Shown: in pieces, positions 1-64,000 of the stretch
Numbering within the stretch: position 1 is the first letter of the stretch
How the letters are laid out: every line of letters begins with the position of its first letter
Assembly (NCBI GenBank): GCA_965208905.1
Contig: OZ242365.1
Location: 1,056,001 to 1,120,000 of the forward strand
Direction of reading: 5' to 3'
Source of the DNA: Nitrosopumilaceae archaeon
Lineage (GTDB): Archaea > Thermoproteota > Nitrososphaeria > Nitrososphaerales > Nitrosopumilaceae
DNA length: 64,000 nucleotides
Notes under the pieces: generated by a model
Told to the model about the DNA's origin: nothing
Seen by the model: only the letters and a program-made list of their open reading frames with translations
Database searches by the model: none
Made by a program: the position numbers and the translations under genes

Positions 1-1096
1 ATGCTGTCTACACATGACAAAGGAGACATCTGTATTACTGATGGGTCTAAAGGAGCTGGGAGCTGAGGTGGCATGCTGCGCTGGCAATCCACTCTCCACT
101 CACGATGACATTACTGCATTTTTAGCATCCGAAGGCATACATACGTATGCTTGGAACGATCAGACTCCCGAAGAGTATGATTGGTGTATAGATCAGGTAC
201 TGCAACACAGACCATCCATTCTAGTGGATGATGGTGCTGACATGAACGTAAAAGCACACTTTGATAAAGAATATTCAGATTTAGGCATATTGGGTGCCAC
301 CGAGGAGACCACCGCAGGTGTCAATCGACTTCGGGCCATCGAAAGACAGGGCAAGCTAAAGTACCCTGTCATACTAGTCAACAATGCCTACACAAAACAA
401 CTATTTGATAACCGATATGGGACAGGCCAGAGTACTATCGATGGTCTGCTGCGTTCTATGAACTTGCTATTGGCATCTAAAAGAGTCGTTGTTGCTGGTT
501 ATGGATGGGTAGGTCGGGGAGTTGCCGCTAGATGTCGAGGGATGAACTCCAACGTTATTGTGACCGAGACGGATCCCATAAAGGCACTTGAAGCACATAT
601 GGATGGCTATCAGGTCATGCGCATGTCCAAGGCCGCTACACTGGGAGATGTCTTTATCACCACAACAGGTATGACCGATGTCATACGGCGTGAACACATT
701 CTGCGTATGCGGGATGGTGCCATACTGGCAAATGTGGGCCATTTTGATGTAGAGATAGATACTAAATTTTTACTATCTATGGATACACGCAGGGTGAGAC
801 CCAACCTTGATGAGTGTACGCTGCCCAACGGACGACGAATTTATCTTATTGGTGAAGGACGATTGGCAAACCTATCAGCTGCCGAGGGTCATCCACCCGA
901 GGTAATGGCGCAGTCATTCTCAAACCAACTGTTGTCTGTTAGACACATACTTCAAAATCACCAAACCATGCCTAAAGAAGTGTTGAATGTCCCATCTTAT
1001 ATAGACCGACAAGTTGCCATCGATGCGTTGGATGCCATGAGTGTCAAGATAGACCGACTAAATGCCAAACAACGAGCCTACATGAACAGCTGGTAG
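1..1096 (+). CDS. ahcY: Adenosylhomocysteinase, 5' end outside window
   Basis: Motifs EETTAG, FDNRYGTGQS, GYGWVGRG, GHFDVEID, GHPPEVM; frame is open back to the window edge. Confidence 0.96.
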   Translation, partial: CCLHMTKETSVLLMGLKELGAEVACCAGNPLSTHDDITAFLASEGIHTYAWNDQTPEEYDWCIDQVLQHRPSILVDDGADMNVKAHFDKEYSDLGILGATEETTAGVNRLRAIERQGKLKYPVILVNNAYTKQLFDNRYGTGQSTIDGLLRSMNLLLASKRVVVAGYGWVGRGVAARCRGMNSNVIVTETDPIKALEAHMDGYQVMRMSKAATLGDVFITTTGMTDVIRREHILRMRDGAILANVGHFDVEIDTKFLLSMDTRRVRPNLDECTLPNGRRIYLIGEGRLANLSAAEGHPPEVMAQSFSNQLLSVRHILQNHQTMPKEVLNVPSYIDRQVAIDALDAMSVKIDRLNAKQRAYMNSW

Positions 1097-1130
1097 TTAG
1101 TTAATATTGGATTAATGTGGGCACGATATA

Positions 1131-2129
1131 ATGGCACAGACATGGAAAGATGACGACATTACACTGGATAGCATAAAAGAGCAGACAATCTCGGTTCTAG
1201 GATATGGCATACAAGGCTCGGCTCAGGCCAGCAACATGAAAGACACTGGACTTGATGTGGTGGTGGGACTCAAAAGAGATAGTCCCAGCTGGTCAAAAGC
1301 CGTATCGGATGGACACAAAGTTCTTGAGACATCTGATGCGTGCAAGCAAGGCGATATTATACACGTACTGATACCCGACATGGTACAGTCTGATGTGTAC
1401 AAGACCGATATAGCGCCACATTTGACAGAGAACAAGGCACTGGCATTCTCGCACGGCGCCGCTATAAATTGGGGGTGGATCAATGCTCCAAAGAATATTG
1501 ATATCATAATGGTGGCACCAAAAGGTCCTGGCTCCAAAGTACGTGAAACGTATCTGGAGGGCTTTGGGACACCATCTATAGTTGCAGTTCATCAGGATTA
1601 TACTGGAACTGCTTGGAATCGTACATTGGCCATCGGCAAGGCAATAGGCAGTGCTAGGGCTGGTCTCATTGGTACCACGTTTAAGGAAGAGGTGGAGACT
1701 GACTGGTTTGGCGAGCAAGCCGACCTGTGTGGCGGAGCTGCATCTATGGTCACCAACTCCTTTGAGACTCTCGTTGAAGCTGGCTACCAGCCAGAGATTG
1801 CATACTTTGAGGTGCTACACGAACTCAAGCTAATAGTAGACATGATACAAAGATACGGCATAAATGGCATGTGGAATCGTGTAAGTGAGACTGCCCGATA
1901 TGGTGGTTTGACTAGAGGACCTCTTGTCATGGACTCTACAACCAAAGAACGAATGAAGAAGGTCCTAGACATGATACAAGATGGCACATTCAATGAAGAG
2001 TGGGTTGGTGAGTATAAGAAGAATGGACGTAACTCTTTTGACCGATACATGAAGAAGATGGATGATCACCAAATAGAACAGGTAGGGCGCCGCATGCGCA
2101 AGATGATGTGGCCGGATTCAACCGAATAA
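1131..2129 (+). CDS. ilvC: Ketol-acid reductoisomerase
   Basis: GYGIQG, MVAPKGPG, ETDWFGEQADLCGG, AYFEVLHELKLIVD. Confidence 0.97.
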   Translation: MAQTWKDDDITLDSIKEQTISVLGYGIQGSAQASNMKDTGLDVVVGLKRDSPSWSKAVSDGHKVLETSDACKQGDIIHVLIPDMVQSDVYKTDIAPHLTENKALAFSHGAAINWGWINAPKNIDIIMVAPKGPGSKVRETYLEGFGTPSIVAVHQDYTGTAWNRTLAIGKAIGSARAGLIGTTFKEEVETDWFGEQADLCGGAASMVTNSFETLVEAGYQPEIAYFEVLHELKLIVDMIQRYGINGMWNRVSETARYGGLTRGPLVMDSTTKERMKKVLDMIQDGTFNEEWVGEYKKNGRNSFDRYMKKMDDHQIEQVGRRMRKMMWPDSTE

Positions 2130-2133
2130 TAAA

Positions 2134-2541
2134 CTAATTTTTTCTTAATTTTGATACGCCCTTCTCTATATGCTCTATAATGTTTGGTAACGGCGTGCCG
2201 GGCCCAAAGACCTTATCGATACCAGACTCTGTTAATTTTGGATAGTCTGCTTGAGGTATGACGCCGCCCCCCACGACTAGAACATCATCTAGTTGTTTCT
2301 CTCGAAGCTTTGTAACGACCCTTGGGAAGAGTGTATTGTGCGCACCATTTAACAAGCTCATTGCTACAGCATCTACATCTTCATCTTCTGCCATCTGTGC
2401 TACACGGTCCGGCGTGGCGAATAGCCCTGAGTATATCACTTCCATACCCGCATCACGAAATGCTCTGCAGAGTACCAAAGCTCCACGATCGTGACCATCC
2501 AGACCCAACTTTGCTACTAAAACCTTTATGCTTCTCTCCAT
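2134..2541 (-). CDS. Methylmalonyl-CoA mutase small (cobalamin-binding) subunit
   Basis: GLDGHDRG B12-binding motif, GGVIP, FGPGT. Confidence 0.93.
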   Translation of the reverse strand: MERSIKVLVAKLGLDGHDRGALVLCRAFRDAGMEVIYSGLFATPDRVAQMAEDEDVDAVAMSLLNGAHNTLFPRVVTKLREKQLDDVLVVGGGVIPQADYPKLTESGIDKVFGPGTPLPNIIEHIEKGVSKLRKN

Positions 2542-2604
2542 ATTTTTTGTAAAATAATTCTAATTAAAATGCCTTTCTAAATTTTTTATCCAAATATGGT
2601 AAAT

Positions 2605-3555
2605 TCAACCAATAGTCAACATTCTATCTATGGCCCGGCGAGCCTTATCCGCAATCTTCTTCTCCACTGTAACATGATACTTGTCGTGTACCAATGAATC
2701 ATATACTTTTTGAAGCGTGATCATCTTCATGTATTGACATTCGGCCTTCTCTGACGCCGGTACAAATGTCTTGTGAGGATTCTGTTTCTTCATACGATAC
2801 AATATGCCGGTTTCAGTTGCTACCACAAAGTTCTTTGAATCAGACCTGCTTACATGCTTCATCATACCTTCAGTTGATAGTACCGATACGGCCTTGTCTT
2901 GATATGTACCTGTTGACACATCATACAGTATGGGGGTTGTGCAACTGCATTCTGGGTGTATTAAAAATTCGGCTTCTTTTAATGACTTTATCTTTTCATT
3001 GACATCTGCGGCACTAATTCCTGCATGAACATGGCACTCGCCGGCCCAGACAAAGATGTTTTTTCTACCTGTACTCTTTGATACGTATGAACCTAAAAAC
3101 ATATCAGGTAAAAATAGTATCTCTCTGTCGGTGGGGATTGAATTTACAACCTTTACTGCGTTGGATGATGTACAGCAGTAATCCAGTTCTGACTTTATTT
3201 CTGCTGTAGTATTGACATAACCTACGGCAACGGCATTTGGATGCTCCCTCTTCCACTCCTTTAACTCTTGTATGGTTATTGAATCTGATAACGAACAACC
3301 TGCTTGAGTGTCTGGTATGAGTACTTTTTTGTCAGGACTTATTATTGCAGCGGTCTCTGCCATAAAATGCACACCGCAAAATACAATGACTTTCTGTGGT
3401 ACCTGTGCCGCTTGCCTGGACAGATTTAGTGAATCGCCAATAATATCTGCCACGTCCTGTACCTCGGGTATTTGGTAGTTATGAGCTAAAATGACTGCAT
3501 CCTTCTCTTCTTTGAGGCGCTTTATCTCCCGACTCAGATCCTCGACTTGCATCAT
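2605..3555 (-). CDS. nadA: Quinolinate synthase
   Basis: LAHNYQ, FCGVHFMAETA, CCTSSN, CHVH, HPEC, CQYMK. Confidence 0.97.
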   Translation of the reverse strand: MMQVEDLSREIKRLKEEKDAVILAHNYQIPEVQDVADIIGDSLNLSRQAAQVPQKVIVFCGVHFMAETAAIISPDKKVLIPDTQAGCSLSDSITIQELKEWKREHPNAVAVGYVNTTAEIKSELDYCCTSSNAVKVVNSIPTDREILFLPDMFLGSYVSKSTGRKNIFVWAGECHVHAGISAADVNEKIKSLKEAEFLIHPECSCTTPILYDVSTGTYQDKAVSVLSTEGMMKHVSRSDSKNFVVATETGILYRMKKQNPHKTFVPASEKAECQYMKMITLQKVYDSLVHDKYHVTVEKKIADKARRAIDRMLTIG

Positions 3556-3963
3556 GCTGATGGTTTTGGTGTATAGTAAATTTAAATGAGACGATCATAG
3601 TAAATACTGCATAATTTTAGATTATGTGGACAATTTTTGCCGCTTTTTACTCTATATATTCAAAAACCACAGCATTTTTCTCCCATATTTGCTAAACATG
3701 TCTGTATAAGCCAACCATATGTGATTATACAACTTGAAACTGTAAATCTAAGATGTAATGTTTCAACTAAAAACACTCTGATATTATGACCTGCAAAGCT
3801 TAACAGTTTAGAATTAATTATTAATTCAGATATGTTTTTAAATTCTACCTGGACCTCTTTATGACTGTACTGTCTTTTGTGTTTTTAATATTGTGTAATT
3901 TTGGTCGTGTATAGTCTATTAAAATCATAAAACTATTTTCAAACTTTTGATTACATTTAATTT

Positions 3964-4371
3964 TTAATGTGTGCTGTCTCGTCTTTTTATCTCAGATTTT
4001 ACAGCATATAGTATAGTGCGTGCTTCAGCTAAACTTGTTTTTGCATCGGGCTCTGCGGGTATCTCATCATATGACACCGGATATCTGCCAATAATGACCC
4101 ATGTCGATATTCTCTTTAGATCATAGGGTACATCCTTAACTGACCAATCGGAAGATATTGCACCGTATATCTCTAGCAGATTATGTGTGTGCGGCACCTC
4201 CCTGTTCTCGTAAATTAACACCGCTTTTAGTGATTTTTCAACACATTGCTGAATATGGAGTCTCATGTTGTTTATGTCGCCGATGGTCTCTGCATATGTT
4301 GCCATTTTCAGGTCACCTTCAGCATATTGCAGCCACTTCCTAGCTGATTCAGCGCTCATATAGCATGACAC
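3964..4371 (-). CDS. HEPN domain protein
   Basis: QQCVEKSLKA, THNL and RYP motifs; overlaps the upstream MNT gene. Confidence 0.88.
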   Translation of the reverse strand: MSCYMSAESARKWLQYAEGDLKMATYAETIGDINNMRLHIQQCVEKSLKAVLIYENREVPHTHNLLEIYGAISSDWSVKDVPYDLKRISTWVIIGRYPVSYDEIPAEPDAKTSLAEARTILYAVKSEIKRRDSTH

Positions 4372-4783
4372 CTTCTTTTAGCGCATAATAGTATACATAC
4401 CCTGTGTCGTGTTTTACACGCTCCAACTCTTTTGAGTCGACAACTATGACGTCTATTGCAATACCTGCGGGGTCAATTGTACCTAATATTCTTACCATGT
4501 CATAAATTGGATCTCTCACCTCGTCTAACACTACCAACAAATCAACATCACTGTGAAAGTTGGGGGTACCACGTGCATACGACCCAAATAATATGATTTT
4601 TTGAGGATTATTTTTTTTTATAATTTTATCAACAGCTCTATCAATAAACGGCCTTGCCAATCTTGTAAAATCCTGTGATGTGCGTTTTTTACCATTTTCA
4701 TCTATGCTACCATATGAATACATGGAGTGCTGTTTGGTATTTACCATCAATACGACCTCCTCATTGTATCTAATAACCACCAA
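4349..4783 (-). CDS. Minimal nucleotidyltransferase (MNT) of a HEPN-MNT pair
   Basis: ILFGSYARG...SDVDLLVV motif; start uncertain. Confidence 0.9.
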   Translation of the reverse strand: MVVIRYNEEVVLMVNTKQHSMYSYGSIDENGKKRTSQDFTRLARPFIDRAVDKIIKKNNPQKIILFGSYARGTPNFHSDVDLLVVLDEVRDPIYDMVRILGTIDPAGIAIDVIVVDSKELERVKHDTGYVYYYALKEGVMLYER

Positions 4784-5757
4784 TATCCATTAAAATCATA
4801 TGGTATGGCTCTTAACAAATCCATATTATGACACTTTTGTGTATTAACATGTAATGCAAAACTTTCCGAATGTATAAGATGAAATTTTTCAACAGCTGGG
4901 ACCATACTGTTTTTGGACACTGTTATCATGTTATTACTGTCGACCACTTGTGGCGTAGTCATATGTTGAATAATGTTTGCGTGATATAAAAATACCATTA
5001 TTATATTCAGAAGGCAGAAATCTACTCTCACACTCGTCTTTGATCATGACACATTTTAAGGCGCTTTTTGTACAAACAAAAGTTTTGTAGATGCGACGGC
5101 AGAGGTGAAGGCCAGTACTGGCAATTTTAATGGATGCCCACCTGAATTGATGACCAAATTCAGAGGCTGCAGTAACTATATAGATGTGGTGGGAGGTTTA
5201 AAGGTGCTCCCACTATAATTTAATAAATAAATATTATTCAAATGTACTTGATTGGCCCTTTGTGGACATTCAAACTATATTTTTTGTTTGATTAAAAACA
5301 ATATTCAAAATATATTAAAACAATTATGACCAGAGTTTAATTATCAAAAAATTCAATGTCTAATATCCCTTCTAATTCTTGTGGTTCCAAGGACTTGCCA
5401 TATTGAGGGCTAGTTGTATTGAGAATTAGTAACTATGTGTTGTGGTGTATGTTCGGTCCAGAGTACGGTTTTGCTATTGTGGTGGTTTGAAGCTGTGTTT
5501 CTTTGTATGGCATCCTACCTTCCACCTCACGTCTAACTCATCTATAGATGTATAAAATACAGTTTTTCTACACATGTCCATATTGAGGTCTAGCCCAATC
5601 AAATTATAGTCTTGTTTAATATATCCAGGCGGTGAGCTTTGGACTACATACATGATGTTTGATTTTCCCACTTTTAGTAGACAGATATTAAAATTTAGTT
5701 TACTATAATGAGTATTTTGTGTTTGGTAACCATTGGTAGATATTTTGGTATTTTTGC

Positions 5758-6585
5758 CTAAGAACCTACAATAATTCCATGGGCACAATATTTGTACAAT
5801 GTATTGATTGCCGAGAGGGCAGCCAATCTACTGGTCTTTGGATTGTCAGGATCTGGGGAATTTTGTAACGTAAACTGCATTGTACCAAAACTCCCTTGTA
5901 CGTGTATAGTATGTGTGTTGGTTGTAATATGTGGGTCAGCTTTTACTATGACGGAGACGTCTTGTCCTGCTGCCATAGATACTGATGCTGCCACATTCAC
6001 ATTGGCTGGAAAGAGTTTTACTGCATCGGCGGCACTACCTTGGAATAATGTTACTACATCATCGACAATGTCGTTTACATTTACCTCTGACTGCGCAAAG
6101 TATGGCGCATCTTTTAGTGATGTTGGGTGCTTTGTGGTTGTAATGGATATCTCTCTTATATGATCTCGCACCGAATATATGGCGTCCAGACCTCCTACGG
6201 CCCCTGAGGGCAGGTATACTCTACTACCAAACTCTTCGGATGCTTGAGATAATACCTCACTTATGGTGCTGTCCAGCAGGGCACCAGTACTCATTATTAT
6301 AATGTCCCGACGGTTTTGTATGACACTTAATGCTATATCTCTAACGGCATCCTGCGATGCAGCCTCTACCACGATATCAACAGGCGGATAGGACAGTAGA
6401 TGGGCATTTTGGCTTATCTCTGGTTTTGACTTTAGTCGTGCCACCAGATCATTTGATGCTGACTTTGATGAATCATATACGCGCTCCAGCTTGGCGGGTA
6501 TTGCACCTGAATCTATTGCTAATGCCAACTGTGTACCGATGAACCCACAGCCTAGTATGGCAACTTTCTTGAGCGGCCGCGACAT
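5758..6585 (-). CDS. nadX: L-aspartate dehydrogenase
   Basis: GCGFIG, VEAAS, PSGAVGGLD, FPANVNVA, NPKTS. Confidence 0.94.
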   Translation of the reverse strand: MSRPLKKVAILGCGFIGTQLALAIDSGAIPAKLERVYDSSKSASNDLVARLKSKPEISQNAHLLSYPPVDIVVEAASQDAVRDIALSVIQNRRDIIIMSTGALLDSTISEVLSQASEEFGSRVYLPSGAVGGLDAIYSVRDHIREISITTTKHPTSLKDAPYFAQSEVNVNDIVDDVVTLFQGSAADAVKLFPANVNVAASVSMAAGQDVSVIVKADPHITTNTHTIHVQGSFGTMQFTLQNSPDPDNPKTSRLAALSAINTLYKYCAHGIIVGS

Positions 6586-6589
6586 TATA

Positions 6590-6976
6590 TCATTCCTTTA
6601 TGAATATGGCATTGACAACGCCGTCCTGCCCTGGTCTTGATACCACGCGACAGGTTCCCTCCTCTGTCTCCAGAATTGCTCCACGTGTTATGACACCTCG
6701 GCGTTGGTAGTCATTATTTGTGGGATTCGACAAGACTTTGACTATCTTTGATTTTATGACGGTATCGCCGACCCCGGACAAATTCACAAACTCGGCAGTC
6801 TTTAGAGCAGTCTTGGAGTGGGCTCCTCGAGTCCTTCGGGTAACTGTCACCTGAGCATCCTTGGCTAAAGCCTCATTTGGGTATCTATTCATCTCGTACT
6901 TGCGACGTACGCGCAGTGGATGCCTACGCCCACCTGTCAATTTACTGGTAGCCAGATTCTCTACAGATTTTCGCAT
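6590..6976 (-). CDS. rps8e: 30S ribosomal protein S8e
   Basis: TGGR, ITRGAILET, SRPGQDGVVNA. Confidence 0.97.
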   Translation of the reverse strand: MRKSVENLATSKLTGGRRHPLRVRRKYEMNRYPNEALAKDAQVTVTRRTRGAHSKTALKTAEFVNLSGVGDTVIKSKIVKVLSNPTNNDYQRRGVITRGAILETEEGTCRVVSRPGQDGVVNAIFIKE

Positions 6977-7009
6977 GTGTACAAGACTACATACCTCTAA
7001 TTTAAAGCG

Positions 7010-7522
7010 TCACGTTCTCATCTTTTTGAAGAGTCTCTGTTTTAGCTCTTGGGAGTCATGTATGCCAAAGTAACTACCGAATTTGTCTGTGGTGTTGTAT
7101 ATCTTTAGTCTACCTGCATCCTGATACGTTACAAAACCCAGCCGCTTTAGCTCCTTGAGATGTGCGTATACGCCATTTCCTCGAGTCTCAACCAACTGCT
7201 TAGTGGAGACGGGTTGCATAAATGCAATATATGATAGCGTCTTTTGCATGGCCCGGGACAGCAGTGGCTGTGAGGCAAACTTACGTATGACTTCACTATA
7301 CTCGTGCTTTAGCTGTAAAACATATGTCTCATCAGGAAGCCGAGACACCTCTAGCGCCATCATCTGTTTGTTGACCCTCTTCATTATCTCATTGAGCATG
7401 CTGATGGTACGTGTCTTTGATCCCGTACCTGACACACGTATTAACTCAGATATCTCTAATGGCCTGCCTGCTGCATATAGTGCTGCCTCAAGTCTGGCAA
7501 TGGGTTCTGTATCATCTGCCAT
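7010..7522 (-). CDS. scpB: SMC-Scp complex subunit ScpB
   Basis: LEAALYAAGRPL, TLSYIAFMQP, RG, YNTTDKF. Confidence 0.92.
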   Translation of the reverse strand: MADDTEPIARLEAALYAAGRPLEISELIRVSGTGSKTRTISMLNEIMKRVNKQMMALEVSRLPDETYVLQLKHEYSEVIRKFASQPLLSRAMQKTLSYIAFMQPVSTKQLVETRGNGVYAHLKELKRLGFVTYQDAGRLKIYNTTDKFGSYFGIHDSQELKQRLFKKMRT

Positions 7523-8580
7523 TATACATTTGGCGTAATGACGGCTCGACCAGTTATTTTACGGTTTTTAAGATCGATTAGTGCGTCATTCGACTCTGGC
7601 AATGAATATCTCTTGGATATCATGGGGTTTATGTGCCCTTTTTTGACCAAATCTAGTAACTCTATCATATCATTATAACTTCCAGTATATGCTCCTTGTA
7701 TGGTGATGGATTTTAATGGTATGGTGACCAACGATATGTTTAGTAGCCCTCCGTATAGCCCCACTAGCACCATATTGCCCCGTTTACGTAGAACATCCAT
7801 GCCCAACTTGGCGGTGGCAGATGCATTTACAAAGTCTACAACGCTATCTGCGCCCATGTTATCGCATATCTTTATGATGTCCTTTACGGCATTCTCTGAT
7901 TTGGATATTATCGTATGGTGAGCACCCATCTTTCTAGCCGTCTCTAACTTCTTTTCACTCAAATCTACACAAATTATGGTGGCATCTGTTATGGCATGAG
8001 CTATCTGCACGCCCATGAGTCCTAGACCTCCTGCCCCCACAATCACTATATAACGAGGTGAGTTGGCATTGGCCTTCTTTATTGCTGTATATGCTGTAAG
8101 ACCAGAACAAGCCAAGGATGTGGCCGCCTCTACATTCACATTACCTAGTCTTGCCAGATACCTGTGGTGCGGAACTAGCATATAATCTGCATATCCGCCA
8201 TCTTGGAAGACTCCTAAGGAACGGGGTGTATCACACAAATTCTCATTATCCGCCATACATGCAGGACATCTTCTGCACCCAATCCATGGATATACCAAAA
8301 TTTTTTCGCCCACCGTGTACCCTCCTGTGTCTGGACCAGTCTGATGTATGGTGCCCACAACTTCATGACCTGGCGTAACAGGGTACTTTACTCCTCTGTC
8401 TGTGACCTTCATGAAGTTCCCATCTCCCATATCGTATCCGCCCTCCCACAAGTGGAGATCACTGTGGCATACACCTGTAGCCAGAACTTTGATCAACACC
8501 TGTGACTCTTTTGGAGATGGAGTCTCAGACTCTACCAGGTTTAGAGGTTCATTTGGACCTGGTATTCGTGCTGATTTCAT
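7522..8580 (-). CDS. Zn-dependent alcohol dehydrogenase
   Basis: GVCHSDLH, PGHE, CxxCxxC-x7-C, GAGGLG; likely start MKSARI at 8580. Confidence 0.92.
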   Translation of the reverse strand: MKSARIPGPNEPLNLVESETPSPKESQVLIKVLATGVCHSDLHLWEGGYDMGDGNFMKVTDRGVKYPVTPGHEVVGTIHQTGPDTGGYTVGEKILVYPWIGCRRCPACMADNENLCDTPRSLGVFQDGGYADYMLVPHHRYLARLGNVNVEAATSLACSGLTAYTAIKKANANSPRYIVIVGAGGLGLMGVQIAHAITDATIICVDLSEKKLETARKMGAHHTIISKSENAVKDIIKICDNMGADSVVDFVNASATAKLGMDVLRKRGNMVLVGLYGGLLNISLVTIPLKSITIQGAYTGSYNDMIELLDLVKKGHINPMISKRYSLPESNDALIDLKNRKITGRAVITPNV

Positions 8581-8714
8581 ACTTCGATGACTTTTATCTT
8601 TCATATAAGAGTTGATTCTTTGACTTTTGCGCAACATGGCGTGTATCTTGTGGTGCAAGTTTGCACACTGATACTAAATTTAACATACAAATTTGTGTAT
8701 TGTCTTCAAAAGAG

Positions 8715-9656
8715 TCATGGTGCAAACAGCACCTTTAGCGCCCCACTCTTGGCGCGCTCAAACGCCTCCCCATATCTATCCAGACTGTACGTGCAGTCCA
8801 CCATATCCTCTACTGATATTATACCTGAAGACAAGGCATCTATTGCTGGTGCAAACGGACCGCATCGCGAACCCACCAAGGTAAACTCGTTTATTATGGT
8901 CTGTGTGAGATTGTGGTTGCTGCCAGAGGCGGTAGTGGACTTTAGTATTATGGTACCCCTGGGCCGGGCCAGCTTTGTGGCATCTATCAATCCAGAACTA
9001 CTCCCGGTTGCATCGACCACAACATCGAATCTGCCAATATCCGCTGACTCTATACACATGCTGGCACTCACACCAAGATTCTCTAGTCTGTCCAGTTTAT
9101 CTTGATGCCTTCCAAAACATTTCACCTTTGAATATCTGTCCAGCACCATGGATATCAGTTGTCCCAACCGACCATCGCCCAGAACCGCTACCCGCCACTC
9201 TGGGCGCAATGGAACCTGCTCTAAAATCTCAAAAGCAGCTGCGAGAGGCTCCACAAAGACCGCTTGATGATTTGATACTGAATCTGGTATGACATGTAGG
9301 TTTCTCTCCGGCAGCGATAGGTACTCTGCAAACGCTCCATTCCTGTTTAGTATGCCCAAGACCGACCTGTGTGGACAGTGACGAGTCAGACCCGCTGCGC
9401 ATGTATGACACCTTTCGCAGGCAACATTGATCTCTCCTACTACGCGCTGACCCACTAAATCTGCACTCTCTGACTTAACTACAGTACCCACAAACTCGTG
9501 CCCTAGAACACCTTTGTATCCCATGTAGCCAGATGCTATCTCTATATCAGTTCCGCATATTCCTGCAAGATCCACGCGTACTATGGTACCATCTGTGGGA
9601 TCTGGAAACTCTGGATTAAACCCCAACGATGTCCCATCAAAATGTACTGCTTTCAT
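8715..9656 (-). CDS. Zn-dependent alcohol/threonine dehydrogenase-like protein
   Basis: GICGTD, LGHE, structural Zn Cys cluster, EPLAAA, GDGRLG. Confidence 0.9.
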   Translation of the reverse strand: MKAVHFDGTSLGFNPEFPDPTDGTIVRVDLAGICGTDIEIASGYMGYKGVLGHEFVGTVVKSESADLVGQRVVGEINVACERCHTCAAGLTRHCPHRSVLGILNRNGAFAEYLSLPERNLHVIPDSVSNHQAVFVEPLAAAFEILEQVPLRPEWRVAVLGDGRLGQLISMVLDRYSKVKCFGRHQDKLDRLENLGVSASMCIESADIGRFDVVVDATGSSSGLIDATKLARPRGTIILKSTTASGSNHNLTQTIINEFTLVGSRCGPFAPAIDALSSGIISVEDMVDCTYSLDRYGEAFERAKSGALKVLFAP

Positions 9657-9712
9657 TATATGATACCTGATGGTGCGAACCTTTTATTCATTGGGGGTAT
9701 GTTTTTTGTATT

Positions 9713-10408
9713 CTAGTCTTCTTTGTTCAGATAGATGTACTTCATTATGACCACTGCAATTATGCCGCCAACTATGGGCGCTGCCCAATACATCCAGTGA
9801 AACTCCCAGAATCCTGAGACAAGTGCTGGACCAAATGTTCTGGCCGGGTTTACTGATGCGCCCGTTAATGGTATTCCAACCATGTGTATCAAAAACACCA
9901 TCCCACCTATTGCAAATCCTGCCCATCCAGCACTAGCCTTTTTGTGGGCAGCAGTCATGCATATTGTGACCAGCAGGAAGAATGTCAGTATCGCCTCTAC
10001 GGCAAAACCTGATGCTGCACTGCTGTTGATTATCTCTGAAGGCCCTGGCTGCGTTCCTAGATTTACATCCATACCCAACTTTGGGAATATTGTCAGTAAC
10101 GTGAGTGATGCTATAACGGCACCAACTATCTGTGATATCACATACCCTATTCCATCTTTGATGGGAATCTGACGCACTATCATCATTGGAATCGTTACAG
10201 CTGGATTGATGTGTGCTCCTGATATGTGACCAAATGCATATATCATTATACCAATTATTCCACCATGGACCAGTGATATGAAGAAGACTGACATGGTGTC
10301 TAAACCCTCACCAAAGTAAGCTATCGCCAATATTATGGCTAAAGGCCCAAAGAAGACCAAGGCAAATGTAGATATACCTTCTGCCAGCCATGCTCTAGGA
10401 TTAACCAT
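9713..10408 (-). CDS. Aquaporin (MIP family)
   Basis: Two NPA boxes (HINPAVT, SVNPART) and six hydrophobic segments. Confidence 0.95.
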   Translation of the reverse strand: MVNPRAWLAEGISTFALVFFGPLAIILAIAYFGEGLDTMSVFFISLVHGGIIGIMIYAFGHISGAHINPAVTIPMMIVRQIPIKDGIGYVISQIVGAVIASLTLLTIFPKLGMDVNLGTQPGPSEIINSSAASGFAVEAILTFFLLVTICMTAAHKKASAGWAGFAIGGMVFLIHMVGIPLTGASVNPARTFGPALVSGFWEFHWMYWAAPIVGGIIAVVIMKYIYLNKED

Positions 10409-10605
10409 ACACTAAACCTTCGCTATGGCCATATATTTATTGTTAAGGGGACCGGTAGTTAGCCTAGAGAGTTGTCTTTGCGAAGAACCATTCCTGTTCT
10501 GTCCAGCTTGTTAGGAGTGAATGCTCTGCTACATATGTCGGGCAAGTCATCACGGTACCCCAAAACTAACAAAGTTATATAAGGATATATGTTATATATC
10601 TTGTA

Positions 10606-10887
10606 ATGGCCACATATAGAACTAGTATGCAGATAATAGCAGATCTGCTGACGGTAACCCAAGATTCAGGTATGAAGGGTATTGGAACTACTTCATTGTT
10701 GACCAGGGCAAATCTTTCGCATTCCAGACTAGGAAAATTTCTGGATAACCTTACCGGTGCTGGCTTGGTCACGAAGATAGAGTATGACGGCAGACACACA
10801 TTTGTAATTACCCCTAGAGGACGACAGTACTTGGAGTCGTATGAACGATTCTCCAAGATTGCAGAGTCGTTTGGGCTTGAACTGTAA
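10606..10887 (+). CDS. Winged helix-turn-helix transcriptional regulator
   Basis: YRTSMQIIADLL...ANLS...ITPRG pattern of archaeal ArnR1-like wHTH proteins. Confidence 0.85.
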   Translation: MATYRTSMQIIADLLTVTQDSGMKGIGTTSLLTRANLSHSRLGKFLDNLTGAGLVTKIEYDGRHTFVITPRGRQYLESYERFSKIAESFGLEL

Positions 10888-10894
10888 CGTATAA

Positions 10895-11062
10895 TCATCT
10901 TCTTTTCCTTTTGTATTCTCTTCTATTTTTGTACGATGAGTACATTATGACAATGATGGCGCCTGCGAGCATACCGTAGAACGGAAGCCATCTCTCTTGA
11001 GTGGCCATTATTATCATCCCTCCTACCAACAAAGCAAGAATCACCATCAGATACTTGTCCAT
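10895..11062 (-). CDS. Small two-TM membrane protein
   Basis: MDKYLMVIL...; two hydrophobic helices and a basic tail. Confidence 0.6.
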   Translation of the reverse strand: MDKYLMVILALLVGGMIIMATQERWLPFYGMLAGAIIVIMYSSYKNRREYKRKRR

Positions 11063-11132
11063 CACATACAATGACACTTGTCGTATAATTAAACCTCTAG
11101 CGCTTATATCATACGTATTGTATATCGATGTG

Positions 11133-11627
11133 ATGACCAAAGGGCGTGGCAGATTCAGCAAGAGGGGCCTTATACTGACCGTTATCATACTAGCAGCCAT
11201 AACTGCTGCGAGCTTTATTGTATATGTGGTACCGCAAAATTCTGGTACCATCTTTGTAACTACAGATTATGCGGCCCAACTTGACTCTGTCTCAAACATA
11301 CACAACACACTACAGATATCCTTTCAAGAACAGTACGAGATGGTGTTAAGCGGGCAAATAACCGTAGACGAGTATGTCCAGGCAGCTCAGGTGTTGTCGG
11401 ACCAGACTGTAGGTCAGATATCCATACTGGCCACGACTGGCCCGCCAGCAGAGTGGTCTGAGAGCTACTCGGCGTATACCGAGTCATTACGTGCATTTAA
11501 CAGCATGCTGCGCGAATCTGTCATATTGATGGATGATATGCAGAGTGTGGATACTCTAAATCGTATAGCGCAATTGAATACTACCACCCATGACTATATT
11601 GAGATGTCTGCATCTGCAAGACCATGA
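11133..11627 (+). CDS. Membrane-anchored hypothetical protein
   Basis: Basic N-terminus plus TM helix; stop overlaps the tsr3 start (ATGA). Confidence 0.75.
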   Translation: MTKGRGRFSKRGLILTVIILAAITAASFIVYVVPQNSGTIFVTTDYAAQLDSVSNIHNTLQISFQEQYEMVLSGQITVDEYVQAAQVLSDQTVGQISILATTGPPAEWSESYSAYTESLRAFNSMLRESVILMDDMQSVDTLNRIAQLNTTTHDYIEMSASARP

Positions 11628-12121
11628 CGTATGATATAGTACAGATTGTTATGATGGGTCAGGATGATCCTAAAAAATGTACAGCTGCAAAGTTGGTAAA
11701 ATTCAAGATGGCTATACCCGTAAGACGCATACCTGTCAACAGCATGCTGTTACATCCATACGCTGATGAGGTCCTCCTTCCTAGGGATAATAATCGTAAC
11801 ATATGCGCAATTGACTGCTCCTGGAGACTGGCATCACAAGAGTTCACCCGTATAATGTATAGTCATGGGCGACATCTGCCTCCATTACTGGCAGGCAATC
11901 CCACAAACTACGCAAAGATAGGCAAACTTAGTACAGTTGAGGCGATATCTGCCGCACTATACATAACTGGATTTATGGATAGAGCCATCTTGCTGTTAGA
12001 TAAGTTTCGATGGGGTCATACATTTTTAGAGCTGAACGCCGGCCCACTACAAGAGTACTCAGGTGCCCACACTAAAGACCAAATGTATGATATAGCCAAG
12101 TCATACAGACTTTTGCCTTGA
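11624..12121 (+). CDS. tsr3: 16S rRNA aminocarboxypropyltransferase
   Basis: DPKKCT, DCSW, LPPLLAGNPTNY, LSTVEA, FRWGHTFLELN. Confidence 0.95.
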   Translation: MTYDIVQIVMMGQDDPKKCTAAKLVKFKMAIPVRRIPVNSMLLHPYADEVLLPRDNNRNICAIDCSWRLASQEFTRIMYSHGRHLPPLLAGNPTNYAKIGKLSTVEAISAALYITGFMDRAILLLDKFRWGHTFLELNAGPLQEYSGAHTKDQMYDIAKSYRLLP

Positions 12122-14539
12122 TCTGACATATCTGTACGATATGCCAATACCAATCAGTATGGCTACTATGGGAATTACGACCCACCACGCTTCATTATCC
12201 TGAGGCATTGCCTGAACCTCCACTTCTTCTGAGGTGGGTAATTGGGCATCTGTCACGAAAAAGCCACTGGAGTATGAGTCCGGCCTTAACACTGTATCGG
12301 ATAATGCAAATATCTTAAAGTTGGCAACACCCTCTGTCAATGATGTGGTATCTACAAGTATTGTATTTCCTTGGGGCTGGGGTATCACATCTCCAGATGC
12401 CACAACACTATCAGTTGAATCTGTTACAAAGTATTTGAGGTTGGTTGCATGCATTGTATTTACGACCACTTCCATGGGGCTATTGACGCTGACCGTCTCT
12501 GGAACTGATATGTCTGTAATGCGGGGTATGCTTACATTCTCCAAATGCGACCATTCATCTGCTGCAAACGGGTAGTTGTCACTTTGGAACTGCTGTATGG
12601 TTATAGTGCGAGCTTCTGGCGAGTATCCCTGTACAGTATATGGGCCATTGCTGATGGCGGCATGATTGTACTCTTTTATCCATGATATGGCCGCGTCATA
12701 TCGTTCTGTGTGAGTATTAGTGATACCTGATAGTGCTACAGGCGTAACATTGTTCTCTTGAAACTCCTCTAGATACTGTAACAGTATGGCCGCATCATCG
12801 GGAATCAATACTGATAGCCAGCTTACCTCCTTTACAGTAGCAGCTGATCTGGAGAAGGCGGTCTTATCGTCTATGACTGCCTGTTCCATGGCATAGTATA
12901 TCTCCCACGGCATGGCCAGTCCCAGGACTGACCAGTCTGCTATCTCTCCCTCATCAAAGTGCCAATAATCTACGTATACTTCTAGTGTATTCTCGTCTAT
13001 GACTCGAATCCCCTTTATGCTGTCCAGTGCTTGAGATGCCTTAGGTGTATAGTCTGGATCAAAGGATCTGTCATCTTCTCCTTCTTGTGTGCCCCACTCG
13101 GCTAGAAAATAAGCCGAGTATAGTACGTCCTCCATACTTGTTTCAATGCCATGGTGCCAACTACCAAATGTATAATGTATGATGGCATAACTGGTTGCGT
13201 TCACTCCTTCCCCCACATCTGCCCACGACTGTGTTGAAACATCCCACAGTATGGCATCTGCAGGTACATCCATTGTGCCATGCGGACCTGCAGTCTCTAC
13301 CTCCCATGTGGCTCCTATGGGCATGACTTCTCCTGAATATGGGTGTCTGAATATTGCAGGATCCCAGACTGTATTCCATATGTGTCTGCTGTAGATGTCA
13401 CTGAGCCCTCCGACCGGATTCCATGAACCCTGATATATCTGCTTGACCCCTATATCTAGAGTGTCTTTGTCGGCACGTGCATTTATGGGTGTGAATCTTG
13501 TGGGTACGCCTGCACCAAAGTCGTTTATGACTCCATCTATACCTTCATGTACTGCATATTGGTCCGTCCGTCCAGCTAAAAATATACGCACACTCTCGTC
13601 TACACCTATTGATACTGCCTGTCGAATCAACCCGACTCTCTCCTCTGCAGATGCAAAACTACCTGTGTATATGGCCTGTGTCAAGTTGTCCAGACGTGGG
13701 TTCTCATAGTTCCAGAAGGTGGGGTCGTTATATCCGGGCATCAATGAGAACCACGGGGAGTACATCTGCGCCAGACCTGTAGAGTCATACCTGACAAAGC
13801 CGCTACGGCCCCATCCTTCTGTGTATATGTGCCAACCTAAATCTGCCGGATTGGCGCCATACACAGCAACAAATGCCTTGTTCAGATCACCATAGTCCCT
13901 GTGTACTATAAAGCCCGCCTTCTCCAGCTCAAATGATAGTATCTCACCTATGGATTTACGTGTGGGGTCATCACTTCGAATTACCACCTTTATCTCCACT
14001 GATGAGCCATTCATCATCCACATGTCGTTCTCTTTTATGGCGCCTGCATTGGTCATTGCCTCATGTATCATTGTATTTGCAAGTATTGGATTATATACAA
14101 AGTTGTATGATTCTATTTCTTCCAACACTGATATGTATTCGGGATCATGCGGCCCGTAGTATGACATCATTATACTGCCATATCCACCCATCAACTCATT
14201 CACTATCAGGCTACGATCCACCATGTAATTTAGTGCAAAACGTATCTCTTGTATGGAGAATGGATTGAACGTATCTGCAACTGCCGGATTCACCAGTAGA
14301 CTGTATGAGTTTCCACTAGATGCATACACCTTTAATCCCTCACGATCTTCAGGTTCAGCCAACCGTTCAGATGGAATCCTCCAAAAGTACATATCGATAT
14401 TGCCTTTCCGGACCTCTTCTAATGCAGTATCCTCGTCCAGATACTGTATGAATCGTACCGTATCAAAGTTTGTATCTGCGTATGCCACACCTGAAAACAA
14501 CACCACTACCGATACAATGGGTATGGCGTAATGCAACAT
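12101..14539 (-). CDS. ABC transporter peptide/nickel substrate-binding protein
   Basis: Signal peptide, NPFS...IRFALNYMVDR family-5 SBP pattern, C-terminal TM anchor. Confidence 0.88.
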   Translation of the reverse strand: MLHYAIPIVSVVVLFSGVAYADTNFDTVRFIQYLDEDTALEEVRKGNIDMYFWRIPSERLAEPEDREGLKVYASSGNSYSLLVNPAVADTFNPFSIQEIRFALNYMVDRSLIVNELMGGYGSIMMSYYGPHDPEYISVLEEIESYNFVYNPILANTMIHEAMTNAGAIKENDMWMMNGSSVEIKVVIRSDDPTRKSIGEILSFELEKAGFIVHRDYGDLNKAFVAVYGANPADLGWHIYTEGWGRSGFVRYDSTGLAQMYSPWFSLMPGYNDPTFWNYENPRLDNLTQAIYTGSFASAEERVGLIRQAVSIGVDESVRIFLAGRTDQYAVHEGIDGVINDFGAGVPTRFTPINARADKDTLDIGVKQIYQGSWNPVGGLSDIYSRHIWNTVWDPAIFRHPYSGEVMPIGATWEVETAGPHGTMDVPADAILWDVSTQSWADVGEGVNATSYAIIHYTFGSWHHGIETSMEDVLYSAYFLAEWGTQEGEDDRSFDPDYTPKASQALDSIKGIRVIDENTLEVYVDYWHFDEGEIADWSVLGLAMPWEIYYAMEQAVIDDKTAFSRSAATVKEVSWLSVLIPDDAAILLQYLEEFQENNVTPVALSGITNTHTERYDAAISWIKEYNHAAISNGPYTVQGYSPEARTITIQQFQSDNYPFAADEWSHLENVSIPRITDISVPETVSVNSPMEVVVNTMHATNLKYFVTDSTDSVVASGDVIPQPQGNTILVDTTSLTEGVANFKIFALSDTVLRPDSYSSGFFVTDAQLPTSEEVEVQAMPQDNEAWWVVIPIVAILIGIGISYRYVRSRQKSV

Positions 14540-14594
14540 GAGTACGATGATATATGCTATCTATAAAACTTTTATTGTTCTTGTGCGGTGAGTG

Positions 14595-15634
14595 TATTAT
14601 GTCGAAATTATTTCGCCTAGTCATCGGTGTCCCTCTCCATCCATTCTAAGTCACTCTTCCTGACATCATCTGGTACTTTTTTGTTGTGAAATGCCTGTAG
14701 CGGGGTCTCGCCATTGTTTATGTCTAAAGACCAGTGCAGTCGCACCTCGTTGTAGTACGCGACAAACTCCGCTAGGCTGCCAAAATGACATAGTTCTTCT
14801 TCCAAGGTGCGGTGGAACCGTTCAAGCTTGCCGTTTGTTTGTGGGTGGTAGGGGCGGGTGTTGATCAACTCAATACCCCGGTCAAGCAGCTCTGCCTCAA
14901 ATATAGTGGGGGTCCATGATTTTGCAGGAATCTTTCTTCTCACACCCACAAAGCACGATCCGTTGTCGGAGAGTATGGTGGCCGGGGTTCCAAACTCAAC
15001 AATGCTATTTTGCAGGACTGTTACCGCGTTCTCGGATGTGGTCCCCTTGAATATCATGGCTCCAACCACACATCTTGACGCATCATCAAGATATGTGATT
15101 AATTGGTAGCCTTGAAAACGTGGATCTTTCATCGCATGCCAGTCCGTATGCCACATCGCATTGGAGTATCTGCGCTCATAGCGTATCCATTTACGCCTGC
15201 GCGATTTTGCTGCAGATGGAGTGACCATATTGTTTTCTTTCATGATTGTGTATACCGTTTTTTCACTTATTTGTATGCCCTTGTGATTTAAGTACTTGGT
15301 GATCCTTGTGACGCCTGCTGGCATTATACGATGTGCTGCTAGTACGACGTTGGTTTGCTCCTCGGTGGGAGGAATCTTGGGTCTGCCTGGCATTTGTAGT
15401 GTGGGAATCTTGCCCGTTGCACGATACATTGCCCAGAGTTGTTGTACGCGTCTCTGGCTAATCTTCATCTCTGTAGCAATGTGTGATGTACTACTACCTT
15501 TCCTGCATTGTCGAATGATATAATCTATCTGCTTCTGTGTCAGATTGACTCTCATGGGTTTGCGTGATCTATATAGACTAAAATATTCTTTGGTTGGCAG
15601 TCTAAAGTTAGGGCGAACTAATTTCCGCACAATA
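14595..15634 (-). mobile_element. IS481-family insertion sequence
   Basis: Imperfect inverted ends TATTATGTCGAAATTATTTCGCC / TATTGTGCGGAAATTAGTTCGCC around a DDE transposase; no clear TSD, so ends are approximate. Confidence 0.75.
14617..15555 (-). CDS. IS481-family transposase (HTH + rve core)
   Basis: WHTD, YLDDASR, SDNG, PYHPQTNGKLERF, YNEVRLH. Confidence 0.93.
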   Translation of the reverse strand: MRVNLTQKQIDYIIRQCRKGSSTSHIATEMKISQRRVQQLWAMYRATGKIPTLQMPGRPKIPPTEEQTNVVLAAHRIMPAGVTRITKYLNHKGIQISEKTVYTIMKENNMVTPSAAKSRRRKWIRYERRYSNAMWHTDWHAMKDPRFQGYQLITYLDDASRCVVGAMIFKGTTSENAVTVLQNSIVEFGTPATILSDNGSCFVGVRRKIPAKSWTPTIFEAELLDRGIELINTRPYHPQTNGKLERFHRTLEEELCHFGSLAEFVAYYNEVRLHWSLDINNGETPLQAFHNKKVPDDVRKSDLEWMERDTDD

Positions 15635-15688
15635 GAAGAAATCTACAATAAAAAAACACTTTTGTACTCCATTCATGTATTATACATC

Positions 15689-15868
15689 ATGAAAGTAGAA
15701 TGGAACCAAGACAAATGTATTCACTCTGCCGAATGCGTAAAGAACCTCCCTGCCGTATTCATGGTCAAGGATGGAAAGTTTATCATTGAGCAGGAGGGCG
15801 CCCCTCAGGCCGATATACGACGGGTTGTCCGCATGTGTCCGTCTGGTGCACTAGAGATATCCGAGTAG
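15689..15868 (+). CDS. Small divergent 4Fe-4S (YjdI-like) protein
   Basis: CIHSAECVKNLPAVF...CPSGAL. Confidence 0.88.
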   Translation: MKVEWNQDKCIHSAECVKNLPAVFMVKDGKFIIEQEGAPQADIRRVVRMCPSGALEISE

Positions 15869-16660
15869 GCAGGCCACCGACAGAATGAGATAGTACAATA
15901 CACGTATGTATACCCTCACACCGAGCTTGCAAACTTTATTCGCATAAACAAGGCAAACCATACCATACATGTAGACATATGGCCACCCCACGGCACACAT
16001 ATTCCCATACACCAGTACATATGGAACAAGACGTTCCATGACACCGGCAATACCGTAATGTCTGATATGCATCTATCTGAGATGTATAATCATACATTGC
16101 ACCATACGGGGGATAGTGCCATACAGATAAGACTGAACAAGACCGCACTGACATTTTTGAGTAATGTATTGCATATGCACAATTATACTACAATATTTGA
16201 TATCCCCATACACGAGGCGCTAGAGTACGAGGCGCATCTAAATATTATAATCTCCATACACAACAAGACCATCCATCGTATAATGCCATACGAGTTTGAT
16301 GTGCCGTATGTATATACAATATATCGCGGCCAGCCTCTCAATGTCACCATATACAGATATCATGATGATATGGTGCATGTTGTGGCGCCATCCGAATTTG
16401 GCACCATACATGGCAAGTACTGCAATTATACGCCATGCAGGTTTGACATACAAAGGGATGCCACACACATGATTATACACAACGAGTGGAACGATACACT
16501 CACAATCAAAGTGCCGCCACTCAAGTCTGATATACGAAAGTTTGATACAATTGAGCAGTATACAACTGAGTTTGGCCCATACGCAATACCAATCATTATC
16601 ATATCTGTACTGTCATATGTTGCATATAGACGGCTGTATGGTTATCTTGCAACCCGATAA
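15869..16660 (+). pseudogene. Probably 5'-truncated exported protein with C-terminal TM anchor
   Basis: Frame of ORF 16058-16660 is open upstream to ~15869 with no ATG; C-terminal hydrophobic helix followed by basic residues. Confidence 0.5.
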
Positions 16661-16744
16661 TTAATGCTCTTTGAGTTAGCTCTCTCCGACTTGGGGGAGC
16701 TGTACTATAAAACAACTTATATTTTAGGCATGATTAGTCCACAC

Positions 16745-17128
16745 ATGGATAGTGTAAGTCATTTTGAGATTCCCGCCGATGATATAGAGCGTGCTAGAGA
16801 ATTCTACCAGAGCATATTCGGATGGCAGATATCTAAACTTCCGGATATGGACTATTACTGGATTAATGCTACTGATACAGACCACGAAACAGGAATCCCA
16901 AAGGAGCCGGGCGCAATAAACGGCGGCATGCTACGCAAGATGGACCCCAGAGCCATACCCACAATTGTAATAACCGTAGAGTCACTAGATGAGCGCCTAA
17001 AACAAGTCGTTGAAGCAGGTGGTTCTGTAATTGTACCAAAGATGGAGATAGGCAAGCATGGATTCTATGCGCTAGTATCTGACACCGAAGGGAATAATAT
17101 CGGTTTATGGCAGAACAAGCCTAAATAG
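16745..17128 (+). CDS. VOC/glyoxalase family protein
   Basis: HFEIPADD, GAINGG, DTEGNNIGLWQ. Confidence 0.92.
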   Translation: MDSVSHFEIPADDIERAREFYQSIFGWQISKLPDMDYYWINATDTDHETGIPKEPGAINGGMLRKMDPRAIPTIVITVESLDERLKQVVEAGGSVIVPKMEIGKHGFYALVSDTEGNNIGLWQNKPK

Positions 17129-17170
17129 ATACCATATAGAGTCATACATGAAAATCTGGTGTAACCATGA

Positions 17171-17837
17171 CTATGTGGTAGCAGACGACTCTGAGATAGT
17201 ATGCAGAAAGTGTGGAATTGTAATGGATGATATGGATGAAAAGACACAGGCGCCCTCACAGTCCAAGGCCAACCTGTATGAATTACGGGAAGTAGGCTCA
17301 AAGGATGCAGACCTAACCAGACTTTGAGGGTATGGCAGTCTTGATATCTGTACCATCTAATAGTACGCGAACCTTGCCTCTGTTGTTGTAATTCTTTTTA
17401 GTAAGAAGCGTCATGGTTATTTCTACCAAGCCTTCCTGACGATTTTATCACCATTGGTTTTTTCACTGGTGAAGGTCTCTTGTAGCTGATACATTGTTTA
17501 TCTTCTTCCGCTTTGGTATTACTAGTGCATCACATCTTCTCTTTGGTGTACTTTGTCGCCTCTTCATATGGAATAGAATCATCATAGCTAGTCTACCTTC
17601 GTATCCTAGTACGGGCGGACGTATCACAGATAATATAACAATTACACAAAATGGTATTACAGATATCCACACATCAAATATACTCATCATGCCAAACAAT
17701 GTGGGCAATCCCACACCAAAGAGCAGTAATGCTTGAGACCCATTAATGTACCCTAGTACGGGCATCTGGAATAGTGGCTGGTTCAAGGCGGTGGGTCTGT
17801 GAAACCATAACGCTGTCTTGTCACTGTATGATGTCAT
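17171..17837 (-). pseudogene. Degraded membrane protein, possibly PrgI/VirB3-like
   Basis: Two TM helices after a short N-terminal domain, basic region, then frame breaks; family assignment tentative. Confidence 0.4.
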
Positions 17838-18023
17838 GTATTGTATAGCGGTACTTCTAAAAAGACTCATTTCACACAAGGCAGCAAATATACTATTCAG
17901 TGAGATGTCAAGGGGTATGTAGTCTGAGCTGCGCAAGGCAAGGGTGGATACGTTCAGCCATTGATGGCCCATGGGTGTGAACTGTATCTGTCACTACTGT
18001 AAATTTAATGAACATTATTACAT

Positions 18024-19270
18024 TGGTGGGGACCCCGCTAGAATGAGAACACTCACGTTCATACAGCTTAAAGTCGTAATGGGAGGGATGATGCCATGGT
18101 AAGAACAAAGTTTACTCCAGACCAAAAGATCCAGATCGTTTTGGAATCAATCAAGACCAATATTGGCACGGCCGAGCTGTGCCGCAAGCACAACGTTCAT
18201 CCCCAAACGTTTCAAGCCTGGCGGCAAAAGTTCATGGACGCAGGCAAGTCCGGACTGACCCATCACGGAAAGAAGGATCCGATAAAGGCCATCAAAAAGG
18301 AGAACGGCGACCTAAAGCGAATCATAGGGGATCTGACAATCGCAAACGACGCTTTAAAAAAAACCTTGGAGGCAAGCAACGATTGAACGCGGTAAAAATC
18401 ATGCAGGAACAACATTTGAGCCTGCGCAAGTCGCTAGGGTATGCGGGCGTATCCAGGCGCCAATGGTACTACAAACCCAAGCCCAGAGACATGGGATTGA
18501 ATCCGGATATATTGAGCACTGTGCTAGATACGAGCAGAAAGAGGCCCACGTACGGCACACGGCGCATGGCGGCCCAGATAACGCGCGATACGGGAATTGT
18601 GGTGAACCGCAAGCAGATACAGCGGATATATCGCAAAATGGGCTACATCCAGCCACAAAATACCAAAAACGACATCATTCGAGCGGGTCAAAAGCTCTTC
18701 AAACCCAAAGCCCCACACCAGTTGTGGGAGACGGACATCACATACATCTGGTGCGGTATAGACGGCTGGTGCTACTGCTTCAACGTAATTGACTGCTTTA
18801 CGCGCAAGTGGATCGCCTACGCGTTTGATGTCAATGCCACACGAGACATTGCAATCACCTCAATCACCAACGCGGTTGCCGCAGAGAAACCTGACTGCTC
18901 ACAATTACGATTGCGTACGGACAACGGCAACCAGTATACGAGCCGCGACTTTAGACATGCGGTTCAGGCCCTTGGCATCGGCAAACATGAATTCATCTAC
19001 AAGAATACGCCGGAGCAGAACGGACATGTCGAATCATTTCACAAGACGCTGAAAAAGGAATACATCTGGCCGCACGAGTTTGCGAACTATCAGGAGGCAG
19101 AGACGATCATTGCAAAGGCCTTTGTAGATTACAACACCGAGAGGATTCATTCCTCTATCGGATACATGACACCAGTAGAATTTGCCGAACAGTTGGAGAT
19201 GACAAATAAATGATGGAAGATGTATGTAAAATCATGCCGAAAACAGTAACATTCTATGGGGTCCACTCCA
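18024..19270 (+). mobile_element. IS3-family IS, copy 1 (1247 bp)
   Basis: TG...CA imperfect IRs (TGGTGGGGACCCC / TGGAGTGGACCCC), 4-bp TSD ACAT, overlapping orfA/orfB. Confidence 0.96.
18096..19213 (+). CDS. IS3 transposase OrfAB (-1 frameshift)
   Basis: HTH OrfA 18096-18386; OrfB with WETD, TDNG, NGHVESF; slippery TTTAAAAAAAAC at ~18353-18364. Confidence 0.93.
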
Positions 19271-19946
19271 ACATTATGATGGTAATTTCAGCTAAACTCG
19301 GTACAAAAATCACACATAATATAATACACAATATACAAGCGCATCATGACTATATGTTATGTTTTAGCCCAGGAGATTGACTGTACCCATTTTGATATTG
19401 GAGAATTTTGTATGCGGACCACCATCCTATACAAAGTAGCCTCGATATACTGTGAGGATACATACACTGAATACTTGTGTATAAGAGAGAAGTTTTAGAT
19501 GACTATTACACAGTATAGTCCGACATTAGTCTATATCTAAATCTGCCCCGTTAAACCTTGGCAAGTTTTGGCAAAGTCATAATACTGATTCATACGAGGT
19601 TACACTGGTACTTTATAGCAATACTCAATTAAAAAAACCATTGAATGGTTTTCTCATGTGATGCGACCCTGTAAAACTTCTTGTTATTATATATGATATA
19701 TACAAAAACACATTCATTGACTGAATAAATACGCATAGATATAAGTACGATCACAAAGAAGAGATGTAAAAATTATAATCATCTATTAAATTTTATTTTT
19801 TTAAATTCTCCAATAATGTATAATTATTTCATTTATTAAAATCTGTTGATATATCATACTAGACACATATTGTATTACCTGAGTCTAAATTTGTACTATT
19901 ATACAATGTATATTATTATGTAGTGTGCATTTTAATCACAGTTAAA

Positions 19947-21215
19947 TCATGATCGTACCCAAAAGTTGCTCAGATTTTTTTTCACACACTTTGTAATGTT
20001 GGCAGCATATTGTACCACACGTTTGGAGTCATAATCTGTCTCCATGTATAGTGGTCCGGTCTGTCTGGGTCTGGCAAAAGCTTTACCATTTGGATGAATG
20101 GTAGTACCTGAGAGTATGTACCTCTGTCCTCCCTTTATGGGACAATGTCTTAATCCAAGGCTATCATTTTTGTGTAACCATACAACCATGCGAAAGACAA
20201 GGTCAGTCCATGACTTGACTGTCACTGTGGAACCATCTGGACACATCATTATAGTTGGTCTTTTGTTCATATCTATATTGGTGGATAGTGCAACCCAATC
20301 TTCGAATTTACCAGCCTTGGACTTTGGTGGTTCCTTGGAGCTCTTTGACTCAAGTACAGTCTTGATGAATGGGATGGTCTTTTTAAACATGTACATACTG
20401 GTAACCTTTGTTTCATAATCTCCTAATTTTCGGTGCAGTGTGGCGTAAATATTCTGTATGAAATCATACCCCTCAAACGATGGGTCTGGTGCCTGTATAT
20501 TGTATATTAATTTTACAATAGTCTTTGTTGCAGATAATGAACATATAATCATGCCACGCCTGGTCTTGAATTGTAGATGAGTACTTGTGGTGGTAACTCT
20601 CAGTCCCGGGTCCCTGCGCAAATGCCGAATAATATTTTGGCAAAGTCTTCGGGTATTGGAGCTAGTCTTTGTATCTAGATAATCTTTAATGGTATTTACT
20701 AACTGTTTGGTTTGTTTATTTGACTCAAATACTCTGTCAATTAATATTATTCCTCCTGCATATTGTAATAATTTAAAGATCTGAAGACCACATGCGACTT
20801 TACCACACATGTTAGTCTCAAAACTGGACAAATTCTGTGACACTAAAATTGCATATGTTTTATCCCAATTATACGAGGTATGATCCTTGAAGCCACTACC
20901 TTGCGTATGTGCATTGGCCGCAGTACCTTTGTTGTTTATCATTGCATCATAGTCCTTGGATATTTGCTCTAACACGTATTCATTAGTCTCACTTTTACAT
21001 GATATAATAACAAAACAGTTCTGCCTTTCATCATACGCCAATATGTCGATATGGCGTATGGGTATGCCGACCCCAAAACCCAGAGATATAATTTTAAGAT
21101 CTGGAAAAAGCGAACTAAAATTTTGATTCACAAACTGCTGAAGTGTACCATCACTGAGAAGCTGTTCCTGAGCCCTATTTGCTAGAGCCATACCAATATC
21201 CACAAATACCCTCAT
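19947..21215 (-). CDS. NucS-like PD-(D/E)XK domain + DUF5655-like domain protein with extra C-terminal domain
   Basis: Visibly homologous to 52653-53555 (LFPxLK, D...YD...F, W...YAI); start uncertain. Confidence 0.6.
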   Translation of the reverse strand: MRVFVDIGMALANRAQEQLLSDGTLQQFVNQNFSSLFPDLKIISLGFGVGIPIRHIDILAYDERQNCFVIISCKSETNEYVLEQISKDYDAMINNKGTAANAHTQGSGFKDHTSYNWDKTYAILVSQNLSSFETNMCGKVACGLQIFKLLQYAGGIILIDRVFESNKQTKQLVNTIKDYLDTKTSSNTRRLCQNIIRHLRRDPGLRVTTTSTHLQFKTRRGMIICSLSATKTIVKLIYNIQAPDPSFEGYDFIQNIYATLHRKLGDYETKVTSMYMFKKTIPFIKTVLESKSSKEPPKSKAGKFEDWVALSTNIDMNKRPTIMMCPDGSTVTVKSWTDLVFRMVVWLHKNDSLGLRHCPIKGGQRYILSGTTIHPNGKAFARPRQTGPLYMETDYDSKRVVQYAANITKCVKKNLSNFWVRS

Positions 21216-21449
21216 ACTGTGAGTATACCAACATGATAATTTAGTTTTTTGATGGTAATTTTGTGTATTATGTAAATTATCCATCCATAGTTCACCCTTG
21301 ATAAGCTTGCCTGCACAGGTTGCAAAGGAATCGCGACAAGCAGCACTAAAATGGAACCATCTAGTGTTGGGCTGTACAGTTATAGACGATAACAACTGGA
21401 CATCGTTATACATGATATCTAACTGTCATCCTTAAATTATTAAAAACAC

Positions 21450-21836
21450 TCAGGATAGATTCTTTAATGTAATATTATTCAAAAATCCATACAGATGCGC
21501 AATACTAGCTAAAAACAAAAATGGCACTGATGGCGATTGGTGCTCTAAAATTATGGGCATCACCAACCATGCTAGTGTACCCTCTATTGATATCTGTGGC
21601 AGTATGGCTCCACCCCGCCCTAAATGTTTTACAAAAATACCAAACGATAAAGAAGATTCATGTTTGCATATGATTCTGTCTTTGTAGCGTATGGTTCCAG
21701 ATATGTCCAGTGTTGTGGTTATGCTATATGCGATTATTACCGGAATTAATAATATGTTATTGGGAATTTGTATGGTTAACAGAATGCAACAACAAGCCAA
21801 TATCATAAGATAATAAAAAAATGATGGCATTATCAT
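21450..21836 (-). CDS. Hypothetical membrane protein
   Basis: Several hydrophobic helices; coupled to the upstream ORF. Confidence 0.55.
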   Translation of the reverse strand: MIMPSFFYYLMILACCCILLTIQIPNNILLIPVIIAYSITTTLDISGTIRYKDRIICKHESSLSFGIFVKHLGRGGAILPQISIEGTLAWLVMPIILEHQSPSVPFLFLASIAHLYGFLNNITLKNLS

Positions 21837-22138
21837 CGTAGCCGTAAGAGAACCACGCTAATCATGATGGTAAATACAAAGATCAAACACACTACCCATA
21901 ATAATGTCTGGTATAAGCTGTCTATCTTTTCAGTAAGTGCGGCTGGAATATTGGTGTTGGGAGGTGGCTCAAATATGTTGTCAACCCCAAAGATAAATGC
22001 TATTATATACGGCATGGCCCACACTATGAACGCCCCAATTATGGCTCCCAACAACATGGTCTGATACTTGCCTATAGATTCGGACTCTGCGTTTTTCAAG
22101 CATGCCAGATATGTCACTATCTGCTTATAACGCAACAT
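21833..22138 (-). CDS. Small membrane protein, possibly VirB2/TrbC pilin-like
   Basis: Two hydrophobic helices, LLGAIIGAFIVWAMPYII; assignment tentative. Confidence 0.45.
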   Translation of the reverse strand: MLRYKQIVTYLACLKNAESESIGKYQTMLLGAIIGAFIVWAMPYIIAFIFGVDNIFEPPPNTNIPAALTEKIDSLYQTLLWVVCLIFVFTIMISVVLLRLR

Positions 22139-22182
22139 GGCGGTACTCTGGACCGTTATAAGCAGTTATTTATGTCCGTATA

Positions 22183-22744
22183 ATGAAAAGATGCACAAAT
22201 AGCATACCTGCACTGTCTGCAATTGTGGGCATAATAATAGGTGTGGGAGTTACCGCTGCAGCGGGTTCTACACTATACCATACCTTTGAGTCCCAGACTG
22301 ATCCCTTCAAGTCTAGTTCTGCCCTGGATGTACGAAATCTCAATGCTGGTAAATATAATGTTCTATTAAGAATTACCGCTACACTACGAAACAACGGCCA
22401 GACACGAATAGATAAAATCACAATAGACAAGATATTGGTATCTAGTGTTGAGTTATTTCAAAACCCAAGCACAAATATAATTTTAAAGATAAATAGAAAT
22501 AATGTAGTATCGACCAACTATGACTACACAACACAGAGTCACAGATACCAGCACTGGTAAGATAGTGAGTATCCCGTATGGTCTATCCGAGGCACTGATA
22601 GTTGAGATTGAACCCAAAAGGTATAACCGATAAAATAAGTAACTCTGTCAATGTCTCTGACTGACTAACAATGACACTGCTAATAAAGGCCGGTGGCGAT
22701 ACCATAATTACAGATGCATATTCAACTCGGGCCAAGCTAGGATA
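22183..22744 (+). pseudogene. Archaeal type IV pilin-like gene, frameshifted
   Basis: Class-III-like N-terminus ALSAIVGIIIGVGVTAAAG; coding-like sequence continues in shifted frames after 22560. Confidence 0.55.
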
Positions 22745-23664
22745 ATTATATATTTTATTTATTTGAGTTTAATTACTAAACATTTGTTATTTACTTATAG
22801 TATCGACTTAAAACTATCTTACATATACTAGTCTGACTATGAGTACACAACACAAAACCATCCGTTATTGGGATGTGTACGTATAATATTCCCAGAAAAA
22901 ATCTAATATTTTTATACGTCCATAATTTTTATAATTTCAAAAACCATTCTTTCTGCATTTAGCTATGTAATTTACATTCACATGTGAGTTATTACAATAT
23001 AATGGCACCATAGGTGACGTGCATAATCTCTGGACTGAAATACAATATTTTAATAACTGTAAGAGTTATTTTTTTGTATATTTTATCTACTATGTCAACA
23101 GTTCAAAAAAAATGATGATATATCATCTGATGATTTGGTAGTTTTAATTGTTACAGTTATATTTCAATCTGAGTAGTGTGTCATTTGGTTGATATATTTA
23201 TTCAAATTTATTATATTTTTTACAGCATTAATTTAACCAACCATAATGGAACAGCTGAGTATGTGGTACAAGCGACACCTGAGAGTTTGAGGATGGTCAT
23301 CCAAGTTGCCAAACTTCTTAGTGAAGCAGTCGATGATATACGTATTATCCACAAATTACTGGAATAAAACAGGTAGATCTACAAAATACCAAGACCACTG
23401 CTAAATTATACTGGAATATTACAAGTGTGGCATGAATGCCTTTCTATTGAAAATTATAACCTATTTACCACTCTAAAATACCACACAATACATCTAAAGA
23501 GATCAATCACCCACGAGATCTTGCTTCTTTGGCGTTGTGTTAAACATCTCCAGCGGAGTGTTGTGGCTAATACACTAGTGTTGAAGTTAGAGTATGTTAC
23601 TCCTGCTAATACACTCCATCATACTCTCATGATTTTTTAAATTATACAAATTATAGTCACTAGG

Positions 23665-24600
23665 TTATGATTTAAATGACTGCCATCCTTTGTCATGTAT
23701 TTTGTAACTCTGCCCATCTTTTTTTACAAATACGCCACTGCCCTCCTCTACGAACCCTATCTGTATGAGTGGGGTATCTGTCTCTGATGCTATGCTGCAT
23801 ATCTTTGGTATGTATTTAGATGCGGCGGTAAACACAATCTCGTACTCTTCCCCGCCATTATACAAGAGATCATCCATATTCAAATTATTTTTTCTTGCAA
23901 ACTCTTCTATATTGTCTGCAATCGGTTCGTGGGTCACTATAATGGATATACCACTCTGTGCAGATATCTCGTTTAGAGTTGTGGATAGGCCATCACTAGA
24001 ATCCATGGACGCATTGATGTAATCTGCTATCTTTGCGCCAAACTCCAATCGAACTGTTGGATGTAGCACCGACCGGATATACTCATCAGATCCGTTTATG
24101 CTGTTTAACAACATGTGTAGTCCAGCAGCAGATGCGCCAAACGGCCCACTCACAAACACCGCATCATGTATTTGGGCACCATGTCTGTAAGGCTTCTGCC
24201 GGCCTCTGCCCACTAGACATACAGTTATGGACATCTCTGTGCTCTGTTTTGTGTCGCCACCAACTATACTACATCCTAATTCAGTGGATGCATCTGCCAG
24301 CCCGCCGGCTATCTCTTCAAAATCTAATGTATGATATGTTAATGGCATACTAATTGATATTAATGCCCAGAGAGGTTTGATCCCCTTTGCTGCAAAATCA
24401 CTTGCGCATGCAATCATGCTCTTTCTTGCGGCCTCCCTTAGAGACATGGATGGTGGCACATCGGTGTTATACGCCAATGTGTCTATATTTATGGCCAAAT
24501 TTGTATTGTTAATTTGTATTCGTTCAACATCGTCCCATGCAGAGTTAATACCAAACTTTTGTCGAAATATTCGTATTATGTCATGTTCTTTGACCATCAT
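23665..24600 (-). CDS. thiL: Thiamine-monophosphate kinase
   Basis: SDFAAKG, VGGDT, MDSSDGL, GGEEYEIVFT, GWQSF. Confidence 0.93.
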   Translation of the reverse strand: MMVKEHDIIRIFRQKFGINSAWDDVERIQINNTNLAINIDTLAYNTDVPPSMSLREAARKSMIACASDFAAKGIKPLWALISISMPLTYHTLDFEEIAGGLADASTELGCSIVGGDTKQSTEMSITVCLVGRGRQKPYRHGAQIHDAVFVSGPFGASAAGLHMLLNSINGSDEYIRSVLHPTVRLEFGAKIADYINASMDSSDGLSTTLNEISAQSGISIIVTHEPIADNIEEFARKNNLNMDDLLYNGGEEYEIVFTAASKYIPKICSIASETDTPLIQIGFVEEGSGVFVKKDGQSYKIHDKGWQSFKS

Positions 24601-25852
24601 ATATTATTGATTTAACCTGATTAATTACATTGCGACATTTGTCTAATGTGGGAGCCTCTGCAGACACTCTTATGATATCTTCGGTGTTGGATGGTCTGAT
24701 TAATATCCATGTGTCGTCATTTATGATTGTCCGTATGCCATCGGTGGTGTCCACTTGTGTTGATATCTGTGATATTTTGTCAATTATATTTTGTATTATA
24801 TCTGCACTTCCAATAATTTTTTCACGAATTATTGTACTACCTGTAATATCATTAAGTGTATCGTGCGCAAAACCATCATGTATCATGGATGCTATCAATG
24901 CAGAAGTAAATAGCCCATCTCGACAGTAATTAAATTTACTAAAGATAAAACCGCCACTACTTCCCTCACCACCAACAAAAGCACCATTATGCGTCATTGC
25001 GTCTATGACATTTGCCTCACCAACAGGAGCGCGCCATACTCTCCCTCCTCTATCTGTTATGTATCTCTCGATTAATACACTACTGTCCATACTTATGACA
25101 AATTTGCGATATCCTTGTTTTATTGCTGCTGCCACACCCAGACCCAGAGTTACATCCGGCGGCTGTACCGCCCCATTCATTACTAGGACCAGCCTGTCCC
25201 CATCCGTGTCAAAGGCTACCCCTGCATCATATTTTGTAGACTTGGTTACTAAATCTTCTAGACCGCCCGCGGTGGGATCAGTTCTGATGTGCGTATTGTG
25301 AATGATATCTGTCTGACATCCTATTTTTTTGAGTATCTTTGGGGCAATATCTGTGGCAGCTCCACCTCCAGCATCTATCAGTATGGATGGTGTACCATCA
25401 ACTTTGACTATATCCAGTATATCATCGACATAGGATGATGTGTAATATTTTGTATTGCCATAGGAGTTTTTATTTAATATATTATTTGTGCCAGACTTTA
25501 TGCGATTTATCTCTGCCTTGTTTACAGATCTTCCATTTATTATAAATTTTAGACCATTCCATTCTATAGTGTTGTGTGAGGATGTGATGACTATTCCAGC
25601 ACCATATCTTCGTGCCTCTCGAAATATAACCGGCGTTGGCATCACACCTAAATCTAATGTATCAATGTTGTAACTTGCCAGAACACTAGATACAATATTT
25701 GATATCATATTACTTGTGGGTCTGGTGTCCCGGCCAATCACGCAAGTCTTGCTATTCATTATGCCCACAAACCCTCTACAAAATGATATAGTATCCTGTA
25801 GTGTGTAGTCTTTTCCCACTATCCCCCTTATTCCTGAGATTGTAACCTTCAC
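24581..25852 (-). CDS. Phosphomannomutase/phosphoglucomutase family protein
   Basis: SGIRG, GRDTR, TSSHN, DTDGDR, GEGSSGG, RPSNTE. Confidence 0.93.
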   Translation of the reverse strand: MKVTISGIRGIVGKDYTLQDTISFCRGFVGIMNSKTCVIGRDTRPTSNMISNIVSSVLASYNIDTLDLGVMPTPVIFREARRYGAGIVITSSHNTIEWNGLKFIINGRSVNKAEINRIKSGTNNILNKNSYGNTKYYTSSYVDDILDIVKVDGTPSILIDAGGGAATDIAPKILKKIGCQTDIIHNTHIRTDPTAGGLEDLVTKSTKYDAGVAFDTDGDRLVLVMNGAVQPPDVTLGLGVAAAIKQGYRKFVISMDSSVLIERYITDRGGRVWRAPVGEANVIDAMTHNGAFVGGEGSSGGFIFSKFNYCRDGLFTSALIASMIHDGFAHDTLNDITGSTIIREKIIGSADIIQNIIDKISQISTQVDTTDGIRTIINDDTWILIRPSNTEDIIRVSAEAPTLDKCRNVINQVKSIIYDGQRT

Positions 25853-26696
25853 TGTACAAACGTAACACATATGGGAATTATATATTTGCCTTGTACTTTT
25901 ATGAATAATCTCTCCCGTATGGGAAATTAATATCGGCCATCGATGAAAAAGATTAAATCATGCATTCAAATATTGTGCATCTGTATTTTCGACAAAAATA
26001 CAGTAACAGCAGAGATCAAATCCGCCTTAAAATAACACACTTGAACTATATAATATATGATGATGACGATACATTGACACCTACATTCGTTAAACCAGAA
26101 AATTTATTTTTACACCTTGCTATGAATAATCAGATATTCTATCTTGTTGCCATGTATCATCTTGCATATGTCATTAGAGGTTTGTATAATGGCAGTTCTA
26201 TGTCTTATTTGTTCACTAAATATTCTATTTGATATTGTAATACCAAACGACTTATTTCCCAAAATATAATATATTATTTGCAGTGCAGACAGGCATACTG
26301 CCAAAAGTGTCTCAATTGTATAAAATCGTGGATGTCACGTGTAACACTGACAAGAAAAGTTACACGTTACCATATGCAAAAATATGTCACCTAGAAAAAT
26401 AACTGGTATATGTGGAGTTAACATATGCGGTGTGTATAGTCGCCGTACAGTCGGTTGGTAATGTCAGACTATATGAGAAGAATACCATGCGCAATATAGG
26501 GTATAAAAAAACTCTTATGAGACTACACAAAAAACTAGACTTTATCTACAGAAAGATGGTACACAGACAACTTGACAAACTTCCGAAAACTCACTATGAT
26601 AGGTGGCCACATACGACAAGTCAATGTGCCAGTCATACATATCTGTGAGACAGGTTCGATTACGCATAAATTCTAGTGTAGTGTAGAGCCCAATAT

Positions 26697-26770
26697 GCCT
26701 CGATAGCTCAGCCTGGTAGAGCGAACGCCTCGTAAGCGTTAGGTCGCGGGTTCAAAGCCCGTTCGAGGCT
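26697..26770 (+). tRNA. tRNA-Thr(CGT)
   Basis: Acceptor GCCTCGA/TCGAGGC, anticodon arm AACGC-CT CGT AA-GCGTT, T-loop GGTTCAAA. Confidence 0.95.
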
Positions 26771-26865
26771 TTTTCATATTCAATGTCTATCTCCAACTCT
26801 TTACCTAGGCCTTTCCACCATTTTGGTACTCTCTGTGACACAGTAATTATACAACAGCATGCCCA

Positions 26866-27039
26866 TTATACCTTTTCCATTCTATCTCGGAGTCGCTTGC
26901 GGTACCAAATGACGGCCATGGCAACGCCCGCGCACGCCCCAAATACATACCACCTGTAAGGACTATCCATCATGCCCAAAAATGAGTAGATGGTTCCTCC
27001 TATGGCTGCAAACCCGATCAACTCTAGTAATTTTATCAA
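26866..27039 (-). CDS. Small two-TM membrane protein
   Basis: Hydrophobic hairpin plus basic tail; start uncertain. Confidence 0.55.
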   Translation of the reverse strand: MIKLLELIGFAAIGGTIYSFLGMMDSPYRWYVFGACAGVAMAVIWYRKRLRDRMEKV

Positions 27040-27322
27040 TCTGTTATGTGTTACGTTATACAGTGATATAATCCTGTAGCTGAGCTTGGGGTTTATCCCA
27101 CACAAGCTTGGGCGATACTACGCCGCATCTCTGAGATAGTCTGTCCGCCCTGTATGAGTGATGTTCTTGATGTCTCCTTTGTGATATGCTAATAGCAGAA
27201 CGCGCTAATGTGCTTTGGCGGTGTCCAGCGATAAGTGTTCTAAAGCGGCCCACCACACGCCCCGCTTACCTCCCACCAGGTTCATGTCACGCAGATTTAC
27301 TAGTTCTTATGTGGTAATTCAT

Positions 27323-28569
27323 TGGAGTGGACCCCATAGAATGTTACTGTTTTCGGCATGATTTTACATACATCTTCCATCATTTATTTGTCATCTCCAA
27401 CTGTTCGGCAAATTCTACTGGTGTCATGTATCCGATAGAGGAATGAATCCTCTCGGTGTTGTAATCTACAAAGGCCTTTGCAATGATCGTCTCTGCCTCC
27501 TGATAGTTCGCAAACTCGTGCGGCCAGATGTATTCCTTTTTCAGCGTCTTGTGAAATGATTCGACATGTCCGTTCTGCTCCGGCGTATTCTTGTAGATGA
27601 ATTCATGTTTGCCGATGCCAAGGGCCTGAACCGCATGTCTAAAGTCGCGGCTCGTATACTGGTTGCCGTTGTCCGTACGCAATCGTAATTGTGAGCAGTC
27701 AGGTTTCTCTGCGGCAACCGCGTTGGTGATTGAGGTGATTGCAATGTCTCGTGTGGCATTGACATCAAACGCGTAGGCGATCCACTTGCGCGTAAAGCAG
27801 TCAATTACGTTGAAGCAGTAGCACCAGCCGTCTATACCGCACCAGATGTATGTGATGTCCGTCTCCCACAACTGGTGTGGGGCTTTGGGTTTGAAGAGCT
27901 TTTGACCCGCTCGAATGATGTCGTTTTTGGTATTTTGTGGCTGGATGTAGCCCATTTTGCGATATATCCGCTGTATCTGCTTGCGGTTCACCACAATTCC
28001 CGTATCGCGCGTTATCTGGGCCGCCATGCGCCGTGTGCCGTACGTGGGCCTCTTTCTGCTCGTATCTAGCACAGTGCTCAATATATCCGGATTCAATCCC
28101 ATGTCTCTGGGCTTGGGTTTGTAGTACCATTGGCGCCTGGATACGCCCGCATACCCTAGCGACTTGCGCAGGCTCAAATGTTGTTCCTGCATGATTTTTA
28201 CCGCGTTCAATCGTTGCTTGCCTCCAAGGTTTTTTTTAAAGCGTCGTTTGCGATTGTCAGATCCCCTATGATTCGCTTTAGGTCGCCGTTCTCCTTTTTG
28301 ATGGCCTTTATCGGATCCTTCTTTCCGTGATGGGTCAGTCCGGACTTGCCTGCGTCCATGAACTTTTGCCGCCAGGCTTGAAACGTTTGGGGATGAACGT
28401 TGTGCTTGCGGCACAGCTCGGCCGTGCCAATATTGGTCTTGATTGATTCCAAAACGATCTGGATCTTTTGGTCTGGAGTAAACTTTGTTCTTACCATGGC
28501 ATCATCCCTCCCATTACGACTTTAAGCTGTATGAACGTGAGTGTTCTCATTCTAGCGGGGTCCCCACCA
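27323..28569 (-). mobile_element. IS3-family IS, copy 2 (1247 bp)
   Basis: Reverse complement of copy 1 with identical ORF translations; flanks TCAT/GAGA, no TSD. Confidence 0.96.
27380..28497 (-). CDS. IS3 transposase OrfAB (-1 frameshift)
   Basis: Same translation as copy 1. Confidence 0.93.
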
Positions 28570-28626
28570 GAGATCACATACTAGTTTTGTGGTCTTATGG
28601 ATATCCATTCTAATAGTTATACAAGA

Positions 28627-28966
28627 TTATAGTCTAGGTTTTTTTAAAATATCGTTGGTTATAGTAATCTCTCCGATTATACGCTTGAAATTTTCTGTCT
28701 CTTTAGAATGGTTTTTGGTTAGTATCCCTTTGTCTGCAAGGGCTTGCTTGTCTTCTTGAAGGAACTTTTCATTCCAGCTTTGAAACATGGTCGGTGAGAC
28801 GTTGTGCTTGCGATATATTTTGGCGACAAATATACTTGCATTAAAAAAATTCTGATACAATATTGGATTTCTCCTGTGGAGTTTGTTTTTTAGTCATGTA
28901 TTGTTTGTATTCCTTGCATCAAAAAACATTTGGTATAATGGATCTCATTATAGTGAGGTCATCACC
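28627..28966 (-). pseudogene. Degenerate IS3 remnant (left IR + orfA)
   Basis: RKHNVSPTMFQSW...KRIIGEITITNDILKK resembles OrfA; TGGTGATGACCTCACTATAATGAGA resembles the IS3 left IR. Confidence 0.8.
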
Positions 28967-29194
28967 AGATCAGATAATTTATTAGAATTACTATCTTGAA
29001 GTTTTATGGCTTTTTTTTATAATTATTTTTAGATGTGCATATGCAAATAAGTAGTGCCAAATGTAAAAAACACAGATAAATTTGTATTTTGGAGACTCGT
29101 ATAGAACAAATTTAAAACACTAAAAGTCAAATAATTATATTTATCTTCATGCCAGATATTATAGCAATTGTTTTTGCCTGCTTATGAATAATGT

Positions 29195-30016
29195 CTAGTA
29201 TTCAAAAACACCTTGCTTGTATGATCCAAACACATCTAAAATAAGACATCTCTCTCTTATGGCGTCCATCATTACTTTATGTTGTTGTATATGACCCTCA
29301 AAGTCTACAAAAAATACATACTTCCAACCCGATATTGGTCGCGAGGTTATTCGGGTTAGATTCACATCCCGCATCAAATTTAGTATTGTGTGTAATGATC
29401 CTTTGTTATGATGTAATGTAAAAGCTATTGTGGTCTTATATTTTATATCTGGTTTATACTCTATAGAGTCCTTTCCAATTATTAAAAATCTGGTAGTATT
29501 GTCTTTATTATCATTTATCCCCTCCATTATTATCTTCATGTTGTATAGTTCGGCGGCATCCCTGCTAGCTATGGCTGCAATGCTCCCATCTCCTGTACGT
29601 TTCACCATAGAGACACTTGCTGCGGTATCATAATACTGCGTCGGCAGTAGATTGTGTTTTTTGAGGAATTTTTTACATTGGCCAAGTGCTTGGAGATGAG
29701 AGTATACCTGTTTTATGTCGTTTAAATCTCCACTATTCCCAATCAAGCAGTGTCGTATGGGCTCGTACCACTCGCCAATTATGTGCAGACTGTTTCTAAC
29801 AGAGTAGATGGCATCATTGGAGTCTGCAACCTCACCATAATGTGAGTTTTCTACAGGTATTACAGCTTGGTCGGCATCACCAAGTATGATCATGTCTAAT
29901 GCAGCTTCAAATGTCATTGCACTTATTGGTGTACCAAATCTTTTGGCCACCGTATATCCGTATGCACCCGCCTCACCTTGATAAGATATTTTCATGTTAT
30001 ACACTCTATCCATCAC
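29195..30016 (-). CDS. pheA: Prephenate dehydratase (AT-rich copy)
   Basis: YQGEAGAY, PVENS, SHLQALGQC, NTTRF, ACT domain. Confidence 0.9.
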   Translation of the reverse strand: MMDRVYNMKISYQGEAGAYGYTVAKRFGTPISAMTFEAALDMIILGDADQAVIPVENSHYGEVADSNDAIYSVRNSLHIIGEWYEPIRHCLIGNSGDLNDIKQVYSHLQALGQCKKFLKKHNLLPTQYYDTAASVSMVKRTGDGSIAAIASRDAAELYNMKIIMEGINDNKDNTTRFLIIGKDSIEYKPDIKYKTTIAFTLHHNKGSLHTILNLMRDVNLTRITSRPISGWKYVFFVDFEGHIQQHKVMMDAIRERCLILDVFGSYKQGVFEY

Positions 30017-30059
30017 CTAATATAAGAGAGATAATTTAAAATCGCACAATTTAGTATTT

Positions 30060-31382
30060 AATCTTTAGAATACCACCAGTTATACGATATATCGCCAGTG
30101 AGGCCATCGTATGTGCCTATACGGGTCCATTCATTGGCTACAACACCCCTATACCGTATTGTATTACATGTTTAGTACCACTATACACCAACCCCGATAA
30201 TGTTGTGTAATACGAGAGTGCAGCTGGCATCACTGCATCCATGATATGAGGGTTCGTACTTTGGGACAGCAACAGTGTATTGCCTAGAATCCAGACTGAG
30301 TCATATGCCAGATAATGATATAATTTCGTATCATCACCATACTTTTCACGTATAATATCAGATGTCAATGTATAAGGAGCATCCAGGCGTACGCCCACAA
30401 CATTTTGCGCAAACGTACTTTCTAGTATATCCACCAGGCCTATTGCAGAGTCAGATACACACCAATGTATGTTGTGTAATGTATCATATTGTGATGATTC
30501 AACCAAGACTTGATACTCGCTACCACTACCCAGTACCACAACCCCCACATGTTCTACGCCATATTTATCAGACATGCGGGACGTCTCATGTATGATACGC
30601 TGTACCTGTGTTTCAGTATTATATTATACCGGAACCGTCTCCATATCATTCAATACGGATGTTAAATTATTCAGTAGGTGTTTGGTTGCATCATTATATA
30701 ATATCACCATACCGTATATGTCATCATCATATATGACAGCACCAAATGCAACAGCGGTACTTCTGTCGGATGGGTACAAGTCGCGCATTGTACCAGATGT
30801 GCAGCAGCTTATATCAAACACATTATACTCAAAATCGGTAATCGGATCCAGTATTAATGAAATATTATTTGGTAGAGTATCGTTGTAGTGTATGGGCGTC
30901 ACCTGAAGAGGCCATGGATGGTTTTCTGCTTCTAAATGTTGATTAAAGTCATTTACACCAAGGTCTCCACGGCATAATGCAGGTCGGCTTGATTTTACCT
31001 GATGATGATATGTTGCGCAACCTTGCTAATGAAGTGCAAGATGCCATTATGCTTCACGAATGACGCATTTACTATCTGATGTATACGTCATATCTATACG
31101 AAGGGCGGTATTATCATACATTAATACGGGAATTGTTAGTGGGTGCAGAGTATGCAATACTATAGGAAGAGAGTCAGGTGTGGTATTATTTGGTCCTGAA
31201 TGGCCATCATATATCGATATATCATGTATTAGTGCAGCATCATCACAGTGTATGACAACCTAGTATTCGGTGGTATTAGATGGTACTGTAGCAGTGTAGT
31301 GGGCGGCATATACCTCAAATCCATTGGCGCTTGCAAGTGTAAATGCACATAATATTCCCACCATCACAAGTTGCACTCTCAT
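30060..31382 (-). pseudogene. Fragmented ABC substrate-binding (branched-chain amino acid type) gene
   Basis: Signal-peptide-like start at 31382, fragments GVNDFNQHLE and YLAYDSVWILG, several stops and frameshifts. Confidence 0.55.
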
Positions 31383-32018
31383 AATACCACAAATATGCAA
31401 CCACTGTTAAATATAGTGTCCATATAAAATCCAAAAACTATCAAAACTTTAATAATTTTTTGTCCTCATGTGGGGCACTATATTGAAATGTCAGGTGGTC
31501 TACACTGTTGTTGTCAATCTTTGTTACATGACACGTATTTGTAAAATTTTCTATTATGTCAGGGAGTGTGTGATAATTTTTTTTAATTTTGCAGTTTGTT
31601 AAATTGTGTCGTATTTTTTACTATATAATTTGGTTTTCAAATAATTTTTGTGTAAAATTATATCATAATACGGATATATTTTTTTATAAATTTTAATCCC
31701 GCATCAGTTTTAATACTATTTCCGTTCAGTAGTCTGAATATCATATACAAAGTTGTACATAATAGATCGTGTGATATGTTAATTATTATCAACGGGTGAA
31801 TACAAATAAAAAAAGTACCGATGCAACCCCTCATTTAAACAGTATTAAATTATATAATGTTTAATTTGTCTCAGTATCTTGAACATTACCTGATGCAGAT
31901 ATCTCTGGTTAAATGTTATAAAAGACAAGTGTACGGTTCAAGAGATACTTGATGTGTGATCATCCAACCACATAGTAGGAACGCCACAATATATTTAAAA
32001 AAATATCATGCCAACAGA

Positions 32019-33353
32019 CTACAATACAACTTTGCCCGGATTAAATATTGTATAAGGGTCAAACAACTCTTTGAGACGTAAAAATGCATTGTAATTCTTA
32101 TCGCCGTACTGCTGTGCCACATAAGGGGTTCGGCCTAAACCATCGCCATGCTCAGCAGTTATAGTTCCATGCATCTGCATTATACTGTCCAGATACCATT
32201 TTGACAGATGCCTATTGGCAGGGTGACGCACATGTATGTTGCCATTACCAATATGGCCATAATAGTATACTTTTTGACTTGACCGTCTCTCTAGTTCATA
32301 TAGCAACTCCATTAAAGATGGTATCTTTTCAAGTGGGACGGCAACATCTTCTATCATATCTGGCGTGTCACGATAGTACGACATTGTGCGTGAGAGGGCC
32401 GAAGACCTGTGGGACCACCATATTTGAGCATCAGACTTATCTTCACATAGTATAATTTTACCTTGTGCTATGTTGTGTAATGTGTCATACCACTGTACTA
32501 AAGGCACATCAAACTCCACAAACAGCACTGTATTATCATCATTATACAGTACGCCCGGGCCCATTATCTCCAGCGACAGTGGATTTAATTTTAATATATT
32601 AATACAGTCAGAGGCGGCGGCATGTCCATCTGCATAAGATATTATGACAAGATAGACCAGTGATGGTTTAGTAAAAGTCTTTAAATCAACAGATACAATT
32701 ACACCCAAGGTTCCCTCAGAGGCAGCCACCACTTTATGCGAGTCTTCGGGTGTGGTAACAGCATCCAGTCTGTATCCGGATGAGTTTTTTGTGGTACACG
32801 GATACATATCCAAGTCGATATCAGAGCATATATCATATATCATACCAGAATAATGTTCATTATCCGGAAGTGTAATTATATCACCACGTCCATCAATTAT
32901 GGTAATCTTGATTAAATTATCTATCGTACAGCCATACTTTAGTGAGTGACTTCCAGCAGCATTATTTGCTACCATTCCTCCCACCGTACAGTATGGACCC
33001 ACTGAAGGGTTTGGTCCATAAAGGCGCGACTTAGACTCCAATATTTTATCCAACATGCCCTTGTACACGCCAGAACCTGCTGATAATACATCATTATTTA
33101 GTGCAAGATCATTGAACAGTCTCATGTCCAGTATTATGCCAGAGTTTAGGGCTCCACCAGTCAAACCAGTACCACCGCCCCTACACGTTATGGTGGTATT
33201 ATTGTGTGTGGCATGATGTATAATGTGTTGTATATCCTCTAGATTTGAGGGCACATAGACAGAGTCGGGTATGATGGAAAATCCACTAGCATCAACCGAG
33301 TAAAATCTGCGGTATGGTAGATCCTTTATAATTTTATTCTGTAATAATCCCAT
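32019..33353 (-). CDS. FAD-binding oxidoreductase (GlcD/Dld-like), AT-rich copy
   Basis: RGGGTGLTGG, TVGGMVANN, SEGTLG, GHIGNGNIH, AEHGDG, NPGK. Confidence 0.93.
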   Translation of the reverse strand: MGLLQNKIIKDLPYRRFYSVDASGFSIIPDSVYVPSNLEDIQHIIHHATHNNTTITCRGGGTGLTGGALNSGIILDMRLFNDLALNNDVLSAGSGVYKGMLDKILESKSRLYGPNPSVGPYCTVGGMVANNAAGSHSLKYGCTIDNLIKITIIDGRGDIITLPDNEHYSGMIYDICSDIDLDMYPCTTKNSSGYRLDAVTTPEDSHKVVAASEGTLGVIVSVDLKTFTKPSLVYLVIISYADGHAAASDCINILKLNPLSLEIMGPGVLYNDDNTVLFVEFDVPLVQWYDTLHNIAQGKIILCEDKSDAQIWWSHRSSALSRTMSYYRDTPDMIEDVAVPLEKIPSLMELLYELERRSSQKVYYYGHIGNGNIHVRHPANRHLSKWYLDSIMQMHGTITAEHGDGLGRTPYVAQQYGDKNYNAFLRLKELFDPYTIFNPGKVVL

Positions 33354-34663
33354 CTCTCTGGATCAAACTTTGCCACAAATTCAGCTTCTTCGCGGTCTAT
33401 TCTAGATTGTATTACATCACGCAAGGCAAAGCTTGTCAAATATTTGAACATCTTTGTGTGTGCCTGCATTACAAAGAGGTGGCGCATCTGCTGACCCCCT
33501 CCCAGGCCCCAGTAACCCATGCGCAAGGCTAGAGGTTCTAAAAATACAGTATTATGTAAAGCATAATTTACATCATTAATTCTTGGATCCAAAGTATAAC
33601 TCTCCAGAGGACCACCTTTGGCAAATCCCAATATCTCACCAGTACAGTTGTTTAGGCGCAATGTGTTTAGTATAATCTCTGGATCCCGTATGGATTGTTC
33701 AAAGGATTCGGGGCTAAACTGTAGTGGTTTTGGTAGCTCGGCAAATATATCAAAGAGTGTACTAATAAATTCTGGATTATTTCGTGCCTCCATGGTCTCT
33801 ATGGTGGGTACAAATCGCAGGTTATCATATGTGTACTCTGCTTGTATCGTGATCTCTTTGGTGCGTAGATGCATAAACGACAGTACCGCATTAAAAAAAT
33901 TCTTGCGTAACTCATATGGTATGGATGATAGTACATGTTGGCACATCTTTGACTCGTTGTTAAGTAGATCCTCAAAGTATGCTACAGAGCGCCTTACAAT
34001 CAGTGATGGGTGCCAGGCTAGTGCATGTGCATTCATCTTTGCCAGTACCATAGCATGAGCAAAGTCGCCCAATGCATAGCCGCATATGCGGTCCACCACA
34101 GATAGGTACCAACCCAAATTCATATAGTGTTCCTGGAGCTCTACGTTGTCTCTAGTAAGTTCAGATGATGCAAAACACTCATCTATCTTAGCTTGTGCCA
34201 CGTCCCGGGTTTGGCCGCTCCATGGATGTGTAGTTCGAAGTATGAGCATCTTTACGATATTTAAATCGACATCAGCTTTGCGCATCATATTCAAGACATC
34301 CTTGTTGCTTGTGATAAAAGAGAGTACACTCATCTCATGGGGCTTATCCATTATTTTTAGAGGATCAAAGTCGTGAAAGAGTGCAGCGGTGTATATATGA
34401 CGAATATCCGATTTTGTAAAGTTCATCTTGTTCTTTGTGGTACATGTTGATAAAAGGGAGATGTATGTGACCGCCAGTTCATGATCTATGTTGTGATAGC
34501 CATAGTATTCTTTACCAAGGCCCATACTCTCAAACAACTCAATAGCGTAGTCTAACATATCTATAAGAGAGGGCTCCTGTAGGCCACTCTCCTGTAGTAT
34601 CTTGACAATGTTGTCACGACTTGCCAATTCTGCAGGAGTCGTAACACTAGTCAGCGGCAACAC
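33326..34663 (-). CDS. HD-domain protein
   Basis: YHNIDH...ALFHDFD...D motifs. Confidence 0.8.
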   Translation of the reverse strand: MLPLTSVTTPAELASRDNIVKILQESGLQEPSLIDMLDYAIELFESMGLGKEYYGYHNIDHELAVTYISLLSTCTTKNKMNFTKSDIRHIYTAALFHDFDPLKIMDKPHEMSVLSFITSNKDVLNMMRKADVDLNIVKMLILRTTHPWSGQTRDVAQAKIDECFASSELTRDNVELQEHYMNLGWYLSVVDRICGYALGDFAHAMVLAKMNAHALAWHPSLIVRRSVAYFEDLLNNESKMCQHVLSSIPYELRKNFFNAVLSFMHLRTKEITIQAEYTYDNLRFVPTIETMEARNNPEFISTLFDIFAELPKPLQFSPESFEQSIRDPEIILNTLRLNNCTGEILGFAKGGPLESYTLDPRINDVNYALHNTVFLEPLALRMGYWGLGGGQQMRHLFVMQAHTKMFKYLTSFALRDVIQSRIDREEAEFVAKFDPERWDYYRIKL

Positions 34664-34745
34664 AATTATACATTAGAATAACATATTTTTAAAAGATTAT
34701 GATTTGCCAAAAATAGATTAATGGTTATGCAGCCATGCAGATATA

Positions 34746-35330
34746 ATGCAGGGTGTAGAGTGCAGTGATGCAAATATCAATCTGGCTGCACGCATGGTGC
34801 AGCAGGGCAAAGTCATAGTCTTTCCCACTGATACTGTATACGGTATAGGATGTGACCCGTACAACATACAGGGCATAAGACGAATATACCAGATAAAGGG
34901 GCGCGATACATCAAAGTCCCTACCAGTACTGGTAAAGTCAGTGGATACAGCACAGCAGATGGCCATCATGACAGATTGTGCCAAAAGACTAGCAGAGAGA
35001 TTCTGGCCAGGACCTCTTACAATAATACTATACATGCAGAAAGACGGCCCCAAGTATGTGTCACAGAACGACAAGATAGCCGTGCGCATGCCAGATGGAC
35101 GGTGCATCCGAGAGTTATTAGATAGATGTAATTGCATAGTGGGGAGTAGCGCCAACATTTCAGGACATGGATCATCACGTACACTACAGGATATAGATGT
35201 GTCATGTGACATGGCATTAGATGGTGGTATCATACCCAAAGGTGGCGAGTCAAGTATTGTGGATGCAACAAGAGAGGATATTGTAATATTACGCCAGGGG
35301 GCCATATCAAAAGAGGACATGCTATGTTGA
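34746..35330 (+). CDS. sua5: L-threonylcarbamoyladenylate synthase (YrdC/TsaC domain only)
   Basis: PTDTVYG, KGR, WPGPLT, SANISG, LRQG. Confidence 0.93.
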   Translation: MQGVECSDANINLAARMVQQGKVIVFPTDTVYGIGCDPYNIQGIRRIYQIKGRDTSKSLPVLVKSVDTAQQMAIMTDCAKRLAERFWPGPLTIILYMQKDGPKYVSQNDKIAVRMPDGRCIRELLDRCNCIVGSSANISGHGSSRTLQDIDVSCDMALDGGIIPKGGESSIVDATREDIVILRQGAISKEDMLC

Positions 35331-35839
35331 ACCTCATAGTCACATGCTTTAGACATGCAGAAGAAGATGCCATCCTAGAGATGAAAAGATTAACCGATGA
35401 TACCGTTAGTATGAAACAGACCAACATCTCGGGAGTATTGACTGGTCTGACATCTAAAGATCCAATAATGATATCACAAGGCATACAAGATATGGTCGCA
35501 GAGGAGCCATGGAGTGTTCGGTATGTACGCCGCATAATACCCATACAGAGTGTGGTAAATACCGACATTGACAGTATAATGGAAGGCATACAACATGTAC
35601 GACATCATATCACAGATGATGATACATGGCGCGTATCTATTAAAAAACGCAACACCTCATTATCAAGTCAAAAGATAATATCAGATATTGCCGGTATGAT
35701 ACCAAACAAGGTATCATTGGAGTCTCCAGATATTATTATACATGTGGAGATATTGGGCGGCATAACCGGAGTTGCAGCTCTACGGCCAGGAGATGTATTT
35801 AGTTTGGATAAAACAAAGAGATCACTATCTGAGAATTGA
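35324..35839 (+). CDS. THUMP-domain RNA-binding protein
   Basis: RIIP, VSIKKR, VSLESPDIIIHVEI. Confidence 0.88.
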   Translation: MLNLIVTCFRHAEEDAILEMKRLTDDTVSMKQTNISGVLTGLTSKDPIMISQGIQDMVAEEPWSVRYVRRIIPIQSVVNTDIDSIMEGIQHVRHHITDDDTWRVSIKKRNTSLSSQKIISDIAGMIPNKVSLESPDIIIHVEILGGITGVAALRPGDVFSLDKTKRSLSEN

Positions 35840-36562
35840 TGCGCACTCCACTAAGATGTCCTCTAAATTATAGCCAGCACGTTTATGCGATTGTGCAAAT
35901 CCAAAGGTCTGTTGGAGCCTCTCTACGTCTCCAGAAAATTTCATTGTTGAGCATTGTACATTACAGAGTAGTTGACGTAACTCTCTGGATTCGCCCAAAG
36001 ATATTACCAGACACGTATCATTGGTAGGGGCGCCGGCCGTTTGAATGGCACTGGATATCTGTGTGGTCCCAGCCAGCCGCTGTATAATATCAATCTCTAA
36101 ATTATTTGATAAGATGTCTTTGTTCTTCTCTGCCGTTATGGATATTTCAAGAATGCGGCGCAGGTGCGACTCACTTAGGACGTAATGGGGGTTTATGGCC
36201 TGTATACGTAGTGTCGGATAGGACTGTCGCATCTCATCCAAGTTTATGGCATCTGCTCTGGCGCAAAATACCAGAACTACATATGGAGGGATATCAAACC
36301 ACAAACCACTAGAGCCTCCATGTATTATGGGTATTATAGAGACAACGTCTCCATCACGTATTATTGTGTTACGTCCATCTAGTGCGGATGAGTCTACTCC
36401 ATTTACGGCTACCAATATATTTTTGGTGTCAGGTATGGGCGTATTTGGCGGAAGGTTCTGTACCATGTTATGTAATAATTTAGATATAGTTGTTTCAGAT
36501 GTGTCTGGAGTATATTGTGGAAATGTCTTTTTTGCGCCACCAAGTAATTTAATAATTATCAT
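35825..36562 (-). CDS. cgi121: Ubiquitin-like MoaD/ThiS domain fused to KEOPS subunit Cgi121
   Basis: VAVNG...DGDVVSIIPIIHGG followed by Cgi121-like AGTTQISSAI. Confidence 0.82.
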   Translation of the reverse strand: MIIIKLLGGAKKTFPQYTPDTSETTISKLLHNMVQNLPPNTPIPDTKNILVAVNGVDSSALDGRNTIIRDGDVVSIIPIIHGGSSGLWFDIPPYVVLVFCARADAINLDEMRQSYPTLRIQAINPHYVLSESHLRRILEISITAEKNKDILSNNLEIDIIQRLAGTTQISSAIQTAGAPTNDTCLVISLGESRELRQLLCNVQCSTMKFSGDVERLQQTFGFAQSHKRAGYNLEDILVECASILR

Positions 36563-36631
36563 ATAATTTTTGTATAAATATGCGACAAAAAAACGTTTGG
36601 AATTAACTGGTGTAAAATGTTGTTTTAATAA

Positions 36632-36988
36632 TTATGCTACTTTTTCATCCGATGTTGTAACTATAGGTTCCGCATCATCGGGTGTCGCGCTATCGGTGGA
36701 TTCATTATTATCATAATCATCAACTATGACTTCAGTGTCTGTAACCTCCAATCGTGCCAGCTCGGCGGCCTCCTCTTCACGAGCCTTCTGGTCTGCAAGT
36801 TGCTTTTGCTCCTCACGGGCAATACGTTTAACTGTCTTTGTGATAAAACCAGCTATTTCGTTCTTGAGTTCTTTGGAGGTGATCGTAGATATTGTCATCA
36901 AGGCCTTTTTGTTATCCTCAAAGTTCTCACCAAAGCTGTCTTCGTATTTTTCAAGCAGATCTGTGGAGATTCGTCTTACTCTATTCAC
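36632..36988 (-). CDS. rps17e: 30S ribosomal protein S17e with acidic tail
   Basis: FEDNK...SKELKNEIAGFIT. Confidence 0.93.
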   Translation of the reverse strand: MNRVRRISTDLLEKYEDSFGENFEDNKKALMTISTITSKELKNEIAGFITKTVKRIAREEQKQLADQKAREEEAAELARLEVTDTEVIVDDYDNNESTDSATPDDAEPIVTTSDEKVA

Positions 36989-37770
36989 TATTTATTATGC
37001 GCCATGGAGGGGTAATTATACCTATAGATTTTGGTCTGGCGATGGTTTTTAGAGGTTGGATATCTATTACGGGTGGCCACATACTGGTCTTGAGTATGAT
37101 ATTGCAAGCCAAAGGTTGTAACATATGTTTGATGCGTAGTGAACTGAATTAAAATCCTTATATGATAGACAATAATTTCGGCTAAAATTAATACAAAAAT
37201 CACATAAACATAATATTGTACCAAAGACTCACAAACTGGATTATATCATAACGATATCTACGCAATTAGAATTACTGTACAGCAAACAGGATACAAGTGG
37301 GTTATACAGAATAAAGACATGTATATCCACCCCGCAGCAACTTGTTGCGGTAATACACCTAGGCATACTTAATGACTCTTAGATGGTCGTACATCTTGGC
37401 TAATTTTATCTCCCCTGTACAATATATGCAATTTATGGACTCTACAACCTCAGCTGAAAGTGTGTTGTTTTTGTCTCTTGCACTGCCCTTACTGGCTTGA
37501 TCAGAACAACTAATTTATTCAAAAACCCCAACATATTCCCTTTGAGATTGCGGTATTTGATATACATTTTCGGCAGTCGAATCTCATGCTGCCCGCACAT
37601 CTGACGATCAGAGCCTATGTGAAACCGACCAAAACACGGGCCCTGGCCCACCATACCGTCAAGTTTAGGTAGAAACATCTTCAGCGCCTCGATCTTTCTG
37701 GTGTCCGACACCCGGTTGGTACGTCTCCGTAGAACATCTGCAGGTGTATAATACTCAAATCTTTGTGCGG

Positions 37771-38529
37771 TCATTTGAGATAGTTACACAGATAGGATTT
37801 CATATTAGAGTGTAGTTGTTCTATCATATCCGCATAGGAGTATCGGAATGCTTCAGCAGCTACAAACGCCACACTAGGCAGAAACCCCAGCTGAGCTGGC
37901 ATGTGGCAGAAACAGCCAGAGAAACTCACCGGGCCGTCTGTCTCTATCAGGAGCCTATCCAAATGTGTCAATGAGAGTAGTCTCTTTTTATCAGAGGCAT
38001 ATACTGAGAGGGGCCCATATGACACATATAGTCCCATATCCATAGCTCGACGCAGATTTGACTTGTTGCCATCAAACCAATGGAGTAGTGAGCGACACGA
38101 GTACGATGTTAATATATCAAGTATCATATCAAGACTCTTGCGAGAGTGTATGGATACAGGTAAATTCAACTCTTCGGCCATATCCAACTGTGTAGTAAAG
38201 AGTGCCTTCTGCGTCTTCATATCTACAGAGTATGTAGGATCAAGACCCATCTCGCCTACTCCTACAATCTCTTGGTTATGTATGATATCAGATATATGCT
38301 GTATGTCATCTGTATCAGCAAACTGTGGGTGTATGCCCACAAAGGGTAACACTCGAGGACTCATCCGAGATAGCTGTATCGTGTTTATAGAGTCCTCTAA
38401 ATTAGTCGATACACAGCAGGCAACCATATTGGTGGCATCCATGCCTCGCAGAATATACTCCATATGGGGCGAATAGTGTGCATCAGAGAGGTGTATGTGT
38501 GCATCATATAGAGGAGTAGTTTGTTTCAT
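37771..38529 (-). CDS. tatD: TatD family hydrolase
   Basis: DAHIH, GIHP, GEMGLD, IHSR, HWF, ETDGP. Confidence 0.93.
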   Translation of the reverse strand: MKQTTPLYDAHIHLSDAHYSPHMEYILRGMDATNMVACCVSTNLEDSINTIQLSRMSPRVLPFVGIHPQFADTDDIQHISDIIHNQEIVGVGEMGLDPTYSVDMKTQKALFTTQLDMAEELNLPVSIHSRKSLDMILDILTSYSCRSLLHWFDGNKSNLRRAMDMGLYVSYGPLSVYASDKKRLLSLTHLDRLLIETDGPVSFSGCFCHMPAQLGFLPSVAFVAAEAFRYSYADMIEQLHSNMKSYLCNYLK

Positions 38530-38592
38530 TAGACATCTTTGTGATATTTTTTTAACTTTAATACTTATTTAAAAATCAAATACATGTATCAT

Positions 38593-38820
38593 ATGACTAC
38601 AAAGAGTACAGAGTTTGGACTCTCACCTATGTATAGGATACTAAAAAAGAGTGGAGCCGGACGTATTAGTGATGAGTCTGCTACCGAGTTGCGACGAATT
38701 ATAGAGGATATGGCCGAATCTGTGGCTAAAGGGGCAGTAGAATTAGCTACACATGCAGGACGCAAAACGATAAAAGCCGAAGACATCATATTGGCCTCAA
38801 AGATGGTCGGCAAGATATAG
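38593..38820 (+). CDS. Archaeal histone
   Basis: RILKKSGAGRIS...HAGRKTIKAEDI histone fold. Confidence 0.93.
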   Translation: MTTKSTEFGLSPMYRILKKSGAGRISDESATELRRIIEDMAESVAKGAVELATHAGRKTIKAEDIILASKMVGKI

Positions 38821-38854
38821 AGTTTAAATTATTCTTATAGTATGGTCTGTATGC

Positions 38855-38926
38855 GGTGAGGTGGCAGAACGGTTATGCGTGGGCCTGCAAAGCCTATACA
38901 AGAGGGTTCGACTCCCTTCCTCACCT
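38855..38926 (+). tRNA. tRNA-Cys(GCA)
   Basis: Acceptor GGTGAGG/CCTCACC, anticodon loop CT GCA AA, GGTTCGACT. Confidence 0.94.
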
Positions 38927-39343
38927 CTCTTCTGTTACCAGTATTGTGCCGTTCATCCATGGATGTAATGTACAATGATACAGAAAACTTCCCACATACT
39001 CAAAGGTGTACGTGAATGTCTGATCATACTCCATGTGACCGCTATCAAATAAGTCTGTAGCGTTTCCATATACACCTGATGTCACACTATGAAATGCAGC
39101 GTCCTGATTCTCCCAGGTTATTGTATATCCCAAGGGTATAGATAATACATCTGGAATGTAGCAGGCGTTATCCTCCTCGCATCCGGGTCGTGACGACTTT
39201 GTGGGCATTACAATGTCAGGCTCCTGTATTATATCAGTAACAACTGATGGGGCATCTTCTGTATACAATGTTGATAATAATAGTACAGATACCAGAGATA
39301 TCACTACCAGAGATACTACTACAGACAGGATTACAATCCTCAA
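38921..39343 (-). CDS. Plastocyanin/azurin-like blue copper protein
   Basis: N-terminal TM, HSVTSG, YHCTLHPWM. Confidence 0.92.
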   Translation of the reverse strand: MRIVILSVVVSLVVISLVSVLLLSTLYTEDAPSVVTDIIQEPDIVMPTKSSRPGCEEDNACYIPDVLSIPLGYTITWENQDAAFHSVTSGVYGNATDLFDSGHMEYDQTFTYTFEYVGSFLYHCTLHPWMNGTILVTEER

Positions 39344-39957
39344 GTGTGTTCATAGTTGTATAATACGCGCTTTATACATAGGTAGGGGTTTGGGTGGAAA
39401 TTACATACTAAAGTTCATAGAACTACCGGGGGCATTCTACAAGGATAAACCCCCAAATTGTCTAAACATATATCGAAAAATATAAGGATCATCAATTTAG
39501 AATACCAATAATGAATAAATGCGATCAAAAGACATAGGAACAATTCCAACAGTACCGCTTTACGTTCGTCTTGTTTGTTATCGTGCGAATTGCAGGTAAT
39601 CTAAAGGCGCTATACTCGCCCGTAAAGCTGAAATCCAACATCCTATCCAAATCATATGGCAGTCATTCCTGAAGAGTGATGGGGCTATCGTTCATGCAGA
39701 ATAAGGATGAGCTCGACCGGCACTATCAAAGTAGTAGAGTCTATATTTGCTGCCCTGAAGGGGCGGCGGGAAATGGGGAGGTAGCCTTCGTTCCCGTAGG
39801 ACACACATTCAGGACAGGGAGGTGGCCACACAGACCATCGTGTGTAATAGACACACCCCAGGCTGCGTGAACACTTACATCAGATTTTTTAATGAAGATA
39901 TCGGATGGAACATAATGAAAGATGTGTGGCCGCTGTGGCCGTCTGGTGAGCAGTGAC

Positions 39958-41475
39958 ATGGAGCATGCTCCCATAGAGATAGACGAGGAGGTTCTAGAGG
40001 ATCTCAGGACGGCGGTACGCGGGAAGGTGATGGTGCAAGAGTCGACAAGACTGCTGTACTCACTGGACGGAAGTTCATACCAGGTGGTTCCGGACGTGGT
40101 GATTGTCCCAGAGGACGAGGTGGACGTGGTCCGGGCCGTGATAATCGCAGGAGAGGAGGACATCCCGATCACGCCACGCGGATGCGGTACCGGACTAGTG
40201 GGTGGTTCATTGAATGTCGGAATCTGCCTTGACATGAAGAACCTCAACTCCGTCAGTGTGGACGGAGATAGCGCCACCGTAGGGTCTGGTGTAGCTAGAG
40301 GGGCCCTCGACCGGGTGCTGGGCAAGCACGGCAAGATGCTTGGCCCCAACCCATCGGTGGGCGGTTTCTGCTCGATCGGCGGCATGCTAGCACACAACTC
40401 GGGCGGAAGCAGAAGCGTCAAGTATGGCAGTATGGTGGACAATGTGGCAAGGATCACGTTCGTCGACGGAACTGGAAGGATGATCACGCTTCCGGACGAC
40501 GAGGATATAGGGCAGGATGTCATGAGGATTGCCAAGCTTATAGACAGGGACAAGTTCCCAAAGGTGACCAAGAACGCCTCAGGATACAGACTAGACAGTA
40601 TAGGATCCATCGGCGAGACCCACAAGCTGTTGGTTGGCTCTGAGGGGACATTAGGGGTTATTCTCTCGGCTGATCTGAACATCGTCGACGAGCCCAAAAA
40701 CAAGATGCTTTTCGTGCTAGGGTACGACTCATCCTACAGCGCAATGGCTAACTGCCCCAAGGTGGTCGGAACGGGTCCGTCGGCATGCGAGTTTATAGAC
40801 CACCACATTCTCTCCCAGGCGGATCTGGGCCTGGATCCTGGAACAAACTGCATACTACTGGTGGAGTATGACGACGACCTGCAGGAGCGCGCCGCGATGC
40901 TCAGATCGGTCGTTACCGGCACCATAGTCGCCGAGTCTGGCGACCAGAAGGAGATGGACTGGTGGTGGGACCACAGGAACGCTGCGCTTCATCACAGCCT
41001 GGTTGCCGTCGACAAGCACAAGCGGACGCCGCACATGATCGACGACGCGGCCGTGCCGCTGGACCGTATGGTGGAGATGCTTCACATCCTGGACGGCATA
41101 AACGAAAAGTACGGCACAAGCATCATCACGTTCGGGCACGTGGGCAGCGGGAACATTCATGCCCGCTTGGAGATGGATAACACAAAGACCGACACCATAA
41201 GGAAGATCGCGAGTGCGTACTGCAGGGAGATCAACAAGCTTGGAGGTACCATAACCGCCGAGCACGGGGACGGATTCGCGTCCTCGGAGTTTATCGAGAT
41301 GCAGCACGGGAGTCAGAACTACAACGCATTCAAGGCGGCAAAGAGGTATTTTGATCCATACGAGATACTCAACCCGAACAAGAAGATCACCGAGAAGAGC
41401 ACCATTGTAGAGCACCTCTCTGCGGTGCGCACCTTCCACGGAGGCAAGATGGCCCTCTCCGAGGAAGCCTACTGA
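39958..41475 (+). CDS. FAD-binding oxidoreductase (GlcD/Dld-like), GC-rich copy
   Basis: RGCGTGLVGG, GPNPSVG, SEGTLG, AEHGDG; homolog of 32019-33353. Confidence 0.92.
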   Translation: MEHAPIEIDEEVLEDLRTAVRGKVMVQESTRLLYSLDGSSYQVVPDVVIVPEDEVDVVRAVIIAGEEDIPITPRGCGTGLVGGSLNVGICLDMKNLNSVSVDGDSATVGSGVARGALDRVLGKHGKMLGPNPSVGGFCSIGGMLAHNSGGSRSVKYGSMVDNVARITFVDGTGRMITLPDDEDIGQDVMRIAKLIDRDKFPKVTKNASGYRLDSIGSIGETHKLLVGSEGTLGVILSADLNIVDEPKNKMLFVLGYDSSYSAMANCPKVVGTGPSACEFIDHHILSQADLGLDPGTNCILLVEYDDDLQERAAMLRSVVTGTIVAESGDQKEMDWWWDHRNAALHHSLVAVDKHKRTPHMIDDAAVPLDRMVEMLHILDGINEKYGTSIITFGHVGSGNIHARLEMDNTKTDTIRKIASAYCREINKLGGTITAEHGDGFASSEFIEMQHGSQNYNAFKAAKRYFDPYEILNPNKKITEKSTIVEHLSAVRTFHGGKMALSEEAY

Positions 41476-41505
41476 CTCCGAGGGTCATGGTGCCTGGCAA
41501 CATAC

Positions 41506-41533
41506 GCCACACCCGGATAGCCGGGTGGATGGC
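41506..41533. terminator. GC-rich hairpin between convergent genes
   Basis: CACCCGG-ATAG-CCGGGTG stem, extendable by GCCA/TGGC. Confidence 0.4.
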
Positions 41534-41576
41534 CTAGCCTGCGCAGAGCCATCCTGATGCCTTCATGGCACGCATT

Positions 41577-42392
41577 TCAGGGTGCGGGAGATGCTGGGTA
41601 GGATCCGAGCAGTTTAAGAAAGTCGACTTGCTGCTTGATCTCCGAGATCATCTCTTGGACGTTCTCGTCCTGGCCGTGGCCGTCAAAGTCAATGAAAAAG
41701 TCGTACTCCCAAGAGCCAGCCTTTTTGGGGCGCGACACCATCTTGGTTATGTTTATTCTACGGTCCCGAAAGTGTCCAAGCACGTTGTGCAGGGCTCCGG
41801 ACTCGTCCCGGACGGAGACCGTCAACGAGGTCTTGTTACGGCTGACGGGGTCTGCCGCCTCTTTGGACATTATAAAGAACCGAGTGTAGTTCCGCGGACG
41901 GTCCGCTATATTATAGAACATCACCGGGATACCGTACAGCTCGGCCGCCCCCTCGCTGGCTATGCAGACCGTATCTGCCCGGTTCAGGTCTCTTACTATC
42001 TTGACGCTGTCTGCCGTACTGAATGCCACCATCCGCCGCAGACCGTGGCCCTCTATGAACTTCCTGCACTGTTCCAGCGCCTGAGGGTGGGAGTAGACCG
42101 TGCTTGCCTGTCCTATGTCGCCCAAGCCTATCAGGCAGTGTCGGATGGGGTAGTAAATCTCCCCCACTATGACCAGCGAGGTGGAGAGTAACAGGTCGTA
42201 GGTTTGCCCGACGGCGCCCTCCAGCATGTTTTCTATCGGGATTGCCGCATACTCGGACTCTCCGCTCTCCACCATCCCTAGCGCCCCGCCAAAGGTCTCG
42301 GCGGGCATAGTTACGATGGATTTGCCAAAGAACGACTTGGCCGCGCTCTCGCTATAGGCTCCCCGCGCTCCCGGAAATGAGACGCGCGTCAT
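41577..42392 (-). CDS. pheA: Prephenate dehydratase (GC-rich copy)
   Basis: GARGAYS, PIEN, SHPQALEQC, NYTRF, SRP, LLGSYP. Confidence 0.93.
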   Translation of the reverse strand: MTRVSFPGARGAYSESAAKSFFGKSIVTMPAETFGGALGMVESGESEYAAIPIENMLEGAVGQTYDLLLSTSLVIVGEIYYPIRHCLIGLGDIGQASTVYSHPQALEQCRKFIEGHGLRRMVAFSTADSVKIVRDLNRADTVCIASEGAAELYGIPVMFYNIADRPRNYTRFFIMSKEAADPVSRNKTSLTVSVRDESGALHNVLGHFRDRRINITKMVSRPKKAGSWEYDFFIDFDGHGQDENVQEMISEIKQQVDFLKLLGSYPASPAP

Positions 42393-42876
42393 TGCGCCTG
42401 CAGGGCGGCGGTCTTGCCGTCCACAATCTGGGCAGGCGCGATACGTCGCAGTGGCCCGTACGACTCCAAGCCTTGGCGAATCACGGCTTTAGGCATTCGA
42501 TGCCTGTCGTCTGTACCGTGCTGCACGCCGGAGACCATCGGGTCGCCGGCAGGTGCTATAGGGAGCCGAAATCGGAAGATCACTCTTTGTACTGACCAGA
42601 CTGGCAACATCATATGTTGTTTGACTCTCATAGTTTATTATTGTACAGATATGACGGGGTTGCCCAACAAGCGTATTCATGCCGCTTGCGGTCAAATCTG
42701 GGGCGGTCTGGCGCGGGTTTCTGCCCCTCCATAATGCCACATAGTGTGGTATTTTTGCCTCGCAGGAGCCTATTTTGACGGCGCAGTTGTCCGTTTAAGC
42801 AGATCATAAGCCATACATGCCTGTATATGGAGTAGTGATGCCGGTGTTCTGTGTTGTTGTACTTTGGCACAGGGAA

Positions 42877-43447
42877 TTATATACCTGGGTATGCACGCGT
42901 AACATACGCGTACATTCCTAGATGCTTCATGGCGCTTGATGTTTTGGGTCGATTGCACGCTTGATTCTCACGCCGCCGTCTGGCGTCCGGAACTGCACAA
43001 ACAGGTGGCTTCCGGGTCCGGCCCATTTCACGCCTTTCGAGGGCTATTCCTTCCCCCGCGGGAACCTCTCGTCTGGTTCCCCGTTGTATGATGTTTACCG
43101 ACGCATTGCCGTCGGCATTTGCTACATGCCCACATCCCATACACTTGAACATCTCCCCATTTCGGTTCTCCTTGGATATGTAGCCGCATATACTGCACTC
43201 CTGGCTCGTGTGTTTTGGACTTACCTCTACTACATGGATGCCCAGCCGCTCTGCGATAATGCGTATTTTTCGCAGTATTGCATAATGCCGAATAAACCGC
43301 ATACCGCGATTCAGACCTGTCTTGTGCCTGCCACCGCGCCTGCTCATGGCCTCTAAGTTGAGCTGCTCGACATATATTACATCCACGCCCTCGCATATCT
43401 TCTTGGCTAGAAGCCACTCCGCATACTCGCGGTCATTCGCATTACCC
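42877..43447 (-). pseudogene. tnpB: tnpB, 3' part (RuvC-II, Zn finger, RuvC-III)
   Basis: IYVEQL, TSQECSICG...CMGCG, NADGNAS; cut off by IS3 at 43448. Confidence 0.92.
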
Positions 43448-44694
43448 TGGTGGGGACCCCGCTAGAATGAGAACACTCACGTTCATACAGCTTAAAGTCG
43501 TAATGGGAGGGATGATGCCATGGTAAGAACAAAGTTTACTCCAGACCAAAAGATCCAGATCGTTTTGGAATCAATCAAGACCAATATTGGCACGGCCGAG
43601 CTGTGCCGCAAGCACAACGTTCATCCCCAAACGTTTCAAGCCTGGCGGCAAAAGTTCATGGACGCAGGCAAGTCCGGACTGACCCATCACGGAAAGAAGG
43701 ATCCGATAAAGGCCATCAAAAAGGAGAACGGCGACCTAAAGCGAATCATAGGGGATCTGACAATCGCAAACGACGCTTTAAAAAAAACCTTGGAGGCAAG
43801 CAACGATTGAACGCGGTAAAAATCATGCAGGAACAACATTTGAGCCTGCGCAAGTCGCTAGGGTATGCGGGCGTATCCAGGCGCCAATGGTACTACAAAC
43901 CCAAGCCCAGAGACATGGGATTGAATCCGGATATATTGAGCACTGTGCTAGATACGAGCAGAAAGAGGCCCACGTACGGCACACGGCGCATGGCGGCCCA
44001 GATAACGCGCGATACGGGAATTGTGGTGAACCGCAAGCAGATACAGCGGATATATCGCAAAATGGGCTACATCCAGCCACAAAATACCAAAAACGACATC
44101 ATTCGAGCGGGTCAAAAGCTCTTCAAACCCAAAGCCCCACACCAGTTGTGGGAGACGGACATCACATACATCTGGTGCGGTATAGACGGCTGGTGCTACT
44201 GCTTCAACGTAATTGACTGCTTTACGCGCAAGTGGATCGCCTACGCGTTTGATGTCAATGCCACACGAGACATTGCAATCACCTCAATCACCAACGCGGT
44301 TGCCGCAGAGAAACCTGACTGCTCACAATTACGATTGCGTACGGACAACGGCAACCAGTATACGAGCCGCGACTTTAGACATGCGGTTCAGGCCCTTGGC
44401 ATCGGCAAACATGAATTCATCTACAAGAATACGCCGGAGCAGAACGGACATGTCGAATCATTTCACAAGACGCTGAAAAAGGAATACATCTGGCCGCACG
44501 AGTTTGCGAACTATCAGGAGGCAGAGACGATCATTGCAAAGGCCTTTGTAGATTACAACACCGAGAGGATTCATTCCTCTATCGGATACATGACACCAGT
44601 AGAATTTGCCGAACAGTTGGAGATGACAAATAAATGATGGAAGATGTATGTAAAATCATGCCGAAAACAGTAACATTCTATGGGGTCCACTCCA
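43448..44694 (+). mobile_element. IS3-family IS, copy 3, inserted in tnpB
   Basis: Same length, ends and ORF translations as copy 1; TSD ACCC at 43444-43447 and 44695-44698. Confidence 0.96.
43520..44637 (+). CDS. IS3 transposase OrfAB (-1 frameshift)
   Basis: Same translation as copy 1. Confidence 0.93.
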
Positions 44695-44769
44695 ACCCCG
44701 GTTGTACTTTTCTCGTTTATGTTTAATTTTACGTGTTGAGTTTGAGTGTTTGTTGTGGTGCGATATGGT
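44695..44769 (-). pseudogene. tnpB: tnpB, short middle fragment
   Basis: TISHHNKHSNSTRKIKHKREKYNRG joins both other fragments in frame. Confidence 0.85.
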
Positions 44770-44942
44770 GGGACTGGGAAGAAATGCTGACCTAGGGAAA
44801 GTGCTGACCCGAAGTGGGAAGAAATGCTGACCTGACCTATATTTCCACTCCGACCCCAATTTCCACTCCGCTAATTTGACCAATGTTTCCACTCCAGACA
44901 TGAACTACCCTAATGTTGAATAAAAGATGAAAAATATACTAC

Positions 44943-46250
44943 TTATTTTTGCTTGGCCTTGGCAGCAGCCTGTATGAGAGTCATCCACTTGTTATCACCC
45001 TGTACAATTATACCGGCGGCCTCTGCCGGAGTCTGGTTATCTGATAATCCAAGGTGTGAACGCACAAAGTTATGATATAACTTCAAACCTGTTATGATAC
45101 CCGAATCCTCGCGCTTTAGACCGCGCGTTACCTTCTCACGGTGACGTAACGTGTTCCCATTGAACGACTCCATCTGGTTGTTGTGATGTATGCCATCAAA
45201 CGCGACATCGTTTACATGTTGGGTTTCTTTGTGCAGAAAGTTCTTGGCTTTGTATTGTCTCTTCCATGCATTGTGGAAGTTTGTAGCACCGTCTGATATC
45301 AGGGTATCCGGAACCTTGCCTGCTATACATTTGGCCTGCTTGAACATTGGAGCCACATCATCATTGCCCTTATGTTCAGCCACCATCTTTGAAATCCAGT
45401 ATCTTGTATCTGAATCCAACATGGCAAACAAGTATCGCTTGTTGCCCTTAATTTTCAAGTGCAGCTCATCCGTTCTCCATTCCTCTCCGACCTGTAGTTG
45501 TATTGTATCAACATAGGACTCCATTAGTTTGGCGTAGGTAGCGGCCCAATTCTGTATGGTTCTGTAGGTTATCTTGGGGCCGTTCTGCCCCAACTGTCTT
45601 GCCACCTTCCTGGATGACAATCCACTAAAGTACATTCCTACTGCCGTACAGATGTCATCCGGCGTGGTATGCTTCATCTCAAAGCCAAGGTTCTGAATGA
45701 ATCGTCTCCCACATGTTTTGCAGCCGTACTGCTGTTTCTTGCGACACTTGCCCTTCTTGATGATATTAGTAGAGTCACAGAACTTGCATCTGGTGTGATC
45801 ATGCGGCTGTATTATACGCCGTTCACCATTATGCCACTGGACTGCTTGAATGTGTTTGCATGTACTCCCTGTATGTATGTGGTCCGGGCATGAACACATC
45901 CACCCGCTACCGAAATTACGCACCTCGTATGATTCATCAGTACTCTGTGATTTGACTAGATAGTGGTCGTGCGATATACGTTCTACCTGATTATTGGCCT
46001 GATGTATCATCATGCCGCGGTCAGCACGCGCCTTTGCGCCAAGATGCTCTTCTAATGCATATGCATGCTTGCAATATATCGCATCATCAGGACATGTACA
46101 GTTCCAGCTTCGGGCTGTCCGTGTCAACGTATACTTGACGCATGGTTCAGTCTGTGAACACACCTCGTATGTAGAATCATCTACTTGACGAATCTGATTC
46201 TTTTGTTTTGTTATCAATATGCCTCGTTGTTTTCTGTAATTCATTTGCAT
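44943..46250 (-). CDS. DDE transposase (IS6/IS1-like core) with two N-terminal SWIM fingers, Zn ribbon and HTH
   Basis: CTCPD..CKH, CSCPD..CKH, CKFC..CKTC, GLSSRKVA..TIQNW, WRTDE, ISDG, NNQMESFN; start uncertain. Confidence 0.88.
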   Translation of the reverse strand: MQMNYRKQRGILITKQKNQIRQVDDSTYEVCSQTEPCVKYTLTRTARSWNCTCPDDAIYCKHAYALEEHLGAKARADRGMMIHQANNQVERISHDHYLVKSQSTDESYEVRNFGSGWMCSCPDHIHTGSTCKHIQAVQWHNGERRIIQPHDHTRCKFCDSTNIIKKGKCRKKQQYGCKTCGRRFIQNLGFEMKHTTPDDICTAVGMYFSGLSSRKVARQLGQNGPKITYRTIQNWAATYAKLMESYVDTIQLQVGEEWRTDELHLKIKGNKRYLFAMLDSDTRYWISKMVAEHKGNDDVAPMFKQAKCIAGKVPDTLISDGATNFHNAWKRQYKAKNFLHKETQHVNDVAFDGIHHNNQMESFNGNTLRHREKVTRGLKREDSGIITGLKLYHNFVRSHLGLSDNQTPAEAAGIIVQGDNKWMTLIQAAAKAKQK

Positions 46251-46366
46251 GGTAGCGTATCGGCACCATTTAAGGCGGTAAAAGTCAATCTTGAGGTATA
46301 GGAGTACTCCTGTGAACGCTGTGGGCATACATAAAATGGACTATCTGGCAACTCCACGGGTTGTAA

Positions 46367-46513
46367 GGGACTGGGAAGAAACGCTGACCCAGAGTCGAAA
46401 TGGAGGTCTTGTACGATTAGGAGTGCGGAGTGGAAATTGTACGTCTGGGGCGGAAACATAGGTCAAATCACTACGCGCTATTTTGGGGCACACGCTATAT
46501 TTGGGACAGTTCA
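46367..46513. repeat. Internal transposon-end-like repeat cluster B
   Basis: GGGACTGGGAAGAAACGCTGACC plus CGGAGTGGAAA..GGTCA-type motifs and TTTGGGACAG. Confidence 0.85.
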
Positions 46514-46777
46514 AAGAGTGGTCCACTCAACATCCCGTGAAAACCGAGCTATGACTATCATCTTTGAGGAGTGCTTGAGTCCAGAGATAACATGACAGTA
46601 GTGTGTGTACTGGCCGGAGGGAGGCTGTAAAAACCAGTCCTATAAAGGGGCCTAGACTAGAAATGGCATAAGGTGTGTGGTAGGTGCATGAGGTCAGTTT
46701 TAGTGAACTGAGTATAAGGCTATGTACCATCATTTTCTGTCTTAAACATTGAAATTAACGATAAACGTTCGTGACAT

Positions 46778-47255
46778 ATGCGAGGCTATTATGCGATACA
46801 GGTTTGTATGAATGGGCATGTTATCACTGATCGGCATAGGTGGGACGACGTCGAATATTGTACAGAATGTGGGGAGAAGACAATAATCAAATGTCAAAAT
46901 CAAAGCTGTGGTGAGGAGATACGTGGTGAGTCAACTACCCCCTCCAATTTCCCGCTCGCTGTAGGTTGGCCCAGCACCAAATAACTGTCATAAATGTGGA
47001 GAACCATACCCTTGGACACGGGATAAGATCGAAGCACTTCAGAAGTTGATAGAGTTGTCATCTCTGGACAAGGAACACAAAAAATACGTGTTGGATGAGG
47101 TTGTACACATCATAAGTGAAACACCAAAGACCAAAATCATTTGTGATGTATTTAAGAAAATCATTCCTGAAGATGAATCATCGATTTGGTCTGTACTCAT
47201 AGAGGTGGCTACACAGAAGGCAAAGGACATTCTAACCGGCGTGTCACCGACATAG
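46778..47255 (+). pseudogene. DUF2321-like Zn-finger protein, frameshifted near 46970
   Basis: QVCMNGHVIT..CTECG..IRG, continuing in a shifted frame as CHKCGEPYPWT. Confidence 0.75.
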
Positions 47256-47322
47256 ATGGCAATTTACATGAAACCATCCAGATTTCCACAATGGGAGCCA
47301 AGAAAAGAGTAGCCTTTGTTAA

Positions 47323-50274
47323 TCATCCTTCCAAATCTTTCCGACCCAAATGCTTCTCATGTACCAACCAATCGTATATCTGTTCTAAGTTGTCCACACT
47401 CAATCCCAATATATCCGAAACACGCCTGTCAATCTCTTGTCGCACCTTATCACTATCCACCATATTGATGGGCTTCATCTCCTTTTTACAAAGGTCATCG
47501 AAAACCCCATCCAACTGTGTGATGATGTGTTCGTCCATGCTAGCAAAATCCGGCACAGGCATTTGTCTGCATGACGTTAGTGTCATCAAGCCACGTTCAG
47601 TTTGCTGTGAGTTGGATACGAACCAATATGTGAGTATTCCAAAGATTGAGTTAAACCATACCATAAACGCTTTTTCATGATTACTATCATTCAGTCTGAC
47701 GTTGGGCCATGCACTACCACCAACTGTCTCCATCTCCGTATATGCGGCAATCAATCGTTGGGAGGTATACCGAACATACAGGTTGATGTGTGTATGTGTT
47801 CTTGTATCCCAAACATTGTTTACCTGTTCCTTTGTTGCATCTTGTTTTTTCTCTAATGAATAATCCGGAGGCACAACCATAATTCGTTGTGTTTTAGCAT
47901 CATTTCCCCACAAACACTGGTATCTTTGTCTGCGCCCGTATCTGATTTTTATAAAAGGACCCTGCGGAGTACCATCATGTTTGGTTCCAATTATGTCAAG
48001 GTGATGTTTCCCCATGTACGATATTTCTCCAATAGTAGTCATTTCAATACCCAACCCACCATTTATCAGACTGTATGCAGTCTGTAAGAGAAATATGTTT
48101 GATGTTCTGGTCAACATCCATCGTCCATCTTCCACAGTACAGTCTAACATATCGCCAACATGTGTGTCTCCTAAAACAAGTGACGTTCCACCCATGCAAT
48201 GCTCAATTCTATTGGCCGGTGTTTTTCGTATGATTTTTGCAACCTCCAACCCTCCAAGACGTGACGTAGGTAGTTTATTGAGCAATACAAATTTAATTCT
48301 GGGAAATTGCCCTTCTGGCCACTTGGTTGTTCTTTTACGGGCTATCAATACCACCTCCTCCATTCCTGTACCGGCAGAGAAGGTCAACTCATCAGTTCCT
48401 GCTGAACGACGCAGTCTGACTACTGTTATGTCATCGTACCATTGGTTCAATACTTCACGTATGTCTGACCATGCCGAACCAGAAGTCATGGTAGCTGGCA
48501 GTATGAAGCCCATCACACCACCTGGTTTTAGTTTCCGATGGGTGATTGCAATAAAGTATGATGCCAGACCGGCATGTCCATGAGATCCGGTTTCGCAGAA
48601 GAGGTTAGCGTTGGTTTTTCCCATATCACTCTGTATATCCGGCGGTATACCAAATACAGCAAAAGGAGGAACCGGGTCGGTTCGTCCACTGCCGTGGTTT
48701 GTAGCCTTTACGAATGGTGGATTCATGAGTACAAAATCAAACGATTCAGAACGAAGCCTCACACTCGTAAGATTCTGTCCGCCTTGTCCACCATGTCTTT
48801 TACCAACATCTCCAGATAGTGCCTCTATCTCAAGGCTTATGGAGTCTTCACTAATTTCTGAATCTACATCTCTAATAAGATCCAACGAGCCCAATGAACG
48901 AACAGGTTTACGAGGCCGTGTCTTTACCGGCATCGGTGTCCCTATTGGCATCTGGTATATTCTGGCTTCTTTGAATATGTTCGCGGGATATAACACAGCC
49001 AAGTTGGAAACTGTCAAATGTGTTGCGGTCGGCATTATATCAAAACCCCACAATACATCAGCCATTACTGTGGGGTGCATCTTTGCAATATTCTCGTCAT
49101 TGGCATGACAATGTATTATGTGGTTATATGCGGCGGTCAGCAACATGCCGGTGCCACACGCAAAGTCAGCTATGCGGAGTTTCTCTATGCGAGATTTATC
49201 ATTCCAAATTTTATCACTTATCGGGGGCAATACAAGTTCGGCTAAAAGTGTAGCAGCTTCAGGTCTAGTATAGAATGAGGCCGATTTTTTTCGTTCAATT
49301 AGGTCATTCTGATATAATGCACCATATACATCGCCAGAATTCTGCATGCCGAGACTCATTACAACTGAGACTGTTTGAATTATCACATCTATAATGACAG
49401 ATGCAGATCGTTCCGGTATCACATTAAACAGGTCGCGTGTAATCTCAAAGACTGGACCATAATTGATGTCCAATACAGATTCCATACCATTCATGATGTC
49501 ATATTTGGTGGGCTTGTTTGTCAGAGAACCAATGGATGTAAGTGTCTTTATTTCGTCTAGATGTGAAGATAGTTCTTCATAAAAGATACTTCCATTGAGT
49601 AGCATCAACGCGGCCATAGACATAGCTTGTCTGTCACTCATACCATACAGGGTGTCAGTACTCTTGTTATAGCCCAACAAACTGATTATCTCTGACTTGA
49701 CACCGTTGTCAGCATCAACCAATGTATTGGCTATACTGTTTATCTGCTTCTGAATAATTTCTGTATACTCATCTTCAACATTGCGTGATACTATGGAAAG
49801 GCGTGTCGCCGTTATAACATCGGTTATGTTCCCCCTTAGGTATCCGTTGGTGGGAAATCTGTTGGTGCGGTCATGTACAAAATATTCCAGCTCGGAACTA
49901 CCAAACTTTGTTCGAAAGTCATCCGCGTCATCTGCATGCGCAAGCTCGTCGGGGAACAGCACCCCGACTATGGCTGACGGTGTGATGTTACCTTCCTCCA
50001 ACGTTACTTCTAAACGGTCGCCGACCTCCCGCTCCAGATTGCTCCTGTCTGTCTCCAACTCAATAATTACGGCTTGGTTTACGCTTCCTGTCCCCTTTGG
50101 TCGCACTATGATGTCAGGTCGCTTGCCGTGTTTACCAGAGACGGTCCGTGTCCTCTCGGCCTTTGCAGTACACCAGCCACTGTCATTTATGACCTCTGCT
50201 ACCCAGGGGTTGATTGCAGACTCTACGGCCCGGCCACCACGACGCGTTATGGGAAGCAACCTCCGTCCGGCCAC
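47323..50274 (-). CDS. Fused restriction endonuclease / N6-adenine methyltransferase (type IIG/IIL-like)
   Basis: N-terminal PDII..IIELE, FYT, DFACGTG, MNPPF, C-terminal specificity-like region. Confidence 0.85.
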   Translation of the reverse strand: MAGRRLLPITRRGGRAVESAINPWVAEVINDSGWCTAKAERTRTVSGKHGKRPDIIVRPKGTGSVNQAVIIELETDRSNLEREVGDRLEVTLEEGNITPSAIVGVLFPDELAHADDADDFRTKFGSSELEYFVHDRTNRFPTNGYLRGNITDVITATRLSIVSRNVEDEYTEIIQKQINSIANTLVDADNGVKSEIISLLGYNKSTDTLYGMSDRQAMSMAALMLLNGSIFYEELSSHLDEIKTLTSIGSLTNKPTKYDIMNGMESVLDINYGPVFEITRDLFNVIPERSASVIIDVIIQTVSVVMSLGMQNSGDVYGALYQNDLIERKKSASFYTRPEAATLLAELVLPPISDKIWNDKSRIEKLRIADFACGTGMLLTAAYNHIIHCHANDENIAKMHPTVMADVLWGFDIMPTATHLTVSNLAVLYPANIFKEARIYQMPIGTPMPVKTRPRKPVRSLGSLDLIRDVDSEISEDSISLEIEALSGDVGKRHGGQGGQNLTSVRLRSESFDFVLMNPPFVKATNHGSGRTDPVPPFAVFGIPPDIQSDMGKTNANLFCETGSHGHAGLASYFIAITHRKLKPGGVMGFILPATMTSGSAWSDIREVLNQWYDDITVVRLRRSAGTDELTFSAGTGMEEVVLIARKRTTKWPEGQFPRIKFVLLNKLPTSRLGGLEVAKIIRKTPANRIEHCMGGTSLVLGDTHVGDMLDCTVEDGRWMLTRTSNIFLLQTAYSLINGGLGIEMTTIGEISYMGKHHLDIIGTKHDGTPQGPFIKIRYGRRQRYQCLWGNDAKTQRIMVVPPDYSLEKKQDATKEQVNNVWDTRTHTHINLYVRYTSQRLIAAYTEMETVGGSAWPNVRLNDSNHEKAFMVWFNSIFGILTYWFVSNSQQTERGLMTLTSCRQMPVPDFASMDEHIITQLDGVFDDLCKKEMKPINMVDSDKVRQEIDRRVSDILGLSVDNLEQIYDWLVHEKHLGRKDLEG

Positions 50275-50623
50275 CTCTTTGCAGTATTAAATCTACCAAA
50301 TGTTTTGTAGCTTGCTTTATAGTGCCAATAGACGCACCACAACCGTGATGATTGCCCACCGCTAGTTGTTCGTGCCGCCAAGCACTGTTCGTGCCGCCAA
50401 GCACTGTTCGTGCCGCCAAGCACTGTTCAGCTTCCAAGGTCTGCGAGCACCCTCTCTGCATTAAGAGAATGTCTATCCTTGACTGCGTCTCCCCAATTTC
50501 CAACACCGTCGCCTTTCTCTTGGATTCAATCTTTGATGCCAGCCCACAGTAGATAGCCCGATGCTGGCCTTGTTTATGCCGGATAATGTTGCCCTTGATG
50601 GTCTTGAAGTTGATGGAACTCAT
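50183..50623 (-). pseudogene. Small hypothetical gene, probably frameshifted by a 19-bp tandem repeat
   Basis: ORF runs through the repeat 50367-50428; with one unit it would end ...EQCLAARTTSGGQSSRLWCVYWHYK...GGCFP*. Confidence 0.45.
50367..50428. repeat. 19-bp tandem repeat x3.3 (TGTTCGTGCCGCCAAGCAC)
   Basis: Three perfect units plus TGTTC. Confidence 0.95.
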
Positions 50624-50737
50624 ATAGAAAATATAGACGATCTGTTAATAAGGTTATACGAACAGCCGCCTCCAAACTCAGTGTTGTAAGAACTTTTAAC
50701 CTAACTGAACTATTAAAATTATGATCTGGAATTGTCC

Positions 50738-50867
50738 TGACCTATGTTTCCGCCTCAGACCAACATTTCCACTCCGCTAAAACATACCTCGTTTCCACTC
50801 CGCACGCCTGATGTATAACTAATGTACTCCAACTACTATTTCCAGTCTAGGCACCACTTTGGGACAG
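50738..50867. repeat. Internal repeat cluster C
   Basis: TGACCTATGTTTCCGCCTC, two TTTCCACTCCG motifs, and one arm of a 24-bp inverted repeat. Confidence 0.85.
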
Positions 50868-50935
50868 GCGCCATTAATGGGACAGTCCACACAATCAATC
50901 CCCTTTTAATATAATGTCGTTTTGATAACCACATT

Positions 50936-51454
50936 GTGGACTGGTACGCGGAGATTTTACCATCAATTATGTCAGCATCGATAGCGATTGCCATAATAAC
51001 TACACTTGTGCTAGCAAGGAAGGACAAGAAACGCGAGTGCCGCGAGAGGCAAGCTACGGAGGTAAAGATGCTGCTTGATGCACACATGAACTTATGGAGT
51101 GGCCTGCGGCAGATGGAGGCGCATGCTGCTGGTATACCTGATAGGAATAAGCAGTCGGGTAGTCACGCCCTGTTGGTAGACGACTTCAAGTGGCTTCGCG
51201 ACGTATTACGCAACGAGTCGCTCATGTTGGCGCCCGAGATACATGATGAATACGTCAAGTTTCTCAAAGAACCCCTGAAGCAGGCAATGTTTGGCCTCGG
51301 CAGCTATATCCCCGCTAGCTCTCACATATATGGTGCGTCAGATACACCGTACTTGGCTAACCTCTCCAAAATGCAGCAAATAGCCGAGAAGCAGTGGAAG
51401 AAGTATGAGTCCGAATACCGCATGCTTGGTGGAAAGTATCCGCACGCCAGATGA
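50936..51454 (+). CDS. Hypothetical protein with N-terminal TM helix
   Basis: 172-aa ORF with hydrophobic N-terminus. Confidence 0.7.
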   Translation: MDWYAEILPSIMSASIAIAIITTLVLARKDKKRECRERQATEVKMLLDAHMNLWSGLRQMEAHAAGIPDRNKQSGSHALLVDDFKWLRDVLRNESLMLAPEIHDEYVKFLKEPLKQAMFGLGSYIPASSHIYGASDTPYLANLSKMQQIAEKQWKKYESEYRMLGGKYPHAR

Positions 51455-51476
51455 TCTTCCAATACCTCAACCCACA

Positions 51477-52430
51477 TTACGCCTCAACAGTAGGATAGTC
51501 AACATACTCGAACTTCAGCGACTCTATCATGGCCTTGGCCTCCTCAACACATTCAAACTTGGGCGAACACACCAGATAACCTATACCGCGCCTCTCCTCC
51601 GTAAACCCGCCTTGGCCGACCCGAAGGGCTATGACACACCGGTTCTCCGGCAGATGAAGTCCCCACTCTTTTGGTATGAATATACTCCACGGCTGCTGCC
51701 AGTGTTCCATGTATGCAACAACCACTCCCGGGCGGTACCTGCGCATCTGCCCCATCTTGCGCGTCAGGGTGTGGAAGTTGGCATCGGCATCGTCTCCCCT
51801 ACCTCCGTATTTTGTGACGTACTTCATTTTGGGGCGGTACTTGCCCGGATCAATGCAGAACTCGCCCCCCACATACACACCGCGCTTCATGGTACATGCC
51901 TCTTCGTATGCAAGCGGACCAGTGCCGTACCAAACCTCTACGTCCCACCTGTTGTTGTTCATGTCTTCAATGTCAATGTCAAATGTATGTTTGTTGTCAC
52001 AGTCCATATGTTCCACCTCGATGTCCACTATTCGGAATCCTGCCTCGTAGAACCACTTGGTGACGCGCGCCTGAACTGCAATCCCGCCCCCATCACTGCC
52101 TGTCTGCAAGCGATCCAACTCCCTGTCGACATCGCCCCGCAACTCGTAGATGTTTTGGGCCGTCTCAAATTTCCGCATCAGGTTGGGGTGTAGCCGGCGC
52201 AATTCGTCAATGTCGGGTGCATCCTGCCGCTCCAATATGTGTCGCAGGGTTCGTGTTCGACACAACTGTCCACGGTAGTCCGTGATCTGTTTTGTGATGG
52301 AATCGTACTTCTTGGCTTGGCCCTCCCGGCAAATATTGGACTGGTTTGTCTTCCACCACTCCAGCAACTCGTCCAACGTTTTGAGGCCCGCGCATGGGTC
52401 AAATTTTGCCATGCTCTGTTCCCGATGCAC
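51477..52430 (-). CDS. Hypothetical protein, possible PD-(D/E)XK nuclease fold
   Basis: FDIDIEDMNNNRWDVEV acidic motif; function tentative. Confidence 0.55.
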   Translation of the reverse strand: MHREQSMAKFDPCAGLKTLDELLEWWKTNQSNICREGQAKKYDSITKQITDYRGQLCRTRTLRHILERQDAPDIDELRRLHPNLMRKFETAQNIYELRGDVDRELDRLQTGSDGGGIAVQARVTKWFYEAGFRIVDIEVEHMDCDNKHTFDIDIEDMNNNRWDVEVWYGTGPLAYEEACTMKRGVYVGGEFCIDPGKYRPKMKYVTKYGGRGDDADANFHTLTRKMGQMRRYRPGVVVAYMEHWQQPWSIFIPKEWGLHLPENRCVIALRVGQGGFTEERRGIGYLVCSPKFECVEEAKAMIESLKFEYVDYPTVEA

Positions 52431-52461
52431 ATCTTCTATTAAGGTTTAGCTTTGACCTGAA

Positions 52462-52585
52462 CTGTCCCAAAGTGGTGCCTAGACTAGATATAGGGCCATG
52501 TTTAGTGGAGGGGAGATTATACGTCTAAGGTGGAAACGTAGGTCACCAACTTTCCAATTCTGGGTCAGTGTTTCTTACCAGTCCA
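52462..52585. repeat. Internal repeat cluster D
   Basis: Second arm of the 24-bp inverted repeat, GGTGGAAACGTAGGTCA, right-end-like GGGTCAGTGTTTCTTACCAGTCC. Confidence 0.85.
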
Positions 52586-52652
52586 GATTATGATGTGTAG
52601 TGTTTGTCCAAATAACACCCGGAATTCAGAAAAACCACGTCACCCGCAGATA

Positions 52653-53555
52653 TTAGGTTCGGCGCTTCCCAGTCTTACATTGTTTAAGTTTCAGCAGCAG
52701 TCTTTTAATATCCTTCTCATCTCTTACAGGCGCATAGTAGTTGCCCGTACCGTGGTGGCCAGGATCGGATACATCCTTTACAAATTCATCTTCCGTAAAA
52801 TCACCCTTCCGACCAAAATAGACTTTGATCTTACTACGCTGAACTATCGCGGTGCATAGTAGATACTCACCATCACGCCCAAATCCGACATAGTATTTCG
52901 TTGGCAATTCCTTTACTCCTGAGAATGTAGAGAGCATCCTATCACGAAGTGTCTTGTATAGTGGGTTTTTGGATTCATGTGGATTGGTGTTCGAAGTTCG
53001 TTCTTGCTCTGTGTTGGTTTCAAGTATTTTAGGTGTAGTCTTTACGGCCGTATCTATTGGACCGCGTTTACCAGCTATATACCTCAGTGTCACAATCCCA
53101 TTTTCAAACTTCCTTAACTCATACAGGCATTCATTATCTTTTTTACCCGCAGCGTATATCTGATCCTTGTTAAACTCTGGTGCGACGATTATTGCATAGA
53201 TGTTATTCCACTTGAATGAATTCGGATCCTCATGGGCGTTATACGATTTATTGTATGCCAGAGTCAGTGTAGCGCGATTATCATCCATCTTATTGAGATA
53301 GTTTTCGGCCTGCTGGCGAACCGTATCAGAACGCCTGTTCTTGTACTCGATTGCTACAAAAGTATGGGCTTGGGGGTCATATACAACCGTATCTGGAATT
53401 TTGTCTGATATTTGCATCTTACTTTTGACCAACTTTAGATTTGGAAATAGTATGTGTAGATTATCTTCGAACCACTTGTGTTGTTTACTCTCGTCGGGAA
53501 AGTTAACATCGTCCAACTCACAACATCCTTTGGTGGATGTGTAGAATGTACGCAT
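52653..53555 (-). CDS. NucS-like endonuclease + DUF5655-like domain
   Basis: E..PDTVVYD..VAIEYK..Q..Y, IIVAPEF, TKYYVGF, GHHGTGNY. Confidence 0.78.
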   Translation of the reverse strand: MRTFYTSTKGCCELDDVNFPDESKQHKWFEDNLHILFPNLKLVKSKMQISDKIPDTVVYDPQAHTFVAIEYKNRRSDTVRQQAENYLNKMDDNRATLTLAYNKSYNAHEDPNSFKWNNIYAIIVAPEFNKDQIYAAGKKDNECLYELRKFENGIVTLRYIAGKRGPIDTAVKTTPKILETNTEQERTSNTNPHESKNPLYKTLRDRMLSTFSGVKELPTKYYVGFGRDGEYLLCTAIVQRSKIKVYFGRKGDFTEDEFVKDVSDPGHHGTGNYYAPVRDEKDIKRLLLKLKQCKTGKRRT

Positions 53556-53752
53556 ACGTTTTTGGTATAATGGCGATATTTAATATTGTTGTAAATGTGA
53601 AGTCATGCCTGGACTAGTAATGTAGGTATGCAACCACCATTTCTACTCCGCTAAAACAGATCTCATTTCCAGTCCGGACGCCTGATGTATAAAGACCTGC
53701 GTTTCCAGTCCGGGTCAGTACTTTCCCTAGGTCAGCATTTCTTCCCAGTTCC

Positions 53753-54456
53753 GATATGGTACGGCGCGTCTCATCATTCCATGTACGGTTCGTGCGGAAT
53801 GCGGTTGCTGTATCGTATGATGTGATATTTGAGGTGTTATGGTCTGTCTTGCACACGACGGTCGGATTTGTTATCCCCCTGTCTATGCCGGCAACAACCC
53901 CGGTCTTGGCGCACCGTTCGGGTGCCGGTACGTCATATGTTATGTGTAGCCGGTAGATATGGTCACACGACTTGACATGCACCCACGACTTTGGTGTAAC
54001 CTGCACCAAACGGAAAGACCTGGCGCCATACAGCCAGTTGTGTGGAAATTGATATGACTGCTCCTCGCACAACTCAACAACACCAAGGCCCGGCAATGAC
54101 GCGTGCCTGTTGTCCACATATACAGGCTGCACATCACATGATACTGCCTTTGTATTATCGCGCTTTCTGGAGCGGAAACTTAGTTTGCCGTTGCCGTATT
54201 TGTTCGAGACATCCGCAGCAGTGCGGGCTTGGTGTATGGCAGTATTTTGGTATATACGCTCTACTGTTTGCAGCCACTGCACGGAACGCCTCATCTTGGT
54301 GAACTCCCTGGAGAGATCATATGTAGTGAGTGTGGGGTTAGTAAGCAGCCGCTCCACGGCCCAGTTGTACACGAACCGCTGTGAGTCCCGTATTTTAGAT
54401 ATGTGACGCGCCTGAGAGCGTGTCAGGTCTATGCGGAAACCATAAGACCGATACAT
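53753..54456 (-). pseudogene. tnpB: tnpB, 5' part (HTH/REC-WED, RuvC-I)
   Basis: YGFRI..RFVYNWA, GIDRG; cut by the 9-kb transposon at RRTIS. Confidence 0.92.
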
Positions 54457-54533
54457 GTAGTTTTATACACTATAATACTTTATAAATATGTATCCTACAG
54501 GACTTGCCTTGCCTGCCCAGGCATATAATTCCC

Positions 54534-55145
54534 TTGGCACATGTAGATGGATTTAATATTCATAATACAACAAGAGCATCAATGATACATACCAAGTGGT
54601 CAGATGACTTTATGGGGATAGCGTATAGATACTTTGATCTGCGCATGAATATTGTTCCCTTACTGCCCCATAGAAAGAAGGCATTAAAGATGTGGCAGGA
54701 TGTAATACATTGGTGGTATGATGCATCCATTCGTGTCAGGTTTATAGAGTATCCAGACCAGTACAGGTTTGTCATAGGTGCCGAGTCGCGAAGACCCGAC
54801 TCGAATGTGTCATTTTACAAAATACTACACAAATCGCCACACTATGAGCGATTCAAGACAGGGTATGGTGATGCAGCATATCTGCGTCTGGGAGAGTACT
54901 CAACAAAGAGACTACAGGATGTAAAGGATTCAGATGTATGCAACTGTGGTCATCCGGCAGGAGACCATGCAGATGATGAGAGTACAGAGTGTCTGGAGGA
55001 CGGGTGTGATTGTAATGAGTTTGTTCAGACGCAGGTGTACATGTTGCGGCGTAAAAAGACCATAACAGACATTGTATTCTTGGATTATACGGATATAGAA
55101 AAAGATCCATTATCTTGGAACTGTATAAACTCCAATCCTAGTTGA
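54534..55145 (+). CDS. Hypothetical protein with Cys/His-rich motif
   Basis: CNCGH..H..C..CDC; the probable TTG start is the first codon of the TSD. Confidence 0.7.
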   Translation: MAHVDGFNIHNTTRASMIHTKWSDDFMGIAYRYFDLRMNIVPLLPHRKKALKMWQDVIHWWYDASIRVRFIEYPDQYRFVIGAESRRPDSNVSFYKILHKSPHYERFKTGYGDAAYLRLGEYSTKRLQDVKDSDVCNCGHPAGDHADDESTECLEDGCDCNEFVQTQVYMLRRKKTITDIVFLDYTDIEKDPLSWNCINSNPS

Positions 55146-56466
55146 AGCGACTACGGTCACCACGACTGCCGCGACCACCACGACTGCCACCGCCGCGGTT
55201 ATTGTCTCGACCAGTGTCTCTACCATTCCCTCGACTGTAACCGCCACGGCCACCAAATCCGCCACGGCCAAAGCGTCGACGACCCTGCCCATTTCGGGGC
55301 GGCCCACCTCTATGAGAACCCACAACACGCTTGAGGGGGTCGGGTATATTCACCTCTATTCCTAACTCTTTGTTGAGGTCTGTGAGTTCTACTTTTATCT
55401 GGCGCTTTATCAGATTCCAGTCAGATATTGACGAGTATGACACAAATGTAATGGCCTTGCCCTTTGCGCCTGCGCGAGCAGTCCGTCCTATGCGGTGAAA
55501 GTATATCAAATCCTGATTGGGCACATCATAATTTATCACCAACTGTACCCGGGGAACGTCTATACCTCTAGCTGCAACATCGGTTGCCACAAGGATCTCA
55601 GCCTTACCGCTACGAAATTTACCCATGGACAACTCTCGGCGGTGCTGTGACATGTCACCTTCTATGGCCACTGCGTCTAACTTTTGACGATGTAGTATTC
55701 TAACCACATCCCGTGTTCTATACTTGGTAGAGCAGAATACTATCTTTTGTCCTTTAGTGTCCGCTATAAAGTTGAAGAGATGTTCGGGTTTGTCACGATC
55801 TTTGAGTACTAGAAACGACTGGTCTATGCCCTCACCGCTGAGATCATCGGCATCCAACAAGAATTGTTTTGGGTTTTGTAGATACTCTTCAGACAATCGC
55901 AGTATCTCCACTGGCATTGTAGCAGAGAACATTGACATCACCTTCTCCTCGGGAACCAAATCCAAGACAAACTGTATGTCATCTATAAAGCCCATATCCA
56001 GCATGGTGTCGGCCTCATCAAGTACCACATGTCGTATATCGTTGAGCTCAATTGTGCCACGTTTTATGTGATCAATTAACCTACCAGGGGTTGCCACTAA
56101 TATTTCAACTCCTCGTTCCAGAGAATCTATTTGCACGTTCATGCTCTGACCACCATAGATGGTAGCTACACGAAGATCTGTATACTTGCCAAACTTTCGT
56201 ATCTCATCGGTTATCTGCATCGCCAGCTCACGGGTTGGTGCCAAGATCAGTCCCTGAATAGTTCTGTTGGGTGGTATATCCTGTAGCATGGATACAGCAT
56301 ATGCTGCAGTCTTGCCAGAGCCTGTATGAGCCTGTCCTATGACGTCCCGTCCAGATAACAGGACGGGTACTGCCGCCTCCTGTATGGGAAAAGCTTCCTC
56401 GAAGTTTATCTTATCTAGTGCTTTCAGGATAGTCTCGTTTATTCCCAGATCACTAAATTTTGTCAT
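55138..56466 (-). CDS. DEAD-box RNA helicase
   Basis: TGSGKT, PTRELA, DEAD, SAT, HRIGRTAR, RGG tail. Confidence 0.96.
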   Translation of the reverse strand: MTKFSDLGINETILKALDKINFEEAFPIQEAAVPVLLSGRDVIGQAHTGSGKTAAYAVSMLQDIPPNRTIQGLILAPTRELAMQITDEIRKFGKYTDLRVATIYGGQSMNVQIDSLERGVEILVATPGRLIDHIKRGTIELNDIRHVVLDEADTMLDMGFIDDIQFVLDLVPEEKVMSMFSATMPVEILRLSEEYLQNPKQFLLDADDLSGEGIDQSFLVLKDRDKPEHLFNFIADTKGQKIVFCSTKYRTRDVVRILHRQKLDAVAIEGDMSQHRRELSMGKFRSGKAEILVATDVAARGIDVPRVQLVINYDVPNQDLIYFHRIGRTARAGAKGKAITFVSYSSISDWNLIKRQIKVELTDLNKELGIEVNIPDPLKRVVGSHRGGPPRNGQGRRRFGRGGFGGRGGYSRGNGRDTGRDNNRGGGSRGGRGSRGDRSRFN

Positions 56467-56733
56467 TCCCTACTCTTGTACGACGAATCACTAACATCAC
56501 ACTACAAATCATTTAATTAAAATAAATTTTTGATACTCATATAAGCGCTTGTTATAATTTGTAGGCGGCTTTCTGGCTAACTTTTGTCGTCTGTTTGTTA
56601 GATTAAGACGTTTAATGTGACTGAGAGTTCGATTTAGACTTGTATTATCCGCACCTGGTAGTGATTTACTGTACGGCAAGGTGGACTTTTGCGCCAACAA
56701 TTATTCTAGTAACCTTCCTTGGAGTCGCCTTTG

Positions 56734-57744
56734 TTACTCTGTGGGAATGCTTTGTATACGTTCTATGGCCGTCTGGAATACCGAAAATGGTTGCGCACCA
56801 GATATCAGAACATATCCAATCTGATCATTGCCCACAAAGAATGCAGGTGTACCAGTCACGCCATACGAAACACCATCAGTATAATCAGATGCCACCTCAG
56901 ATATGTGGTCACCAGATCCAAGACATTCATCAAAGGCATCAGTATCAAGTTCCATATCAGCAGCATATGTCTGGAATACCTCAATGGCACTAACAGAGTC
57001 CAGACCACCCCACAATCCCATATTCTCAAAGAGTATATCATGATAATCCCAGTAGGCATCCTGCTCATGGGCGCACTCTGATGCCACGGCAGCGGCAACT
57101 GCGTTGGGGTGTATATTCTGTAGTGGAAAGTCTCTGTATACCAGCTTTGCCACGCCTGTCTCTATATAAGTGGACTTCAGATCGGGTAGAGTTTCAGTGT
57201 AGAATCGTGCGCAGAATGGACATTGAAAGTCCGAGAACTCGATTATTGTAATGGGCGCATCGCTATTGCCAAGTACGGGATCATCATCTGCACTAGGAAT
57301 AATTGGAGGTGGGGCAGTAGCAGACTCTGGGTCGGTGAGCATCTTATCTTCCAAGGCCCTCATCTCATCAGATAGTGTATCTATCTTATCTTCTAAAAAT
57401 AGAACTGCCTGATTCAAGTCCGACATCTCTATTGGGTCCTGATTAAGAATGGGTGCAGATAGTCCAGCAAAGAACGCAGCAACCCCCACAGTGGCTATGA
57501 GTGCAGCGTATAGACCCTTGTTGACGGGTCTGCTACCATCAGCATGTTGGCGAGTTTTTGGTGGATCATCATGTGTATCTTTGTCCTTAGGGGTAGTAAC
57601 TTCGTCTTCGGGGGCAGTATCTTTGTCGTTAAGGGCAGTATTTTCGTCTTCAGGAGCAGTATCTTCATCTTCAGGGGTTGTAACTTTGTCTTTAGGGGCA
57701 GTATCTTTAGGTGTGATCTCGTCGGGTTTTGGTATATCGGACAA
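56734..57744 (-). CDS. DsbA-family thioredoxin-fold protein with repetitive N-terminus
   Basis: FSDFQCPFC, DFPL..HP, GVTGTP, GAQP; start probably TTG at 57744. Confidence 0.9.
   Translation of the reverse strand: MSDIPKPDEITPKDTAPKDKVTTPEDEDTAPEDENTALNDKDTAPEDEVTTPKDKDTHDDPPKTRQHADGSRPVNKGLYAALIATVGVAAFFAGLSAPILNQDPIEMSDLNQAVLFLEDKIDTLSDEMRALEDKMLTDPESATAPPPIIPSADDDPVLGNSDAPITIIEFSDFQCPFCARFYTETLPDLKSTYIETGVAKLVYRDFPLQNIHPNAVAAAVASECAHEQDAYWDYHDILFENMGLWGGLDSVSAIEVFQTYAADMELDTDAFDECLGSGDHISEVASDYTDGVSYGVTGTPAFFVGNDQIGYVLISGAQPFSVFQTAIERIQSIPTE
57580..57720. repeat. Degenerate 21-bp coding tandem repeat
   Basis: 7-aa units DTAPKDK / VTTPEDE / DTAPEDE / NTALNDK. Confidence 0.75.
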
Positions 57745-57783
57745 TACGACTTGTATAAAACATCGCACAATATTAATGATAAA

Positions 57784-57858
57784 AGCCAATGACGGGATCC
57801 GAACCCGCGACCTTTCGCTTACAAGGCGAATGCTCTAGCCAGGCTGAGCTACATTGGC
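57784..57858 (-). tRNA. tRNA-Thr(TGT)
   Basis: Acceptor GCCAATG/CATTGGC, anticodon arm TTCGC-CT TGT AA-GCGAA. Confidence 0.95.
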
Positions 57859-58012
57859 ATGAGGCATTGTGTACATATTGGCGATTTAAATTATGTGGAA
57901 GATTAGTCGGGCATTATATCGCTGAGCAAGCACACGGCGATGCGTACTTATCGATATAATCTCCTCTGACAAATACATTAGTCTTTAATATCACGGATAG
58001 AATCTCGATTCA

Positions 58013-58249
58013 ATGAGAAAGATTCCCAAAAAGAGGCTGCGTATAATCATGATAGTGTTTCTAAGTACGGGTGCCTGGGGCATAATACTAGGAATGATAC
58101 TGCCATTGACATCGTCATTTCCAATGTATATAACCATACTGGGTGTAACGCAGTTGGGTCTGGGCGGATTCTTTGGATGGAAGTATCTGACACAGGAGTC
58201 CGATGATAATGATGATAGTAAAAGGCAGCGACGCAGAAGGCGCCGTTAA
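58013..58249 (+). CDS. Small two-TM membrane protein
   Basis: Two hydrophobic helices, charged tail. Confidence 0.7.
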   Translation: MRKIPKKRLRIIMIVFLSTGAWGIILGMILPLTSSFPMYITILGVTQLGLGGFFGWKYLTQESDDNDDSKRQRRRRRR

Positions 58250-58349
58250 TTTTGTTTATATCATCAATTCAAGGACTATGACCTACAAGGGTTCGGTGGT
58301 ATCATGAGGAATTATGAAACGCTGTCCCTACAAACTCTAGGTTAAATAA

Positions 58350-58922
58350 ATGGATACACAGACGACATCTATGCTAGATTTAGTGGCCAAACATCTGTTC
58401 CTAACAAAGGGTAAAGGGGTTCATGAAGACAAGTTGACCAGTTTTGAGTATGCTCTGCGGGATGCAGGGATAGCTGGAACCAATCTGGTTCTAATATCCA
58501 GCATATTTCCTCCCCATGCATCCCTCATACCCCGCAGTGAGGGTCTAAAGTTGATCAAGCCCGGGCAGATACTATTTACAATATACTCAAAGAATCAGAC
58601 CAACGAGCCACACCGCCTCTGTGGCGCATCCGTTGGATTGGCTAGGCCTACGGATCCCACACGATATGGATACCTATCAGAGTACGACTCTTTTGGTCAG
58701 AATGAGCAACAGACAGGTGATTATGCAGAGGACGTTGCCGCTCAGATGTTGGCATCATCGTTGGGTATCGACTTGGATATAGAAAAAAGTTGGAATGAAA
58801 AGAGACAGCAGTGGACAATATCAGGTCAGATATACAACTCATCCAACATAACACAGACCGCCAAGGGGGACAGAGATGGTAAGTGGACCACAGTCTTTGC
58901 GGCAGCAGTGTTACTGCTTTAA
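58350..58922 (+). CDS. pdaD: Pyruvoyl-dependent arginine decarboxylase
   Basis: SFEYALRDAGI, NLVLISSIFPP, GYLSE, WTTVFAAAV. Confidence 0.92.
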   Translation: MDTQTTSMLDLVAKHLFLTKGKGVHEDKLTSFEYALRDAGIAGTNLVLISSIFPPHASLIPRSEGLKLIKPGQILFTIYSKNQTNEPHRLCGASVGLARPTDPTRYGYLSEYDSFGQNEQQTGDYAEDVAAQMLASSLGIDLDIEKSWNEKRQQWTISGQIYNSSNITQTAKGDRDGKWTTVFAAAVLLL

Positions 58923-60112
58923 CGCCTATATCCTTTTAGGTAGAATGCCGCAGCTGCACCACCTGCAATCACCACTATTATAACCACCACCAGCGAGTCG
59001 GTCACATCATACGGTGTAGGTTCCATTGGTGCAGCATCAGATGTGGTATCGTCGGTCTGAGTCATATCATCCGGTACAGGCTTTGTAGTATTAGAGGGCG
59101 ACATGTCCAGTGTTATGCGGGTCTCGCCAACACTAACAGAGTCCAACTCACCCAACAGAAAGGTTCCTCGAATCAAGCTTCCAGAGTCAGGATCAAAGAA
59201 CCAACCACGGTCAGTCACATCATCAGGTCTGCCATCCATACCAGGTAGTGTTGTAATCACATCAGAGATTGAGGGCGCACTACTAGAGGATATTGCCACC
59301 CGTACAAGTGAACTTAGCGGGTAAAAGCCATCATCAAAGTACGATGAACGATGTATGGTATCAACGCCCAGACGCTCTAATGGGTCTATATCATCAGTTA
59401 GCGTATCGACATACGACTTGGTGACTCGTAGCTGTGTTATAGGACCTGCACTCTCCACATCCATCACAAAGAGCAGAAACGAGTTCTCATCTGTGGCCAG
59501 TATCTTGGCAGCATCGACAAACCCGCCACCCTGTGCTATATCTTGTGGAAATACTGTGTTTAGGAACTTTTCATAGAGTGATAGTGTTGTATCATTCTGT
59601 ATGGTATACACTACTGATACTGTATTATACGTCATTGCCTTGCCGGGCACACTTAATGCAGTATGTTGTTCATCATTAAAGTGCACAAATACAGAGTGAA
59701 AGTCTGCAGTTAGGCCAAGTGCACTGTTCAGTCTTGAGATAAATTGATCCCCCACCAGACGCGTTCCATTCTGCACCATGCCAATATCGGTCTCTTCGGG
59801 TATGCGTGCGACATTCACTATAAGACATGCCTCATCTACAACCCCCGGCACGCAACCATTAGCATTGGTGAATAGGACTCCCAATACTCGAGGGTGATCC
59901 CACAGATCCCGCTCCAATGTATTTGATATTATAGTGTCATCGATATTCGAGGTCATGTGCACGATTGTGGCAGTACCAGTGTCTATATCATCATACAGGA
60001 CAACCTGAACGCTTTCTATATAATGTGAAATATCCATACTCTGCGCAGCAGAGGGTATCACAAAAGACAACAAAATCACAAAAGACAGCAGGGCAGCCGA
60101 TGGTATCATCAT
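58919..60112 (-). CDS. Exported protein with C-terminal membrane anchor
   Basis: Signal peptide, C-terminal TM followed by YLKGYRR. Confidence 0.75.
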   Translation of the reverse strand: MMIPSAALLSFVILLSFVIPSAAQSMDISHYIESVQVVLYDDIDTGTATIVHMTSNIDDTIISNTLERDLWDHPRVLGVLFTNANGCVPGVVDEACLIVNVARIPEETDIGMVQNGTRLVGDQFISRLNSALGLTADFHSVFVHFNDEQHTALSVPGKAMTYNTVSVVYTIQNDTTLSLYEKFLNTVFPQDIAQGGGFVDAAKILATDENSFLLFVMDVESAGPITQLRVTKSYVDTLTDDIDPLERLGVDTIHRSSYFDDGFYPLSSLVRVAISSSSAPSISDVITTLPGMDGRPDDVTDRGWFFDPDSGSLIRGTFLLGELDSVSVGETRITLDMSPSNTTKPVPDDMTQTDDTTSDAAPMEPTPYDVTDSLVVVIIVVIAGGAAAAFYLKGYRR

Positions 60113-60231
60113 GTGTCAACGATATGCTGTAAAATTATTAAACCATACGGAATGTGTTGTTTGTCAAGCAACCGTATAGTGTTACAGCATACAGGGACAA
60201 CACAAATTTGCTTGTCCATATACTATACAGT

Positions 60232-60810
60232 ATGGCACTAGTACCATTTTTGGATGAAGCTCTCACATATCCGATATTTTCCATAATTGCCATGGGTGGT
60301 GCAGCCTTTGTGGGGCTGCTGCACGGCTACATAATAGGTAAGGCAATAGTGTCACGATTCGATATTGTGTATAGACACGCCAAACCATTCTCCATACTAT
60401 TTGGGATACTATTCTTGGCCAATGCACTGCTTAGTCTGCCGCGATTTTCATCTCCTGACAAGATACGACTATCCGTACTCTTTGATTCGGCAGAGCCCAG
60501 TGTATTTGTAGATTTGATGTTTGATTTGATTGGTGTCGGTAGTGGCCTGATTGCAGTACTAGCCATATCCTTGACTGTACTAAGCCTGATACTGCTCAAG
60601 ATAGCCCCCATCCGGGGAGCCGCAAAGGCATTTGCCATAATAGTGAGTGGTCTAGTTTTGGTACTCACAGTACAGGCCAGGTTCACATACCTGTCACCCA
60701 GTAGTTTTGAGATACTACTTTATTTTATGTATCAAATTAGTGTAGTAGCTGGAGTCATAGTTGGGATCATACGGTATAAGGTTCCTCCCGCAAAGTCGGG
60801 TGATGGTTGA
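60232..60810 (+). CDS. Multi-pass membrane protein
   Basis: About five hydrophobic helices. Confidence 0.7.
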   Translation: MALVPFLDEALTYPIFSIIAMGGAAFVGLLHGYIIGKAIVSRFDIVYRHAKPFSILFGILFLANALLSLPRFSSPDKIRLSVLFDSAEPSVFVDLMFDLIGVGSGLIAVLAISLTVLSLILLKIAPIRGAAKAFAIIVSGLVLVLTVQARFTYLSPSSFEILLYFMYQISVVAGVIVGIIRYKVPPAKSGDG

Positions 60811-61039
60811 TGTGTTGTTGTATAGTGTTAAATACGTCATTAAACCGTACTATATGATGGCGCTTGTCAAAATGGGCTGGTAACTTATCCGCGCTTGAAA
60901 AGCCCATGTTAGAATTACAATATTCTCCAAAAAAGCCGTGATTTTTACATTTCAAGTCCGCACCACCCACCAACAACCACAATGCGCAAATACGGAATCT
61001 TGGAACAACCTTAAAACGTACCTCGGGAAAAACAATACC

Positions 61040-63496
61040 GTGAAGCCATTCCACAAGATCCTCGAAGTCAGACCTGATGTACAGGACGGCACATTAGACC
61101 AATCTGCATATGCGGCCAATCTGGGTGATGTAGTGTCTGATATAGACAAACCTGCCGCCAAAGAATACCGCAACCCTGTACTATTCAGAGAGATGACATA
61201 TGAGACTGAAGGAATGCGCAAGGCATTAGATCACATTCGTGTACGGCTACAAGACGGCAAGGGTAATGGATTAAGACAGCTAGAGACAAGTTTTGGTGGT
61301 GGAAAGACGCATGCAATGATTGCAATGTATCATAAATGCAAGGACTGGGATACTACACCTGTTGTCATAGACGGCCAGTCCCTGCGCACAACATCCACGT
61401 TATGGGGCGAGATAGAACGGCAGTTAGACGGTAATATACAAAAGATGGCCGGCCAGGTTGCACCTTCAGGAGACCAAATCTATGAGTTGCTACACAACAG
61501 GAAGAAGCCCATACTCATACTGATAGATGAGATCTTCAACTATGTGGCAGGCGCGGCTGCCATACCAATAGGCAATTCAGACTTGGCTGCACAGACCATA
61601 ATATTCATGCAGAGGTTATACGGCCAGCTAGGTAGTCTGCAAAACGTATGCTTGGTGATGTCTCTATCCAAACGTGATGATGTACTTGGTACTGATACCG
61701 GTAATCGCACTGCAAAAATACAAAATGAGTACTACTCAAAACTACAAAAGATAGCCGGTAGGCATCACCAGCTAGACACCATATCTGAGGATAACGACAT
61801 ATCACACATAATACGTCGCAGACTATTCAGTACAAGTGAAGAGACCATACAGTATGGTGCAAAGGACACTATACAGTGGTGTATAGAACAGATGGTGGAG
61901 GGTGAATCACTACTAGGTGATGACATAGAGAAGTACAAGGAGAGATTTGCCAACACATACCCATTCACGCCAGATGTAATCGACACACTACACAAAAAAT
62001 GGGCATCCTACCCGACATTTCAGAGGACTCGCGGGGTACTGCGACTACTCTCACTAGTAGTGCACTCGTTGTTGGAGTCCAAGAGGTCTTGGATTGCACC
62101 AAGCGATATTGACTTGTCCGTACCTGAGATACGCCAGGAATTGTTAAAGCATACCGGCGATAACACCGAGAGTGTGATATCTACCGACATAGTGGGAAGC
62201 GATGCATTATCCAGAAAGGCAGATGAAGAGATAGGTGTTCGTTGCGCAGCAAGCATATTCATGTATTCATTTCCGCCCAGGACTGGTCGTGGTGCGACAT
62301 ATGAGGAGGTAAAGCGCTCCACCTTCACGTATAACATAACACACTCGTTTATTGGAGATACAGTGGGTAAACTACTGCGGCGTTGTTTCTATCTTGATGA
62401 GACAGATGACAAGATGTTGTATTTCGACATAAAGCCAAACATAAACCACATGATAGACCAGGCCAAGCGGAATGTATCTGATGGAACAGTACATGATGAG
62501 GAGCGAAATAGATTGGATGGAGCTATAGATGGCGGGATGTTCGGTGACATACACATATGGCCTGATGAGACCGAGGCATACAACATACCAGACAGGCCGG
62601 TTTTACAGTTGGTAATATGCAAGAAGGATGATCCGGAGTGGTGTGCAAAGGTCGTGAACGGCACTAACAAGTCGCGCCGCATAAACATGAATGGCCTGAT
62701 ATTTCTGCTTCCCAGCAATGGGATTATGCTAAGTGATCTGTTGCGACTGTATCTAGGCGTGAAGTTTGTCAAAGGGAGTTTGTCTGCAGAGTACAAGGCT
62801 TCCACGCGCTCCTACCTGAACTCGGAGATAAAGCGCGCAAAGGACGGAATAGGTGATGAGTTGTGCAAAAAGTATTCTGTGGTGTATGTTCCGGCGGAGG
62901 GCGGTAAGGTCAGAAAGATTCGCGACTATATGTTCAATCCCGCCACTGACAGCTTAAAGTCGTTGGATAGTCTGATGTGGGAGCGCCTCACCAAGGAAGA
63001 CCATGTGGCCGCCAGAATAGCCCCGGACATCGCAGCGCGATACGGGAAGGATGCAGACGGCGCGTACGAGTCGATGATACGCACGCCGGGCAGCATAATG
63101 CCCGCATCCTTTGAGGTTGTACGGGAGGCATTCGAGTCTGATGAACCAGAAGTACCCGAGACTCCGGACACGCCTACGCATGGAGGGCGTCCATGGGGAG
63201 GTTCAACGTGGGATGAGCCAATACAGGATGAGCCAATACAGGAACCAGAAAAGACGTATGAGCGCGTACTGTATACTGATGTGGTCGACGCGGCAAGGTT
63301 GACCGGCATGCGCTGGATGCTTCGGTCGCCGCAGGAACTATCTCTTAAGGGATTTGTCTGCAACATAAGCCAGCGCCCTGATGGAATGTACGACATACGC
63401 GTGGAGATGGGAGGTGCGGTCCCGGACAGTGTGGTGTCCAACATAAGACCCACCAACCGGGGAAAATTGGAGAAGGATGACGGCTGGGACGAATAG
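61040..63496 (+). CDS. DUF499 AAA+ ATPase
   Basis: YAANL, TSFGGGKTH, TLWGEI, ILIDE, YPFTP, FQRTRGVLRLL. Confidence 0.9.
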   Translation: MKPFHKILEVRPDVQDGTLDQSAYAANLGDVVSDIDKPAAKEYRNPVLFREMTYETEGMRKALDHIRVRLQDGKGNGLRQLETSFGGGKTHAMIAMYHKCKDWDTTPVVIDGQSLRTTSTLWGEIERQLDGNIQKMAGQVAPSGDQIYELLHNRKKPILILIDEIFNYVAGAAAIPIGNSDLAAQTIIFMQRLYGQLGSLQNVCLVMSLSKRDDVLGTDTGNRTAKIQNEYYSKLQKIAGRHHQLDTISEDNDISHIIRRRLFSTSEETIQYGAKDTIQWCIEQMVEGESLLGDDIEKYKERFANTYPFTPDVIDTLHKKWASYPTFQRTRGVLRLLSLVVHSLLESKRSWIAPSDIDLSVPEIRQELLKHTGDNTESVISTDIVGSDALSRKADEEIGVRCAASIFMYSFPPRTGRGATYEEVKRSTFTYNITHSFIGDTVGKLLRRCFYLDETDDKMLYFDIKPNINHMIDQAKRNVSDGTVHDEERNRLDGAIDGGMFGDIHIWPDETEAYNIPDRPVLQLVICKKDDPEWCAKVVNGTNKSRRINMNGLIFLLPSNGIMLSDLLRLYLGVKFVKGSLSAEYKASTRSYLNSEIKRAKDGIGDELCKKYSVVYVPAEGGKVRKIRDYMFNPATDSLKSLDSLMWERLTKEDHVAARIAPDIAARYGKDADGAYESMIRTPGSIMPASFEVVREAFESDEPEVPETPDTPTHGGRPWGGSTWDEPIQDEPIQEPEKTYERVLYTDVVDAARLTGMRWMLRSPQELSLKGFVCNISQRPDGMYDIRVEMGGAVPDSVVSNIRPTNRGKLEKDDGWDE

Positions 63497-64000
63497 GCTC
63501 ATTGGTACGATAATACCAATAAATGATATATCAAAGGGTGGAGCCGCAGAGAAGAAGAGGGGTCGCGGTAGAATCAACAACTTACATCGGTGGTGGGCTT
63601 CGCGGCCTACTACAGTATCCCGCATCACAGCATATGCAGCACTGGTTGATCCGCCAATAGAAGAACATAAGAAAATGATACTAGACATGTGCGACTATGA
63701 TAATACAACCAAACCCGAACGGATAGCAGTACGGGATGCCGCGCGCAAGCGAATCAAAGAAAAGTGGGAAAATCCTCCAAAGGTGCTGGATCCGTTCGGC
63801 GGCACGGGGGCGCTGCCGTTCAGCGCCGCGTGGCTGGGCTGTGAATCACATTCTATGGATTACAATCCTGTTGCTGTTATATTACAAAAGTGCGCGTTGG
63901 AGTATCCGACCAGGTACGGGCATGAACTCAAGGAAGATGTCATGCGGTATGCGAAACAAGTTGGCGAGCTGTTGAAGGAGCGTACCACGCCTTATTATCC
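63477..64000 (+). CDS. DUF1156 adenine DNA methyltransferase, runs off the window (not in the ORF track)
   Basis: Read from ATG 63477: LHRWWASRP, VLDPFGGTG, DYNPVA, LEYP. Confidence 0.88.
   Translation, partial: MTAGTNRLIGTIIPINDISKGGAAEKKRGRGRINNLHRWWASRPTTVSRITAYAALVDPPIEEHKKMILDMCDYDNTTKPERIAVRDAARKRIKEKWENPPKVLDPFGGTGALPFSAAWLGCESHSMDYNPVAVILQKCALEYPTRYGHELKEDVMRYAKQVGELLKERTTPYY

Follow-up and report, generated by a model that had tools for sequence, protein, structure and literature searches.

A TnpB-only family with IS1595-type ends in a Nitrosopumilaceae archaeon, probably moved in trans

TnpB nucleases and the elements that carry them

Cas12 descends from TnpB, a nuclease whose presence in mobile DNA is usually explained by way of scarless HUH or serine transposases. 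The elements concerned, the IS1341 group of IS200/IS605 and IS607, have neither terminal inverted repeats (TIRs) nor target-site duplications (TSDs), according to a 2026 review (PMC13565253). In the main text of Altae-Tran et al. (2023; PMC10691335), six DDE-associated TnpB branches (DDE-1 to DDE-6) with inverted terminal repeats are described, together with solo TnpBs that have the same ends and are moved in trans. Of the vehicles, that text names IS630 (DDE-6) only; the 2026 review lists ISL2, IS630 and IS1031, calls TnpB-DDE associations rare and discusses the reasons (PMC13565253). IS1595 is mentioned in the main text of neither paper. Its family traits are given as an 8-bp TSD, TIRs starting with GG, and a transposase with a Zn ribbon and a DDE_Tnp_IS1595 domain (PMC8101967). 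Fanzor1, as outlined in PMC10711439 and PMC3627910, can be the sole gene of a TIR- and TSD-bounded element without transposase, an example being the non-autonomous Fanzor-only element of a Spodoptera frugiperda ascovirus, and its guide-RNA scaffold includes the TIR.

The locus described here lies in a window of 64,000 nucleotides of a Nitrosopumilaceae archaeon (GCA_965208905.1, OZ242365.1:1056001-1120000) and belongs to what is called family T below. Like the published DDE branches, it has tnpB within an inverted-repeat element, with the 3' end of the gene near the end of the element, and solo copies share their ends with transposase-bearing ones; it differs in its IS1595-type vehicle with 8-bp TSDs, in its archaeal host and in the position of its stop codon inside the TIR. 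The original prediction held that a TnpB captured by a DDE element might be new to prokaryotes. Worded in this way the claim does not stand, as DDE elements that carry TnpB between inverted ends were published in 2023 (PMC10691335). Judged against the main texts, the IS1595-type carrier appears to be new, while DDE-borne TnpB and trans-moved solo TnpBs are known. With IS1595 passenger elements (transporter IS), family T has the 8-bp TSD and the GG-starting TIRs in common, but its cargo is a putative RNA-guided nuclease with a candidate RNA overlapping the TIR; the elements U and V of the same genome carry a methylase-HNH passenger. With Fanzor1 it shares the arrangement described above, the scaffold in family T being a candidate. 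The host, however, is an archaeon, and at 445 aa the protein is compact and has the canonical D-E-D triad of a TnpB; the likeness meant here is one of arrangement. A Fanzor identity was rejected; all 45 related loci are found in Nitrosopumilaceae or Thaumarchaeota MAG records. In IS607 and the IS1341 group, as in family T, the protein is a TnpB and the 3' end of its gene includes a conserved RNA-like region, but family T possesses both TIRs and TSDs, and its genome lacks both types of TnpA.

The element in the window and its sister copies

The features of the locus, in window positions, are as follows.

42864-42871, no strand: left TSD, TTGGCACA, by direct read; identical to 54535-54542
42872-42894, no strand: left TIR, GGGAATTATATACCTGGGTATGC, at the 3' end of tnpB; alignments of the sister copies begin exactly here
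42872-43091, minus: candidate omegaRNA scaffold that covers the 3' end of tnpB and extends over ~220 nt to the element boundary (conservation and covariation)
42877-43446, minus: C-terminal piece of tnpB, about residues 256-445, with YVEQL (RuvC-II), a CxxC...CxxC zinc ribbon and NADGN (RuvC-III); PF07282, E 1.8e-18; 91% identity to an intact copy
~43448-44694, plus: IS3-family insertion sequence (HTH_Tnp_1, rve, rve_3), delimited by the break in collinearity
44695-44769, minus: middle piece of tnpB, 75 nt between the nested insertions; matches the intact copy at 553922 over its positions 573-647 with 83% identity
44770-53752, no strand: nested element of 8,983 bp with 51-nt inverted ends (44770-44820 and 53702-53752) that are 90% complementary
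53753-54456, minus: N-terminal piece of tnpB, residues 1 to ~235, with HTH_OrfB_IS605 and RuvC-I GIDRG; 91% identity to an intact copy
54457-54511, minus: short leader separating the tnpB start codon from the TIR; TATA-like TTTATAAA ~30 nt before the ATG
54512-54534, no strand: right TIR at the 5' end of tnpB, reverse complement GGGAATTATATGCCTGGGCAGGC; 20/23 against the left TIR
54535-54542, no strand: right TSD, TTGGCACA, by direct read
~54553-54562, plus: TATA-like box TTTAATATT in the host flank; an ATG follows ~25 nt further, at 54582

The stretch 42864-54542 holds a 1.42-kb non-autonomous element, now dead, that two later insertions have broken. Most of what had been predicted for it was borne out: a direct read recovered the 23-bp inverted ends (20/23) and the perfect 8-bp repeat, and when the two insertions are excised ~1,420 bp are left that are collinear with intact copies. 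The end of the element, put at 54541, was corrected to 54542, since the right TSD occupies 54535-54542. The 445-aa TnpB with GIDRG, YVEQL, NADGN and a zinc finger was likewise found in the translated pieces, and its stop codon (42877-42879) does lie inside the TIR. A member of family T thus consists of two ~23-bp IS1595-type TIRs flanking a single gene, tnpB.

The nested IS3-family sequence, bordered by a ~4-bp duplication, ACCC, contains orfA (43520-43810) and an orfB reading frame running to 44637. The 8,983-bp element encodes a transposase with SWIM and DDE_Tnp_IS240 domains (44943-46328, minus), an Eco57I-like N6 methylase (47323-50274, minus), a DUF5655 protein and others, and has further copies of its end repeats inside; no clean target duplication was seen around it.

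Seven additional copies, as had been expected of a mobile element, are present in the genome and are 86-100% identical to one another (eight copies in total with that of the window), each with a different 8-bp flank repeat, of which five are perfect, one matches at 7/8 and one at 6/8 positions. Copies T1 and T4 are separated by two differences in 1,420 nt. For four of the four T copies tested, an empty site was found in the closest relative (G005), where the 8-mer occurs once, and the duplication therefore arises on insertion. The empty allele of the window copy itself, also foreseen, was absent from the relatives searched; G005 and G008 lack the ~190-bp segment that houses this copy. Homologous loci number 45 in five congeneric Nitrosopumilaceae genomes, and 37 of them are bounded by GGGAATTAT-type TIRs and an 8-bp TSD (28 perfect, nine with one mismatch). 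These results show that family T is a real mobile family that transposes with an 8-bp staggered cut.

The protein itself is a typical TnpB. The pieces in the window match HTH_OrfB_IS605, OrfB_IS605 and the Cas12f1-like TNB domain; the TnpB of intact copies matches PF07282 (E 1.6e-17), PF01385 (E 9e-8) and PF12323 (E 3e-6), and the PDB sequences matched by the family are chains of TnpB and Cas12f, with E values from 2e-14 to 1e-10. These Pfam and PDB matches would suit an ordinary IS1341-type TnpB-only element of IS200/IS605 in which the inverted ends and the flank repeat occur by chance. That reading deserves practically no credence. A generic control scan for a TIR with a perfect 8-bp TSD matched just 3 of 300 random loci, each of the three proving to be a genuine element, and the reading is refuted by the recurring, differing TSDs of the eight copies, by the empty sites and by the 37 of 45 loci in relatives. 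It is also opposed by the gene content of the genome, a single contig that is 99.57% complete: Y1_Tnp (PF01797) and Resolvase (PF00239, serine recombinase) gave no match in it, while the TNB domain of TnpB gave 75. The same searches detected Y1_Tnp in 6 and Resolvase in 12 of 14 control genomes. Across the taxonomic family PF01797 occurs in 4 of 81 genomes, and in none of the four genomes of the genus in that sample. Membership of IS200/IS605 (IS1341 group) is ruled out by the TIRs, the 8-bp TSDs and the lack of PF01797 matches; that of IS607 by the lack of PF00239 matches, TIRs and TSDs being present.

Among ten TnpB proteins (57-100% identity), D192, E283 and D368 are invariant in all ten, as are the zinc-finger residues C340, C343, C358 and C361. 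Within the coding core, conservation is lowest at third codon positions (0.52 vs 0.78 at second positions). From these invariant residues, the codon-position pattern and the conserved RNA-like region at the 3' end, the TnpB of family T appears to be functional. The TATA-like TTTATAAA in the leader is a candidate promoter.

IS1595-type ends and probable movement in trans

The same genome contains autonomous IS1595 elements, Y (two identical copies), U and V, with intact proteins of 316-320 aa that carry DDE_Tnp_IS1595 (E ~1e-40) and a Zn ribbon. Their termini read GGGAATTATA(TA) at both ends and are flanked by 8-bp TSDs. They agree with family T in the 8-bp duplication and in the outermost 10-13 bases; further inward the TIRs of T are unlike theirs. 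In two congeners, a T-type tnpB and an IS1595 transposase stand together in three compound units, each with one perfect 8-bp TSD.

L074, 2106-4667: TSD CCGGTATC, transposase intact
L076, 1920-4520: TSD TACCGCGA
L075, 1723-4231: TSD GGGTCTAG

The termini shared with intact elements and the compound units both support the assignment to IS1595 that had been proposed, and the elements Y, U and V supply, over their first 10-13 bases, the autonomous partners with matching ends that had been called for. The ISNwi1 subgroup label with its end consensus GGnnATTAT, presumably applicable to the ends of family T, is a finer assignment; Siguier, Gagnevin and Chandler (2009) reportedly described the end consensus of the ISNwi1 group and the passenger-carrying groups of IS1595. 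In the intact 1.42-kb copies, tnpB is the sole ORF with a family match and a transposase gene of their own is absent, so that T is a derivative cassette rather than an independent IS. On these sequence comparisons, family T is very probably a cassette that has IS1595-type ends, encodes TnpB alone, without a transposase, and is moved in trans with TnpB as cargo. An IS1595-family DDE transposase made elsewhere would bind the TIRs and move the cassette, in which TnpB would act as cargo and not as transposase. Of the original prediction, the non-autonomous DDE-borne TnpB cassette is upheld by the copies, the TSDs and the IS1595 termini; its novelty, as noted, is not.

The enzyme responsible for the recent T1/T4 duplication is less easily named. 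The transposase type of the compound units is represented in this genome by fragments only (1506930-1507572 and 1365500-1365727, 62-65% identity), and the TSDs of Y, U and V are AT-rich 8-mers (GC 0.03, n=4) compared with 0.44 for family T (n=8). In another genome, G009, 14 T-type matches were found with just one Y-type transposase match at E<=1e-30, and a degenerate one.

With no intact cognate IS1595 transposase left in the genome, a DDE transposase of another family could be considered, namely the IS6/IS240-like SWIM-DDE type, which is abundant here and also makes 8-bp duplications, the IS1595-like ends then being convergent. Six such paralogues are present; the element that carries one of them measures 3,360 bp, has perfect TIRs of 16 nt that begin with GGTTCTGTCAAGAT, and is flanked by an 8-bp TSD. 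This explanation is nevertheless improbable: the termini of T agree over 10-13 bases with IS1595 elements and not with IS6-like ones, and in the three compound units the transposase present is of the IS1595 type, each unit being duplicated as a whole. Still less likely is that TnpB-only elements are autonomous, TnpB acting as their transposase with the help of host factors. The 75 TNB-domain matches in a genome without TnpA and the recent duplication of T without an intact cognate transposase would be in line with this, as would the TnpB-only families W, P, Q and R, which have TIRs and 8-bp TSDs and for which no partner with matching ends was found. An 8-bp staggered duplication with GG-starting TIRs is, however, the signature of IS1595 (PMC8101967), and compound units that include a transposase offer the simpler answer.

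A candidate omegaRNA, target sites and the value of the genus

Conservation over the final ~220 nt exceeds that of the coding core (mean pairwise identity 0.76-0.83 vs 0.59-0.75), also at third codon positions (0.72 vs 0.52). A consensus fold of this region has 55 pairs, with 97.7% of cells paired and eight pairs with double changes; its covariation score was reached by none of 500 shuffles, the fold having been derived from the alignment on which it was scored and overlapping the coding sequence. Rfam gave no match for the region. Such a hyper-conserved, covarying 3' stretch is compatible with an omegaRNA that ends in the inverted repeat. As the putative scaffold would end in the TIR, the guide would consist of the 8-bp duplication and the adjacent flank. 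Cutting of the emptied site followed by recombinational restoration has been shown for IS605 and IS607. By analogy, the TnpB of family T may retain its own function and could cut the precisely emptied site, thereby forcing its restoration via recombination. In family T no conserved motif lies immediately 5' of the TSD and consequently no TAM is evident, which makes the homing role putative.

In two other groups, nearly invariant bases occur beside the duplication. The base directly 5' of it is G in 17 of 18 sites of families X and Z, and in family W a T is found at -2 in 13 of 13 sites. With a guide made up of the duplication and its flank, these bases would stand at the place required of a TAM. 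The T and X/Z TnpB lineages, which are 29% identical, both reside in IS1595-type ends.

Insertions of family T recur, in a single orientation, at a fixed distance from TATA-like boxes, the TSD starting 11 nt past a BRE/TATA-like motif. Next to the window copy, the ATG at 54582 opens a reading frame to 55145 (plus) that is divergent from tnpB and for which no Pfam family was found.

A joint reading of these observations is possible, if tentative: the TnpB-omegaRNA modules of this genus may have left HUH and serine transposons and now ride DDE vehicles (IS1595-type for T, X and Z, possibly IS6-like for W, P, Q and R) to which they are functionally coupled, with promoter-directed integration of T. 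If so, the fixed spacing of T would reflect integration directed by transcription factors, comparable to that of yeast Ty3, and homing by TnpB would filter, or even direct, which DDE insertions persist.

The genus offers a natural system for studying whether and how TnpB serves cut-and-paste DDE elements. IS1595-type ends enclose at least two TnpB lineages, stripped and compound forms exist alongside autonomous ones, empty sites are available and TnpA is absent; the co-adaptation of guide RNA, TIR and target choice is therefore directly testable. The 445-aa nucleases are, in addition, candidates for TAM and editing screens.

The window copy of family T and its relatives

The tnpB-only element in the window, a member of family T, is bounded by an 8-bp direct repeat, and 23-nt inverted ends lie directly inside both copies of this repeat (20 of 23 bases match).

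Features of the window copy (window coordinates)
42864-42871 and 54535-54542, both flanks: 8-bp direct repeat TTGGCACA, read directly
54456-53753, 44769-44695 and 43446-42877, minus strand: tnpB in three pieces, joined by their collinearity
about 43448-44694: nested IS3-family IS that breaks tnpB
44770-53752: nested 8,983-bp element with 51-nt inverted ends that breaks tnpB

The gene encodes HTH_OrfB_IS605, OrfB_IS605 and Cas12f1-like TNB domains (Pfam) and retains the motifs GIDRG, YVEQL, and NADGN; its stop codon falls within the inverted repeat. The copy is dead because two later insertions disrupted tnpB. The larger insertion encodes a transposase with SWIM and IS240-type DDE domains, a 983-aa Eco57I-like N6 methylase, and a DUF5655 protein; several further ORFs in it match no known family, and additional copies of its end repeats lie in its interior. 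A clean TSD was not seen around this element. The original prediction had the ends, the 8-bp repeat, and the split tnpB right and placed the end of the T copy one base short of position 54542.

Other copies with different 8-bp TSDs had been named as support for such an element, and BLAST searches with both arms located seven of them (1,420-1,438 bp) in the 2.21-Mb single-contig genome. The flank repeat differs from copy to copy and is perfect in five of them, 7/8 in one, and 6/8 in one. Two sister copies, T1 and T4, differ at only 2 of 1,420 positions, which therefore indicates recent transposition in the lineage. The empty allele proposed for the window copy was not found in flank searches within the genus. 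Both of its flanks occur in the closest relative (G005), 1.7 kb apart, and the copy lies inside a unique segment of ~190 bp (about 42686-42863) missing from G005 and from a second genome of the genus, G008. As the window copy has no empty site, its sisters were used for the empty-site test: an uninterrupted site with a single 8-mer was present in G005 for all four copies tested. T-type TnpB is absent from G005. At nearly the same place as the window copy (orthologous to window ~42660), G005 holds a different, 1.69-kb TnpB-only element (L034/L040, G005:C1:1927954-1929678), with 25-nt TIRs starting GGTTCTTTCGAAAATACGG and an 8-bp repeat matching at 7/8. In a control scan that required 14-nt inverted ends (11 or more matches) and a perfect 8-bp repeat, 3 of 300 random loci were positive, and each of the three proved to be a genuine element.

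Five of the nine other genomes of the genus contain T-type TnpBs (56-67 % identity); a search of 31 genomes outside the genus found none. A pattern-based scan using one genome per species yielded 45 T-type loci, each of them in a Nitrosopumilaceae or Thaumarchaeota MAG record and all from the same five genomes. Ends of the GGGAATTAT type with an 8-bp repeat were present at 37 of the 45 (28 perfect, nine with one mismatch); three of the remaining eight lie at contig ends. Both ends of each T lineage co-vary over about 25 nt, as expected of transposase-binding sites.

Transposases and other TnpB families of the genome

The 99.57 %-complete, single-contig genome of the window (G000) gave 75 matches to the TnpB TNB domain. 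Neither Y1_Tnp (Y1 TnpA) nor Resolvase (serine recombinase) had a match in it; as positive controls, the two families matched 6 and 12, respectively, of the 14 reference genomes. The original prediction had also named an autonomous IS1595/IS6-like element with the same TIRs as support. Four intact IS1595 elements were found in G000. They encode 316- to 320-aa proteins with a DDE_Tnp_IS1595 domain (E about 1e-40) and an IS1595 Zn ribbon, and both termini of all four are GGGAATTATA, with 8-bp repeats. The IS1595 family is defined by 8-bp TSDs, a Zn finger, and this DDE domain (PMC8101967).

IS1595 elements of G000 and compound units of congeners (locus coordinates)
Y: two identical copies, 2,131 bp, IS1595 transposase
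U: 2,690 bp, IS1595 transposase with a methylase-HNH passenger
V: 2,837 bp, IS1595 transposase with a methylase-HNH passenger
L074, 2106-4667: compound unit, 2,562 bp, transposase intact
L076, 1920-4520: compound unit, 2,601 bp, transposase frameshifted
L075, 1723-4231: compound unit, 2,509 bp, transposase with a stop

The most direct link between T and IS1595 is provided by the three compound units. In each, a T-type tnpB is followed by an IS1595 transposase gene, with a third, internal TIR between the two genes, and the unit as a whole is flanked by one perfect 8-bp repeat. Seen beside these units, T looks like one that has lost its transposase or, just as well, like a tnpB that gained two ends. 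The transposase type of the compound units is present in G000 as fragments only. The TSDs of Y, U, and V (GC 0.03, n = 4) and those of a second TnpB-only family, X/Z (0.16, n = 13), are AT-rich, whereas those of T are not (0.44, n = 8). Another genome of the genus, G009, has 14 T-type matches versus only one degenerate match to a Y-type transposase at the threshold used.

TIRs with a perfect 8-bp repeat were found by a strict scan at 30 of the 74 TnpB loci of G000, in several families, compared with the 3 of 300 random loci given above.

Other TnpB-only families of G000
X/Z: ~1.47 kb, 13 or more copies, GGGAATTATATAC termini as in T, AT-rich 8-bp TSDs; for example, C1 33496-34967, 102957-104422, and 728475-729950 (loci L001, L003)
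W: ends starting GGTTCCTCCCGCAA, 8-bp TSDs, 26 end pairs, 14 with a perfect repeat; for example, C1 28035-29550, 239554-241169, and 999540-1000124
P, Q, and R: TIRs TGGGCTGGTAACTA, GGAGCTGTCAAATC, and TGGGCTGTGACGTT, respectively, each bounded by TIR and 8-bp repeat

The TnpBs of X/Z and T share only 29 % identity, which therefore implies either two captures or one old capture. W also occurs as miniature derivatives of 355-585 bp. Two adjacent W elements (G000:C1:924780-927837) have swapped flank 8-mers, TTAAACTC...AGCGTTGA followed by AGCGTTGA...TTAAACTC, as expected of recombination between copies or of one element inserted beside the other. The ends of W, P, Q, and R presumably resemble those of the IS6 family; a transposase with matching ends was not found for them in G000. 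Well-matched TIR/TSD pairs were not found at five of six loci of SWIM-DDE (IS6/IS240-like) transposases, and a motif search allowing three mismatches was too noisy to be of use for finding end partners. A second IS1595-like family (139060-140130 and copies) was rejected as partner for the other TIR types, as its ends differ (CGCTCATCT...). A 3,115-bp unit in G005 (L057 1157-4271; G005:C1:10156-13270) has GGGAATTATAT ends, one of them 27/28 identical to a T end, and a perfect TSD, GTCGCTTT. It encodes a 460-aa TnpB of the P/Q/R type and a DDE_Tnp_1 protein of 340 aa, and represents either a third type of DDE-TnpB unit or one element nested in another.

Insertion sites

The flanks of 43 distinct T insertions (loci L078-L121 and eight sites in G000) were compared after orientation by tnpB. 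Ahead of the duplication, in the flank next to the tnpB 5' end, positions -17 to -11 form a TATA-box-like A-T-A-W-A-A-R; T is found at -8, and A does not occur at -5. Of 35 sites in relatives, 15 carry the strict motif, compared with 1 of 35 on the mirror side and with 9 of 7,000 random flank positions. The motif was derived from the data on which it was scored, which inflates the probability, but the contrast is large. T sites are rarer inside long ORFs than random positions are (17/40 versus 303/400), and a divergent ORF begins within 100 nt upstream of them more often (17/40 versus 31/400). Many of these starts lie ~40-45 nt from the T site, a spacing like that of a leaderless archaeal promoter, and in the window copy, too, a TATA-like box (about 54553-54562) is followed by an ATG (54582). 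It was also considered that a host promoter might drive a gene lying downstream of the cassette. Within 40 nt downstream, starts of ORFs of 80 aa or more are not enriched (15/43, versus 11/43 on the mirror side and 785/3,000 random positions), and this reading was dropped for one with a divergent gene upstream. T insertions appear to be placed just upstream of host core promoters, and their tight register suggests targeting rather than the mere survival of harmless insertions.

Near-invariant bases are also found next to the duplications of X/Z and W, confined to the flank at the tnpB 5' end. Position -1 in X/Z, immediately before the TSD, is G in 13/13 copies in G000 and in 4/5 in a congener, G006 (loci L129-L148), which makes 17/18 in total. 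In W of G000, T occupies -2 in 13/13 and A or G occupies -1 in 12/13. A TAM would lie at this position if the guide consisted of the duplication and its flank. These patterns may instead reflect a transposase preference, given that autonomous IS1595 elements have G or C at -1 in 7/7 cases.

The TnpB protein, its candidate omegaRNA, and published systems

Residues D192, E283, and D368 and four zinc-finger cysteines are invariant in ten TnpB proteins, down to 57 % identity. Conservation in the coding core is 0.70, 0.78, and 0.52 at first, second, and third codon positions; the low third-position value indicates selection on the TnpB protein. In the last ~220 nt, conservation rises to 0.76-0.83 versus 0.59-0.75 in the coding core, with third positions at 0.72. 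Folding 15 sequences to a consensus gives 55 pairs (97.7 % of cells paired), eight of which are kept through two-sided changes. The covariation score was reached by 0/500 shuffles and the double-change count by 4/500, for a fold derived from the same alignment. The 3' region fits a predicted omegaRNA scaffold overlapping the 3' end of tnpB and extending into the TIR. This predicted arrangement matches the one described for Fanzor1 in TIR elements (PMC10711439). An Rfam search of four elements gave no match to an omegaRNA family and returned flanking tRNA only. Parts of the family (90-99 % identity) are present in four sponge metatranscriptome runs, as contigs that are uninformative on RNA ends or expression; one contig ends 2 nt past the TIR, as assemblies do at repeats, and is likewise uninformative on RNA ends.

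In the literature, searches for TnpB linked with IS1595 (by title and abstract), Nitrosopumil, or non-autonomous DDE mobilisation returned nothing relevant, and the same was true for ISNwi1. IS1595 is mentioned in the main text of neither Altae-Tran et al. (2023, PMC10691335) nor a 2026 review (PMC13565253). The main text of the former describes six TnpB branches associated with DDE transposases, each having inverted terminal repeats, names IS630 among the DDE vehicles of TnpB, and reports solo TnpBs with ends matching those of transposase-bearing relatives, for which mobilisation in trans was inferred; that of the latter lists ISL2, IS630, and IS1031 and calls DDE associations rare. The novelty suggested for the window element is not supported as worded, because both DDE-associated branches and trans-moved solo TnpBs are already published (PMC10691335, main text). 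By comparison with these main texts, and with an IS1595-linked branch perhaps among DDE-1 to DDE-5 of PMC10691335, the cassette with IS1595-type ends is no new category but a further variant of the published kind of TnpB carried in DDE elements.

Follow-up and report, generated by a model that had tools for sequence, protein, structure and literature searches.

Introduction

Members of the IS6 family are described as short insertion sequences (IS) of 789–880 bp, with long forms of 1.2–1.7 kb, that contain a single gene; ISDsp3 is named as the only member said to carry a passenger gene, other cargo being moved between two IS copies (PMC7986276, PMC6807381). The long clostridial forms are reported to be extended by a zinc finger at the N-terminus (Varani et al. 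2021, PMC7986276; Harmer and Hall 2019, PMC6807381). IS6 ends start with GG and have a G at position 7, and the archaeal IS6 group is treated as contested in the same review (PMC6807381). In Bacteria, transposon-like restriction-modification units have been found that are bounded by inverted repeats and an 8-bp duplication and whose insertion is proven by empty sites, in X. oryzae and N. gonorrhoeae (Furuta, Abe and Kobayashi 2010, PMC2853133). As presented there, these units are isolated cases without a transposase of their own, and no archaeal case survived the screen of that report (PMC2853133).

Here we describe an element of 8,983 bp in an ammonia-oxidising archaeon, located at 44770–53752 of the window, i.e. 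of the whole 64-kb stretch of DNA that was analysed. It is most probably an autonomous cargo (unit) transposon which combines a core, ends and a target duplication of the IS6 type with a Zn ribbon and SWIM fingers. It belongs to a large and apparently undescribed archaeal transposon family, whose members often contain restriction or defence genes inside their own ends; our literature search retrieved no description of a SWIM-bearing IS6-like cargo transposon family.

The element ends and the target site

The features of the ends and of the target gene are:

42880..54534, − strand: tnpB of an IS200/IS605-type element, the target, in three pieces (profile and paralog comparison)
44762..44769, no strand: left copy of the target duplication, GATATGGT (paralogs with a single copy at the site)
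44770..44820, + strand: left (transposase-proximal) terminal inverted repeat, starting with GGGACTG
44842..44895, + strand: three TTTCCACTCC subterminal repeats of the left end (motif count in the window)
53640..53711, + strand: three TTTC(C/T)A(C/G)TCC subterminal repeats of the right end (motif count)
53702..53752, − strand: right terminal inverted repeat (complementarity to the left arm)
53753..53760, no strand: right copy of the target duplication, GATATGGT (exact match to the left copy)

The inverted ends comprise 51 nt, of which 46 are paired (90% complementary; arms 44770–44820 and 53702–53752). The 42-bp repeats (40/42) starting with GG, already noticed in a sequence-only reading of this DNA, are the core of these arms, and blastn aligns 53711–53752 to the left end with 95.2% identity over 42 positions. 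Both sides, GGGACTG and GGAACTG, show the GG start and the G at position 7, a pattern kept by other end types of the genome; with the 8-bp duplication this is as in IS6, while the same reading had seen a fit to IS6/IS1-type chemistry. The left terminal site (44770–44792) recurs at 44810–44832, and a shorter copy is found at 44793–44809. The motif TTTCYASTCC occurs nine times in the window, each time inside the element (0.35 matches expected) and eight times on the + strand. As the left and right subterminal repeats lie on one strand, the ends do not mirror each other.

The previously noticed 8-bp target duplication was confirmed on two grounds. GATATGGT is exact on both sides, which at fixed flanks would occur by chance about once in 65,536 cases, and seven paralogs of the target IS represent the empty site. 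For this comparison positions 44770–53760 were deleted by script, and the resulting joint proved colinear with the seven uninterrupted paralogs (82–91% identity), all of which contain the site, or a version of it that differs by one base, a single time: there is one GATATGGT copy in four of them, GAGATGGT in two, and GATATGGT with a G after it in the last. Since all seven are continuous exactly at the joint, the whole DNA between the ends is inserted; the cargo is missing from these paralogs. The comparison thus shows a clean insertion of the element into the tnpB gene.

The target gene had been regarded as otherwise undamaged, which is not the case. It consists of three pieces (residues 4–271 at 54534..53731, 262–286 at 44769..44695 and 284–474 at 43452..42880) because, besides the 9-kb element, an IS3-family IS has inserted at about 43447–44694, 75 bp away from the element.

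The transposase

44943..46328, − strand: transposase, 461 aa (Pfam, NCBIfam, homolog alignment, structure model)

Relatives of 433 aa suggest that translation starts at M28 or M29. The domain order SWIM-SWIM-Zn ribbon-HTH-DDE, predicted earlier, is supported by profile matches and by SWIM, Zn-ribbon and DDE residues that do not vary among the 26 aligned homologs. The IS6-type core is recognised by the Pfam model DDE_Tnp_IS240 (45.5 bits, cut-off 27) and reaches 85.7 bits with the NCBIfam IS6 equivalog, which is under the cut-off of 125; its DDE residues are D287, D346 and E387. The first SWIM finger (C77, C79, C86, H88) matches PF04434 with 31.4 bits in the whole protein and 28 bits as a fragment (cut-off 19.6). 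The second one scores under the cut-off (14.1 bits, E 0.035), but its ligands C145, C147, C157 and H159 are likewise invariant in all 26 homologs. One SWIM finger is present family-wide, the second in the 9-kb copy and its closest relatives.

The Zn ribbon (C181, C184, C203, C206) at residues 180–212 is of the IS1/IS1595 type, with NCBIfam Zn-domain scores of 25.6 and 26.2 bits against cut-offs of 28 and 27. Residues 181–358 match the IS1 model with 46.3 bits (cut-off 100), and the Pfam IS1595 core model gives 19.5 bits (cut-off 27). Public records label the relatives 'IS1/IS6 family transposase'. The predicted structure (mean pLDDT 67.9) contains two similar strand-rich modules with a helix after each (46–77 and 115–145); a structure search returned no match at E 0.001 or better.

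Cargo genes and mosaic interior

The 9-kb element holds at least six genes. Its interior comprises:

46367..46512, + strand: M1, MITE-like piece, 146 bp (end repeats; flanks without duplication)
46620..46664, + strand: decayed left end of the B type (77% complementarity to 50838–50868 over 31 nt)
46778..46984, + strand: truncated DUF2321-like ORF, 68 aa (43 bits, model positions 2–51 of 157)
47323..50274, − strand: fused restriction-methylase gene, putatively of the Type IIG kind, 983 aa (Pfam, PADLOC)
50183..50623, − strand: ORF146, putative gene (92-nt overlap with the start of the restriction-methylase gene)
50367..50428, no strand: perfect 19-nt tandem repeat, 3.3 copies, inside ORF146
50731..50888, + strand: right end of a B-type relative, ...GGGACAGTCC (end and subterminal repeats)
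50936..51454, + strand: ORF172 (no family matched)
51477..52430, − strand: ORF317 (no family matched)
52459..52584, − strand: M2, MITE-like piece, 126 bp (end repeats; flanks without duplication)
52653..53555, − strand: ORF300, 300 aa, PADLOC defence candidate PDC-S18 (PADLOC, Pfam)

From the sequence-only reading a fused nuclease-methylase was expected, of which the methylase part stood: approximately residues 300–650 match Eco57I (29.5 bits), N6_Mtase (22 bits) and the PADLOC MTase and IIG models. The N-terminal 325 aa matched no nuclease or other family in the profile searches. A 66% identical homolog exists in genome G270 with no transposase nearby, and beside it a 39% tblastn match to ORF146 was found. 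The 19-nt tandem repeat is located 93–154 nt upstream of the restriction-methylase start codon. Perfect 19-nt hairpin repeats were observed upstream of several carried methylase genes.

The expected NucS/DUF5655-like protein is ORF300, whose residues 1–292 align with positions 1–299 of the 302 in the PDC-S18 model, a candidate family (E 7e-46); weaker matches are to DUF5655 at the C-terminus and to an HSDR_N-type nuclease at the N-terminus. Homologs are encoded in G301 (55% identity) and in G070 (93% identity across 110 aa, next to an end of a different type). The DUF2321-like gene was recovered as the fragment listed above. A possible PD-(D/E)XK protein could not be substantiated, as ORF317, ORF172 and ORF146 had no family match in the profile searches. 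Judging from a 47% identical homolog in G117, ORF317 is a real gene; the ORF262 that overlaps it on the + strand is its shadow.

Relics of at least six additional ends make the interior a mosaic, and an 8-bp duplication is missing from the flanks of every internal end pair. In M1 an A-type end (GGGACTGGGAAGAAAC...) faces right and a B-type end (...TTTGGGACAGTTC) faces left; M2 is inverted relative to M1, with the B-type end on the left and the A-type end on the right. The subterminal repeats of the B-type right end at 50731..50888 and of the outer right end share 88% identity over 60 nt. In this genome a 171-bp miniature element is present in eight complete copies and as a solo end; the copies do not differ in their terminal 23 nt, and two complete copies have an 8-bp duplication of their own.

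The transposon family

Twelve further long paralogs of the transposase (41–78% identity) are encoded in the genome, and the terminal motif matches 38 times compared to none for a reversed control pattern. Seven elements of 3.4–9.0 kb could be mapped, three of them flanked by 8-bp duplications. At 12 of the 12 loci checked, i.e. the 9-kb element and 11 paralogs, a DNA-methylase or restriction-modification gene lies on the 5' side of the transposase. Two copies of 3,602 bp, encoding the transposase, a methylase and a NotI-like nuclease, have no mismatch and unrelated flanks, and element E18k has perfect 50-nt ends and an 8-bp duplication enclosing transposase and restriction-modification genes. 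With transposase and cargo inside one pair of inverted ends, as in these cases, the family consists of unit transposons. For the 9-kb copy only the outer duplication and the empty sites show this character, and no second copy was found in this genome or in 10 searched genomes of its genus.

The identical 3,602-bp copies stand in direct orientation, and one 8-bp sequence, GTCCGTTG, flanks the first copy on its left side and the second copy on its right side. This split hints at a cointegrate-like state, but could also be explained by serial inversions, which the miniature elements indicate to be frequent here.

Of 301 genomes from the class, 127 contain relatives, and a species collection yielded at least 585. 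Mapped relatives measure 2.3–6.7 kb, typically 3.2–3.7 kb, and have transposase and cargo inside their own inverted ends. They did not turn out to be simple IS elements of about 1.5 kb: one of the eight mapped in foreign genomes is without a cargo ORF of 90 aa or more, while five carry restriction-modification cargo. Duplications of 8 bp were found at five of the eight.

Alternative explanations

Since the interior contains extra ends of related elements without duplications, growth after the insertion of a smaller element is possible, though we consider it rather unlikely. In this scenario a smaller member, for example an initial 3 kb or so with the transposase and the PDC-S18 gene, inserted at GATATGGT, and the 6.2-kb middle (46367–52584), which has the two inverted miniature pieces at its borders, came in or underwent rearrangement later, so that the 9-kb unit never moved whole. 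This would account for the six or more extra ends and fits with the PDC-S18 gene adjoining a family end in G070 too, with the joint occurrence of the restriction-methylase gene and ORF146 in G270 apart from a transposase, with the single copy of the 9-kb unit, and with the typical member size of 3.2–3.7 kb. It is opposed by the internal end pairs, which do not show the 8-bp duplication that fresh insertions would leave, and by the members L074 and L089, which at 5.2–6.7 kb with intact duplications demonstrate that large units move. In view of the mosaic interior without internal duplications, movement of the 9-kb element as one piece is no more than likely. The stronger claim that it had moved recently as one unit is not sustained in view of the single copy and the extra internal ends.

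Another view is that the transposase lands in or near defence islands and that the restriction-modification genes are neighbours rather than cargo. Outside this genome restriction genes were found at 8 of 20 loci in one sample; in a wider sample they were present at 10 of 44 loci on the 5' side versus 4 of 44 on the 3' side (outside), which served as control (Fisher p 0.14, not significant per locus). One of the latter four, L135, is situated in an island together with genes related to BREX and CRISPR. Counted per ORF, however, restriction-related genes make up 15 of 131 inside and 4 of 146 outside (p 0.007, the ORFs not being independent). Moreover, the ends of E18k, E157k, L074, L075 and L089, all with duplications, enclose transposase and restriction-modification genes, and both are part of the two identical 3,602-bp copies, which makes a mere neighbourhood effect improbable. 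The link to restriction is strong in this genome and moderate in more distant relatives; the core of the earlier proposal, a unit family with an IS6-like, SWIM-bearing DDE transposase that mobilises restriction and defence genes in thaumarchaea, is supported and extended, within this limit.

Solo ends and miniature elements of this type are common in the genome. That such a piece forms the right end, a separate transposase-bearing element forms the left end, and the two happen to bracket resident genes, is highly improbable and largely refuted by the exact 8-bp duplication and the seven target paralogs, which run continuously across the same point and do not contain the cargo.

Proposed mechanism

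For the cargo transposon favoured here, the transposase would bind the repeated sites via its Zn, HTH and SWIM modules, pair the left with the right end and join the 3' ends to target DNA whose strands are cut 8 bp apart. The probable route is a replicative cointegrate resolved by host recombination, on the analogy of IS6 only. The 9-kb mosaic may have arisen from related elements and miniature derivatives inserting into or next to each other; whichever compatible ends lie outermost could then move all DNA between them, leading to a gain of cargo. Restriction-modification cargo can kill cells that lose it and would thus stabilise the element, which in turn would provide mobility.

More tentatively, and with somewhat less than even confidence, we propose that the widespread archaeal family is a dedicated vehicle for restriction-modification and other addictive defence modules, the cargo being acquired by 'end capture' among co-resident subfamilies. 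Such a vehicle family would be marked by a conserved SWIM finger joined to an IS6-like core, by left and right repeated-site ends of different construction, and by 'end capture' of cargo. If this is true, its spread would account for the abundance of both transposases and restriction systems in some sponge-associated ammonia oxidisers, and the 19-nt hairpin repeats upstream of carried methylase genes would be an on/off switch of the cargo.

Comparison with known systems

With IS6/IS26, as characterised in the reviews mentioned at the beginning, the element shares a core matched by the IS6 Pfam model, the GG...G7 ends, the 8-bp duplication and an HTH before the core. It differs in having 9 kb with the cargo inside a single element (relatives 2.3–6.7 kb), family ends of 40–60 nt with repeated sites, a conserved SWIM finger, and a score under the cut-off of the NCBI IS6 equivalog. 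The Zn ribbon at 180–212 and the order Zn ribbon-HTH-DDE resemble IS1/IS1595, with all scores below the curated cut-offs. Some IS1595 members carry passenger genes. Eukaryotic Mutator-like (MULE) transposases have a DDE core followed by a SWIM finger; this combination is shared, but here SWIM precedes the core, which is of the IS6 and not of the Mutator/IS256 type.

Tn3- and Tn7-type transposons, as portrayed in PMC8649781, are similar in being single elements that possess terminal repeats, several binding sites for the transposase at each end (putative here) and variable defence cargo. However, their transposases are unrelated and the archaeal elements are much smaller; in contrast to Tn3/Tn7-type elements, no resolvase or TnsABC-type helpers were seen in them. 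With the bacterial restriction-modification units as reported in PMC2853133, the element has in common that restriction-modification genes lie inside inverted repeats with an 8-bp duplication; unlike those units, the archaeal element is autonomous and member of a family.

Insertion of the element into a tnpB gene

The cargo transposon proper comprises 8,983 bp and is bounded by 51-nt inverted arms, 90% complementary, at 44770-44820 and 53702-53752. The 42-bp terminal repeat (40/42) described in a sequence-only reading of this DNA is real but shorter than the full arms, of which it forms the core. The 8-bp target duplication proposed there, GATATGGT, is found at both flanks (44762-44769 and 53753-53760). 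For an empty-site comparison, 44770-53760 was deleted by script and the joined sequence was compared against the whole genome. The joint is spanned without interruption by seven target paralogs (82-91% identical), with a single GATATGGT at the site in four, GAGATGGT in two and GATATGGT followed by G in one. The element is a true insertion, and its target is the tnpB gene of an IS200/IS605-type element. A 474-aa tnpB paralog matches the window in three pieces; therefore a second insertion, an IS of the IS3 family, lies 75 bp from the element.

Features of the interrupted tnpB gene (residues from alignment to the 474-aa paralog)
54534..53731, tnpB residues 4-271
44769..44695, tnpB residues 262-286
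43452..42880, tnpB residues 284-474
~43447-44694, IS3-family IS in the same tnpB (ORF 43603..44637, plus strand; rve, rve_3, HTH_21)

The flanking tnpB alignments overlap by 3 bp around this IS, and its right-hand 625-628 bp recur in at least 14 further copies with 99.5-100% identity. The description of the target as an otherwise undamaged tnpB was thus wrong. The whole length of the element is evenly covered by contigs from two sequencing runs. Both runs derive from a single sample, which may be the source sample and so would not be independent. One contig of 2,926 nt crosses the right junction by 33 nt. Among the contig pieces listed from these runs none bridges the left junction, and no contig skipping the element was found in them. 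In two runs of other studies the matches are confined to the IS3 part, tnpB pieces and a short fragment of an end.

The transposase

The element encodes one transposase:

44943..46328, minus strand, transposase of 461 aa (Pfam DDE_Tnp_IS240 and SWIM)

Pfam finds one SWIM finger and an IS6-type core (DDE_Tnp_IS240, residues 283-421, 45.5 bits). The NCBIfam IS6 model spans residues 216-422 with 85.7 bits, below its cut-off of 125, and weak NCBIfam matches to IS1 and Zn-ribbon models exist as well. The architecture SWIM-SWIM-Zn ribbon-HTH-DDE proposed earlier holds, as both SWIM motifs (ligands C77, C79, C86, H88 and C145, C147, C157, H159) and the ribbon (C181, C184, C203, C206) can be read in the sequence, although SWIM 2 scores only 14.1 bits when the fragment is scanned alone, compared with 28 bits for SWIM 1. 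When 26 homologs, taken from this genome and from others, are aligned, the ligands of SWIM 2, all four cysteines of the ribbon, and D287, D346 and E387 prove invariant; SWIM-Zn ribbon-HTH-DDE is thus the architecture of the family. SWIM 1 is an addition, seen in three of the aligned members from this genome as well as in two other genomes of the genus. The length of public relatives, 433 aa, points to M28 or M29 as the true start.

The AlphaFold model is of mediocre quality, with a mean pLDDT of 67.9 and values under 50 in the catalytic loops, and predicts two alike strand-rich modules, each followed by a helix. Foldseek found nothing in the PDB at E ≤0.001, with weak rows for retroviral integrase and ISCth4 alone, and a profile search of PDB sequences returned nothing below E 0.2. 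The 5' third of the gene (45810-46320) is 84% identical to two paralogs at the DNA level, whereas the whole proteins share just 64-67%, which suggests recombination among transposase paralogs.

Ends and mosaic interior

At the left end, with its subterminal repeat TTTCCACTCC, the terminal 23-mer is repeated 40 nt inward with a shorter copy in between. All nine copies of the motif TTTCYASTCC in the 64-kb window (0.35 expected) are inside the element: three at each outer end, two beside an inner end at 50888 and one in the miniature piece M1. Both outer ends have their copies on one and the same strand, so that the left end does not mirror the right, a feature of transposons in which the ends differ in role. 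The interior is a mosaic with at least six further end-like sequences of two classes (A-type and B-type), which the sequence-only reading had overlooked:

46367, A-type end, same orientation as the left end
52584, A-type end, inverted
46512, 50888 and 52459, B-type ends (GGACTGTCCCA...)
~46620, decayed B-type end

The B-type ends are those adjoining the two closest transposase paralogs (78% and 64% identity). Two miniature pieces, M1 (46367-46512) and M2 (52459-52584), resemble A/B hybrid miniature elements elsewhere in the genome. Internal 8-bp duplications were found neither around M1 and M2 nor around the pairs 46367/52584 and 46620/50888, and reverse-complement flank pairs between M1 and M2 were looked for and not found. 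The cargo DNA of the element is unique in the genome. It is concluded that at least three family members contributed to the element, whether before or after insertion at GATATGGT.

Hybrid pieces of 90-146 bp, with the end of one subfamily (A) on one side and that of the other (B) opposite, occur at several places, M1, M2 and genome positions 1587848-1587977 and 1472758-1472847 among them; an 8-bp duplication was found at none.

Cargo of the element

The largest cargo protein, a fused methylase of 983 aa (Eco57I/N6_Mtase) whose N-terminal third is without family match, is probably of the Type IIG kind, and ORF146 overlaps the start of its gene. ORF172 and a truncated DUF2321 ORF also belong to the cargo. 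ORF300 has a full-length match to PDC-S18, a PADLOC candidate (E 7e-46), and weak matches to DUF5655 and to nuclease N-domains. ORF317 is a real gene, with a 47% identical homolog in another genome (G117); the Atlas has only unnamed clusters for it. Searches of Pfam, NCBIfam and PADLOC found no family for ORF317, ORF172 or ORF146, nor for the restriction-methylase's N-terminal third. The methylase gene and ORF146 co-occur in genome G270 without the transposase, and a homolog of ORF300 in G070 adjoins a family end of a different type.

Perfect tandem repeats of unrelated sequence and a shared period of 19 nt stand just upstream of methylase or restriction genes, and several of the units contain a short hairpin:

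window 50367-50428, 3.3 copies
locus L037 2646-2762, 6.2 copies, 1368k element
locus L040 2714-2768, 2.9 copies, before the Type III mod gene at 1284k
locus L102 10778-10836, 3.1 copies, before the G270 homolog of the restriction-methylase
locus L114 7158-7556, 21 copies, beside a transposase fragment in G301

A copy-number switch fusing ORF146 to the restriction-methylase frame is impossible because the frame is closed at ~50287, downstream of the repeat.

The family within this genome

Two family loci, 1337k and 1851k, carry copies identical over 3,602 bp with unrelated flanks (genome 1337692-1341293 and 1851328-1854929, direct orientation, 514 kb apart), a direct demonstration that the transposase moves along with restriction-modification genes. 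Another right end is located 351 bp past the 1337k copy. The genome contains 12 further long paralogs of the transposase (41-78% identity), and an internal stop interrupts two of these. End sequences are specific to each subfamily and always begin with GGnnCTG; the end motif yields 38 genomic matches at ≤3 mismatches versus none for the reversed control pattern. Seven elements of 3,360-8,983 bp could be bounded, three with an 8-bp duplication of their own. A gene bearing a DNA methylase is found 5' of the transposase at 12/12 loci examined, i.e. the element and 11 paralogs (all except that at 156690, which is 41% identical).

Genes on the 5' side of the transposase at family loci of this genome
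Window: Type IIG-like fusion
18k: N6_N4 methylase and 235-aa ORF
157k: methylase-HNH fusion
1130k: D12 methylase and HaeIII-family nuclease
1257k: Type III Mod and Res
1284k: Type III Mod and Res
1337k and 1851k: methylase and NotI-like nuclease
1368k: methylase-HNH fusion
1708k: toxin-antitoxin-type genes, methylase 5.6 kb off
2095k: methylase
2145k: Type ISP enzyme

A SocA/Panacea-type antitoxin gene adjoins the transposase in the 1708k element (L039 7440-8233) and in locus L110 (4399-5376). Such genes occur in some members instead of, or besides, a methylase; thus the family cargo consists of addictive modules more broadly.

A miniature derivative of 171 bp with the ends of the 2095k subfamily is present as a solo end and eight complete copies, the terminal 23 nt being identical throughout:

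genome 347829-347999, 470002-470172, 470822-470992 and 474681-474851, copies 1-4
genome 489410-489580, 644882-645052, 1779678-1779848 and 1928312-1928482, copies 5-8

Two of the eight are flanked by an 8-bp duplication of their own. Among the remaining six, flanks match as reverse complements, linking four copies in a chain and two as a pair; this is the mark of inversions between the copies, which are frequent in this genome.

The family in other genomes

Matches at E 1e-20 or better occur in 127/301 genomes of the class and 32/67 genera, counts that include three unpublished genomes. A scan with one genome per species gave at least 585 relatives, by record title including Bathyarchaeia, Methanoregula and one Thermoplasmata MAG. 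Among 20 foreign loci from complete or near-complete genomes, inverted repeats surround the transposase at eight, bounding elements of 2,326-6,671 bp; 8-bp duplications are present in five of these and restriction-modification cargo in five, while two carry an unknown ORF only and one has no cargo. At the remaining 12 loci two blast methods found no inverted repeat, and a methylase adjoins the transposase at three of them. In all, a restriction link exists at 8/20 foreign loci and at 7/9 loci at least 46% identical to the query. A flank comparison used 44 of the 78 loci returned, namely the ones with sufficient sequence to either side. In these, restriction-related genes lie within 4.2 kb on the 5' side at 10/44 and on the 3' side at 4/44, an excess not significant per locus (p 0.14); per ORF the numbers are 15/131 versus 4/146 (p 0.007, the ORFs not being independent). 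The link is thus strong here and among closer relatives, and in more distant ones only moderate. The earlier proposal of a unit-transposon family mobilising restriction and defence genes is supported in its core.

In genome G153, two loci (L106/L107 3457-7259) share a 3,803-bp unit with 100% identity. Besides the transposase it contains an ORF of 408 aa that weakly matches DDE_Tnp_1; the cargo of this member is thus not a restriction system. Distant homologs of the transposase (38-39% identity) in two genera share a neighbourhood (L087 in G078, L091 in G193), adjoining a glycine-transporter gene and an unknown ORF of ~170 aa. No inverted ends were found around them, and they may be old immobile or domesticated copies.

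Proposed mechanism

The demonstrated features from which a mechanism starts are insertion, an 8-bp stagger, GG...G7 ends, repeated end sites and unit mobility in the family. The transposase would bind the repeated sites, pair one left with one right end and transpose in the manner of IS6 via a cointegrate. The sole hint of the cointegrate step is that GTCCGTTG flanks both identical direct copies on the outside, left of the 1337k copy and right of the 1851k copy, a pattern which the IS6 review gives for an IS6-type cointegrate or pseudo-compound structure (PMC7986276). Serial inversions could have produced the same flank pattern, and the reverse-complement flank pairs of the miniature elements prove that inversions are frequent here.

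Meaning and comparison with known systems

Restriction-modification systems gain by this family a direct route of spread within and between archaeal genomes. A transposase with short defined ends and cargo of up to ~9 kb is moreover a candidate genetics tool for ammonia-oxidising archaea, for which no such tools are known. In sponge-associated thaumarchaea, enrichments of transposases and of restriction systems are separately reported (PMC7848895), and the family is offered as one explanation for both.

The archaeal survey of Krupovic et al. 2019 (PMC6563490) states that no cargo-carrying DNA transposons had been known from archaea, including thaumarchaea, and the term IS6 is absent from its main text. 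With tens of mapped examples the family fills this gap, which the IS6 review, naming a single member with a passenger gene, also leaves (PMC7986276). No description of the family was found in the literature searched; ISfinder, REBASE or the supplementary IS tables of PMC6563490 may list its elements as plain IS.

According to the IS6 literature, IS6 members measure 789-880 bp, long clostridial forms add a Zn finger (PMC7986276, PMC6807381), and a single member has one passenger gene (PMC7986276); the present element, in contrast, has 8,983 bp and carries cargo. In bacteria, restriction-modification units have been described that possess inverted repeats and 8-bp duplications but lack a transposase (PMC2853133). 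The 8-bp duplication is common to those units and to this element, whereas only the latter has a transposase of its own.
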